A stretch of 64,000 bases of DNA from Sphyrna mokarran (Eukaryota): NCBI GenBank assembly GCA_024679065.1, contig JAGIQG010000001.1, positions 98,952,001 through 99,016,000 of the forward strand, written 5' to 3'. The first letter of the stretch is position 1. Each line of letters opens with the position of its first letter. The translations under genes and the position numbers were made by a program. Shown here in pieces: positions 1-64,000 of the stretch. A model generated the notes under the pieces. The model ran no database searches. It saw only the letters and a program-made list of their open reading frames with translations, and had not been told where the DNA came from.

Positions 1-936
1 GCAAATGCAGTGTTCTGGTCTGCAATAGCACACATCAGCACAGACAGTCAGAGATTGCTGATTAGAATGCGAATCCTTACATCTAACCTGCTATTCACGT
101 TAAAGTGGCTAACAATGTGTGCGAAGGGAATCCTGAGCATTGATTAGAGAATTGTGTATTTTTTCCAGACAGCACAGTAAGTGAGGTTTTTTGCTAACCC
201 AGGCAAGTCACGGGGGTTACAGATAGTGTGACATGAAGCCAAGATCCCTGTTAAGACCGTCCTCATGTGTGTGGAACTTGGCTATCAGTCTCTGCTCAGC
301 GACTCTGCGCTGTCGTGTGTCCTGAAGGCCCCCTTGAAGAACATTTACCCGCAGGTCGGAGGCCGAATGCCCATGACTGCTGAAGTGTTCGCACACAGGA
401 AGGGAACTGTTTTGCCTGGTGATTGTTGAGCGATGCTCATTCATCCGCTGTCATAGTGTCTGCATGGTCTCCCCAATGTACCATGCTTCAGGACATCCTT
501 TCTTGCAATGTATTAGGTAGACAACGTTGGCCGAGTTGCAAGAGTATGTACCGTGTACCTGGTGAATGGTATCCTCACGTTTGATGATGTCGTCCATGTC
601 TATGATCTGGCATGTCTTGCAGAGGTTGCTGTGGCAAGGTTGTGTGGTATTGTGGTTACCTGAAGGTTGGGTAGTTTGCTGCAAACAATGATCTGTTTGA
701 GATTGTGCGGTTGTCTGAAAGCAAGAAGTGGGGGGGTGGGGATGGCCCTAGCGAGATGTTCGTCGTCATCAATGATATGTTGAAGACTCCAGAGAAGATG
801 TCGTAGCTTCTCCGCTCCGGGAAAGATCGAAAGCTCGCAAATTTACTATCAAATAAATCGGTTGGATTTAAAATTGGTGTTGCTAGATTCTTACTGAGTT
901 CTTACTACCCCAGTCCAATGCCGGTATATCTACATC
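1..936 (-). mobile_element. Penelope-like retroelement, 5'-truncated GIY-YIG endonuclease region (minus, about 217-822), followed by an inverted terminal fragment (plus, about 826-936)
   Basis: ORFs 451..684 and 217..444 give CNSANVVYLIHCKKGCPEAWYIGET...RMNEHR...HF...EQRLI...GLN, a GIY-YIG signature. They are split by a single TGA, probably from CGA. The plus-strand piece reads cgaaagctcg...aaataaa..gttgga...ccccagtccaatgccgg, which resembles a PLE terminus. Confidence 0.88.
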
Positions 937-1314
937 TTAGCTTATCTAAACCATGGAACAGATTAGTGACCCTTATCTTTCATTAAATTAAGAATATCAG
1001 TATGAAAGAAGTGTACTAAGTAGTGGTAGGATTTACCAATATTACTAAGTTCAGTTAATAGTTTTAAGGTTTATAAATATTGCGAGAGATTTGTTCAAAG
1101 TAGTAAGATTTACTAGGAGTAGCAAAGTTGTTAACAATGAGGGAAATGGAAGGACTGTTCTGGCCTTCAGAGTACACATACTGTGCAATGTAAGAACTCC
1201 AGGTCAATTCCCATGCCCCACCTAGCCACTTGTGTAGCATTTGGTGTCAATTACAGCAGCTTAAGTTCCAGGTTTCAGAGCTTGAGCATGAGCTAGCATC
1301 ACTATGGTACATCC

Positions 1315-1890
1315 ATGAGTTTTAAAGGTGCATATAATATGTTAGCCTTTATAGGAAGGGGTATAGAGTACAAGAGCTGGCCTTTAATGTTGCAGTTGTA
1401 TAAAACGTTGGTTAGACCTCATTTGGAATACTGCGTCCAGTTCTGGTCGCCTTACTGCTGGAAGGACGTGGAGACTCTGGAAAGAGTGCAGAGGAGGTTT
1501 ACCAGGATGCTGCCTGGTATAGAAAGTCTGAGTTACGAGGGGAGGTTAGGCAAATTGGGACTGTTTTCCTTAGAAAGATGTAGACTTAGAGGAGATCTAA
1601 TAGAGGTGTACAAGATTATGAGGGATATAGATAGAGTAAACAGGGTTTAGCATTTTCCTAGGATGGACTCAAATAGCACGAGGGGTCACAGGCTTAGGGT
1701 GAGGGGGTAAGGTATAATTTGGATGCTAGAGGGAGTTTTTTCACACAGAGGGTGGTGGGGATATGGAATGCGCTGCCAAGTAAAGCAGGAGGCAGGTACT
1801 CTGGAATTATTTAAGAAGTACTTAGATGGGCACAAAAACAAAATGGGAATGGAGGGGTATAGAAAACGGATTTAAAATAGGGATCATGAG
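1315..1890 (+). mobile_element. Younger CR1 LINE 3' fragment (C-terminal ORF2 and 3' UTR)
   Basis: ORF 1315..1650 reads LYKTLVRPHLEYCVQFWSP...LERVQRRFTRMLPG...LGLFSLE..RLRGDLIEVYKIM, followed by FFTQRVV..WN.LP. Confidence 0.93.
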
Positions 1891-2144
1891 CCTTGGGAGT
1901 CCCTGGGAAGTGTGTAAATAGATGATGATATTGATGTACTTGTTTTTATCCTACAGGTGCTTTGGTCCACCTTGTTGTCTAATGAGGGGCATACACGCGA
2001 TGGGTCGTCAGAGGGCTGCTCTTGGATCTTTTTCGAGAGTATCCTAGTGCTTCACGTCGTTAGTGTACGCTTGACCTGGACCATTTGATGGGCAACACGA
2101 CAGATCAGTGACTATCGCTGTGCTGTGCAGATACATGGATTTGG

Positions 2145-2405
2145 GCCTGTGTCTGTGGGAGTTTGCGCATTCTCCCCGTGCTTGCGCGGGTTTTCTCTGG
2201 GTGCTCCGGTTTCCTCCCACATCCCAAAGATGTGCTCTTAGGCTAATTGGCAAAACAAATTCTCCCTAAATTGACTCGAATTTGGTTTTTAATCCATAGA
2301 TCTATAAACATGGACAGGGGATCGCGGGTAGAGGTGGGGACATCGGGGTGGCAGTGTGGGCTCGTTGGGCCGAAGGGCCCGTTTCCTGTGCTGTTTTGTT
2401 CTTTG
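2145..2405 (+). mobile_element. tRNA-derived SINE body (V-domain/HE1-like) with a CR1-type 3' tail
   Basis: gagtttgcgcattctccccgtg...gggtgctccggtttcctcccacatcccaaagatgtgc core, and a gggccgaagggcccgtttcctgtgctgt tail shared with CR1 3' ends. Confidence 0.85.
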
Positions 2406-2585
2406 TTTTCTGACAACATCTTTATCAATGGTGACATTATGGCAAAGTGGTTAGTACAGCTGCCTTACAGCACCAGGGATGACTAGGAAGAATGGAAGAG
2501 CAATAGTGATAAGTGGTTCAGTAGTTAAGGGAATAGACAGGCATTTCTGCAGCTGCAGAAGTAAATCCAGGATGGTACATAACCT

Positions 2586-3614
2586 AGATAAAAGCAAATT
2601 AGTGCCAATGCTGGAATCTGAAACCAAAAGAGAGAACACTGGAAAATCTCAGCAGATCTGGCAGCGCCTGTAAGGGAGAGAAAAGAGCTGATGTTTTTGA
2701 GTCCAGATGTCGAAGATAAAAGACGTAGAAAGTGGGGAAAACACTGCTAATAGCGGTCCACAGAGAAAGTAAAGGGTGTGAACAGCCAAATAGCAGGGAA
2801 GCTGGATGCTGTGACGGATAAAGATGTTGGAGGGTTTGGGGAGGCGGTGGGGGTGCGGGGGGAAGAGAGATGGGACAAAAGTAGAATGTAAAAAAGGGGA
2901 AATGGGGAGGGGGGAGAAAAGGTAAGGGAACGGGAATAAACTAGGGGGAAAGAGTGGGTGGGGAAGAAAAATGAAAAAAGACAATAAAAAGTAAAAGTAG
3001 AGACAGTAAAAAAAAATTAAACAAAATAGAATGAAAACAAAGGAAGTTGAGATTGTGATCATCATCTGAAGTTGTTGAATTCAACATTGAGATTGGCATG
3101 CTGTATAGTGCCTTGTCAGAAGATGAGATGCTAAATGCAAACTGGAAGAACAGCATCTCATTTTCTGTTCTCATCTTCTATAGGTACTATTCTCTAGCTT
3201 TTATTTCTTTACTGTCTTTCTTCATTTTTCTTCCCTGCCTCCACTCTTTCCTCCTACTTTATCATCCTTCCCTTATCTTTTCTCCCCTCACTTCCCCTTT
3301 TCTACATTCAACCTCTGTCCCATCTTTCCCCCCCACCCCCTCCCCAACATCTTCATCTGTCATAGCTTACAATTGCTCTGCTGTTTGGTTGTTTACACCC
3401 TTTATCCTCTCTGTGGACAGCTATTAGCAGCCTTTTCTCCTGGTTTCTATGGCTACCATTCATCTTTCATTCCCTCACCCTGCAGTATAAATATTTTCCA
3501 CTTTCTATGCCTTTTAGCTTTGACAAAGGGTCATTTGGACTCAAAATGTCAGCTCTTTTCTCTCCTTACAGATGCTGCCAGATCTGCTGAGATTTTCCAG
3601 CGTTTTCTCTCTTA
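2586..3614. mobile_element. About 1 kb fold-back Penelope-like insertion: two inverted copies of the element 3' end
   Basis: The left arm (minus) and right arm (plus) align as reverse complements. The centre encodes the GIY-YIG C-terminus on both strands (QHLIF..LNVEFNNFR* on minus; KCKLEEQHLIF on plus). A decayed 11-bp duplication lies at 2575-2585 and 3615-3625. Confidence 0.82.
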
Positions 3615-4829
3615 GTATGTTACCTCCTTGGTGTCAACATCAAGATGTCATGGAGCAATTGCAGAGCACCTTGAGCGGGGCAAGGATAAACAGCCACCAA
3701 TCATGGTACAACATAGATACAAACAACGTAAGCAGAAAGAGGAAATGGTACTGCAATCAGACTTCAGGGAGCTAGATAGTAAATTGGGAGGCAGGAGCTC
3801 AGAAATACTAACCTCTGGATATTCTCAGAGCCATATTCAACTGAGTACAGAAATAGGAGGATAAAGATGAGTGCATGGCTGGAACAACTGGACAGGATCT
3901 AGAAGTAATGGGTTTCACCTAAATAGAGTCACGACTGAGTTCCTTGCTAGTGCTATTGGAGACAGTTCAAACTAACTTGGCAGGGATGTAGTAACCAAGA
4001 GATAGTATCAGAATATTGGAACAAATAGATAGCATTAGAATTAGGAATAGCAGTTAATAGGTGGGATCAGAGTAAGAGAGAAAATATTAACATCCAAATA
4101 AAGGTTTCTGTACATGTATGAGATGGAAGAACTGGATGACAAGTCAATGGGAGAACATTCAGGGGACGATGATTATTGTATAATAAAGTTTAGGCTGACA
4201 ATGGCATAAGACAAAAATCAGTCCTGTGTAAGAATAATTAACTGGCAAAAAGAATGGATATGGGCCGAATTAATTTGAGTCGAAAATTGGCAGGAAAAAC
4301 ACTAGCAGAATAATAGGCTACTTTCAAAGAAGCGTTTTTCAGGCACAGTTAAAGTATATTTCCTCAAAAGGGAAATGCAGAATAAACAAATCCAAGATGA
4401 CAAAGGAGATAGATAAAGAAGTAAAAATGTGCTAATGACAGGTGTCAGGTAGAAAATAAAATGGAGAAACCTGGCTACATATAGAAGTTCAGAGAGGTGG
4501 TGAAGAAGCAAAGAAGGAGCATGCAAAAAGACCGGCAGCTAACATAAAAGGAAATCCCGAAGTCTTCCAATAGGCTTTTAAGGGATTAATACATGGAGGC
4601 AGAAGTCTTAGCTGAGGTATTAAATGAATATATTTGCTTTTGTCTTTATCAAGGAAGATGACGTCTTTCAGGTCATGGCAAAAGTGGATGCAATTCAGAC
4701 TCAGCAGGGTTTAAAAAATGAAAAGGATGAAGTGTTGGATATGGGTTGTCTGTATTTAAAGTTGATAAGGCACCAGGTCAGAATGAGATGCATCCAAGGC
4801 CACTGGAGGAGAGAGAAAGCATAAGTGTG

Positions 4830-5030
4830 AAAACCTTGCCATATCAGGAGATATTAGGGCAGATAACCAAAGGTTTGGTGAAAGAGGTAGGTTTTCAGAA
4901 AGTTCTTAAAGAAGGAAAGAGAGACAGAGTGCAAAAGAGCTTTGCTGAGTGGATGAGGAGACTGTTGGAATTCCAGAGTTTAAGCAGGCGGCAGCTGAAA
5001 GCACAATCATCAATCGTGGAGCAATTCAAT
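4830..5030 (-). mobile_element. L2-type LINE 3' fragment
   Basis: accaaaggtttggtgaaagaggtaggtttt...ttccagagt...cagctgaaagcaca; the reverse complement resembles the L2 ORF2 C-terminus (AFS..P.LWNSL...LKTYLF). Confidence 0.6.
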
Positions 5031-5254
5031 TCTCGGCTGCGCTGGAACGGAGGTGCTCTTTTTCAAAAGTCTAGGCTCCAGCCAGTGGACTGAGTCAGGC
5101 CCATTTCCAGCCAGTGATCCCTGATCAATGGGAGCTACTGAGTTGTTGTTGCAGGGTAGGGAATTTAAAAATATGCAGGCAATGTTGTAAGCTTTCTCAG
5201 CATGCTCTTGTATTCATGCCAATAACCTTTTTGGGTTACACTTGGTCCAAGCAG

Positions 5255-5320
5255 TAAGATTTTCACAGTAACTTCATTGCAGTGTTAATGTTGTGACACT
5301 AATAAGTAAACTTTAAACTA
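5255..5320 (+). mobile_element. Isolated SINE 3' tail
   Basis: gattttcacagtaacttcattgcagtgttaatg...taataagtaaactttaaac, the same tail as the SINEs at 29799, 34768 and 46703. Confidence 0.75.
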
Positions 5321-6038
5321 GTGTCAGGGAGCATACATTATAATCTTATGTGATTTTTAAAATCTTTAACTTAAATATTGGCAATTATTGAACGAAAAAA
5401 GTTAGCTGAAAATGATTTTGGATTACATTTTAAGAGATTGCAGACAGATTCTGTAATCTCAGGCTGTTTTAAAGTCGCAGCTATGTGTCATTCCCACTGA
5501 ACATATAACACTGAAAATGTCAATAATTGGACAACCAAAGAAGTGACAGATACTGAATAGTCTTACAATGGGAAGTTTGTTGTCTTCACTGTCTTGGTGG
5601 AAATGTTGTGAGAAGTATCCTGCCAGCTACATAACCTGTCCAATTCTTTATTTCATTGATTTGAATCCACTTTTCCAGATATACAGCCCAGACAGCGAAG
5701 ATCAAAAATTACTCCAATAAGTTATTAAATGAAACTGCTTATACCACGTTTTTTAAATAACACATATATCATCATTAGCTAACAAGTTAAAACTATTTCC
5801 ATGGCTGTATGTAATTCCGCTTTCTAGTAACTATATACCTCCTGGGTATACTTGAGTATCAATTATCAAGTTAACTTTTCTACTTTTCTGTGCAAGGGAA
5901 TAAATCTGAATTTCTCAGCTTTGCATAGTGATACAAACGATAGCAGTTAATGCTCTTAACTGAGCACTCAGATTATTTACAAAGGCAATTACACTGCAAG
6001 GATCATGCATCGGATGAGTAAATAAGTGAGGAGCTTAC

Positions 6039-6183
6039 ATTTCAGTGATGCTTTCAGGAAGCTTGCTGGATATCTCTGTGAGGCCCTTACCACGGCAATC
6101 CACAATACTGTTGCTACATGTACAGACCGCTGGACATGACTTTGAATGGACACTGCAAGACTGTGTTGTTAAACTCTGGTGCC
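6039..6183 (-). CDS. slit2: Slit2 coding exon (equivalent to exon 9), 145 bp, D1-D2 linker and LRRNT of D2: (G)[47 protein letters not shown](I)
   Basis: TTTTTCCCTTCACTCCTGTAG|GGCACCAG...ACTGAAAT|GTAAGC; phase 1-2. LRRNT pattern CP..C.C....VDC, and the Slit2-type GHQS start. Confidence 0.96.
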
Positions 6184-7754
6184 CTACAGGAGTGAAGGGA
6201 AAAACAATGACACCACTGAAAACTAGTCATTATGAATTTCTTCCTTCTTAAAAGTGCATTACACTGGCCAGAATTCTCTGACCGCGTCCAAAGCTGGGTT
6301 TCTCCAGTCACGCTGCAGTGAACAGAAATTTGGCTGAGTAGCGGCAGGGCATGTCAGACCAAAGAATTCCAGCCACTTCATTAAATAATTCATCTGACAA
6401 ATTTGAAATGAGTTATATAATTTCAGTGCCTCAATAATTGCAAACAACTAAACCATAAGTGACTGCAAAACATTCAAAGAAGGTTGAATGATAGACTACT
6501 CTTTAAAATCAAATTAGTAGTATGAAGCAATGCTACTTTATCATCACTGTCCAGTCAGAATTCAAGTAAAAGAAAATATGTGCGTGCTTTAGATGTGACC
6601 TCGACAAACAAATTCATTGATAAAGTTGGCCACATTTATAATATTTATCTTGTATTTATATTACTGATGGGCAAAAGGATAAAACATAATCAGAATTCCA
6701 CAGCACCCAGCTAAACATCTGATATTGCAGTGCATGCAACAATATCAGTAAGATAGATTTACCTTTGCCAGTATATTACTTCATATTGATTAATAAACAC
6801 AGTCAGGTTAAATGGATGCATCAATTACTTACCAAGTAATATTTCTACATGAACGCCAACCATAACAGGATTTGTTCCTCAAAACTTACAAATCCGGTGA
6901 GCATGAAGCCCAATATCAAGTCCTGAGAATTCCATCCTTAATAGCCAGTGAATGCAGTAGGAACTATGCATGGAACTAATGGGTAACTGAAAATGTACGC
7001 TAACTTCAAAAGAAACCTCTGATGTATAACACTGAGAGTCACCTGAATAGAATTGTTCAACCAAGAGTTCATCCTCAGTACTTTTACATCAGTTTCTTCC
7101 AAGCCATGTGCCTATAGCAGTGTATTTGGTTGGGTGGAGCACAACTGGGGCTACACCTGGAAAATCTAGACCAGGTGGAAGATAATGCAGATATCTGGTG
7201 CCAATGCAGGGGCTAAATATTTAGTTCAATTTAACTTAACTCTAATTCAAAAATGTCATTTGTTGCTGTGCAATACAACATTTTTAAATGGTAACAAAAA
7301 TGCAAAATGTAAACGTATTGGAATTATGAAACAAATGCACACTCTCTTACGCATTGCAAATATTAATATCAGTTCTCAGTGAAGCAGAAGGAAAAATCCA
7401 ACTCTCAGGTTCAGACGATTAATTTTACTTTCACAGTATGGGTCGTGGATCAGATACCTTCATTGGATAATATGCATTAATTCATTAAACTGAACCCGTA
7501 TTATTTACTCTGCAATGTTCTAACACGCCAAAAATCCTAGATTGTATGACACTAGTGACAAATGAGGAAAATAAACCCAATCATTTAGCACCCAGATTTT
7601 ATGTGCATGCTTAAAAACATTCAAGGAGATTGTTCAGACAGAAATGCTTTGTACATCAGGACAGAATTTTGGAGATCAGAATGCAATTCCCATCAGATAA
7701 CAATCTGACCAACATCTAACAAAGTGTAGAATATGAAAAGAGAAATAAACTTGC

Positions 7755-7766
7755 CTTTATTCTCAT
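7755..7766 (-). CDS. slit2: Putative 12-nt alternative microexon of slit2 (ATGAGAATAAAG, inserting DENK) with a GC-type 5' splice site
   Basis: Minus strand: ACTAAC branch point (7822-7827), TTTTTTTCCTCCTGCTTTCCAG acceptor, 12-nt exon, AAG|GCAAGT donor. Phase 1-1 fits between exon 8 and exon 9, at the position of the known mammalian DEEE insertion. Confidence 0.85.
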
Positions 7767-8717
7767 CTGGAAAGCAGGAGGAAAAAAATGATAAAAAAAT
7801 ACATCACAATTAATACCTTATGTTAGTCCTTCCAACAAAATCACTAATGATTGGCAAAGGTTGCACACCCCATTACAATTAGCAGCATTTTCAGAAGCCT
7901 AGAGCGTGACAGCGGAATTTAGAAGTTATATAAAAAAAGTATTTTTGCCTTAATAAAAAATAAAAGGAAAGATGTGTGGAACTTAGGGTAGTTGCTCATA
8001 TGAGTACTCTGCAAACAAGGTCGGAGCAACATTTCATGCCTAATTGCTTAATGACAAAGTCTACACATAACACACTTTCAAAACAGTTATACCATCATCA
8101 GGAATGTTACGTGTTTTTTTTATCTTTAATCAGATAAAAAAGAGATCTAACAATAATTGAGACTATCTTTCTCTTACATTCCCAACCTCTGGAGCTATAA
8201 TACATCCAAAGATCTAAGCAATAAAAAGCAATAAGACTTCACACTGAGAGACATTGCTATAATCGTTACCCAAATGTATAGCATTACTATTTCAAGAAAA
8301 CATGTATAAAGAAAAACAATTATAAACAGGTGAAAACAATTGCTACTAAAATATTCTGCAACATCTCAGCTCACTGCAGGATATTATGTTCTAACAATTG
8401 ATGTATTAGTGAACCTACTGGAACTATATATCATCTTATATTCAATTAATTTGCCATTTTCTAAATATAAGAGCAAACACATCCATTTTAAATAAATATA
8501 TTTAATGATTTCAAAACCTAAATTGTTGTAAAAATCCAAATAATTTAGCACATTATTGAGCAGTTAAATAATTAAAACCATTATCCTTTGAATATTTTTG
8601 CAGGTAGTGTGCACATCATGACTACATAAAAATGCAACAGCAGACTAGTTTTTCACAATTTACAGACACACGTTTTGACCAATCTTCTTTTTCAATACTT
8701 CCTTTTTCTCCACTTAC

Positions 8718-8881
8718 CAGAGCAAATAAACTCCTTCTTTTGTACTTCTGCAACATTATGGCCCCTCAGGTGCCCAGGCCCTGTGCATTGCGTGTAAAGC
8801 CCAACTCGAGGGCGCTGCCGCAACCAATCGGCAAGCCATGCTAAATGGCAGTCGCAGTACAGGTTGTTTGAATGGAGCCGG
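8718..8881 (-). CDS. slit2: Slit2 coding exon (equivalent to exon 8), 164 bp, LRRCT of D1: [54 protein letters not shown]
   Basis: TTCTTATTCCAG|CCGGCTC...TGCTCTG|GTAAGT; phase 2-1. LRRCT cysteine pattern CDC..C..C; contained in ORF 8692..8898. Confidence 0.98.
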
Positions 8882-10303
8882 CTGGAATAAGAAAGCAAGG
8901 AACAAAGTTATTTCATTTAGGTGAACAAAGGAAAGTGAGCAACACAATTTCAGAGATCCACGGTTTATGTAATAAGGAGAGCAAATGAGGAATCAATCCT
9001 TTAATCTCATCTGTAAATTTAAGGCTCCCTGACAGGACCATTTCCAATCCTTCCACCCTTCTTTCCTCAACCAACATTTGTGTGACAGCAGCCTTTTAGC
9101 TAGAGATTAATTAATTAATAAAAGTTGGCTCAGTTGTCACAAAATCAATTCAAAGCATCCCCCCTTGACTGGATTACGAGCTCAGCAAACACCTAAGAGC
9201 CAGAAACCCAATTATGGAATTCAGAAGCTGAAGTCCAACCAAATGACAAAAAAGGCAAATTGCACCACAGTGGCAGCATACCGTATTGTCAGCAAGAAAA
9301 ATAATGTTAATAGAAGCTTTGGCTCCCAATTAAAAATACCAATAAGTCTTGCCATTATTAGTCTCTATAAAAACTGCCTTCAAAATCCTTTTAGCAGATG
9401 ACATTCATTTTCCGCTGAACAAGGCTGAAAGTAACTCAATATAAAATACGCCTTTCATATCAATTTTTTTCTGGTTTCCTCATTTCTTGTTTAATCACAG
9501 AAAAAGGATTAACAGATTTTGGCCCCTTGGGAGCTGCGCTCAATGCAATCTCTGAAATTAAAAGACGCAAATGGTAGTAAGCAGGGGAATTAAGTGAGCT
9601 GTTTTCCCTGACAGGACCTTCACAAGAACATGGCTCCCATCCAACAGGCAAAAAGCACCTTGCCATTAATAAAATATCAGACAAATGTATGCTCTAAATT
9701 AGGCAAATTGCTTTGGACTGGCTTTCATGTTCCTCAAAGTAAAATAAAGGATGACAAAAGCTATAAATCAAGCTGCTGTCTGGAATCCTGCATTGACTGT
9801 GTAATGTCATTTCATCAGAACCTTTTAGTCAATGCATTCAATCCTAACAAAATATACCCTAATGGATATTGAAACGCAGAATGCCATCCTGCATGCTAAT
9901 TTTCCATTTAAGAAATTACTGGATAGACAGCTACTTTTAATTAAGTCCTGTACTTTGGAATACATTTTGCAATATATTTTCGTATACATGCCTCTTAAAG
10001 TAGCACTGCAATGTAATTTGTTTATAAAAATAAAATGAGAAAGAAACCTGGTAAACAAATACCTGCCAGAAGCTCGAATTCACCACCAGCCAATGTCCTT
10101 ACATCTATTATCATAGATATTTTTAAGAAGCAGTTACACAGAAATGTAAAAGAGGAAAGACTATGCATTTTGATGCAGGTTTGGAATCTTGTCACTTTTA
10201 AACCATTTTTCTTTATGTAGTTATCACCAATTTCGATAATGTTTCTACTTGAATATGACAAAAATTATATTTTGTAGCAATATCATGTTTCCTTTTTACT
10301 CAC

Positions 10304-10375
10304 AAGGTTCTCAGTCTGGGCATGTGGTTGAAGCTTGCCACCGAGAGTCGGGAAATGTTGTTATTGTTAAGGGTA
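10304..10375 (-). CDS. slit2: Slit2 coding exon (equivalent to exon 7), 72 bp LRR: [23 protein letters not shown](F)
   Basis: TTTTTGTTTTATAG|TACCCTTAACAAT...AGAACCTT|GTGAGT; phase 2-2. Matches SLIT2 [24 protein letters not shown]. Confidence 0.97.
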
Positions 10376-10910
10376 CTATAAAACAAAAAGGTAAGATATA
10401 AATTTTACAAGATTATCAAACTACTCACATTTGTTATTCATTTTAATTGTTTTTTTGCTGTTGATGTAGCTGTAAGTCTCGGACTAATGACGTGAGGGAA
10501 TAAATGTATTCTCTTTTCATTGCAAGTTCAAAGAGCTATAAACAGACCACTTCTGTGAGAAGTCCGAGTATTTGATGTAAGATCATTATTCACAACTGTG
10601 TGCTTCATAACAGAATGGAAATGTGTGCTTTGAAAATGAGGAAGAGGGGAGCCACTGACACTGACAACCGTTGTGTATTCTACTATATTTCACTTTGAAA
10701 TGCTGATCGCAGCTCTTTTCTTCTAATCAATGCCTGCTAACTTGGCTGAATAGTGCAACTATGGTGCAGGTAAGATTGAATATTGCATTATGAGGGCTTT
10801 ACCCATTTTTTTCCCATGGCCTATAGTAATACTAAGAAAAAAAACACAAACTATGTGTGATAAAATTGTAGAAACCAGTGCGATTTTTCCTAAATATTCT
10901 TTATGACAAT

Positions 10911-11036
10911 GGCTGGAATTTTCTGGCCCCATTGTGGCGGGACCCCACTGGAGGAGACTCAATGGCCCTGGCTTGGCCTAAAGTCCATTGACTTTCAAAT
11001 GATTCCAACTGGAAGTGGGGCAGGGAGATCCCGCCC
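10911..11036. mobile_element. Short non-autonomous TIR element (MITE-like)
   Basis: Starts ggctggaattttc and ends gatcccgccc; same terminal family as 42760 and 48480. Confidence 0.55.
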
Positions 11037-12866
11037 CATGTTTACCATGTATATCCTTTCGATAAATATAGTTACTAATAAAATAAAGTGTCACCCCTTC
11101 AGTATTGGATTCAGATAGCTTATTCATTGTGACATTCACATGGAGAATGAACACATGTTCATTCTCAATTCATTCACCATTCATTCTGAATGGTGGTTTA
11201 TTTCAATCAGATAAATTGGATATCTGCTCATTGTATGAACAGTATCTATTCAAACCAAGTTAAGATGGTAAATTAGAACTTCAAACACAAAACAATAAAC
11301 AACACTTGAGCTGAAGCAATTTTATTTCTAGCTTCTTTAGAAAGATGTACCCACAGACGGAAAGAGGCATCAAAGGTCAGAAATAATCCAACCCTAAATG
11401 CCTTTTCCTTTTCTTTCAGCTATGTCAACTGCTGTGCTCTTCCCACTAACAATAGTTTAAGAGAGTTGTCTTGCAGAATGCGTACAATTATCAGAAGTCC
11501 AGAGTAGATTATGATTGACATAAAACATATAAAGTGAAAAGAAAGATTAGTTTCTTAAGTATTGCAGTTTACAGCTCCTCATTAGTTTAACTAGATGGAC
11601 TGTAATCTTCAAGGACAATACTGAAATGTCAGTTTATAGTTACTTTTCTGATATAAAAGCTTGAACATTGATTGACCAGTTATCATGGAAACCAATAGTT
11701 TCTCAGAGAGATATCTCAACTGTAGTTTAAAGAAGACAACACATACAATTGCACCAATATAGATAGTAAGCACTTTGGAACGTTGCTTCTATAACAGTAA
11801 TGCTTATAAACTATAGTAGAACTTGTTTGCTGAAAAGCAATCCTAGACTTTTAATAACCACACTGAATACAAACCACCCTTCTTCCACAGAAGAAGCAGA
11901 CATTTTAATTACATGGCTGTTAATCAGCTGCTTGAAAACCAAATGAGTTGGGATTAGTTAATATGTCCAATTTCCTGAAAGGCTCTTTCTAGTGTATAGC
12001 AAGAGCTTTAGCATTAATCGACTGGATCTTTAACAGTTACTGAAACCAAGCAATGACCTTAAGTCTTTCCAAATAAACTATGAATCAAGTAAGTTGATCC
12101 AAAAATATAAACAGCTCGTCAAGGCGTGAAACCCTCCCTTTTGATGGAGTAGAGGAGCCAGTCTTTGTTTTGAACATCTGACGATCAAAACATTCGCAAA
12201 AAATGGAACATATTCTTGGCTTCTTCACATACCTAGAAATATCTGAAGAATGTGAAACCTAGAGTCCCAAGACCAAACATGTCAAGAATGTGCTAAGTGC
12301 TTCAAATTCTCCTAAGCTTTGCTTTTCGTTTGACCAGACTTCACTAGTACATTAAAAGGTCAAATCTTTATGGTTGGGTTTCTCTGGGTATGTCCTTGAC
12401 AGTCTGTTGCAAACTATCTCTGGTTTCAGGCACTGCTGCAGTATGTCACACTTATTTTAGAATTGCTAGGATCGGTGTTAAGCTTTCCATTACACCTATA
12501 GATGTGTTGGAAGTCTTTTTGAGCAATCCAGTTTGTCAGTTCATATACTTAACTAAAAACAACTTTACTTGATGTGTTGTGGACATCAGGTAGCTAACCT
12601 GCCATTTAATCTAAAATAATATAATTCCACATGCACATTCACTGAGAGGCAGGTGGTCCATTGAAGAAGAAATAAAGTAAAACACCTTTTGCAAATCTTT
12701 ACATATGGAAGAAAAAATGATCTAACATCCAACAAGAAGTGTTTACTCACTCTTGGGCTAACCCTGGACATACTTTTTACTGTGGAAAGTTCAACCTTCA
12801 AACTAATACATATATAATCCTTGAGCAAAGGGCTGCTCTTTAGAGACAAATTTAAGCAGTACTCAC

Positions 12867-12938
12867 AGCACTTCCAGGTCACGCAGAGCCCTGAATGCTC
12901 CATCCTCAATGCAGCTGATCTGGTTGTAATCCAGTTGC
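12867..12938 (-). CDS. slit2: Slit2 coding exon (equivalent to exon 6), 72 bp LRR: [23 protein letters not shown](L)
   Basis: TTTAACAG|GCAACTGGATTAC...GAAGTGCT|GTGAGT; phase 2-2, in frame with its neighbours. Matches the SLIT2 peptide as recalled. Not captured by the ORF track. Confidence 0.97.
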
Positions 12939-14269
12939 CTGTTAAATAGATTAGAAGGATAAACTTAGAGAAGCAGAATATTAGCAGTGTTATTTACCAC
13001 AAAGCCTCCCTTAAGGCTTTTCTGTAACTAGGCCTGTCGCATGAAATGCGCTTACAGGTGCTATATCAATCTTTCTCTCTTTCTCTCACTCACACATATC
13101 CATTGATACACACACTCAAACCCATCCGCTCTGAAAATACTTTGGCCTTTGATATTTATTCATCTCTCTGCATTAACCGTCTGAAATTGTCTTTCCTCGG
13201 ACTAGGTGCAAGCAACTGCATTTCGGGAAAGCTCCAGTAAATAATAACCGCACCTTATATGAAATGCCGACGGAATACAATTTCATTACATCAAGAAAAG
13301 CTATCCATTAAAAGCTTTCAGCATCATCTCACTGAAACAATTTCATTAAAGGAAAAGGACTGTAAATCACTTAATGTCACACTGTTCCCCACGGTGACCT
13401 AACTGAATCCATTTATCAGAGGAACCCGGCTGCATGCTAATTCCACTAACCTCAGCAAACACCAGAGACTTCTCTCATTCGGAGCGCAACTTGCGTATTA
13501 ATCTCTAAAAGTACCAGACAGCATCAAAAGTCAACAAAGCAAAGAAGCAGATAACATCCAATTTTCACTGCAGTTAAACTCATAGTCAAATTCAGTGTTG
13601 GAAGAAAAAGCAACCCTTTTTAACGAAGAAGCCTTATTTGGAAAAGAAAAGCAGGACAATGTGCTTCGTCTAAATGAAAGCAACAGAGGCAATCAACCTC
13701 TTGGTAGCAAATGTTTCCATATTCTGTGGTGGTATAAACTTATTGAAGATACTAGCAGTAATGTAACAGCTTCTAGAAATAAAGTTATGAATTTTATGCT
13801 AAGTGACAAAGTCAATGAGCTTCAAGTGTTTTGGAAGATTCACCTTTACTGCTTTCTTCCCTTCATACGTAAGTCAATATAGATAAATATGTAGGAGAAA
13901 GTAGGATCCATTCCACAATTAAAACTGTCCTTCAGTTGTCAAAGGCTGCAACCTTTGGTGATTCAAATCCACAATAACAGATTGAACTTGTCAATCTTAA
14001 GGGAATTGAACTATGGTAGCTTGAAGTTGGGCATTGTGGGAAATGAAAACTGGCCTGTGAAGATTTCAAAAAAATATATAAATGGCACCACAATCTGGCT
14101 GAGCCGAAAAACACTTTGCTTTTCTTCCCCTTTTTCCTTGCAGACTAGGAATTCAAGAAACAACTGCAGAATCCTCTAAAGTTTTCATACATTTGACCTT
14201 TTCTGGGATATTTTTTGCAGTTCATCCGTGTTTATTTTTTACTCAAGAATATTGTATAATTAAACAATT

Positions 14270-14850
14270 GTTACAGTACTGAAGGAAGCCATTCAGCCAA
14301 AAGTATCTGTGCTGACTCTCTGAAGCAGTAATTCACTCAGGGCCACTCCCCCGCCTTCGCCTCAAAGCCCTGCACATTCTCCCTTTTCAGGGAATAATCA
14401 ATTCTCTGCTGAATGTCTTGATTGAACCTGCCTCCACCACACTCTCAGGCTTGCATTCCAGACCTAACTACTTGCTGTGTGAACAGGTTTCCCCGAATGT
14501 TGCTTTGCTTCTTTTCCAAACACTTTAAAGTATGGTCTCTATGATTCTCAAACCTTCTATCAATAGAAAGTTTGTCTCCACCTATTCTGTCCAGATCCAC
14601 CACCCCTCCAGTCCTGATTTTGAATAGCGCTATTGAATCTTACTCTCAACCTTCTTTTCTCCCAGGAGAATGGCGTCAACTTCTTCAATCAATCTACATA
14701 ATCGAAATTCATCATTCCTGGAATCATTTTATCGGCACCCTCTCTTTGCTTTCATATCCTCCCTAAAGTATGGTGTCCCCGAACTGATTAAATATTCCAG
14801 CTGAGGCTACACCAGAGTTTTATACAGATTCATCATAACTTCTTTGTTAC
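14270..14850 (-). mobile_element. Decayed CR1 LINE 3' fragment
   Basis: acagtactgaaggaagccattcagcc tail, then gcctccaccacactctcaggc..gcattccag (reverse of the WN.LP..VVEA region). Confidence 0.75.
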
Positions 14851-15204
14851 TTCCATGAACACTTCATGTATTAATCAATGCATGATTAATACTCTTCATG
14901 TATTAATCAAAGGTGTATCGGCAGGCTAAATATGAGAGGACATCACAGCTACGTCCATCACTGTGTACTTTGACATGTTTTCACAGTGATTGCTGAAGAG
15001 CTATGAGCAACAGCAAGTTTGGTTGATTTCACCAAATCTAATCCAGGGCTGAGTCATCTGGGATCAACTAACTCAACACACTGCCAGATCAGTGAAGTTC
15101 AGTGCTGCATCCTGCTGTGCATTTAATTGCAAAGGTACTATGCAATGATCTATTTATGAGTTTCTAATGAGACTATTCAAAGATAAACTTTACATGAAGA
15201 TCAC

Positions 15205-15677
15205 TGGGGCAATTTTCTGGCCGCACTACACCTGGTGCAGATTGCCTGATTCCTGAAAAATGGCATACAGACCTAAAAATTGGTTTTATGCCTGGCGTCA
15301 GCCAAATGGTTTGCAATCGTCCTGGTCCTTCCCTACCGGCATAAATCAGGTCAGGCATTAGGCAGATTAGCATAATTAAAGTAGCATTTAAATAGGCAGA
15401 GCCTGCTTGATGCCACCTTCTCTCCCGGGATCTTCTGACCCTCGAGCACAAATCAGTACTGGTCTCCGCTAGTGGAGACCAAGTGTGATGGTCACATGGG
15501 GGAGTGCTCAGAGGCCACTGAAGTCCCCAGTTGCTCAGGGACATAGTTAAGCAGTGTCCCTCTGGCAATGTCCACCTGTTGGGACAACTGAAGTCTGGTC
15601 CACGCTGAACAGGCCAGCACGGATTGCTCAGGTTTGCTCGTTGTTATGTCCAGTCGTTTTTGAAAAAAATCTGCCCC
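15205..15677. mobile_element. GC-richer non-autonomous DNA-transposon-like element
   Basis: Imperfect TIRs ggggcaattttc and aaaaaatctgcccc bound a block that is GC-elevated relative to its flanks. Confidence 0.5.
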
Positions 15678-16760
15678 AAGTTTTTGAAACAGTTTAGAAA
15701 AAAAGTGCTACATTAAAAAGAAAATCTTGATAGTCCTTAAATCAGCTTTTCATATTCTAAATTGACTTCATTTCATTATAGTAATTTATGACTTGCTAAC
15801 TTGGAATCACTAAGTTACTGCATTGAGAACAGACATTACTTCAACAAACAACTGATGTCTTGATTTCAGCCCTGCCAAATTCTGTTACCAATTTCAGAAA
15901 ATGATGCCACAGGGTTCAGTGAGAGTCAACTATTGTCATCCATAACACACTGAATGTCGTAATACTGCATGAAATGCTCCTGCAATATAAATGAGGACAG
16001 GGTTTTCTAAATGTAAGTTATGGGGTAAAATTTAACTTTGCTAATTGCACATGATGCTAAAATTCAACTTTGCCAATTGCACAGGTGGTTGGTTTACCTG
16101 TTCCTTGAAAGAAAATTATATCACCAAATTCTATGAAGACTGAAATATACAAACATAATTGGTCATTATCTTTGTTATGACCTACAGATCTCTTCACTGA
16201 AGAGCATTCTGAATCATAGATGTACCTCCCATTTTTAAAGTTATTGCTTATAGTAGTTTCTCACCTGCAAGTCTCTCTGCAGCTAAGTAATGTAGCCTCC
16301 ACGTGCTTTTAAATCAGTGAGTTCTAACTCTTCCTGCATTTGGTTTGAAAATGTATCCTGGTTTCCGAAATAACCTATCTCTAATATTTATGTTATACTC
16401 CCTTGCTCTCTTTATCTGTTTATTGTTTTAAACACCTTGAATAATTCACACCATAACATAAGCAAATACAAGCCAAGATTATGCAACTTGCCTGCTTTTT
16501 TTAACCTTTAAGGCCTGGTATTATTACTATGAATCTGCATGGCATTTCTTCCGAGATCAATACATCTTTCCTGATGTCTTTGCTAAATTTTGCTTTTAAG
16601 TTATTTAAATGGAGGTATTTTATTTGCAGTAAGCATTTAGAGCTACTTAGCAATGTTTTTTGACGAGTAATTTGCTACTCTGGAGAGTTGAATGACTTAG
16701 CTTTGATGTCCTGCTATTTATCCTCATCCAGTGTCTGTAAGCCAGGTTTCACAAATGAAT

Positions 16761-16963
16761 TTTAAAGCAAAATACTGCAGATGCTTGAAATCTAAAATAA
16801 AAGCAGAAAATGCTGAACAGACTCAGCAGCTCTGGCAGCTTCTGTAGAGACAGGAACAGAGTCAGGCTACTCCTTCGAGCTCAAATGGATAAAGAGTCAT
16901 CATATGATTCGGACTGTTGACTGTTTCTCTCTCCACAGTTGTTTCCAGCATTTCTTAATTTTA
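16761..16963. mobile_element. Short palindromic Penelope-end element with a 14-bp target-site duplication
   Basis: aaagcaaaatactgcagatgc..gaaaatgctg..ctcagcag..ctgtagagac / tttctctctccacag..tttccagcattt, flanked by tttcacaaatgaat at 16747-16760 and 16964-16977. Confidence 0.78.
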
Positions 16964-17019
16964 TTTCACAAATGAATCTGCTTGGGGTTCTTCTTCCTTT
17001 CCAATTATAGTGAAAAGCT

Positions 17020-19070
17020 ACAAAAGAGGACAATGTTCTAAATCAGATTGGAGTACAGTTTTACTTTTACCCTCAATGTAATACGGCCAGCCTGAACGAG
17101 TACACCATTCAGTAACTGACTTCATTAGTAAGTGTGTAGAAGACTGTGTGCCAAAGAAGCAAATCCATGTGTTCCCCAACCAGAAACCATAAACAGGGAT
17201 ATCCACTGCTTGCTGAAGTCCAAGTCTGATGCATTCAAGTCAGGCGACACTGACCTGTACCAGAAAACCAAATATGATCTAAGAAGATCCATCAAAGATG
17301 CCAAAAGACAATACCAGACCAAGCAAGGGTCCCAGGCTAGCCACACGCTGACCCCTGCCAACTATGGCAAGGTCTGCAAGACACAACAGGCTACAAGATG
17401 AAGGCATGTAAAATCGCTGGCTCCAATGCATCCCTCCCTGATGAGCTCAATGCATTCTACACATGTTTAGAGCAAGAGGTCAATGACAGCATGCCTTCCA
17501 TCCTGAAAGAACCTGTACCTCAGATCACCAATGCAGATGTCAAAGCAGCTTTCTTGGAGGTCAACCCATGGAAAACAACAGCCCAGATGGAGTGCCCAGA
17601 CGAGCACTCAGATCCTGCTTGGATCAGCCAGTGGGGGTATTCATGGATATCTTCAACCTCTCTTTACAACAATCTGAGATCCCTATCTGCTTCAAGAAGA
17701 CGACTATCATCCTGGTACCTAAGAAAAACCAAGCAGTGTGCCTTAATGACTATCGGCCGGTGGTTCTGACATCCATCATTATGAAGTGCTTTGAAAGGCT
17801 AGTCATGGCACAAATCAATTCCAGCCTTCCAGACTACCTGGGTCCATTACAGTTTGCCTATTGCTGCAAAAGGTCCACAGCAGACCCCATCTCCCTGGCC
17901 TTACACTCAACCCTCTAATATGAGGATAATAACAGTACCTGTGTCAGACTCCCATTTACTGACCTTGGCTCAGCCTTCAACACCATTATTCCCAGGAAAA
18001 TCACCTCCAAACCCCGTGGCCTGGGCCTCGGCACCTCCCTCTGCGAATGGATCCTGAACTTCCTAATTCACTGACCACAATCAGTAAGGATAGGCAACAA
18101 CACCTCCTCCACGATTATCCTCAACACCAGTGCCCCACAAGGCTGTGTTCTCAGCCCTCTACTATACTCCTTATACACCTATGACTGTGGGGCCAAATTC
18201 CCTCCAATTCGATTTTCAAGTTTTCTGATGACATCACCGGAGTGGGTCGGATCTCAAACAATGATGAGACAGAGTACAGAAATGAGATAGAGAATCTGAT
18301 GAATTGGTGCAGCAACAATAATCTCTTCCTCAATGTCAACAAAACGAAGGAGATTGTCATTGACTTCAGGAAGCGTGAAGAAGAACATTCCCCTGTCTAC
18401 ATTAACGAAGATGAAGTAAAAAAGGATCAAGACCTTCAAAATTTTAGGTATCCAATCACCAACAACCTGTCCTGTTTCTCTCCCCCCCCCCCCATGCCAA
18501 CACTCAAAAAAGCCCACCACACTTTCTCAGAATACTAAGGAAATTTGGCATGTCAGCTATAACTCTCACCAATGTTTACAGATGCACCATAGAAAGCATT
18601 CTTTCTGTTTGTATCACAGCTTGAAATGGCTCCTGCTCTGCCTCAGACCACAAGGAACCACAAAAGGTCATGAATGTAGCCTAATCCATCATGCAAATAG
18701 CCTCCCATCCATTGACTGTCTATACTTCCCTCTGCCTTGGCAAACAGTCAGCATAATTAAGGACTCCACGCACCCAGGCATTCTCTCTTCCACCTTCTTC
18801 AGTTGGAAAAATAATACAAAAGTCTGAGGTCACATACCAACTGACTCAAAAACAGTTTCTTCCCAGCTACCATCAGTCTTTTGAATGGACTTATCTTGCA
18901 TTAAGTTGATCTTTATCTGCACCCTACCTATGACTGTAACACTACATTCTGCACTCTTTCATTTCCTTCTCTACGAACGGTATGTTTTGTCTGTATTATA
19001 TGGAAGAAACAATACTTTTTACTGTATGTTAATACATCTGACAATAATAAATCAAATCAAGTCAAATCAA
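17020..19070 (+). mobile_element. Rex1/Babar-clade LINE, 5'-truncated reverse-transcriptase pseudogene
   Basis: PDGVP.RALR.C.DQ..GVF.DIFNLSL....P.CFK.TTI..VPKK....CLNDYRPV.LTSIIMKCFERLV; later APQGCVLSPLLYSLYT and KFSDD, and LNVNKTKEIVIDFRK. Multiple frameshifts and stops; ends in aataataaatcaaatcaagtcaaatcaa. Confidence 0.9.
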
Positions 19071-22000
19071 TAGAAAGGAAAATTTGTTGGGAAGATACTC
19101 ATTCCTGGCATAGACAGGAATGAGACAGAACTGAAACCCTCATTTCCTTACTTTCTATAATCAATGTTTTTTTTTCAAAATGAAGAGGTGTGAATTTCTC
19201 AGCCCCAGGTGGATGAGCAATTCAAGTAACCAGCAGCAAGTTATTTGTGGGTTTAAATAAAGACAATTATTTATTTGCATGTTTACCCCAAAAAACTAAC
19301 ACTACATTATTCATTCACCCAATCACACACAACACATTCTTGGGGAAAATACTGTTAAAGGGAATAGTGCATTTTTACAAGTTACAAATAAATGAATCAT
19401 TCATAATTGATGTGGCTCATCTTTGAAAACACTTGTGCAGGTCTGGTGACAAACATATCTTTTCACTCCTGAAATGTAGTTTGGTGAATTCAACAGCCAA
19501 ATCATATTTTAGAGTTGTTGCAGGATTTTTCAAGATATGACTTTCTGAAGGTCATTAATTTAGTTTCTTGAAGGTCATTTTTTTTTTCTGCATTGGTGTA
19601 CTTGAAGAAGAACAGGTTTGGAAACTTTATGATGTTACAATCTCTAGTCTTAAGGCACAAATATTGTGACCCTTTCTGCTGCTGCTGTTTCTGCAGTTGT
19701 GTAGACAGCATTTAAAGATAAAAAAAGGGAAGCCAATAGGGTTATCTTATCTCATGGTTTCTCACAATCTTTTTTTCCAAATATGGTGTTGGTCAGGAGT
19801 TGATCAACCACAACCTGGGCAATTTGTTGCAGATGTTCACCTTGGGTGTTCGGGAAAAACACCATCTTCATTTCAGAATGACCCATACAAATCAGAAATG
19901 CAAACTGGATGATCTCTGTTTATGCTGATTGACATTTCTCAATCTGGAATTTCTTCTTTTGAGACAGTAGAATAGGTTTTTTTTTGGAACCCATTGACCC
20001 AGAGTGAGGTGACCCTCAGCAACCATCTTTTGCAGCCCATCAACATCTATTTTGAAAAGTCAGATCCTGAAGATTCCATCTTATATTTTAAAAGTTCTGA
20101 AAATGCCATGCCTTTATCTGGCATGAAATTTCTCTTACATATATGACCAGATTTTCTTTCATTAACTTCAATGAAAGAAGCAAAATAAGAGATTGGGGGA
20201 TTGAAAAAGCAAAAGTGAGAGAGTGAGTGTGAAAAGGAGAGAGGACAAGAGGAAGAGCAAACATGAAAGAGCGAGACAAAGATAAAGTTGCCAATAGTTT
20301 CCTGATGGTTTCCAACCATCTGTCTGTCAGGCAGGTTCTATGCCGCCTCCGCTCTTTGGCTGCCAACTAGCTTATTCCCAATAACCTTGAAACACATTCT
20401 AATACTGGCCAAAACCCAATGTTACACTTGGTTAGATTGTCCCATCATTCTCTGAGGCATCTCTTAATACCTTTATGATGTTATGATTTTTTCGCCAAGG
20501 CTAGGGATAGTTACCTAATTTTAAAAAGCTTGATTTTTGTCAAGAGGAGATTTTAATAATCATTCAGCTAATAGCTTTTTTTAGATTTTATAAGATTTAT
20601 CTATAACATTACTCTTTAACCTAAGCTTCATTTATCAAAGCAATTTATATGACTACAATGGCACAAACTGGACTCCTGACTCAACACAAAAGAGAAATTG
20701 TTGCTTGACAAATTAGAAAATCTCATAATACCATCAAATTTGCTTAATGTGGTCTGTGGGTTCATTTGGAGAAGGACGAATTGCATGTTGGTCTATATCT
20801 CATTTTCCTGAGATGTCATTGTATAAATCAGTGCTGGCAAAGCTCCCGCCCCACTCTTAAATCATCGCTGCTATCCAGGTACTAAAGTTGCCAGCTAGAA
20901 GGGGAGATAGTTAACAATGTACTTTTCAAATTAGTTTGTTAAAAAGGAGCTTCTCTTCTGCAGGTTACCTTCATTTTTTTTCTGCAACATTTAATTATAC
21001 TTTTCTTTACAAGTCTTATTCCAGTATCTCTCACCGAGATATCAATGAAGCATGTCCACCCTCAAATGAAAATGATTTATGGCTAATGATGGAAAAGTGA
21101 AGACGGAAATGTTAGTATCACTACCCAAGAGGTGAGGGTGAGGGAGTTTTCTGACATTCATGTGCATTCTTTTAAACCTGTGCAGTTAAAAATAAAGAGG
21201 ATCTCTGTGTAATGCTCAAACCTGTGTCCTGCTGCAGCTTAATACTGACTTGCTTCATTTCTAACTGTGAACAGAAGCCCTCATTTCCTCCACAGAGTTT
21301 CAATAACAACTGATAAAACAAATGGTGGTAAAAATACAACTGATACGACCCAATTGCCAAATGGGAAAATAAAGGATGTCCAGATTGTAAGGTAAGCAAA
21401 CTTGTCAGTTTAACAATTGCCTCGTCAATTAAAAGAATGTGCTCTTGGTGAATTGAGCAGACCAGATGGGATGTGAAATGCGGGAGGTTAAGATCAGGTG
21501 CTGACAATATAGTCGCCTTCATGGGGCTCAAAAAACTTTAAACACGAACTTGGCAGTAAGATGGTGCTGAAAGAGGCATATTTGTTTAGTTGAAAGGGAA
21601 ACGGTTTCAGTGACAAAAATGTCATACCCTCCACTCTTCTTCATTCATCTAAGATTCAAACTGAATGCAATCAGAAAATCTCCAGGGCAAACATGGAAGC
21701 GAGTTATTGACAACAAGGAGATTTTTCATCCTCTTTCAAGGATCCTCAGACAAGGGGATGAGCTGGGAATTCGAGTGCCTTAGGCCACATACATCTTTAA
21801 CAAGGAAGATCCATTGCATTCTCCACAGCAAAGGAAATATGCCAAGGAAATACAAAAAAACTTGAGGAAGAACGAATTAACTTAAGTCATTCTATCAGGA
21901 ATTGTAGCACATCCATCAACACTTGTCATATCCAGTAACTGTATTTTTAATAAAACATCGGTTTGATCATGGATTAAACACAAAACGAGGCACAAAGGAT

Positions 22001-22479
22001 ATGTGCACTGATAGTGAAACAACTGTCTGAAAGGTATCACTGCGATAGGAAATGTAATGCTTGCCAAAGTCTGCATCTGAATTAGCAAGAGGACATAAGC
22101 TATGCTATCATCATTCTCTTTCTTGCAAAATATATTTTCACTAGCTCCAAGCTATTGGCCAAAGGGAGATTTCCAAATTAATCTTTAAAATTTTCCTCTC
22201 TGTTTAGAACCATGAGCTTTCACTGTTGTGTCTAATCCATATCTCCTTACATACATCTTGGCAAAAAGGGGGACAAGTGAACATTGTTCTCGGTAATTGC
22301 AAGTAGCTCTTTAGAGTGCTGAAAATTGCTGTATATAACCACTGTTATATTTTAGCAACAGCACTGACATGTGAGTAGAGGAAGGATAAAGTGTTAATTG
22401 TCATCACACTTACTCACATAAACATTATCATGGATATTAGGCAAGGGACAGAGTTTCAGAGAGGAAACCCAACAGTTCA

Positions 22480-24080
22480 GAGGGTGGATTTTAATAGGCC
22501 TCCCATAGGGAGGAAAACAGATGAGCGAACTTGTAAATTTGGGCATTATAGCATTGGTGGTGTACCTGGCTGCTGGTTCACATGACGCTGCCCTGCCAAA
22601 ATGATAGGATTGGCAGGAGAGGCATCAATTGGACCATGTGCCAGCGGCTCATCAGTTGGCAATTAATGTCCAATTAAGGGCTTAATCCCATTGACCTTCC
22701 AATATATTGGGTGGCTGGAAAAGCCTGTGCCAATGTGTAGCCCATCAGGTTTAACCCTATGGGACTGCTGATCAGTGGTCAGTCAAGGGTGGGAGTGCCT
22801 CTTTCCTGAGCTTCTAGTGATCAGAGGGTCACAGAGACCCCGCATCACATTCACTCTAGCCAACATGCCTCCAACACCATCCAGCTGGCACCACCAGCCT
22901 TAGCTGAATGTGTGGGTCCATCGCTAGCCACTTCCACCCTCGCTGTTACACCACTGTCAGTGTGCACAGCTGATGGCCTTTGATTGGCTAGCAGTTCTAC
23001 TAAGTAAGTCATTCTCCTGGAGATGGATGAAGTCCTGTCTCAGATTAATTAAAGAGCTGTTGCCTGGAAACATTTTGGGGATGGGCTGGCAAAGAGGAGA
23101 CTGGCTGCTCCCAAACTTTACACCCGGATTGGAGAGGCCCACCCTTAGCACATAATTCAGCTTCAGATTTCTCTGAATGCTGTGTTTTATATTACTACAC
23201 AATTCTCAGCCTGGGATCAGAGAGGGGAGGGAGATGCAATTATTCGATCCAGAGTGAATGGTTCCAGTCCCCAATCCAGGAGCTTCTGTATGATGGGGAT
23301 CTGAATGGAAATAGCTTGGGGATTGAAGGGAGGAATCCTTTTTCTTTCTTGACCACAAGTAGTGGCATGCTGGGATTGAAGAGGATCAGGGAAATTAGCG
23401 GGCAACTGCAGCAGGATGGCTCCCTGATGCCAGCCTGACACTGGGGAAGTTTCTCAGTGGTGAGACCAGGTGGCAGGCCTAACTAAGATGGGCAATAATT
23501 TTAAATAATTAAAGGCCATCTTATGGGAAATTTTCCCAGGCTACCAGCATTTTGCCAGCAGGTGCCCTGCCACGTAGGAGGTAACTGCAGGGAGTGCCTT
23601 TGGAGCAGGAGCCACTGTCTCACAGAGGGAACCACAGGAGGGCAAGTCTTTCCCCAAGGGCCCAGTGGGCCATTTGGAGAAGCTTGCTTGCCTGGACCCT
23701 CTAATTTATAACTTTTAAGGGTGAGTTATTCCAGTCCCATCCAGTGAAAGACTGGAAATTCCCACCGGAAGTCAGACCTTTTGCGAGCAAGTCAATATTT
23801 CTATCCCACCCAATGATTCCCAAGATGGATGGCCTGGAAAATTTAGGGCTTGCATACCTGTCCAAAGACACTTAAAATGGAGGCACTTCTCGATCTGCAA
23901 CTTACCTTAGTGGTGTCATCTCTCTTGTTGGTGCTGCTGAGCTTCAGAGCTGCAGGGGCTCCCAAAGGAATTGGCAGAATCTATGCCTTGCCTACTGTGA
24001 TGGTAAACTTGGACAGCCAACAAGGAGGCTTTCTACAGTAACATTGCTGAGCCAACCCTGCTGCCAACAAGCGGTCACGA
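22480..24080. mobile_element. Cluster of decayed GC-richer non-autonomous DNA-transposon fragments
   Basis: gggtggattttaa start, a gattggc..gcagctct-type motif shared with 33430-33950, and a GC step relative to the flanks. Boundaries are approximate. Confidence 0.4.
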
Positions 24081-24250
24081 CTGTCCCTGCATGGACATAA
24101 ATGAAAAAAACCTTCATTTATGTCCACGCAGGGCAACAATGAAAGGTGCTTGAATACATACTTTCAAATTTTATCGGATATACCAAGTACATCAAGACTG
24201 TGGAACATTCAATCACATTCAGAATCCCCCCAAGTCACAGATCAACTCAC

Positions 24251-24322
24251 AAATTCTTGATGTCAACGGCTCCTCGGAAAGCCTTCCTCGGAATAGCATG
24301 AATATGATTTTCGCTCAGATCA
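24251..24322 (-). CDS. slit2: Slit2 coding exon (equivalent to exon 5), 72 bp, one LRR of domain D1: [23 protein letters not shown](L)
   Basis: Minus strand reads TTATTACAG|TGATCTGAGC...AAGAATTT|GTGAGT; phase 2-2. The peptide is nearly identical to vertebrate SLIT2 [24 protein letters not shown], and GAVDIKNL is Slit2-type. Confidence 0.97.
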
Positions 24323-25199
24323 CTGTAATAAAATAACAAGGGGGACAGAATTAACATCAGACATTGCGGATGCTCAGTTAGAAAAGGAAGGTTGCATACA
24401 TAGTATTGGGCTATACTGGCTACAAAGCTTTTTTGCCATTTTCCCCTAACATTTTCATTCACACCACATCATCATCTACATGCCTCCTTGTTTATTTTTA
24501 TCAAACATCCACACAGTTTGACTCACATTATAATGCATAAAATTAATATGTGCAAAAAATAGATCAGACTGTCAAAAAAAGTGATAGGGACATTGTAATA
24601 TCAAGCTTTGTTTCAGAAAGCAGTCTGAATTTATAAGCCATTTATTTTGGATGGTTGTGTTCCCCATTTCTTTGGGAAAATGAAACAGCTGCAATAAGTG
24701 GAGTGAGATATAAAATCCAGGTTGCTTGTGCATTTTTGGCGTGATGAATGTGCAGAAAAAGATGGGAGCTGGTTTGCTCTGATTCAATTTTCAAAGCACT
24801 TTAAGTAATCTGTGAAATGCAACATGACTGCTGAAGTCCTGACAATAAATCGTACACCTTCAAATGAAATAAGAACAAGTCATTGTTACAAAAGCTCAAG
24901 GTAAAAGAGTTAACCCTTTCCAATCTAAAACACAATTTTAAGCTTTAAAGCATCTTAATTTATTCTTATTCTAATGCTCCTGCAAGAGTAATGCATTCAA
25001 TCAAAACTACTTAAAGAAATGCCTGAGGAATATCTTATTATGTCAATGTGATATCCCATTACGGCATCCTCTGAGGTTACATTGGAAAATTTTCTATCTA
25101 TTCATGTTAACGTTGAATCATAAATACCGTATCTAGTCACTGCCGGTAGTCATTCAATACTTCGCCTAAGTAATCCTTCATCATGTTTGAGCATGGATA

Positions 25200-25440
25200 T
25201 GGAATGTTGGCAGCTAGTAGGAACAATTAGATTTGAATCTGATCCTGTTCTCACCTAACAACAGAATAAACACTTCTGGAAGAGGCAACCAGACATCAGT
25301 CAGAAACAGGATGTTTGGCTGACATGACCTCTTTACCTGCCCACATTAGGCAGGGAATACTTGGTGCTGCCCTGACAGAGGTCAGCTAACTCCATGCATG
25401 TCAGCATTAACCTTGGATCCACCCTCTTTCATTGGCCATT
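25200..25440 (-). mobile_element. Ancient, highly diverged tRNA-derived SINE (similar copies near 15020-15120, 33200-33390 and 51700-51850)
   Basis: Shared gaggtcagctaactc / gatcaactaactcaacac motif and a cagtcag.aacagga..tggctga block. Confidence 0.4.
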
Positions 25441-28400
25441 AAGACTTTGAACCTCAGGTAACAATGCTAAATAAATCTCTTAAGCTTCAATATATTAGCA
25501 CTCCAACTATGATGTTCTATGTGACAGAGGTTACACCTGATCAGGCCTTCCAAATTTCCAGCCACAAGATTGAACGGATGTTTGCAGCGACATAAACACA
25601 GGATCTCTATTGCTGACAATCCGACTTAGCAAGACTGCCAAGATATGGAGTGTGGCAACTTTAGGGTTTCAGTACAATTAAGGCAAATACTAAACTCAAT
25701 TTGGATGTTTTACCTGTTGGGTTTGAACACGCGGTGGGGCAGTGATTTGGTGTGAAACGGGTCCCCAGTCACAGTCAACCCCACAACAAAATTTCACACT
25801 GGGTGGTCAATAGGGGGCCAAATGAAACACGCTCTATGAAAGGTTGAATGTTGCTGGGAGACCAGGCGCTGAGAAATGGGAGAATGCTGGCTGGCACTTC
25901 TAATGGACTCCCTCAGGGGGAGACAGCTGCTGCGGAGATGATTCAGGAAAATGCTGACCTTTAAAAATTAAATTGAGATGGAAATATCATGCAAAGAGTG
26001 TCCGAACAGCACATTCAAACATAAACTTCAGTCCCCAGACATCACCTTTAAATTTTATTTCAGCCCTGACAGTTAATCCCACACTAGGTGGAGGTTGAAG
26101 CTAAAATACGAAAGTCGTCTGGCCAATCGGCCTGCCCACCAAACACAATAGCAGATTGGACACATAAAATTGCATTCAACTGACCCCTTAATGGGCTAAA
26201 TTCCCTGCTTGATTGTCAGCATTTGCATTTCCGACTGTTTCCTGTGCCTGCCAACCAAAATATTGTGTAAGTGAGTAATGATGCCAGCTTCTTTTTACAT
26301 TAATCTTGGCTTTGCTATAGTAGTATCACGTCATGCAGAGAAGGTTTGAAGAAAAACAAACTTAAAAAATTATTTTGTATCTTTTCCGGTTTAAAGTACT
26401 TTACAAAAGAATGGATAATTACTGGCCTCGTAAAAAGGCCACATCTGATCACAAGTGTGTAGATTCTAAGCTGTTCTAATGGATATTGACTAAACCATCA
26501 TCTTCCTGGAATGCAATATGCCTTTGCATTGTATAAATATTCCAGCTAAGCCAACACTAAGAACAAGTAGATGATATATCTGCACCAGCTATCCCTCGTT
26601 AAGGCAAATTTTTTGTGACTTCTCAGGTGGAATTTTAAAGGCACGTCTGTCCAAGTTTCTATGATTCCACCTAAGGCCAACAGAGAATACCGTTCTCCAA
26701 GCCTTGCCCTCCTCTGGAATTGGGGTGGGCATGCTGATAAAATTCTGGCCCTCATCTTCAAAACTGTGCTAATAGTTCTGCAGTTGCCTGCTGAAAGTAC
26801 AATGGATTTTGACAAGGGCTCTTGAAATATATTGCTAACTGAATGACTTAGAAGAGACAAGTGGTTAGCAGTGTGCCTCTGATCTCCATCTCTCCCAAAG
26901 TCAGATTTCCAGAAAGAATCCCTAATTCTGTCTACAAAGTGAACCAACTCAGAATACAACAAACTGCTGCATCAGTGACTTGCAACTGAGTTCTGAAGAC
27001 AAAAAACAGTAATTCTGCCTGACAAAGTCACTTGAAGAAGCTCCACTGGGCATTGATCTACTGGTTCTACCCACATAAATTAATGCCTTGTTGACATATA
27101 TTTTAAGTAACTTGCAATTTGTAATTTCTTTCCCATTATATCTTTCAAACTTGTAAGCTCATGAATGTGTGTCATGACCTATCTCTTGGTTTGAATGTGT
27201 TAATAAATCCTATGTCAGGGCTTTCCTGTCTGCCATGGCAGGTTTTCCTACAGTGGATACAGTGATCCATTCAAATCCTCATTAACTTCAGTGGGACTGG
27301 ATGATCCTGCTAGCAGGACGGTCAGGAGAATCCTAACCCTAGTTTAATTTCACTTGAAAGAATTTGCTGTGTGGTATTTTTTAACATTGGACCTCATAAA
27401 ATAGAATTCTAGCAAATGCATCACAGTCCAGTTCAACAAGGGAACAGATACTAAGGGGAAACAAATTAAATGAGAAATTAAAAACAATTGTTGTCATGGG
27501 CAGAAGACCAGCTTACTAATAGTAATTTAATTCACTTCGCCCTCACATCTGTAACAATAGATCCAAAATGGATTGGAGTGGACTATCTTCAATTGTCTAG
27601 TCAAAATATATCAACAATACATTTGTGAATGCAGAGTGCGTTTATTTGTAGTTTTTATTTATAATCTTTAAATATATGATTTTTCACAATGGGTCGTATA
27701 ACAAGATACCAATGATTTTAACAGCTCTTCAAATTTGCCCTCAAAAGGTGTGAATGGCTAGCAATTCTCCAGAGTACTGCGAGTGTGACTCCATTACAGG
27801 GTGGAGTTTTCCTGTTGGAATTCAGATACTAGAATCAGTATCCTCATGAATAACAACCCTAGCAGAATAACAGCAGCCCAATCCAACCTTTACTCAGCAT
27901 GAATTTCACTGTACTGTTCACTGTGCCACACATTTTCAATTGCATTGACCTTTCAGGCAATACTTCCTGACTGTTAACTCAAGGGTATTTGGAGAGGGAA
28001 GTCTCTGGTTATTCTGACACTGTCTATTGTTTTCTTATTCAAATAGAGAGGAATCCAGGAGGGTTTGATCTCTGGCTCACTCTCAAAATGTTAGATTACT
28101 GTATGCCAAGTGAATGTCAGATGAAAAAATGAACTGTCTTCTGTTCCATGCATATAATTTTCTATTCATTATGCAAACACTACAGTTATTATTATCTAAT
28201 ATCCTGAATGAATGCCATTTTGGTGCCAGTAAACATAACTGTTGTCTCATTGTTTACTGCAACAATGTACCTTTTCATTCAGTGTGATACAAAAGTGTAA
28301 AATACAATTAGTGCATGACAGCTTCAGACAAGTTAGAATAAGATACATTTACAGTCAGACACTCAGTAAAGCAAATGATTGCTACTTCATACCAGAGAAA

Positions 28401-29339
28401 AAATTAGCTAGCGCTCGGCCTGCCTTTCCTTTGAGGAAGATCACTTCAGTTAGAATCATGAAATGCTGCATTACTAAACTAGACAAAAAGGCTGACCATG
28501 AAGGCTGGAAATTCGAAATGCAAACTGAAAGTGTGGAAAATGCATAGATCAAAAAGACATAGTCACTTCTTCATGTAACCCTTTATTAGAGCTTTCTTTC
28601 AGGCACTGATCAATTGTGTTTGAAGTATTTTCTTTTTTTGTTGCCTTATTAATTTAACAACAATGTTCATTTAATCAAATGGGCATCAAAAAAAGGGGAA
28701 AAGGCTGAAAGTCTTAAGAAGTATCTAATTAGATACTTAGATGGTTAGCAAGATATCACTGTTAGAACATTATTTATATTACGTACAAGAACATTTTCCA
28801 ATGAAGCCCCAGAACCATTTCATCTTTGCATACTGCATTCAAGTTGGAATATACATCTGAGGATCTCAGAGGCCTTTCTGGATCAAAGTTAAATAAATGC
28901 CAAAGAAAAAGAAAAAGACAACCTGATAGCTAAGTTCTAACATTCTAACAGACTCTCAACTACCCTCCTTTGCTTCGATTCAAAATTGAGTTTACATCAC
29001 TTGCATAACGTCATGCAGAGTCGGCCTTTTGTATTGCGATTCACAGCCAGCTCCCAAATACAGGAGACCACTATGATTAAATTCTGATACACAAAGAACC
29101 GCTCAATGAAACACTTCAATATCTGACTTATTAATGTGTGTTTGTAGTGAGGATCTTTGCAACTGCTGTAGTCATTCATGGTATTCTCTCCTAGAATGCT
29201 AAATACACATCCATTAGGGCTTTTGCATTTTATTATTATCTGTAGATGCATTAGAACAGCCAATTTTTAGAAACACTAAAACTGTATTCAAATAAGAGCA
29301 CCACATCTAAACATACGTATACATGACAGAAGCACAGAT

Positions 29340-30660
29340 GTCTTACAGAGCAATAGGAGGCCATTTGGCTCATCACCTCTGCACCAGCTCTCCAAACAAG
29401 CATTACGACTTAGTGCCTTTTCCTTGCCTTTCCTTGTTCCCTGCCCATTGAAATAATTTAATCTAATGTCCTCTTGTATGCCTCAATTGAACCTGCTTCC
29501 ACTACATTTGGAGGCCGTACATTCCAGAGCTGAACAAGTCACTGTGTGAAAAAGCTTTTTCTCACATCACATTTGCTTCTTCGGCAAATCACTTTAATCT
29601 GTGCCCTCTCATTCTTAACCCTTTTATAAGCTGTACCAGTTTCTTTCTATCTATTCTCTCCAGTCCCCTCACGATTTTGAACACCTCTTTCAAATCTTCT
29701 TTTAGCCTTCTTCTCTCGAAGGAGAACTATTCTAACTTCTTCAATCTATCCTCATAACTAAAGCTTCCCATTCTTGGAGTTATTCTTATAAACCTCTATT
29801 TTTTAAGTTTCCTTATTGTGTCACAAGTAGGCTTACATTAACAGTGCAATGAAGTTACTATGAAACTCCCCTAGTTGCCATACTCCAGCACCTGTCTGGG
29901 TACACTGAGGGGAAATTTAGCATGACCAATGCACCTAACGAGCATGTCTTTCATAGTGTGGGAGGAAACCCACACAAACACAGGGAGAACATGCAGACTC
30001 CGCACAGACAGTGACCTAAGCTGGGAATCAAACCCAGGTCCCTAACACTGTGAGGCAGCAGTACTAACCACTGTGGCACTATGTCTTCTGCACTCTCTCC
30101 AATGTCCTTCTTATGGCTTGGCACTCAGAACTGTACACACTATTTCAGTTAATGTGTAATTGGTGTCTTGTTTATGTTCAATATAACCTCCTTGCTTTTG
30201 TACTCTATGCTTCTATTAACAAAATCCAAGATACTGTATATTTTATTAACTGCATTCTCAGCCTGTCCTGCTACCTTCAATGATTCCCCTCTCATGCACT
30301 CTCTTAATAATTGTACCCCTTATTTTATGTTGTCTCTCCATGTTCTTCTGACCAAAATACATCACCTCACATCTCCACATTGAACTACATCTGCCACCAA
30401 TCTGCTCACTCCAACCAACATGTCTACTTGAGTATCCTAATCAAATTTTACAATGCCTCCAAGTTTCATGTCATCCGCAAACTTTGAAGCTGTCCCCTAC
30501 ACACCAAGCTCTAGATCATTGATATACCACAAGACATCAATACCAACCGCCGGCAAACTAGTACAAACCTTTCTCTGGCTTGAAAATTATCTGTCGGCTA
30601 TTATTCTCCTACATTTCAACCAATCTGTATCCAGTAGAACAGTTCCTTTTATTCCTAATA
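29340..30660 (-). mobile_element. Decayed CR1 LINE 3' portion, interrupted by a SINE
   Basis: ttacagagcaataggaggccatttggc tail, cattccag..ctgtgtgaaaa, cagaactgtacacacta (reverse of EYCVQFW) and gtcatccgcaaact (reverse of KFADD). Confidence 0.8.
29799..30083 (-). mobile_element. tRNA-derived SINE nested in CR1
   Basis: Reverse of cagtggttagtactgctgcctcacag..gggacctgggtttgattccc (A/B boxes), V-like core and cattgcactgttaatgtaagcctacttgtgac tail. Confidence 0.88.
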
Positions 30661-31741
30661 TTAAGGACCTGTTCTCAATCCCAATTCTTTTAAATTAACA
30701 TTTCATTGAATTATCAGGTTATGAGATTGTCAGTTTTACATTTTATTGCTGTGTAGAATTTTTAAATTCTTTTAGGCCTCTCTAACATAGTGTCCAATAT
30801 ACAATAAAAAAAGCATGCTGTCAGAAAAGAACATAAACTAGAGAGATACCATAACAATGAGCCAGAGCAAAAGATGTGGATTATTAGACAGAGAAACAGC
30901 GAGGGGCAAATGCTGCAATTTAAAAGGAGTAATGGAAATGTGCAGAGTTACCCTTGTGGCTATTTAATTTCTATCTAGAATGGACACAATAGAAAAGCAA
31001 TCTTAGAAATTATAGACTTCCTACATGAATCTTACTTTGGTTTTGTCAGTTTAACCCTCCGTGAGGAGAAACTCTCAATGCTTATATCAATGGTAAGGTA
31101 TTTTTACTAACACAGCTTCACTGTCCTTTGAACTTTGCTGCGATAAATCTCCTGTAGATGGTAATCTGCCCATAAATTTAATTACTGGTAATTTTATTTT
31201 CCTCCAAGGCATGTCCCAGGACTCACAACAATGCAAGCATAAATCTCCGCCTCCATGAATTGCTTTCATAAATACCTTTAATCAGCTAAGTTTCTTGTGA
31301 CAAATTGTAAAAGCAACTTAAACCAGATAGTAAAAGCCCAACATATGATGCACAAAATGGCAATAGTGACAAAGGTGATATTTTGCCAAATTGAAAAAAA
31401 GTTCCAATTTCAAACAGGTGCTGGAGTGAAAGTATCTTCGCACAACGCTCCCACTTTGAAATGGGATAAGGACATCTCTCCATAGCAAATTGCAAATTAG
31501 CTTTACTTCCTTTTTATGACACTGGTTCCTCATTGCCTTACTCCAATCAGCTTATGTTAACCTAATTATTTCCCCATTGATTACTAGGACATTAAAAATA
31601 TGCTGAAATGAGCTATGTATTTAATCATGACAGAAATGTAACGCATTAGTCACCGGCAGTTCCACAGCTCTGCCACCCCATGAGAAGGAGCTTTTTGGAT
31701 GACTTGGCCTGAATTATAAAAGAAGTCACTTATTAGCTGCA

Positions 31742-31866
31742 ACTTACACTTCCAGGAAGGCAGTTAGTTAGTGAGCAGGAGTGGGCGTGCGAGGGACAAC
31801 TAAAGCTAAATGCAGCAGTACAGCATGTTCACTGCATAGCTAGCGGAACTGGTGCCTATATTTATA
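31742..31866 (-). promoter_or_regulatory. Candidate internal core promoter and first exon in slit2 orientation
   Basis: TATAAATA (31866-31859), an Inr-like TGCAGT with A at 31833, and a GTAAGT donor at 31747-31742, in unique sequence that retains CpGs. Confidence 0.3.
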
Positions 31867-32464
31867 AAGCCACACCTCACAAGTTACTAGATTCCACTTA
31901 CATTACTACAGGATTAAACTAGAAATTTGAAGTGGTTTATATCACACACACTTTGTACAATTATTGTGTGCATGTGCAGCTGCTAATGTTGCTTAATGCA
32001 ACCATTTTAGGCATGCTGGCCAATGGCTGGGGAAAGTTTGCCCAAATCTCCAAACTCTTCTGATGCCTTTGCAGCTTGAACGTGAGTTATGTTGCCCAGT
32101 GAAACCACTGGTTGCCAAAAGAAAGAAACCCACCTCCTGTAGCAACGTGTTTTTCTTGGTTTGTGTTGTTGTCAGGAGCAGAATTGGTGCTAAGAAATTC
32201 TTTCACTTATTCATGCCCATTTACATTGCCAGTTTTCCATTGCCATCAGTAGCAACATAAGCGTAGCATTAGAAATCAATGTTATGCTTTTAATCCTACC
32301 ATCTTTTTATATTGTTAAGATCTTGTCAGGTCTGGGCAGTGCTGAAAGACAGCATATACAACGGTCGGCACATATGGATGGTGGAATGGAATTTGCAATA
32401 TAAACAGTCCTGTTTTCAATCATCATACACCGACAGCCAAATGACAAGTAACTTGTTATACCAT

Positions 32465-32692
32465 ATAAAAGCAAAACACAGCAGATGCTGGAATCTGAAA
32501 CAAAAACAAAAATGCTGGAAAATCTCAGCAGTTCTGACAACATTTGTGAGGAGAAAATAGAACTAACATTTTGAATCTAGAATACCCTTGGTCAGAGCAG
32601 ATAAAGGGTCATCTAGACTCAAAACGTTGGCTCTATTCTCTCCCCCCAGATGCTATCAGACCTGCTGAGATTTTCCATCATTTTCTGTTCAT
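32465..32692. mobile_element. Palindromic Penelope-end element with two inverted, decayed hammerhead-like cores and a 13-bp target duplication
   Basis: Arms gaaaatctcagcag.tctgaca.cat / atgctatcagacctgctgagattttc; centre cccttggtcag|agc|agataaagggtcatctagactcaaaac; flanks gtaacttgttata (32448-32460) and gtaacttgctata (32693-32705). Confidence 0.8.
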
Positions 32693-33429
32693 GTAACTTG
32701 CTATAGATGTTGCAGTTGATCTCACTCTTCATACTTGGCACCACAAAGCAACACTACAACAAAATGGTTTTGTTTAGTCCGAATTCAGTGATTCTTCAAA
32801 CTCCTCCTATACAGATTTCTCAGTAATATGATCTGAGCTGCTTTTTTTTAAACGTGCACTTATGTGACTGATCATTCACAACAAGTCCTGGAAAACTTAC
32901 AATGTATCAATTACATGCTTCATAGTAACACTGCTTTGTCCCAGTCTTGCTAATCAATATTAATAAAAAATAAACCATTCTAAATGGATCAAATATGTAT
33001 TCAGTTATTCTCTCACAAATTTGTCTTTCACATAATGGGATATGTCTAGTTAAAGTCAAATATAAATATAATTGTCTGCCATTTTCTCAATAGATGTTAG
33101 AACATTTTCAGTGCATTGTGATTATTACTAACGCATGAGCCAAAACAATAAGTTCTGGCAACTATTCAGTAATAAGTAAGCTCAAACCCATCCTTGTCTG
33201 GTATCTGTATGTACATTCCTGGAGATGGTTAGCAATCAGAAGCAGGATCCAAAACAGGGTCTTGTTTTTCCCAGGATACTGAGGCCAGCGGTAGTGTCCT
33301 CCTGTTATACCATTTGAGGCCAACCAAATTAGATTGACCAGATGCTGAATCTCTGATCTGTGATACAGTGGATGGAATTTACTGTTCACAGCAGTAGGTC
33401 TGTACACTGGCTTTAGAGCCAGTGTCAAC

Positions 33430-33960
33430 CCTGTGCCTCTTCACAACCCCCTCCACAACCTCCCCACCAACCTGACCCACAGCCAATCAGGTAGTCAGCC
33501 TGGATCCTTGTCATTCTCAAGGTGGATATCCCAACTCTGAGAGCTGCTGACCAATCAGAGCCCAGCAACTCTCCAGCAACAGCAGTGCCACCAGGAACCC
33601 TGGCAACTGACAGAACTACAGTAGGCTTAGACTGCAGGACTGCCACAGGAAACTGAACTGAGATTAGGTAAGGTAGAAGCCTGGTAAAGATGGGAAGGGC
33701 CTTCCATGGGTCGCTCATACCTCTGGCAGGTCTCTTTGTTGGGCACGCGTCCCCAGTAAGCCAAATGCATACCCAGCAGGGTAAACTGGTGCACTGCTGA
33801 CATGGCATGGAGACCTCCCCCCATCTCTGCTAAAAGGCAGCAGGGGGTGCATGAAGTACCAGACTTAATCAAAGAGTAGTCGGTGATGGTCAGGAAGATG
33901 ATGGGAGTCTCCATCAAGAAGTTCCCCATCTGATTAAAAACACGTCCATTGCCTCATAGC
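33430..33960. mobile_element. Decayed non-autonomous DNA-transposon-like fragment
   Basis: gagagctgctgaccaatcagag...cagcagtgccacc motif related to the 22480-24080 cluster; GC-elevated. Confidence 0.4.
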
Positions 33961-34767
33961 CTAGCTGTGAGATGTTGTGTGTGTGTGAGAGGGGGGATGG
34001 GGGGGGTGGAATTAAATGCCAGTCAATGAGTTGGACAGGAGAGCTCAATCTGTATCATAACTAGGATTTCAATAAAGCTTATTAGTGGTCATACTGAAAT
34101 TTATATGCCATGTCTACTTAAACTGAAAGTAAAACAGCCAATAAATCCACTTATATCAGTGATGGTAAGATGCAGAAGTCTAGAATTTCCCAAGGGCATT
34201 CTGATGGTCTGTTGCTGTAGCTTTGGTGGCTGATAGCAGAGCTCAATGACATGTGGCATAAATTTGTGTCGTTCCCTTGGTGTTTTTTCAAATCTTTCAC
34301 TGTAGAGAGCCTGTGGAAATTTCAGTCAAATTGCTGCAAAAATACAGCAAATCCAGCAGTATCAAATGACATGTCTGGTTACAGTTCCCTTCCGAAACAT
34401 GGGACTATAGAGAGAAGCCTAAAGTAAGGAACTATTGGTGCATTGGCCATACATTAAAATGCATTACTTCAAATGCACTTTTTCTAATTGGATTTTAGTG
34501 CCAAAGATGTTTAATAAAACTTATGACAGCACAATTCATTTTTGCAATTTAGTATCAGGTCTGAGTGACAGAAGAGAGTCAATTTTAATTTTGGCAATGG
34601 TTCTGGGTGCAAATCAATTTCTATCTTAAGCACAGTGGTCACACACTAACATGCTCCTCTGTGACATTTCATTTCCCCCTGACACAGTAAAAGGTTTTGG
34701 CACAAACTCCGCCTCAGGACAACCAGCAGTCACAGCAATGGCTGCTGTGAGATATCTGAAATCCACT

Positions 34768-35080
34768 ACTTTTAAAGTTTTTAAAAAAAGTTTATTTACT
34801 ATTGTCACAAGTAGGCTTACATTAACACTGCAATGAAGTTACTGTGAAAATCCCCTAGTCGCCACAGTACGGCACCTGTTCGGGTACACTGAAGGAGAAT
34901 TTAGCATGACCAATGCACCTAACCAGCACGTCTTTGAGACTGTGGGAGGAAACCAGAACACATGGAGGAAACCCATGCAGGCATGAGGAGAACATGCATA
35001 GTGATGATCCAAGCCAGGAATCAAATCTGGGTTCCTGGGGCTGTGAAATAGCAGTGCTAACCACTGTGCCACAGGGCCGC
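34768..35080 (-). mobile_element. tRNA-derived SINE, near full length
   Basis: Reverse reads ggcacagtggttagcactgct (A box), cagatttgattcc (B box), V-like core and gattttcacagtaacttcattgcagtgttaatgtaagcctacttgtgac tail. Confidence 0.88.
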
Positions 35081-35279
35081 CCTAGCTGTCACTGGACACA
35101 AAGGCCATCTCCATGTCAATTAATATTTCATCTCTAAGAAAATCTGAAATGCAAATCAGTTTCCCACTAGGGGTTTGGATTTCTGAACAAAACCAGACTT
35201 TGTGACTGTTTTCCATCTTTGAGATGAAAATTCGGTCCCACACATTACTCATCTCTCAGACCACTTACTTCCACTTCTG

Positions 35280-35810
35280 CAACAATACTTGCTTCTGTCC
35301 AGCCTCACTCCTCAATTGCTGAAATCTTGCCTGTGCTTTTATTATCTTTTGTGATGCTCACGTCCCATGATTGAATTAAAAAAAAACAAGATCAGTGGGG
35401 TAAATTTTCACTTTTGACAGTGGTGGAAAACAGGCGGTATCAAATTGGCTGCTGTTATACAACTTGGCTAATTTTCTTTTCTCATTCTTTGTAAGTTTAA
35501 ACTAATTCAATTTCAGTCTTGTTCGCCCATCACTCTCACCCACGCTGACCTGCACTGGCTTCCAGTCGTCCAGTATGTTAAATAATTAAATCTTGCCCTC
35601 AACTTCAAATTCCTCAGTTTTCCTTTGCAGTCTCCTCCAATCTCATGCTCTGCTTTGAACTTCTGCGTAGGCCTTTTATGGATGCCTCCTCTTTTCATCT
35701 CATCTTTGATGGTGGAGCCTTTAGTTGCCGGAACCTGTTCCCTGGGATTCCCTCTGTAAAACCTCACCAACCCCATTTTCCTTCTTTTAAACTGTGTTCC
35801 ATTAAGCCTT
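35280..35810 (+). mobile_element. Decayed L2 LINE 3' fragments
   Basis: cccatcactctcacccacgctgacctgcactggcttccagt (ITP.L.DLHWLPV-like) and tggtggagcctttagttg. Confidence 0.6.
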
Positions 35811-37414
35811 CAGTCAAAATGCTAACCTTTTCATCTTGCTTTGCTGTCTATTGCTTAGTTCATTTTATCTATTGTCCTGGAATATTTTGTATGTCGGACA
35901 AACCATCTTGATGTCATTTATGAAGATGCATCCTTTGGCTTTGCCTTGTGGTTAGGCAGGCACAATAATTTGAGATGTGCACACTTCTTTTTCATATTAA
36001 TCAATCAGACTAAAGACACTTTCGGCAAAGCACCATAAGCTTTTGAAATGCTGAATGTATATAAATAAGTTGACAGATTAAAATGATGAGATACACTTGA
36101 TTTGTGCAGTGGCGTACTCCCATATAAAATGACCATAAAAGTGATATTAAGGATTCTCAAAGCAAATTTCTGGATCTCAGACATCTTTGCTATGTTTAAG
36201 TGTCATGACCAGTATGATATGAAGTTGGCCAATACATTTAAAAATTGAACACAAACAAGCGATTAAGGTAGTTGTTGCAAATCATATGATTTTTGAAATT
36301 TAGAATACAGACAATAGCATGTCCCAGTGAATATCAAATTAAACACAGACAATCTATAACTATCCGAGGAATCAATACTATTTATGGATGGATCAACATG
36401 AAAGCTATGAAGTTATCAGTTGATCTTTCTACAAAACAAAAGATCAGAACTCAATTGGTGACAGGTGGAAATGAATAAGCTCTATCGCCATCTCTTTTTC
36501 TTTCAATCACAATAACTGTCTAAAACCCTCAGAAGAATTAGTCCATAACACATAATTTTGAAATAAACATAAACACATCTTATTTGGAAAAGACTTTAAA
36601 CTTATGAAAAGTCATATGGTGAGAAGGCCACATTTCCTGGCTCTGTTTAAAAGATTGTTTTGCCGCTAGGTTCCACCAAACCATTAAACATCAGTTCATC
36701 CAGTCTATGAACCAGATTCAGAACAAGCTGAGAGATGACAGTCAGGCAGAATACTTAACTGTTCCAGTTAAAATTTACCTGAGAACTTAGAAATTTGACT
36801 AGAAGAAACCTCAAATCCTGCTGGGAACCTTTTCCATTGCAACTCCTTCCCTTCAATTTTAAAGTATCAAGATAATTCAAGAAACTATACGCCTGCCAAA
36901 TGGGAGATTAGATCTCATAAAGTGGAGATTGAGAAAACTGTAGTGTGTAAAAATACATAATTTTTATTTGTATAACTTAGTGACTGTGAATGAATGTGCT
37001 TTACGCTATATTTAATTTGGGATAGGTGCACGAGAATAAATAACTTTATTTTTAAACTCACAAAAGCTTGCTGCTGAACAACTTAAATGAGATAAATTCT
37101 CAAACAACATGAGAAAAAGCTCACACCTATCTCCATAAAAAACATGCAAATCATATTAATAGAGCATGTACATTCTGTCAGTGACACAAGATAAAACAAA
37201 AGTAGGGCCATTCGTCTTTATGCTATAGTATATAAACAAGAAACATTTATCATCAGCCTGCTTTACATCTTTCCCAATTTTTATTTCCATAACAGAAGTT
37301 CATTCTCAAAGACCTCACAGAAGTAACAATTACCCTCAGAATGGAAATATGTTTAACTTTGTGCTGTTCCACTGTATTTTCTTCCTCTGTGTATATCTCT
37401 TTAGTTGTAATTCA

Positions 37415-37730
37415 CAGAAATCATAGAATCCCTACAGTGTAGGAGGGCCATTGTTCAACCCATCGAGTCTGTACCAGCACAATCCTATTCAGGCCGTATT
37501 CCTGTAACTCCACACATTAACTTTGCTAATCCCCCTGACAATGGAGTCAATTTAGCATGATCAATCAACCTAACCTTCACATCTCTGGACTGTGGGAGGA
37601 AACCGGAGCACCCGGAGGAAACCCACGCAGACACAGTGTGAAAGTGCAAACTTCACACGAAGACCCGAGGCCAGAATTGAACCTGGGTCCCTGGCAGTGT
37701 GAGGCAACAATTCTAACTATTGTGCCACCC
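37415..37730 (-). mobile_element. tRNA-derived SINE (HE1-like) with a CR1-type tail
   Basis: catagaatccctacagtg.aggagggcc tail, tgtgggaggaaaccggagcacccggaggaaacccacgcagacac core and gaattgaacctgggtccctggc..tgtgaggca head, all reversed. Confidence 0.9.
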
Positions 37731-38064
37731 CTAATTGTTTTGACTGATGGTTAAGCCTGAAGCACATGATCTGCAGAATATTTTTGAACATGGCAGTGCA
37801 TTTCCTCCAACTGAGAAAAAGTATGAATGCATTTGAACTACAAATGTTAATTCAATCAATAAAAATCTAATTATCAATCTTTTTGCAAACCATCCCTTTT
37901 ACAACAATGCAAAAGCATTGTGAGATCACAAGAAGTAGAGATCTGCCTATGGAAACCATCTTGAGGTATAAGCATGAGGGTTAGGAAAATGCTTAAATTG
38001 TGAAAATCATTTGGATGTAGACATTTTGTGAAAACTTTTGTCAAAGAGACTACATATGAAATAT

Positions 38065-38377
38065 ATTCTCAGAGGCTATTTCCCCGGACTGAAATGGTCG
38101 CTATGAGAGGACACAGATTTAAGGTGCAGGGAAGCAAATATAGAGGAGATGTTAAGGGTAAGTTTTTCACTCAGAGGGTGGTGAGTGAATGGAATCGGCT
38201 GCCGTCGGTGGTGGAAGAGGCGAACTTGCTGGGGTTTTTTAAAAGACTTCTGGATGAGTATATGGGAACTAATGGGATAGGGGGTTATAGATAGGTCTAT
38301 GGCTTAGTAGTATAGATGTGATTGGCGCAACTCGTGGGCCGAAGGGCCTGTTTGTGCTGTAGTGTTCTATGTTCTAT
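38065..38377 (+). mobile_element. Relatively young CR1 LINE 3' end
   Basis: ORF 38028..38294 reads RGHRFKV.G...RGDV.GKFFTQRVV..WN.LP..VEEA; tail gggccgaagggcctgtttgtgctgtagtgttctatgttctat. Confidence 0.92.
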
Positions 38378-39544
38378 AAGCCATTGTTTTCTCTTTCACA
38401 AGCTTTGTATTTCCAGATAAGCTGGTTTGCACTAGCATCAACTCTGTACTTAACACTTTAGCACTTCTATCCAAGTCAAGGCTATCAATGAAAGCAGTGC
38501 TAAATTTACAGCATTAGGTGGTCACTATCATATTCTCAAGTACTACTTTACATTGACGAATGCTGAATTATTAAACCAACCACAAGCCATAGTCTATAAA
38601 ATATCCATTAACTACAGTTAGTAAATAAGCAAATTCATATTTTCAAAAAAGGTAAGAACTTGTAATATTAACTCTTTAACAGTTCACATGATCTCAATGA
38701 TAAAGAATTACTACCAGTTCAGGAATAAAAATATTTAAATTTCTTCCAAGGCTTTTTAAACTCCGGATCTGTTTCTGCAGCACCAAAATGTCATTTTGAA
38801 GGGACAGTAAGCATGAAATGGATCATTTCCCTATCTTTGCAACAATAGACTAAACCCAATTAATACTTCAGGAAATAACTCTCTAATTTAATCTCTTCAT
38901 ACACTGACTAGTTTAATTTCAAATATCAATTAATATAAATGTTCAGTGTGGCAATAAAAGCTGTTGACAACTGGCTGCAACAAAAATGTTACTGCCCAAT
39001 GTACACAAACAGCATTGTTTCTATATCCCATCCAACAGACTGTCTTAATGAAGTGGATTACAATTCCCCTGGGTGTTCTCCTGATCTCCTGTCACAGCTT
39101 TTAGCGCAAGAGAAGTGAACATCCGAGAGGAAAAGCATAAACTGAAATTTTCAGCTATTTCCACCATATCTTCAGGTCATTCTCTGTATGCGGTAACACA
39201 AGATTTTACTGCAAAATTCCAACTTTCTCACTATCAAATGTACAACACAAATAGGGAAATTACTGACAGGTTTAAGGAAGCTATATTTCCCACAAAAATC
39301 TGCAAATGATTGCATGTAGATTTTTTTTTGAAAGAAAATCTGCAACATAACTGTTGAAGAACAAACTAGCTTTGGTATATCATCAAGAACCTTATGAATA
39401 GGCATCTTAACTATTCTTGTGTGGTTCTCCAATAATGCATCAGTGAAGGTTTTGAAAAAGCCCAGAATCTTCATGGCAAGTTCAGTGAAATTCTTATTTG
39501 GTTGCGTAATTCTGACTCTTCAACATCTATAAGAACAAATTATA

Positions 39545-39730
39545 TTTTCTCCCAGTGCTCTGTTTTCCTCCCATACTCCAAAGATATGCGGTTAGGAGGG
39601 TTCGTGGAGTAAATAATTAGTGAAGTAAATACAGAGATAAATACAGGGAAGCTCTGGCAGAGAGTCGGTGCAGACTCGCTAGGTCAAATAGCCAAATAAA
39701 AAAAATACAAAAGGCTATTTGACCTCTTGC
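39545..39730 (+). mobile_element. Partial SINE
   Basis: gtgctctgttttcctcccatactccaaagatatgcggttagg...gagtcggtgcagactcg. Confidence 0.7.
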
Positions 39731-41574
39731 CTCTTGAAACAGTAAGATGCTGCTCTGATTTCTACTTCTTCACAAGGCATAGAACTCTGCTGCATGACCA
39801 CAGACCTGGGTAACCAAATGTTTAATTTTGAGACCAGGCCAGGAGCATAGGAAAACAGTAGAAGAAAGCATGTTCCACTGTACTTTAGCTATTTCCAAAT
39901 GCACTGTCTTATTTTTGACCTATTAGATTATTTTCATCTATTCAGGGAACAATGCCTGACATCCACATCTAGTGTTTGTGGTTAGAATTAGCAAACTTGA
40001 AAGATCTACCTCACTATGCTCAAGAGCCTGAAGGAACAGATACACATTAACTCACTGAAATTCATCATAGTCCAGATCTTCCACTCTCCAGGTCTGTGGT
40101 CCTCACGAATTTATTTCCCATCCAGACATAAAGCTTTTACTCACACATTCATAGATTAGTCACATTGCCATCATCTGATATACTTTTATTCATCTTCCGT
40201 CAGTAAGCACTTTTGATTTTAAAACCAAAGAAAAATAGAACAGCTAAAAATTGGTTTATTAATATTCACAGTTCAATAATTGTTTAACCAATGGTCTGTT
40301 GTTCTGGACTCACTTTTATTTGTGTAGATCTTTTGAAACAGAGTCTCATATCCTTCATAAAATTGGCCTTTCCTTTCTATTAAAACTGGTTACGTTTACA
40401 CATTGAGCTTTTGGTGTCCGCAGCTGAGGAGCCTAATGACAAGGGCGCATAATTTAAATTTTTTTAAATTCTTCATGAGATGTGAGCATAGCTGTCATGG
40501 TCAGCATTTGTTACTCTTTCTTACTTGTCCTTGAGAAAAGATATAAGAAGCTGAATGAAATGGAATTAAGCCTGAACAGAGGAATAAAAAGCAGAAACTG
40601 ATTTTAACCTAGCCCAAAGGGACCTGTGTGCCCGCACGCGCGTGCGTGCATGTGTGTGCCAACGCGTTCCATTTCATCTTCCCCTAGCTCCATCTCTCCA
40701 CCCATCATACTTTCCATGCCAAGCTATGCCTCTTCACTCACTTCCAGCTCCTTATAGCCCCTATACCTCATGCATATAAATGACCTTGGTGCTAACTTAT
40801 GCCACACATCCTTCCACATGGTCCTTTATAGTTCCTATGCTAACTTAGTCCAATTCATTCTACCCCATGCCTCCCATGCACAATTCTTTGCCCTTACACC
40901 TTTATGTCAGCACCTAATATCTATCAGGGGCAAGCCATGCTGAGATTAAAAGAAGTTCTTAAATGTCCATTAATGAATTCACTCTATAAAAAAAAATTAC
41001 TACATTTAAGTTCCAGTAATCCTTATAAGAATAAGCATTTGTATTACTGATTCCACTTTAATGGCTTTATAAGCACATGGAGCTGTCAATCAAACTGTGA
41101 ACTGACAAGTATTCCATTGTGATAATGATAGGTTGTGAAATCAGTCATACAGAACTAATACTGCAATGCAATCCTCAGACTTATGTCAACAGAAAAAGTG
41201 AAGAAGCAAGTACTAGTTAATTTTTCAACACTGGAGAGTTTTTGTTTCAAATATTTAACGGGCAGGGGATTTCAATTCCTGGTAGACTGACAACTCCCTT
41301 TGACAGTTTCCTTGACTGTTTCAATGAGATTACCAACTTTTTAATGCATGTGCTCGTCTACTTTCAGCAATTCCAAAGAGCACCTGACTTCACCCAAAGA
41401 TGGCCCAGGAACGCATCCATAGGGAATATTACTTCTCCAACTGGGCACCATGCCTCTCCAATTGGGTATTTGTGAATCTTGGAGGTGAAAACGTTTGACT
41501 TGCTTCCATTTCACCCTCTGTAGAAATGATGAGGGCCTGGTCTTCAATGTTTCTATTGGGCCAAATGGAATCAA

Positions 41575-41900
41575 ATGTTATGGGGAGAAAGCAAGATTAG
41601 GCTATTGAGTTGGACGATCAGTCATGATCATGATGAATGGCAGAGCAGGCACGAATGGCTGAACGGCCTCCTCCCACTTCCTACCTTTCAGATTCAGGCA
41701 TCTGAAATCATTTTCGCTGTAATGGATTCCACACCTCCACTCCCTATCTGAGTCAGAATTATAAGACCTGTTCCTACATTATTAGAAGTAGGAACAGAAG
41801 TAGGCCATTCAGCCCATTAGGTCTGCTCTGCCATTCAATGAGATCATGGATTTTCTGACTTTCCCATCTTTTTCCATAACTATTAATTCCCCAACTGATT
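41575..41900. mobile_element. Two short CR1 3' ends in opposite orientation (plus about 41575-41690, minus about 41785-41900)
   Basis: gatcagtcatgatcatgatgaatggcagagcaggcacgaatggctgaacggcctcctcc and its reverse gaagtaggccattcagccc..gtctgctctgccattcaatgagatcatgg. Confidence 0.8.
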
Positions 41901-42609
41901 CAAAATCTCTCTTAGCCTTAAAGATAGGCCTGTCTTTGGCTGTCTGGGCTTCATTACTGCTGCCTTTCCCTGCCACGTACACTGTAAGTAATCTCATCCA
42001 CGTATTGCCACGTACTGAGTAAACCATATCTATTGTCTTGCAAAACACTGTCAATTTGCTGTAAGAATTTTAAATTAAAAATAATAGGAAATATGACACA
42101 AAGGAACCTCATTCTACGCTGCTACTGCTGTCTCAGGTTGTAAAAGCAACTTTTCAAATGTACCATTAATCTGTCAAGAGAAAACAATGGAAAATGAGCA
42201 GTGTTTGCTTTTAGATCAGGTAGGATGTGCTAGAATGTGGGTTCGCTGCCTCTTATGCAATCTTATTGAAAAGAAGACAGATATTGTGACAGCCACAGCT
42301 CTGCCTAATTAAACAAAACTCATGGAATATATGATGATATAATCTGTCTTAAAATTGACAAGCGGAAAACAGTCAAAAAGCTATTGTATAGTACCAGAGA
42401 TTTACAATCCCTGACCAAATTTAGTTTGCAGATCTTTTAACTGACATTAGCTGCAAGACCTTGGATGTCAATCAATAGCGAAAAGCATCCTCTCCGATAT
42501 TTCAGCATTAGGAACAGGAGACACTTATCTGTGGTTCTGACCTAAACCCCTTCGATAAATCCAAACAGCATCTGGGATGGCTGTGTCACAACATTAAATC
42601 AAAGATGCA

Positions 42610-42716
42610 AAATTAAAAACAGAAAATGCTGGAAAAATTCAGCAGGCCTTGCAGCATGTGTACAGAGAGAAACAAGGTTAAATGTTCTGAGTCCAATACG
42701 ACTCTTTTCAGAACTA
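42610..42716 (-). mobile_element. Single-arm Penelope-end element with a decayed hammerhead-like core
   Basis: aaaaacagaaaatgctggaaaaattcagcagg...gagtccaatacgactcttttcagaact; the minus strand gives CTGAAAA-GAGTC-loop-GACTC-AGAAC. Confidence 0.7.
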
Positions 42717-42759
42717 AATCTACGTACTTTTACTTGCATTGTCATTTTTGAAAAGAAGG

Positions 42760-42884
42760 GGATGGAATTTTAGAGCCTCACTCACCCCGAGACTGGAAAA
42801 TCCCGCCCAAGATCAACGGACCTTCCTATTGTCTGCCCCCGACCACACTGATTCCTGTGGTGGATGGGGCAGTAGAATTCTGGC
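42760..42884. mobile_element. Short non-autonomous TIR element (MITE-like)
   Basis: ggatggaatttta...tagaattctggc; internally similar to 48480-48605. Confidence 0.6.
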
Positions 42885-43750
42885 AAAGGTATCCAAACAG
42901 ATTGGAAAACATTCTCCCTGATTCCAATTCTCCCAGAATAGCTTGTTCAATAAACCCAAGTCCGCATGATAATTCATCAATAGTTAACCTGTACTTTACC
43001 CATGATTTCTTGGCTTATATATGTGCTTTTAGTCCTTTACTTTCCTATCACTGCTACTTATTTCATTTTGTTGAGTCACCTTAACTGAAATGTATTGAAG
43101 CTTTTAGTTTTCCAGGTTAACAAAGTAACATTTACAAAAAAGATTAAAATGCAAAGTACAAACAGTGTCTGTTGTCCTATGAAAAGATATTTGCCACATT
43201 ATTCCAGTTTGTTTACAAATACATAATGGGAAAGCTTGCATGACTTTGAAATATAGCATAACACCATTTGCATTTGATTTTATCTTGACAAAAATAATCT
43301 GAGCTCTCCATTCCCTCCCTTATCAAAATAACTTTTGTCAAAACGCTTTTGCCTAAGGCCAGTGCTTTTAACTAGAGCACTTCCTCAGTTAGAACAGCTT
43401 AGGTAAATAAAAAAACAGATCAGCCACACTGAACAATGCTGAAATTTTCAGTGAACCTTATTGGTAGTGGTAGGAGTTTATCATGGAATTATATAATGTA
43501 TCTGCAAAATTTTCTAAAATACACACATCTCTTCCATCACAGAAATAGACAAATATGATTTTATTTTTTCTGGCACAGAACACAACACAGAACAGTTTAC
43601 ATCGTTGTGCTCCTAGCATGTATGGTAGGAGCATACATTTGGATTTAAGTACAAAGGTTAGCAGAAGCTGCAGGCTTTGGAGCCCATCAATGACAGCACC
43701 TGAATTCCTGACGTATTTCCAATGCACACAATCTTGTGTTGGGATACAAC

Positions 43751-44535
43751 GGGCTATTTTATCATTTTGATTCTAAGTGCTGGGCGGACTTGAAACTGGG
43801 AGTGTTTCAGATCCGACTTTTAGATCCGTTTTCAGGCGCCCTCGTATGCAATCGTCCTGCAAAAACATCAATGATTCCGAATTATGCTGCAGAAGCCTGT
43901 GGGTGTGGTTTAACACACCCAAAATCCTGCAACTCCGATCGGCACCTCCAACTGGACAGAAAAAGAATGATAGAATGCTACTCCCCACCACATCCCTCCC
44001 AGGCCTGATAATGTCTCCCCCTGCCCCACCCACGGACATTGATCCACCCCCACAAAATGACTGACCCCCTTATCCCCCCCACTCACCCACCACCCAGACT
44101 GACCACGCCCCGCCAAAACCGCCCCACTGAATCCAGGCAGAGTGGGAATGGATCCTCCTTTCCCTCCACCGATCTCAAGCAGAGAGCCAGCGGATGTTCG
44201 GCATCTACCTCCTCATTAACTAGAGCACCCGAGTTGGACTTATACAGAGCATGTTTGTTTTGCACTGATTCTGGATGGGCAACAGGTAAAGGAGGATGAC
44301 TTTTGTGGCGGTAAAGCTGGGTGTGCAGCCCAGTAAGTCAATTTAAATGTATGCAAATGTATTTAAATGGCTGTTGTACCCATTTTGGGCCTGGTCCCAA
44401 TTGTGGCTATTTTTGGGCTTTGGTAAAGGGGAACTGACATGGATGTGGACACAGATTGCATTACTCGCCTCATACCTGATTTTACCATGTCTTCATGCCT
44501 GAAAATCGATGCAACACGGTGGTAAAATCGGGCCC
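43751..44535. mobile_element. About 0.8 kb non-autonomous DNA transposon
   Basis: Imperfect TIRs gggctattttatca and tggtaaaatcgggccc enclose a GC/CpG-rich block. Confidence 0.6.
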
Positions 44536-44859
44536 AAAATCTGATCCACTAAGTGAAAGATGCTTTAATGAGGATGGCATGCTACAGGACTAATTGCACA
44601 TTCGCAGTTTGTATTCTTACTACAGAATTCATAATTGTGTCCTGTTTATTCAAAGAACTATCTATGAATTGCCCAATGATCAATATCCTGGAAGGTCATC
44701 ACTGACCAGAAATACAACTATATCAGTCGCATCAAACAGCAAGTCAGAGTCTAGATATTCTGTGACATGAAGCTCCATTTTTAACATCTCCCCTGCCCCC
44801 TGCTCAGCCTGGTTAACAGGTTAGCAGTGAGATGGAATACTTTTCATCCCCAAGGCCTA

Positions 44860-45270
44860 AGTCGTCTATTTCATTGAGGCAGCACCTGAAATATTCACTC
44901 CCTTTACCACTACTGCACCTTAAAGCGGTGTGTGCCATCCACAAGGTGCTCAACTCAACAAGGCTTTTTTAGTAGCACTTTCCACACCTGTATCTGCTAC
45001 TGTGCAGATGAACAAGGGCAGCAGGCTCATAAGGGCATCACCACAAATTCCTCTCTAAGTTGCAACCTTTATTTGGAAATTTACTAGCATGCTTTCACTG
45101 CAACTGGATTAAAAACTCATAAACTCTCCTGAACAGCACTGTGGGTGTATGTGCCCCAGTGGATGGAAGAAGTTCTAGAAAGTAGCTCACCATAACCTTC
45201 TAAAGGGCAATTAGGAATGGGCAATAAATGTTGGTTTTGCCAGCATCTCATGAGTGAATAATAAAAGATG
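44860..45270 (+). mobile_element. Non-LTR retroelement 3' fragment
   Basis: attcactccctttacca..gtgtgtgccatccacaag...aagggcaattaggaatgggcaataaatg tail. The tail recurs reversed at 52570-52595 and 57350-57372. Confidence 0.7.
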
Positions 45271-45819
45271 AATGGGGCAATTTGAAACTTATTCTGGAAT
45301 GTAACATGCAGGCTATACAATTAAGACAAGAATGGTTATGGACTTTTGTTAAAATTGTAGTTAATTGTGATGTTCTTGGGCTAACATGAAAAATAAACAC
45401 GAGTTGGCTAGTATCAACTGGGATTGCGTCTGTAGCTTTAAGAAAGCCTGAAGTTTGGTTTAGTGTTTGAGTGCCAAGTTTGTGGTAGTATGGTCACAGT
45501 TAAATGCTTCTAGCTTAGTCAAATAATCTCATTAATCAACAACTTCTGTAACGTTGGACCACCAAGGTGATAAAAAGCAAATTAGGTGGAACTTGGCCTT
45601 TTTCATCCAGCAATTATTACATTCTGTAGTTTGCAGTAAACTTTTCAGTGCGTCATTCTTATATTTAATTGCATCAATTTTCTAAGTCTGTGCTGGCAGT
45701 GAGGAACTTTATCACTGATGTGGACATAAAATTTCAGCTAATGCATCCAAACTAATTACGCAGATTTTGTTCTGAGTATTATGATGCTGAGACAAGGAAA
45801 ATTCTGAGTTGAGAACCTG

Positions 45820-46590
45820 GAATAATGAGTGGCAGGATATTGACCACAATCTTCCTGGAATGGATTAGAAAGAAATCTAGTAGCCCCATCCAATTATGAA
45901 CAGTGACTGGGTTCCTCCATTCGCAGGTCCAATCAACTTGACCTGTGGAGAAGGCTACTGCCTGCTTTCACAGTGTGGATGATGCCTGGCCATCAACAGG
46001 AACTCAGCAGCACCACAGAAATACCTTTGGTGGAAAGAATGTGGCTGACATCAAAACAAGGCAAGTCTTGGCCAAGGCATTAGTCTCCCTGAAATGTGCA
46101 CCAGCAATGCATATTGGGCCATTGATATCAATGGGGTAGTGCTCTTGTTTCTGATTCTGTTTGTTCAGAAGCTCCCTCCAGAGATATGGGCTGAAATATG
46201 AGCCGAGGGAGAGCTCGCTGCACCCCAATGTAAATTTTGGAGGCAAGCCTGTCTCAGTTTTGCCAGTTGCTCAGTTTTACCTTTTCAGCTGACAACACTT
46301 TCATTAGTATGATGCAGGATTTCCTTTCATCTTCAGAAAGAGGCCCCCATTTAATGAAGCTTCCAGTCAATCAAAGGCCAGCAACTCTGCAGAAAACATG
46401 GAGTCTGAGAGGCACAACAGATATCATCAGCATACATGAATTTCTGAGACAAGCTTGGAGAAATATCATTGATAGAGAGATTGACAAGGAACAAGAAGAT
46501 CCTGGGGATGCCTGTTGGACGTTTCCACCAGGTGCTTGTCTCATCACCCATGAACACCCTGAACCATATATTTAGAATAACAAATAGTTC
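45820..46590 (-). mobile_element. Decayed LINE reverse-transcriptase fragment, Vingi/Ingi-like
   Basis: ORF 46351..46557 contains NLSINDISPSLSQKFMYADDICCASQ (YADD motif), followed downstream by a PK..LG...L segment. The clade assignment is from recalled motif similarity only. Confidence 0.55.
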
Positions 46591-46702
46591 AATACTTCAG
46601 TAACCCATGCAGAGAATTTGATCAAAAGGCAGTGCACTAGCCCATGTTGTGTGATCAAGAAACACAGAGCCTGGTTTTAGGTTATTTCAAAGCCATTTTT
46701 AA

Positions 46703-46975
46703 TGGCACGTTTGCACAGTGGTTAGCACTGCTGCCTCACAGCATCAGGTTTGATTCCCGGTTTGGGTCACACTCTGAGTGGAGTTTGCATATTCTCCTCA
46801 TGTTTGTGTGGGTTTCCTCTGGGTTCTCCAGTTTCCTCTGACAGTCTGAAAGATGTGCTGGTTCAGTGCATTGACCCAAACAGGTGGTAGGGTGTGGTGA
46901 TTAGGGGTATTTCACAGTAACTTCATTGCAATGTTAATGTAAGCTTTCCTTGTGACTAATAAATAAACTTTTTTT
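46703..46975 (+). mobile_element. tRNA-derived SINE
   Basis: ggcacgtttgcacagtggttagcactgctgcctcacagc..ggtttgattcccgg, V-like core and cacagtaacttcattgcaatgttaatgtaagc tail. Confidence 0.88.
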
Positions 46976-47149
46976 ACTCTTTTGAAGATGGTTAAGACAA
47001 GGACCTGATCACATGTGTTTCACACTCACTAAAAGGCCATTTGTTCAGTTCTCAAGGTTTTCTCCACCTCAGGCACTATCTGCTACAAGATGTGATCCTG
47101 TAAGAGCTTACAGCACACATAGAGCAGAGATATTGTCGGCCCTGAGTGA

Positions 47150-47325
47150 ACATCGCCAAAACAGATTATCAGGTTAACACACTGCCGTCTGTGGAAGCTT
47201 GTTGTGCACAAATTAGGCTGCTTTCACTATTACAACAGTAACCATCCTTCAAAAATACTTGATTGGCTGCAAAACACATTGGGACATCCTGAAGCCAAGA
47301 TAGGCCCTGTATTAATACACATTTT
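47150..47325 (+). mobile_element. 3' part of an old SINE with an L2-like tail (related reversed copies near 28990-29120, 49680-49950 and 58850-59130)
   Basis: acagattatc.gg..tgtggaagcttgttgtgcacaaatt.ggctg..attacaacagt..cttcaaaa..gattggctg.aaa..ttgggacatcctga. Confidence 0.6.
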
Positions 47326-48479
47326 TTCTTTTAATTTTCCCAGTGTGTTCTGACAGTTCAACTTTTAATCTTGACAATTTTTCCTAATATGCATCAACTA
47401 TGCTTTTTTTCCTAAAAACACGACGTTGATATAAGGTCTCTAAAAATATTATTGTAGGTTTGAAAAGAAGCCCACATTGTAGGTATGAATTGTCTTTGTA
47501 GTTGATTTAATGGGGAGGGTGGGTTGGGTTTTTCAGAAAGTCATCATCTAAGTCTGAAGCACCATTCTGGATTTGTTTACCTGCTTAATGTCATGGGTCA
47601 GGGTGCTTTGGCAGCAGAAACAACATCGATGAATAAAGGGAAAAGGGTGGTGATGACTTGTGGTATCCAAGGTCACTCAGCTTCTCAAAAACCACTTCCG
47701 AATGGGAAGTGGACCACCAGTGATCGACCACTGATGCACAGACCACACAAATGGGATAAAAAAAACTAACTCATTGTCAGCGTGCCCACAATCTCCTTTA
47801 ACGAACCAAATGCCTTTTGTTGGAAAGTGACACTGTTCAACAATCTACAAAAGTAAAATCAAAATTAAATAACTTCACCACAAACACTAATGAAAGAAGA
47901 CCTAGACAAATGCTACAATTCTTCTCTTTTCACTGTTTGTGAATTATTAATGGCTGCTGACCTTTTCCCTTTTTCCCTTCCCCATACAGTATCTGACATT
48001 TTGCACTCTGTCTCAACTTATAAAGCTTCCTCAACCAAAGCGACATTTCCAGGTCAGCTGCCCCATACTCTAGTCAAACATAAAGACGCTTCAACAGCTA
48101 ACAACACATTGCCAACATTCGTCTTAGTCCACTGATTACTGGAGTAGTTCAAATTAGCTGAAAAGTAGTTGGGAGTTTGAAGGTAAATTTAATATCGTAG
48201 TGGGTTGCTTATGTTGTTCAAGAAGCCAGTTCATGCAACAATATTCAGAGTTGGAGGGGAAAATTATCTCCACTTCATCTGAGTTTAATAGATGATATCA
48301 GATTGGCTGTCTCATTATATTTTGCTCCTGATTTTCAATTCTATTGACAGAATTGAAAATTGGGCAAAATGTATAACAAGTGGATTGATCCAAAATTACT
48401 CATCAAACTAATATTAAGATTCGTCCAAACCTTTCTGGTCTCTTTATATTACAGCAGTAGAGTCAATGACAGAGTCATA

Positions 48480-48605
48480 CGCTGGAATTTTACCGCCTCA
48501 CCCACCCAAAGCTCTTAAGATCCCACCCGAGACCAACAGAGAGCGCTGTTCTGTGACCCTGGCCTGCCCCAATTCCAGGGCCAGCGTACTGGTAAAATTC
48601 CAACA
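48480..48605. mobile_element. 126-bp MITE with about 14-bp TIRs and a 3-bp ATA duplication (PIF/Harbinger-like)
   Basis: gctggaattttacc ... ggtaaaattccaac, with ata at 48477-48479 and 48606-48608. Confidence 0.7.
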
Positions 48606-48609
48606 ATAG

Positions 48610-49660
48610 AATCATTGAGGTTTACAGATGGAAAAAGACCTTTTGGCCCAATATGTCCATGCTACCCAATTTTTACAGTCATTCAGCCTTCTACCATCAA
48701 TTTGTATCCTATCACTAAGCCAGTTTTGGATCCATCTCACCAGCTTTTCCTGACCCTTCAATCTTCTCAATCAGTCTCCCATGTAGGACCATGTCAAAGG
48801 CTATGCTAAAATTTATATAAGCGACATCAATTGCACTTCCCTCATCAACATACTCAATCACATTTTCAAAAACATTTATCACATTTGTTAGCCATGACCA
48901 CCCTCTGACTAAGCCATGTTGACTATCTCTAATTAACCCATTAACTTGGAACTCTAGCATTCCGTGATGTAAACGAACAATGAAGATTAATTCTCTCCTT
49001 CAGAATTTTCTCCAATTGTTTCCCCACCACTGATGTGAGACTCACCGATTTGAATTTCCTGGTTTATCTCGACCACCCTTCTTGAAAAGTGGAACCAAAT
49101 TAGCCTCTCTAGTCTTCTGGCACTTCCTCTGTGGCCAGAGAGGAATTAAATATGTGTCAGAGCCTCTGCAATTTCCTGCCTCCCTTCCCACAACACTCTG
49201 GGATGCAATTAATCCGAGCCTGGGGACTTGGCCATTTTTAAGCCCAACAGAGCCTCCAATAGCCTTGTCAAACTGTGCAAGTTCCTCACAGTCCCTTTTC
49301 CTGATTTCTTACCTATGTTCGCTTTTTCCTGAGTGAAAACCAATGAGAAGTATTAACTTGACATTCTTCAAATGTTTGTGTCTTCACAAATAGACTGCTT
49401 CATTGGTCTCTAATAGGCCCTATTCTTTCCCTGGTTAATCTCTTCCCCTTAATGTATTTATAGAATATCTTAGGATTCTTCCTAATCTTGTCTGTAAATC
49501 CTTTTACATGCTCTCCTTTTGCTCTTCTAATTGCTTTCTTAAGTTTCCTCTTGTTCCTCTAGGACTGCTTTGGACTTGGTCCCTTTGGACTTGCAAAAAG
49601 CCTTTCTCTTCTTATTCATTCAGTCTTGAATTGTCCTGGATTTCCAGGGTTTCTTATGTC
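48610..49660 (-). mobile_element. Decayed CR1 ORF2 (RT) fragment with an internal deletion
   Basis: ORF 48715..48960 reads GLIRDSQHGLVRG.S.LTN.I..FE.V...VDEGSAIDV.Y..FS.AFD.V.H.RL..KI. Confidence 0.88.
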
Positions 49661-51464
49661 ATAACTCTCAGAAACATGCAACACAAAGCTTAATCCCACA
49701 AACAATAATAAGATGATGATCAAATAATCTGTTTTTCTGTGGTGTTGTTGGCTGAGCGATAAAGATTGGCAGGACAAGGGGAAAAACTCTTGCTGCACTC
49801 TACTGAATAGTACTATAGGTTCTATCTGAGAGGATAGATTAGCTATTGAGTTAAAGTTTCATCCAACAGTACAGCATTCTCTCAGTAATGCACTGAGGTA
49901 TCAGCCTGGATTACGTGCTGAAGCCTCTGGAGTAGTACATGAAGGCATGACCTTGTGTAAGATCCCATAAAGAGGACTGGTTGATTAATCTGCTTTTTAA
50001 TTATATTGGTTGAGATACAAAAGTTGACCAGGACGCGAGGTTCAATTCTCTGCTATCCTAATAGCACTACAACATCTTTAGGATTCATCTATCTGAACTA
50101 TTGGAATAAGTAGGAGGATTTACCAAAATGTTTCGAATGTTTCATCTTATAACATAGTTTTCCCTTATTAATGACTAGGTTACATGCTTAAATCTTCAAA
50201 TAGAGCTTGAATGCACTATTTTTTGATCTAAGAGATAAGTACGCCGCAAACAAAGCCAAACTGACACATTCAGATTTCACCATTGCAGTACACAGTTACA
50301 GATATAGCATGTCAACCATATTGCCAGTAATTTTCAAAACATAAAGGTCAAATGGCTGCTTTCATTTTCAGAGCAAATATCTTATGGTAGAATAAAAACA
50401 TGGAGGTAAGTTCATCTCTGAAATTAAACAGGACAAAAACAGCACTGTTCAAAAATAACAAAATAAAATTTCATGTTTAGTGTTCTCAGCAACAAGCTAT
50501 GCTACTGATGCCTGGATGAATACTAATACTAGTTTCACCACTGCAGAGCACTTGATCTGCTCCAATGAACAAAGCTGGGAGCAGAATATTGCTATTTACT
50601 TCCATCAGAGCACATTGTAACTCAAATATATTATTATCTCGTCACAAACATATTCAAATTGGTCATAAACTGCAAACTGCTTTGCTTTTCCGAACACTGA
50701 ATGCTGCCAATTTTGCTCAGAGACCTCCCCTTGGGTGACCCCATTCCAAAACTTTCAACATGAAGTTGTCAATAACTTGTCAGCCAATGCTCTCTCCTTG
50801 GAGTCAGTGGGAATAAGCTGTGACATTTGTATCATTATCTGTTCATTTACACCATGGAATGCTGGAATTCCAGACTCAACATCAAGGTGCTGAAAGTAAC
50901 AGAAATGTAAATTTTCACTAAAGCTAAGCTTCACAGTTCTGCTGTTGCTGGCCGGTGTGCAAGACTGATACTGATCCACTCAACACAGGGATTTAATAAT
51001 TTCCCATTTAGAACAAGAGAACATCTCACCATTTAGTCATTTGATTCTCTTTGTTCCAACAACGGACTTAGAGTAAAGCTCTTCAAAGAGTGAGGATTGT
51101 TAAAAGATTCTCACTGAGCTCAATTAACAAAATCTTTCAAACATAGATATAGACGTCAACAAATGACAATCAACAGTTCTTACTATTTGCATTAAAAATT
51201 AAATCATGCCTCTTGCCTAAAATAAACATCGGCACCCTCCAGAATGTTTGTGTCAAAATGGCTTTCAAAGGGTAATCCACAAAATTTCAGTTCATAAATA
51301 TGCTGCTCAATTTGAAACTAAGGAGCAAATGTTCTTCCATTGCATGTTGGGTGCAAGGCAGCACGAGCTAGGTGCAAGGCGGTGCACACTGGGTGCATTG
51401 GTAGCGTGCGCACTGGGTGCGCAGATCACAGATGCCTCTCCTTTTATCTTGATTTCCATCTATT

Positions 51465-51610
51465 CCAAAAATGTGCGGATTAGGTTAATTGGCCACGGTA
51501 ATAGGTTAGCGGAGTAAATATGTGGGGTTACGTGATGAGCCTGGGTAAGAGTCAGTGCAGACTTGATATGCTGAATGGCCTCCTCTTACCCTGTAGGGAT
51601 TCTATTTCTG
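51465..51610 (+). mobile_element. Partial SINE 3' half
   Basis: tccaaaaatgtgcggattaggttaattggccac...gtcagtgcagacttgat..gctgaatggcctcct...ctgtagggattctat. Confidence 0.72.
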
Positions 51611-52534
51611 TATTTATTTAAATGTATGTAAACATAGGAGTGAAAGATGGTGTGAGCCCAAATTCATCGTTTGTGCCCATAACAAATAAACCTTTGTACA
51701 AGGAGTAGTGAAGCTGTTCAGACTAAGATGTTTCCAGTTTGATCTCCAATCAGTTTTAAATTATTAAGGATGATGGCCGAGAGTCAATATTTGTACTTCT
51801 GAATTAGGAAAGGGGACAACCAGCCAGAAACCTGGACCTGTCCACGGGTTTTAACTGCTTTGTGCACTTGGTCTCCATTGCTCCTCGACAGTCCCTAGTT
51901 TCTCACCATTCAGAAAATGCTCTGATTTATCTTTCTTAGGTCGAAAGAGGATGAATTCACATTTGCCACAGTTTTGCCAACTCATTTAATCCATGTCTCT
52001 TTTTAAGCTTCCTGCCACCATATGCACCACTTACAGTCCCTCATAATTTAGTGTTGTTCAGGTTGCATGTTTGGAACAAACTGAGTAGGGAATGATTTAA
52101 AACAAAACTTAGGTAAATCAACAAATAAAATTACCCATGACCTCAAGTGTCGACCCTTTGCTGAACAACATATTTATGATCTTAGGCTTCCAAAGAAGCA
52201 CAATTTTACACATCATGCTAAACTGTTTTATGGTACAGAAGTTGCTGTGATCTATATGACAACTCTGTGAATGAAAAGACTTAAAGCATGCAATACATGC
52301 AAGACTGGCATTATATTAATCAGTCTGTCTATTTTAGGTCCAAACAGAATATAAATCTTGGCTGTAAGTGTAACACATGGTCCCCATATGTGCAGCATAT
52401 AACACATTCCCACTAAGCCACAGATGCAGTCACAGTTCCTAATGGGTTGCTTTCTTAACCATCAAATGGACAACATAATTATAGGAATGCTTGAATTGGG
52501 TATGAGTATAAGGATACCCAATAATTTTTAAAAT

Positions 52535-52895
52535 TCATTTATGGGGCATGGTCATTCCTGGCTGGCTGGCATTTATTGCCCATCCCTAGTTGCCCAAGAG
52601 CAGTGGGGAGTCAACCACATTGCTGTGGTTCTGGAGTTACATATAGGCCAGACCAGGTAAGGATGGCAAATTTTCTTCCCTAAAGGACATTAGTAAACCA
52701 AATGTGTTTTTCTAACAATCGGCAATGGTTTCATGGTCATCAGTAGATTCTCAATTCCAGTTTTTTTTTATTTAATTCAAATTCTTTCACCAGCTGTAGC
52801 AGGATTCAAATACAGATCCCCAGGACCCAAGTTCAGTTTCTGGATTAATAATCTAGTGATAATATCACTAGGTTAACGCCTCTGTTGCCTTCTCC
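52535..52895 (-). mobile_element. tRNA-derived SINE of a second family
   Basis: Minus-strand head cctagtgatattatcactagattattaatccaga..ggggatctgtatttgaatcc; 3' tail gggcaactagggatgggcaataaatgcc shared with the LINE end at 45205-45230. Confidence 0.78.
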
Positions 52896-53659
52896 ACAAG
52901 TAGTCCTGTACGTTGAGACATCCATGCCAATGTTACGGGTTCCTGACATGCATGTCTCCTATGTTTATGATCCAAAGTCCTCCACTGGCTTTTCTGAGCA
53001 ACTTGTTTTTGTATATTTCTTTGGGTTACAGCCATTTGGCCTTTGGGTCTCACAGTATGAAAGCAGTTGTCAGGATAAAGGTGAAGCACCTTGCAAAGCC
53101 CATTGTATCCCAGCAGTTAGTGCATAGCACCTGGGAGGAAGGATATGACTAGTTATTTTATTCAGCAGTGATGTGTAGATATTTCTGATGGCTCCCTCTG
53201 ATTAATAGTTCTTATTAAACATGCCCCTTCTTAAACATGTAGATATTTTTGTAGAAACACAGGTAAGAATTTTATTTAAAGTTAAAAGATAAAACACATT
53301 TGAATCTAAATAAATCAAGAAATGAATTATTTATGAAGCAAGGTACTATTGTTGATACTTAACAGTGACGAGGCAGAAGGAAATTTCCTATGGCATTATG
53401 ATAGTAAACTGACAGTATGCTGGCTTGGTAACTGTCTCAAATCAGAGGACGTTTCAAATCTGTAAACATCATTTAGAATATTACCATTCATTTTTCATGC
53501 TGCTGGTTTTAGTAGTGCCAATTGTGTTAGTCACTGCAGTATTTCAATGCAGAAAAGTTGTCATGGAAAAGGAAAGGAGGAAGCCCATCTGTGCTTTTTC
53601 TGAGGGGTTAAGCTCCTTTTCACAGCAAAGAGTGGGTTCCTCACAGTACTGAGGGAGTG

Positions 53660-54256
53660 GGATCCTCATCACACCGAAGGATGGGTACCTTACCACACCG
53701 AGGGATAGGTATCTTATCACACCAAGGGACGGGTACCTCATCACACCGAGGGACGGGTACCTCATCACACCGAGGGACGGGTATCTTATCACACCGAGGG
53801 ACGGGTATCTTATCACACCGAGGGACGGGTACCTCATCACACCGAGGGACGGGTACCTCATCACACCGAGGGACGGGTACCTCATCAGACCAAGGGATGG
53901 GTACCTCATCACACCAAGGGACGGATACCTCATCACACGGAGAGACGGGTACCTCATCACACAGAGGGACGGGTACCTCATCACACTGAGGGACGGGTAT
54001 CTCATCACGCTGAGGGACAGGTACCTCATCACACCGAGAGATGGGTACCTCATCACACTGAGAGATGGGTACCTCATCACACCAAGAGATGGGTAACTCA
54101 TCACACCAAGGAACAGCTACTTTACCACACCGAGGGACGGGCAACTCATCACACTGAGGGACAGGTACCTCATCATGCTGAGGGACGGGTACCTCATCGT
54201 GCCGAGAAATGGGTACCTCATCACGCCGAGGTTCGGGCTCTTCCTGACACTGAGGG
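53660..54256. repeat. Minisatellite, 24-bp unit CCTCATCACACCGAGGGACGGGTA, about 24-25 copies
   Basis: Head-to-tail repeats with no spacers; most homogeneous at 53735-53890 and decayed at both ends. Confidence 0.97.
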
Positions 54257-54364
54257 TTCTTCATATTTGCTGATAATCAAGGATGAGTGCAGAGAATTTG
54301 TAACAAAAATTGTAAGTGTCTCAGAACTAGGAGGAGAGAGAGAGAAAGAATGTGCAAGAATAAG

Positions 54365-54640
54365 AAGTAAACCATTCAGGATGGGGAGATATTTCTTCAC
54401 CCAGAGTGTGGTGAGCCTGTGGAATTATCTATCATTGAAAACAATTGAAGCCAAAAGTTTGTATGCCTTCATGAAGGAGGTATATATAGTTCTTGGGGCA
54501 AAAGGGATCAAAGGATATGGGGGTGGGTGGGGGGATGGGAACAAGTTGTTTCATTGGATGATTAGCAATGATCATAATGAAGGATAGCCCAGGCTTGAAG
54601 GGTCAAATGGCCTAGTCCTGTTCCTATTTTCTATATTTTT
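54365..54640 (+). mobile_element. CR1 LINE 3' end
   Basis: FFTQSVVSLWN.L...IEA.S peptide in ORF 54267..54587; tail ggcttgaagggtcaaatggcctagtcctgttcctat. Confidence 0.85.
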
Positions 54641-54725
54641 GTAATGAAACTCAAAATCAGAGTTATGATGTAATTCTACCACTTTCAAAGATTTGTATAT
54701 GTGAATCCCCAAGTGTTCACTCAGT

Positions 54726-54758
54726 CCAACCCAGTCCAATGCCTGCATCTCTATATCA
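54726..54758 (+). mobile_element. 33-nt Penelope-terminus insertion with a perfect 12-bp duplication
   Basis: Insert ccaacccagtccaatgcctgcatctctatatca matches 908-936; flanked by tgttcactcagt at 54714-54725 and 54759-54770. Confidence 0.7.
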
Positions 54759-57700
54759 TGTTCACTCAGTAATCATACTATCTAGTTTATATTGCCTCTC
54801 CTCATACTTTATTCCAAAACACATCACCTTGTACTTCTTTGCAAAATTGATCATAGTGTGAATATTGTCTGAAATGGTCACAAAATTGTTCTTCCACTAG
54901 AGGAGTGGAAGAGTGGAGCCCATTCTAATGGAAAATAAACTGTCAAAAATGAAAGGAAAAGAATCAGGCCAGGGTTAAGATATTTTTGTGTAATATCTTG
55001 CACAGTCCATTTCAGAGAGGACATTGGCACCAAGATAATCACTTTCTCCATTTAAACGTCTTGGTGAATACACTGAAAATAAAAGCAGGCTTACCTGAGC
55101 CGCTGAAGCCATCAAATTCAGTTACAATCTTGCTGACTAGCAAATGAGACTGAACTCCAGAGAACAAAATAAGAGTAACCTTCAAGGTCCACTCGAGACA
55201 GTATATTACAGTGCTGGGGTTTTTACACAATAAAAACCTCAACATCTTGGTGGATGCTGCTGTGGGATAAAAATAAGGAAAAATAAACTTTCCTCAAATT
55301 AAAATCTTGGTAAAAGGTTGATTTGTCGTTATAGTGACAAGCAAAAGATATAATTTTATTTGCAGACACTATTATGGATTAGATTTATAAAGGAGTATTA
55401 ATTCTTTTGCTTCAGTGTGTGTGAATCACATACAGCTGAATTTTGCCACGAGTGTTGATAACCCTTACATTGGGGCCATTTCCTGGATGCCAATCTGCTC
55501 AAGACAGCAGCATTCCTTCCAGCTGATTTTTACATGCAGGCGGTCAAATCAGCTTTTTAATTTTAATTTAGCTTTAGTTGCACTTTCCTGCTGCCAGTCT
55601 TCAGTACAACAAGGAAGCAGATTATACTACTCCAACTTGCCTGTTGCTGAAGACCATAATCAAAGGCCACATTACCATCCAACAGCAGGAAGAACAACAC
55701 CAGTAATACTATCTGTCTTCTCCTCAGCTACACAGGGCAGATGTGAAGGGCACCAATTCCAGCTGGAGGGAGGCAGGCCCCCTCCAACACAGGGTCTACG
55801 GCCAATGAATCAGTTCTCTTGACGTACCTGAGCACCAATGCCTCAGGAACTCAGGTTCTCATAGCAGGTTGCTACTGACATCTACAGCCTCTTGCCCCTC
55901 CTTCACAGTGGACCAGGTGGGCACTGTATTAACACTGGCTGCCAAAGTGCCCATTGCTAATTCATTCTGAAGTCAGATATTGAAGTAGGAAACCTGAACC
56001 CAGTCTTTTTACTTTCTACTACCTTTATTTACAGGATGCATCACTACAGAGATCTACCTCCTCCTATGTGTCCCAGCATTGTTTCTGTATATTTGCGCAA
56101 TCAAAGCCTATTCACCTATGTACCCTTAACATTGATAATACAATAAACACACCATTAACACCTATCAACTGTGGGCATTTTCTCCCCACCCCCGCTGAGA
56201 TCTCTCTCTCTTGCAAGTTGTATCCACACTTCGCCTGCAAGGAGAAAAGAGGTGACAGTGTTCAGCCTGCCCAGGTCACCTCTTCATGTGTGTGGCTCTT
56301 GCAATAGGTGATCTAAATGCTGGTGAACTGCTTTGATCCATATCACAGTCCCTTTAAACAGAAATCTTTCCTTTGGCAGAAAGGATGTCCCATCTTGCCT
56401 TCTCCCCCTGATTGTTTAGAGAAGCTGATAGTAGGATGTGAATGCTGTGGCTGAGTTAAAAAGCTTTGGCAAAGCTAGCCCATCAGTTAATTGGGTTCCT
56501 GACTGGAAAATAGTCCTGCTGTTCTGTCAATGACTAAGCCCAGATGATTTCATCACTGAATCTGCATGAAGGCAGTTACTTATCTAACATGCTCAAACTG
56601 CACTTTAATGTATGGGGTTTTCACCTATCAATCAATGTCAAATGAATTGTGTGGCTTTACTATAATGTCAATCTAGATAGCACAATATTTAATGTGATCA
56701 GTCCAAATCCTCTACTCAACTCTTAGGTTTCATTTATATTGGTGCTCTACATTCTGCAATGCAGTTGGTACTTCTGTCAGTCAGATACAATTTTATTAAC
56801 TCTCATGACATTGAATGACATTGTTGTTTAACTTGGTAATTCCACATTTGTTTAATTATTATACCAATCAAACACAGGAAAGACAGAAATGCCACTCAAG
56901 AAGCGATACATATTAGAAAATGACATAGTTCATTAATTTCAAGGCTTATCACACTATTCTTTTCCGTTATATTGTTCTGTGAATTATTTCTCCAAAATCT
57001 TATACTTAATCAGCAACTTCATGCCTGTTTTCATCTGCCAACTTCCCCCATTCCCTTTCTCTGCAAGATATCTGGATCTTCTCTAATCCCCACCTGGGAA
57101 AGACAACTTCACATGAATACATTTTTATAGCAAGAGTTTACAGGACCCAGTGTACTCAGAAAATCTGGAGAAAAGAATGTCTGTGTGCAAATTTGTTATG
57201 TGGATATTTCAGTAAAAATAATGTAAAAAAAGAGATGACTTAACAAGTATATATCATGTGTAATAAATGATTAACTGCTCCATGTATTTAGACATGTTCA
57301 AATTGAAGATAAAGAGAGCGTGGGGTATGAATGATGCTGGTCAGATACTATTTATTGCCCATCCCTAATTGCATTCAGTAGGCGGTGGTGGAACTCCTTC
57401 TTCAACGATTGCAGTCCTTGGTGCTGATGCTTCTCCCCCAGTGATGTTAGATAAGCAATTGCAGGAGTTTGACCAGTGATAATGCACCCCATATTTCATT
57501 GGACAAAAAGAAATAGTGAAAGTGATGTTATGGGTGACTGAAGAATTCTGTGAAACTGTCTCATGGAATCCATCCATTTGGCACAGAAAGCTAGCTCCAA
57601 AGAAAGAGACTGAATCTATTTCATTTGCGAAGGCTTAATTAAAACAAAATGTTGCAAAGTACAAGAGTAATTTACAAGCAAATGCTTATTACAAAACATT

Positions 57701-60700
57701 CTGATCTATAGATTCACTGAGGTAAATATTTACATCCTCCACTCCCATCACAAATTTGATGACAGCACAGATTGGACTATTGTCTATGGAGATCAAAGCA
57801 CCTGATCTGTAGCTGTCCCAAATTTCAGCACATTCATTTTCCAGACTGTAAAGACAAAATATTTAATTGATCTTTTTCTGCTAACCTGCTGGTGATTCAA
57901 CAAATTATCCAGACACTACCTTAATCCTAAGATTCTGTCATCATTTCCTATCCCACGTTGAGCTAGATAAGCTCAGCCAGGCTGCTAGTAAGCAAGTGAC
58001 ATTTGATTTTGTGTTGTCCGAACAGAGAGTAAGATATCAGTTGGAGAATCTTAGCCTCACTGCTACCCAGTCCTATACTGGAGATATACACATATGGTAA
58101 GCATTGAGTTGAGCTTGCTTTGGTGTCTCCTCCTCCTTACAGAGATGATTTGCCTGCCAAGACACATACATAAATCATGGTAATTTGAACAAGTACCCAT
58201 GGGACAATGCTTCTTCAGGGCAGAACAGGAAGGGGTAAAATGATACATATAACGCATGAGAGAAGTGTACTAAAACATGGCCTGAATTTCACACTTGGCA
58301 TCTGCATGAAGTTGGCAGGTCCACAAGTGGATGTAGAATTTGCCTCTGGGCGAGAACAGATTTTCAACACCATTTCACGCTGAATGGCCTATTAAGGCCT
58401 GTTCAGTTTAATATGTGTCTTCTGATTGGGCTGACAGCAAGGACTGAGGCGGAATAGAGTCTGGTGCTGGGTCCAATTGTATTCCCAATGATTCTGATAA
58501 TCCCTGTTAAATTTCCAGTGGAAAGACAGACAATCCCACAACATGGAAATGAATTTAATGTTAATATTATGGTTTTTTAGGTAATAAACTGCTCCTGACT
58601 AAATCCTTCATTGATCTCAAAGTCTTTGTATATATTAGCTCTGAAATAAGCCTTGAAAATTTACAGGTCCAGCCCAGCATTTGTCCCTTATCCAAATAAA
58701 CTATGTGGCAGCAGTGAGAAAGCTGTGAGTGGGGGAGAGGGAAAGAGTTGGGGAGTTGTGTATGACAGGAGGACGGGAGTTCTCTTCATCTACTTACATC
58801 AGTGAAGAAAGAAATAAATTATAAATAAGCATTTCTCCAGCAGCTTTCAACATCTCCTAGAGTGCCTCACCGTTTTTTAAAGTAAGATAATGTACTAAAT
58901 GTGCTGGCCAGCCACTTTGTGCACAGCAAACTCCAATAGACAGCAACGTTGGATTTGTTATATCCATCTGAGAGGAGAGACATGGTCTCAGGTTAACATC
59001 TCTCCTGAACACTGGCACCACATACAGTGTAGCACTCTCTCAGGACTGCAGTGGGACTGTAAATCCATGTGCTCAGCGCTCAGGAATAGGATTCAAATCC
59101 ATAAACTAGTGAACTCCAGAGAACTGAATGCTCCAAAATGGTAGACACGTACACCATCGAGGGTGCATCTGGTCTGCCTACTATTGCAGCAGCTCGGCAC
59201 TGCCTGGCTAAGGATGCAGCTAAGGCTTGTGGCAACTGTGGAGAGGGAGGAACTGAGGAGGCGCTAGTGGGGGTCGCAAATAAGTATGGTTATTCCCTTT
59301 TGTTGGTGAATTCTTACTAAAAAAAATATTTTGTAATGATATTGGGATTTGGTCATATTCTACATCTATTGCTGGGTCATAATGAATTTGGTGCTCAGAC
59401 AGCCCCTACCCTCAGCTCAAATCAACCTCTTCTCCCATGTAAGTACAGTGCCAATATGCCAAATGGCCATGGATTTTTAAGTCTAAAAGCTTTTGAAAAT
59501 ATCAATATTTGTGCAGGCTGATCCATTTTGTTGGAACTTTTGGCACAGGTTTGTTGGTGAATCAACATCAAAACCTGAGGCAATCAAAAGGAAATTTGCC
59601 AAAATTAGGAAATGTGACAGCAGCAAAATCACAAATAAAATGAGAAAGTTTGTCCTCCCGGAGCCTTTTGATCTGCTCTTGGTTGAGAAAATTAATAAAA
59701 TTATACTGCCCCCCTGCCCCTTTTGCCTGTGCAATGAACATAAAATCTCATGGGTAACTTAAAATCATGGTCAATAAGCTTTTAATGGTTTTAATTGACT
59801 CTTTAATTGTCAGCTCCAACTCCCGCACACGTCTGCCAATCTCAATAGTTAATGCATGCGCGGTGACATTAGGATGCATGCCTGATGTGATCTCATGCAA
59901 TTTTACATATATTTGAGTTGGGCACGTGCACTGTAGAGTGCTGCAAAATTCTAGCCCACTGTACCCTAACTCCACCTCTGGAATTATTCAAAAGCCAAAG
60001 TTATTCTTTAGAACTGAACAGTCAAGGGATGTGAAAACATGATAAATCCCAAGTGAGCTCCACGTTGCAGTTTTTACCGCTGCACTCGTTCCTTTTCAGA
60101 TGTTACACTCTGCAAAGAACAAGAAATCATTTTATTGAATCTATAACCTAACCCCTTCATTCTGCTGTTACAAAGCGCTTCCCGATGTGGCCAAGTCAGT
60201 CCCTCAGCTCCCCGACCAAAAGGGCTAGAATGAGCCTCAGCTTGTCATATTTCAGACACTTGTGGAATATTTCTGAAATTGGGAATAAACGCCTATTAGT
60301 GAGATGTAACCCTATGATATAAGAGAGATGGAAGATAGAAGTACACCATGACCACTTAAAGAAATGAAAACCAGATGCTTTTATAAGCTGAGTGCTCCAG
60401 AGATCATAGCCTTTCAGCAATTTCTCAACAATCAGCATAAGTTATTTCTCATCCAAATCCATTTCTCTGTATTCAGCTCCTTTCTACTCGCTAACACTAT
60501 TTTTGCACTGTATACTGACAGCAGCAGAGTTATGGAGTTGCAGAGACAGACATATTAAAAGGACGAGGGGTTGAAAAGTCTTGGGGCGTTTTATTTTGTT
60601 TCCTTATTTTTTAAACCTTCAACTTTGCTGTTTTTAAGTACTTTAATCAAGCGCCTGCCTTGTTAAAACTGCTTTTTGCCCATTCTTTCGCTGCTGCATT

Positions 60701-63149
60701 GTGAATGACGTTCTAAACATCACAGCTCCTTGTTGCCCTCTCGAGCATATCATTCATAATATGAACTGCCCTCTATTTTCACAGGAATATAAATTTCAAT
60801 TTGTGATGCAAATTTTACAAATCTGAGGAAAAGAACATGTCACTCATTAGAAAAAGCAGACGTTTTATTTGCCCTGCAGCGCTGTGAAAATGTATCTTGT
60901 TTATTTTACAGAACTCTTGTTGTTCCTTTCAATGAGCAAATGTTGTTGATCAGAAAGTATCTCCAAATTATACTAAATAACTAGAGGGGAAAATAAAATG
61001 CACCCTGTTCAAAACATGGCTGTCACTGGATGCATTCACTCAGTTTGGTGATTTTTCTCCACTGCGATTTGTATTAATATAACAACATAGGTAGCAAAAG
61101 GAAAGTAGGATAAAGGTTTCAAGAGGCAGAATCTGCAACGCGTTCATCAAAATATCATTTTCATTTCATAAGATGCTATCATCTTTGCAGTCAATGTGCA
61201 TTCACTTTTTAGGAGAGCAGCATCCGTACAATACACTCTTACTTTCACACTGACAGTGAGGAGTTGTACTGGCTGGGCTCTGCTTTTACATGGAGTTCAA
61301 TAGACAATAAACAGATGAGGTCGACTTCCAGTTAGTGCACTATTATCCCAGCTCCATTGCCCAGCTGGGAGTATCCGAAAAAAATCTACAATTCAATGAT
61401 TCCATTGGGTTGAGGGAATCTTCGCAGATGTAATGCAGGGTTCTCGCCACTGGCTGCACTCATCAGAAATGTTTATACTGCACTGCTGCAGTGCCAGTGT
61501 CATTTGTGTCTCTATATGTAGCTGAGAACCACTAAAGGACTCTTGTCGGGTACTTCTGAGGCTGGGCAACAGGCTGTCATGGGTGCATGTGTTAGGAATG
61601 CCATGGAATGTATCAGCCTCGTATCTCAGGGGCTAAAGATACTGCATTGCAGTATAAAACTGTTTTTTTAGTGTAAAAATCACATGCAATATTGCTATTG
61701 TTACAAAAGAGAAGTAGCCTGGGTGTGGAGGGTCAGGAGTAGGGGAGTGAGGGGGAGAGACTGCTTATTGCAGTGGGTTAGCATAACCATATTACTATTG
61801 GTCTTCAGCTTTGAATTCCACACCAAAACTGAGAAATCTACTTTAAACGAAGGGAAGGAAACTGGGAGTTACAGCTCAGTTCCAATTGTGAATCTATAGT
61901 AGAAAATGGTTTTGCATTTGCCAACCAATTAAGACTATAATGGACATAAAAATATCGTCCTAAAGATAAAGGGTTTTATTGGGAAGAGATCAAGGGAGGC
62001 ACAGTCTTGCCTTGCAGAAAAGAAAAATCTTTTGACTCTCTGTCAATCCCTATCCACACCTTCAAACCGTAACCTAGCTAATAATGCCCATTTTGCAACT
62101 TCTCAGGTAAGGTCCATAATTGCTGGACTATTTATTCTAAATATCTGAAGGGCAGCTGTGAGTAGGATCCCGGTGTAAATGCAGGATTATGGCCTGTGGA
62201 ATTTTGGCCCATTGTTGGGTAAGGACAGAGTGACATTTAATCTGAATACAGGCACGTTATAATGACAATAGTCAGTGTTCCAGCTTGACATTTATTGGAA
62301 AAACAATAGAAAGTTCTTAATTTTGTCTTATTTTGAGTACATAAAAATCAGAAGGAGCATTAAATTAAGAAAATGTTGTGAAAAAATCTGATAGTTAATG
62401 CTTAGAAGAATATCTTGCATTTAAATACCATGAAAAGCACATAAAACACTGAAAACCTGTGACTTTCAGGAGCTGACTGCAAAAGCTGAACAACTTATTA
62501 ACTAATGATAGTAAATCCAATCTCAATACAAAGATAACAAATGATGCAACTTGTCAGTAGTGTTGAGGGGAAGCCAAGTAAGTATTTGAGGGAAAAAGGA
62601 ATAAGACGGCAGTAAGCAATTGTGTGGAGCATAAACACAGGTCTGTACCAGTTGATTTCAACAATGTAATTTCTATGTTCTAACACTGTGGCTTGATCTT
62701 GTGAAAGCAATCTTCAATTACAACAAATCTGACACGAGTTGAAAACTACAACATTCAGTAGTAACATGTTAATCTTTATGCATGATTTTCAGCAGAATGT
62801 CAGGAAACCACCATCAATCCTATCTTCCTACAAGATGAGCTCAACAATGGCCTCTGTTTCACCTTCCACACTCCTAATGCAGAGCTCTGTGCACTGGATG
62901 CTCATGTCAAAGAAGCAGATATGTATCTAATTTGCAGCACCAATTAACTTGCAAACTTGCAAACCCCCCATTAACTTGAACTTGAATACTTAAAAGGAGT
63001 CATTTTAAAATGAGGCCTGCTAGGGTTAAGAAGCTGCCGTATCCACTGGCAGAAAATATTGAATATTTATGAAGAATATTTTTGCCCATGATTTTAATGA
63101 TCAGAACATCATGGATAGTATGGATAGTGGGAGCAGGATAGTATGAACA

Positions 63150-63420
63150 TAGCCTTCATGTTCATAAAGGAATCCAGGAACCTAAGTCCCAATGGATACC
63201 CAATGACTTTGCTGGGCAATTGCATAACAGAAAATTTCAACTTATTTCCCATCCCTTCACTCCACGATTGTAGAATTAGCAGACTTTTAGTCAAGTTTTG
63301 CAGAATGAACAACCTGCACTTGGGTAAAGTCCTAAAGGAAGATTTGTACCAGTAGATCTTCACTCCAGTACCTTTTGAAAGGCGAGGGGAAACATGCTCA
63401 GTTGCTAGATTGTTTTATCA
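63150..63420 (+). mobile_element. Possible highly decayed Gypsy-type RT remnant
   Basis: FPIPSLHDC followed by a weak L.K..L....YQ segment, resembling the Gypsy (Y/F)PIPRIDDC..LDL..GY.Q motif. Confidence 0.3.
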
Positions 63421-63539
63421 GTGATAAGAATTTTCCATTTCTGCCACCTCCTCAATGATCCCATAATCATACTTCCTTTCTTTTCTGCCTTAAAAGGTCT
63501 GGTTCTCCCATGATAGCCAGATGATACAAAGACTGCCCA

Positions 63540-63870
63540 TTTACCTCAATCTGCATTGTAATCCAGGGCCTCAAACACTCTGACTATGATGATCACTATT
63601 TATAATGCTCACAGTGAATCCAATCTAGAATATCTCACCAAATATTTCTTTCCTGCTCCCACAGTTACCTCTGATGTCCCTCAAGGATCCATCTTTGGTC
63701 TCTTCCTACTTCTTTTCCATATCATCTGAAAACACAGCAGTTCCCAGATCTACATAAGATAAGAACACAAGAACTAAGAGCAGGAGGAGGCCATCTGGCT
63801 CTTCGAGCCTGCTCTACCATTCAGTAAGATCATGGCTGATCTTTTTGTGGACTCAGCTCCACTTACTCAT
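63540..63870. mobile_element. L2 RT fragment (plus) abutting a CR1 3' end (minus)
   Basis: tctgatgtccctcaaggatccatctttggtc (VPQGSI.G-like), then taagaacacaagaactaagagcaggaggaggccat..cttcgagcctgctctaccattcagtaagatcatggctgatc. Confidence 0.7.
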
Positions 63871-64000
63871 AACCCATAACTCGGGGAACTCCTGCTCTCT
63901 TACCACCTGTCAACAGGCATATTGGAAGGATGTAAAGGTTAATGATTAACCTATTTGGCCATGTTATAAACACTCAGTGATTCTATGAACCTAATTTGAT

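Follow-up and report, generated by a model that had tools for sequence, protein, structure and literature searches.

Based on the analysis of a 64,000-nt stretch of the Sphyrna mokarran genome (the window), we propose that a 12-nt sequence on its minus strand is probably a partly included exon of slit2, likely to be included more in neurons under SRRM3/4, which adds four residues to the linker between domains D1 and D2 and has an orthologue in jawed vertebrates. Judged by its sequence, the candidate would be a real cassette exon of a known class and an ordinary member of that class. The exon is already catalogued in gene models of catshark, bony fish, frogs and birds, and likely in human, and hence is not new.

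Five constitutive slit2 exons were located on the minus strand of the window, starting at 24322, 12938, 10375, 8881 and 6183. The one at 8881, presumably exon 8 in human SLIT2 numbering, is in a protein search 100% identical across 54 aa to shark SLIT2 (P0001), so that the gene is the shark slit2, as the sequence-only reading had stated; the one at 6183 is 94-96% identical to shark SLIT2. The host intron of the candidate is the 2.5-kb intron between these two exons, which lies between the D1 C-cap and the D2 N-cap. Note also that in our alignment sharks, rays and chimaera have two more residues than bony vertebrates in the linker preceding the D2 N-cap, which the exon at 6183 encodes.

All three junctions at the hinge, those of the upstream exon, the candidate and the downstream exon, are phase 1, so that the inclusion of the 12 nt would cause no frameshift, inserting D-E-N-K between the C-terminal Cys-Ser of D1 and Gly-His-Gln with no stop. 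The candidate (Table 1) fits the length range of the frame-preserving microexons regulated by SRRM3/4 (3-27 nt). Ahead of it, 24 of the 27 nt of the tract are pyrimidines, and a TGC at 7776-7774 (minus strand), with CTC directly before it, gives the UGC between branch point and AG that belongs to this class. The hexamer ACTAAC, present in 10 copies on the minus strand of the 64 kb, is the putative branch point, and its predicted branch A, at 57 nt, fits the distant branch point and pyrimidine tract of SRRM3/4-regulated microexons; in the available part of PMC12871342, this distance has a median of 45-47 nt in neural microexons, against 34 nt in others. The coordinates and the phase 1 junctions bear out what had been claimed from the sequence, namely a 12-nt exon that retains the frame at the D1-D2 hinge, with ACTAAC, a U-rich tract, TGC and an acceptor upstream. 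The claim of an RBFOX-type element did not hold up as supporting evidence and was rejected, because GCATG, which does exist downstream, has 72 copies on the minus strand of the window and is at chance level (p about 0.2 per 200 nt). The 151-nt region around the candidate has a single match in the genome, and the local RNA structure near it is not more stable than that of shuffles (z +1.12). One sequencing run, presumed to be RNA, gave over 5900-9000 a single 32-nt contig piece within an intron, with neither exon coverage nor junctions, a result that has no bearing on expression. About 5 nt past the predicted branch point there is a donor-like AAG/GT context (7820-7811, minus strand), which could be a decoy site.

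Table 1. Features of the slit2 hinge region, with further slit2 cassettes and paralogous introns (window positions unless a contig is named; a slash marks the exon-intron border)
Feature	Position	Strand	Details
Upstream constitutive slit2 exon	8881-8718	minus	164 nt, D1 C-terminal cap, GT donor
Predicted branch point ACTAAC	7827-7822	minus	putative branch A 57 nt upstream of the 12-nt exon
3' splice-site region	7816-7767	minus	AG-free stretch, long pyrimidine tract, CTC then TGC, CAG acceptor
12-nt cassette microexon candidate	7766-7755	minus	phase 1 to phase 1, CAG acceptor, donor AAG/GCAAGT
GC-type 5' splice site	7757-7749	minus	consensus at all scored positions but +2
GCATG pentamer, possible RBFOX site	7610-7606	minus	145 nt downstream, preceding base A, not T
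Downstream constitutive slit2 exon	6183-6039	minus	145 nt, linker and D2 N-terminal cap
24-nt slit2 cassette	G000:C1:98919002-98918979	minus	D2-D3 linker, GT donor, matches published exon 15, from scan
18-nt slit2 cassette	G000:C1:98912135-98912118	minus	D2-D3 linker, six more residues, one extra Cys, TGC directly at acceptor
33-nt slit2 cassette	G000:C1:98877566 downward	minus	D4-EGF1, AAG acceptor, one extra Cys, matches catshark model P0128
27-nt slit2 cassette	G000:C1 near 98855635	minus	EGF region, TGC just before AAG acceptor, matches catshark model P0133
slit paralogue with phase-1 hinge intron	G000:C738:6099045-6099206	plus	intron about 5.5 kb
slit paralogue with phase-1 hinge intron	G000:C446:23292888-23293049	minus	intron about 21.5 kb

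The donor of the candidate is of the GC type, and GC donors are weaker than GT donors. In a maintained GC-AG intron, a consensus match is expected at the other donor positions. With generic donor weights, the flanking positions (-3 to -1 and +3 to +6) score 8.1 bits, against 6.6 and 2.9 for two neighbouring GT donors, so that by the measure of a strong 5' splice site the candidate tops the three donors, yet carries C at +2. Paired with the AG at 6185-6184, the donor would give an intron of the GC-AG (U2-type) form, consensus otherwise at these predicted sites, and the earlier description of AG/GCAAGT as a well-matched GC-AG donor agrees with every scored position except +2. GT donors were considered as alternatives and rejected: those at +16, +46 and +53 break the frame, and the in-frame one at +57 has a poor context.

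A microexon scan was made with a YAG acceptor, no AG in the preceding 20 nt, a length of 3-27 nt divisible by three, a GT or GC donor scoring at least 6 bits, a pyrimidine fraction of at least 0.8 and no stop. The candidate is the sole pass among the 24 sites of the intron and the 541 sense-strand sites of the window, and none of the 539 antisense sites of the window and none of 2000 first-order Markov copies of the host intron passed. Because the thresholds were chosen after the candidate was known and the donor weights are generic, the scan is taken as supportive and not as giving a formal p-value. As a positive control, a relaxed scan of 20 kb in the D2-D3 region picked the known 24-nt slit2 exon 15 as the sole match among 166 sites; of the three small downstream slit2 exons that are in range it recovered this one and missed the 18-nt and 27-nt ones. 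Single motifs are weak when taken alone, as GCATG illustrates and as does TGC, which lies within 20 nt of the acceptor at one of the five constitutive acceptors of the window (the exon at 8881).

By scan and peptide search, the downstream slit2 introns were found to hold four more small cassettes, of 24, 18, 33 and 27 nt (Table 1). Several gene models from sharks and teleosts also have the 18-nt cassette, and the 27-nt cassette agrees in length and location with the Slit2 microexon published as nSR100-dependent. Two slit paralogues, which we take to be slit1 and slit3, retain a phase-1 intron at the D1-D2 hinge, and in these matching introns no candidate was found at relaxed thresholds; this negative result is weak, since the same scan recovered just one of the three small downstream slit2 exons.

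The age of the exon is indicated by SLIT2 proteins of other vertebrates, all of them gene models. Searches and cluster look-ups gave 251 proteins, of which 50 partial or divergent models were dropped and 201 fit the hinge pattern; in these, 169 have no insert at the hinge, 27 have a four-residue insert led by D and 5 have other small differences. The inserts are DDDK in catshark (n=1), DEEE in birds and Xenopus (n=6), DEDE in shad, darter, saury and seabream (n=9), DDDE in eel (n=2), DWDE in cichlid and clownfish (n=3), DADE in pipefish (n=1), DFSE in zebrafish and other cyprinids (n=4) and DFNS in razorback sucker (n=1). Thus the inserts all agree in length and in their first D, and vary at positions 2-3 and in net charge, from -1 to -4; the last residue is K in both sharks and E in most bony vertebrates. 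The change between the sharks' terminal K and E would correspond to one base at -4 and would not touch the final three exon bases, which are part of the donor. The candidate DENK shares the features of this hinge cassette, that is, an intron between the D1 C-cap and the D2 N-cap, four residues and a first D. Among 46 aligned proteins, the hinge is the only site of a recurrent four-residue indel in D1-D2.

In the catshark (Scyliorhinus canicula), it is SLIT2 isoform X9 (XP_038647435.1) that has DDDK at the hinge, and two sister isoforms skip it. Among the elasmobranch models that cover the hinge, with 15 of the 103 cluster members listed, 13 of 14 skip the insert and one carries it; no insert was found in the seven chimaera SLIT2 models. 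Since catshark and the teleost, frog and bird gene models have the insert at the same site, the exon dates back at least to the split between sharks and bony fish, and the sequence-only reading was right about its origin. Its expectation that annotation had probably missed the exon is not supported, given the catshark RefSeq model, with the listed elasmobranch models otherwise skipping it, and its contrast of charge between DENK and DEEE loses its interest given the spread of charges among the inserts, so that the idea of a special charge switch was rejected. The DEEE insert that it ascribed to mammals, which we likewise take to be the mammalian form, stands in part: a 12-nt human exon is on record, while the insert occurs in none of the 13 mammalian SLIT2 proteins retrieved.

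This human record is the SLIT2 exon HsaEX0060157 of VastDB, which, in the available part of PMC7935315, is among 314 exons raised by SRRM4 in HEK293. According to the same data, SRRM4 takes its PSI from 46.0 to 96.9 in HEK293, and mature neurons have a PSI of 54.2, up from 26.1 in progenitors; induced xenografts show a rise from 23.1 to 68.2 and SH-SY5Y one from 31.8 to 46.1, and in normal breast, kidney and lung the PSI is 18-31 (mean 24.8). Because HsaEX0060157 has 12 nt, because the 24-nt exon 15 follows it at a distance of 34 kb, and follows the candidate at 41 kb in the shark genome, and because the hinge has the sole recurrent four-residue indel, it would be the hinge exon, and is likely the orthologue of the shark candidate, by length and gene order and not by its sequence. 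As for the motif, the accessible part of a preprint (bioRxiv 10.1101/2024.09.17.613571) gives UGC in 74-79% of SRRM4 targets, where it is not strictly required, and reports that the way in which orthologous minigenes respond to SRRM4 is conserved between shark and mammal. The 12-nt exon is absent from the zebrafish neural-exon tables of PMC12626424 and, in the files searched from PMC4387716, from the mouse nSR100/Srrm4-mutant table, the sole slit2 entry in both being the 27-nt exon. The searched supplements of PMC12626420 and PMC12868881 have no slit2 rows, and PMC7821500 has one unspecific Slit2 row. The proposed SRRM3/4 dependence is supported, through the SRRM4 response of the likely human orthologue, and a strict neural specificity is not, with human non-neural inclusion of about 25% and the absence from the zebrafish neural and mouse Srrm4-mutant lists. 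For Sphyrna mokarran, we infer both the splicing of the exon and its tissue bias.

In the protein, the insert would lie between two folded domains. The catshark D1-D2, including the insert, was modelled with AlphaFold2 (460 residues, 46-row alignment); the model has a mean pLDDT of 84.9 and a pTM of 0.55, and its sole segment under pLDDT 50, residues 234-246, begins at the insert, so that the insert is in a predicted flexible linker, outside both folded domains. In this predicted model the orientation of D1 and D2 is undefined, and among solved structures no chain spans the D1 C-cap or the hinge, the best match being D2's own cap (E 7e-9). D2 is the Robo-binding domain, and Slit signalling requires heparan sulphate, as given in the available part of PMC2693880. 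Since the length of the insert is kept and its charge and sequence are not, its role is likely that of a spacer and not of a binding motif. By analogy with the linker microexon of DAAM1, the effect would most likely be a modest one, on how far D1 reaches or how it is oriented with respect to D2.

It is proposed that skipping would be the default, arising from the weak GC donor, the short length and the distant branch point, that SRRM3/4 would promote inclusion through the UGC, that inclusion would make the predicted flexible D1-D2 linker longer by four residues, and that this spacer would modestly tune the D1-D2 geometry. For such an exon speak its uniqueness in the scan, the DDDK of the catshark, the inserts in 27 of 201 proteins, the SRRM4 response in human and the low-pLDDT hinge. 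Weighing against it are the models without the exon (13 of the 14 listed for elasmobranchs, 7 of 7 for chimaera and 13 of 13 for mammals), its absence from the zebrafish and mouse lists and the human non-neural PSI of 18-31. These last two points, together with the mean of 25 in non-neural tissue, a PSI of 46 in HEK293 controls and a TGC at one constitutive acceptor too, would equally be expected if the exon is real and included at a low to moderate level in all slit2-expressing shark tissues with no meaningful neural or SRRM3/4 control. We consider this unlikely, because in human SRRM4 raises the PSI in three systems and neuronal maturation brings a rise as well, and because the minigene responses to SRRM4 are reported to be conserved from shark to mammal (bioRxiv 10.1101/2024.09.17.613571, accessible part).

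It is also conceivable that this lineage of sharks is losing the exon by decay, a former GT donor having become GC, and that its use is by now rare or nil, a reading that would accord with the lower strength of GC donors and with a peptide that differs from that of the catshark at two of four residues. All other donor positions are however consensus, as one would expect if a GC donor is maintained, the branch point, the tract, the UGC and the acceptor are all preserved, and insert positions 2-3 vary among teleosts too, so that decay appears distinctly improbable. A mere chance arrangement of signals in an AT-rich intron draws on the post hoc thresholds of the scan and on the poverty of the Markov null in U-tracts, and is extremely improbable in view of the antisense strand, where 0 of 539 sites pass, and of the peptide, which shares length, phase, first and last residue with the catshark insert at the same junction. 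The partly included exon, responsive to SRRM3/4, is thus the reading we prefer. It could be extended to a more speculative scheme, which we hold to be doubtful: the GC donor would be an ancient conserved brake, the proportion of Slit2 with the short hinge to that with the long one would be governed by the level of SRRM3/4, and four residues of any sequence would shift D1 with respect to D2, which binds Robo and heparan sulphate, and alter the repulsive potency, the hinge exon forming, with the D2-D3, D4-EGF1 and EGF5 cassettes, a slit2-specific set of splicing-encoded domain spacers of at least jawed-vertebrate age.

The value of the candidate as a discovery is small, the exon being in public gene models and its likely human orthologue being a listed SRRM4 target, and conservation from shark to mammal is the rule for the class of SRRM3/4 microexons. 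What it offers is a four-residue cassette adjoining the domain by which a major guidance cue binds Robo, with fixed length and free sequence across jawed vertebrates; if the insert alters the potency of Slit2, it would be a ligand-side counterpart to the Robo1/2 microexon switch. Our literature search, with subscription papers mostly outside its scope, found work on the 27-nt and 24-nt slit2 exons, the latter including exon 15 variants (PMC6406468 and PMC7720527, as far as available), and no functional study of the 12-nt exon, which is not discussed in the available parts of PMC12308364 and PMC12358039.

Finally, we compare the candidate with known systems. The closest are isoform X9 of the catshark and the teleost, frog and bird models, which are like it in gene, junction, length and first D; the catshark insert also ends in K, and DDDK differs from DENK at two of four residues. 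With HsaEX0060157 the candidate shares the gene and the 12 nt, and the human response to SRRM4 matches the UGC architecture in the shark, the regulation being measured in human and deduced in the shark, and the human peptide presumably being DEEE. The 27-nt Slit2 microexon of EGF5, dependent on nSR100/SRRM4 in the available part of PMC4387716, has the gene and the class of regulator in common with the candidate, but is a separate exon of 9 residues about 104 kb downstream. The neuronal microexon of DAAM1, as described in the available part of PMC12056172, is conserved from shark to human with constant length and lengthens an interdomain linker, as here; it is tightly neural, with a biochemical and behavioural effect that was tested, whereas for the slit2 hinge exon such an effect would be a prediction.
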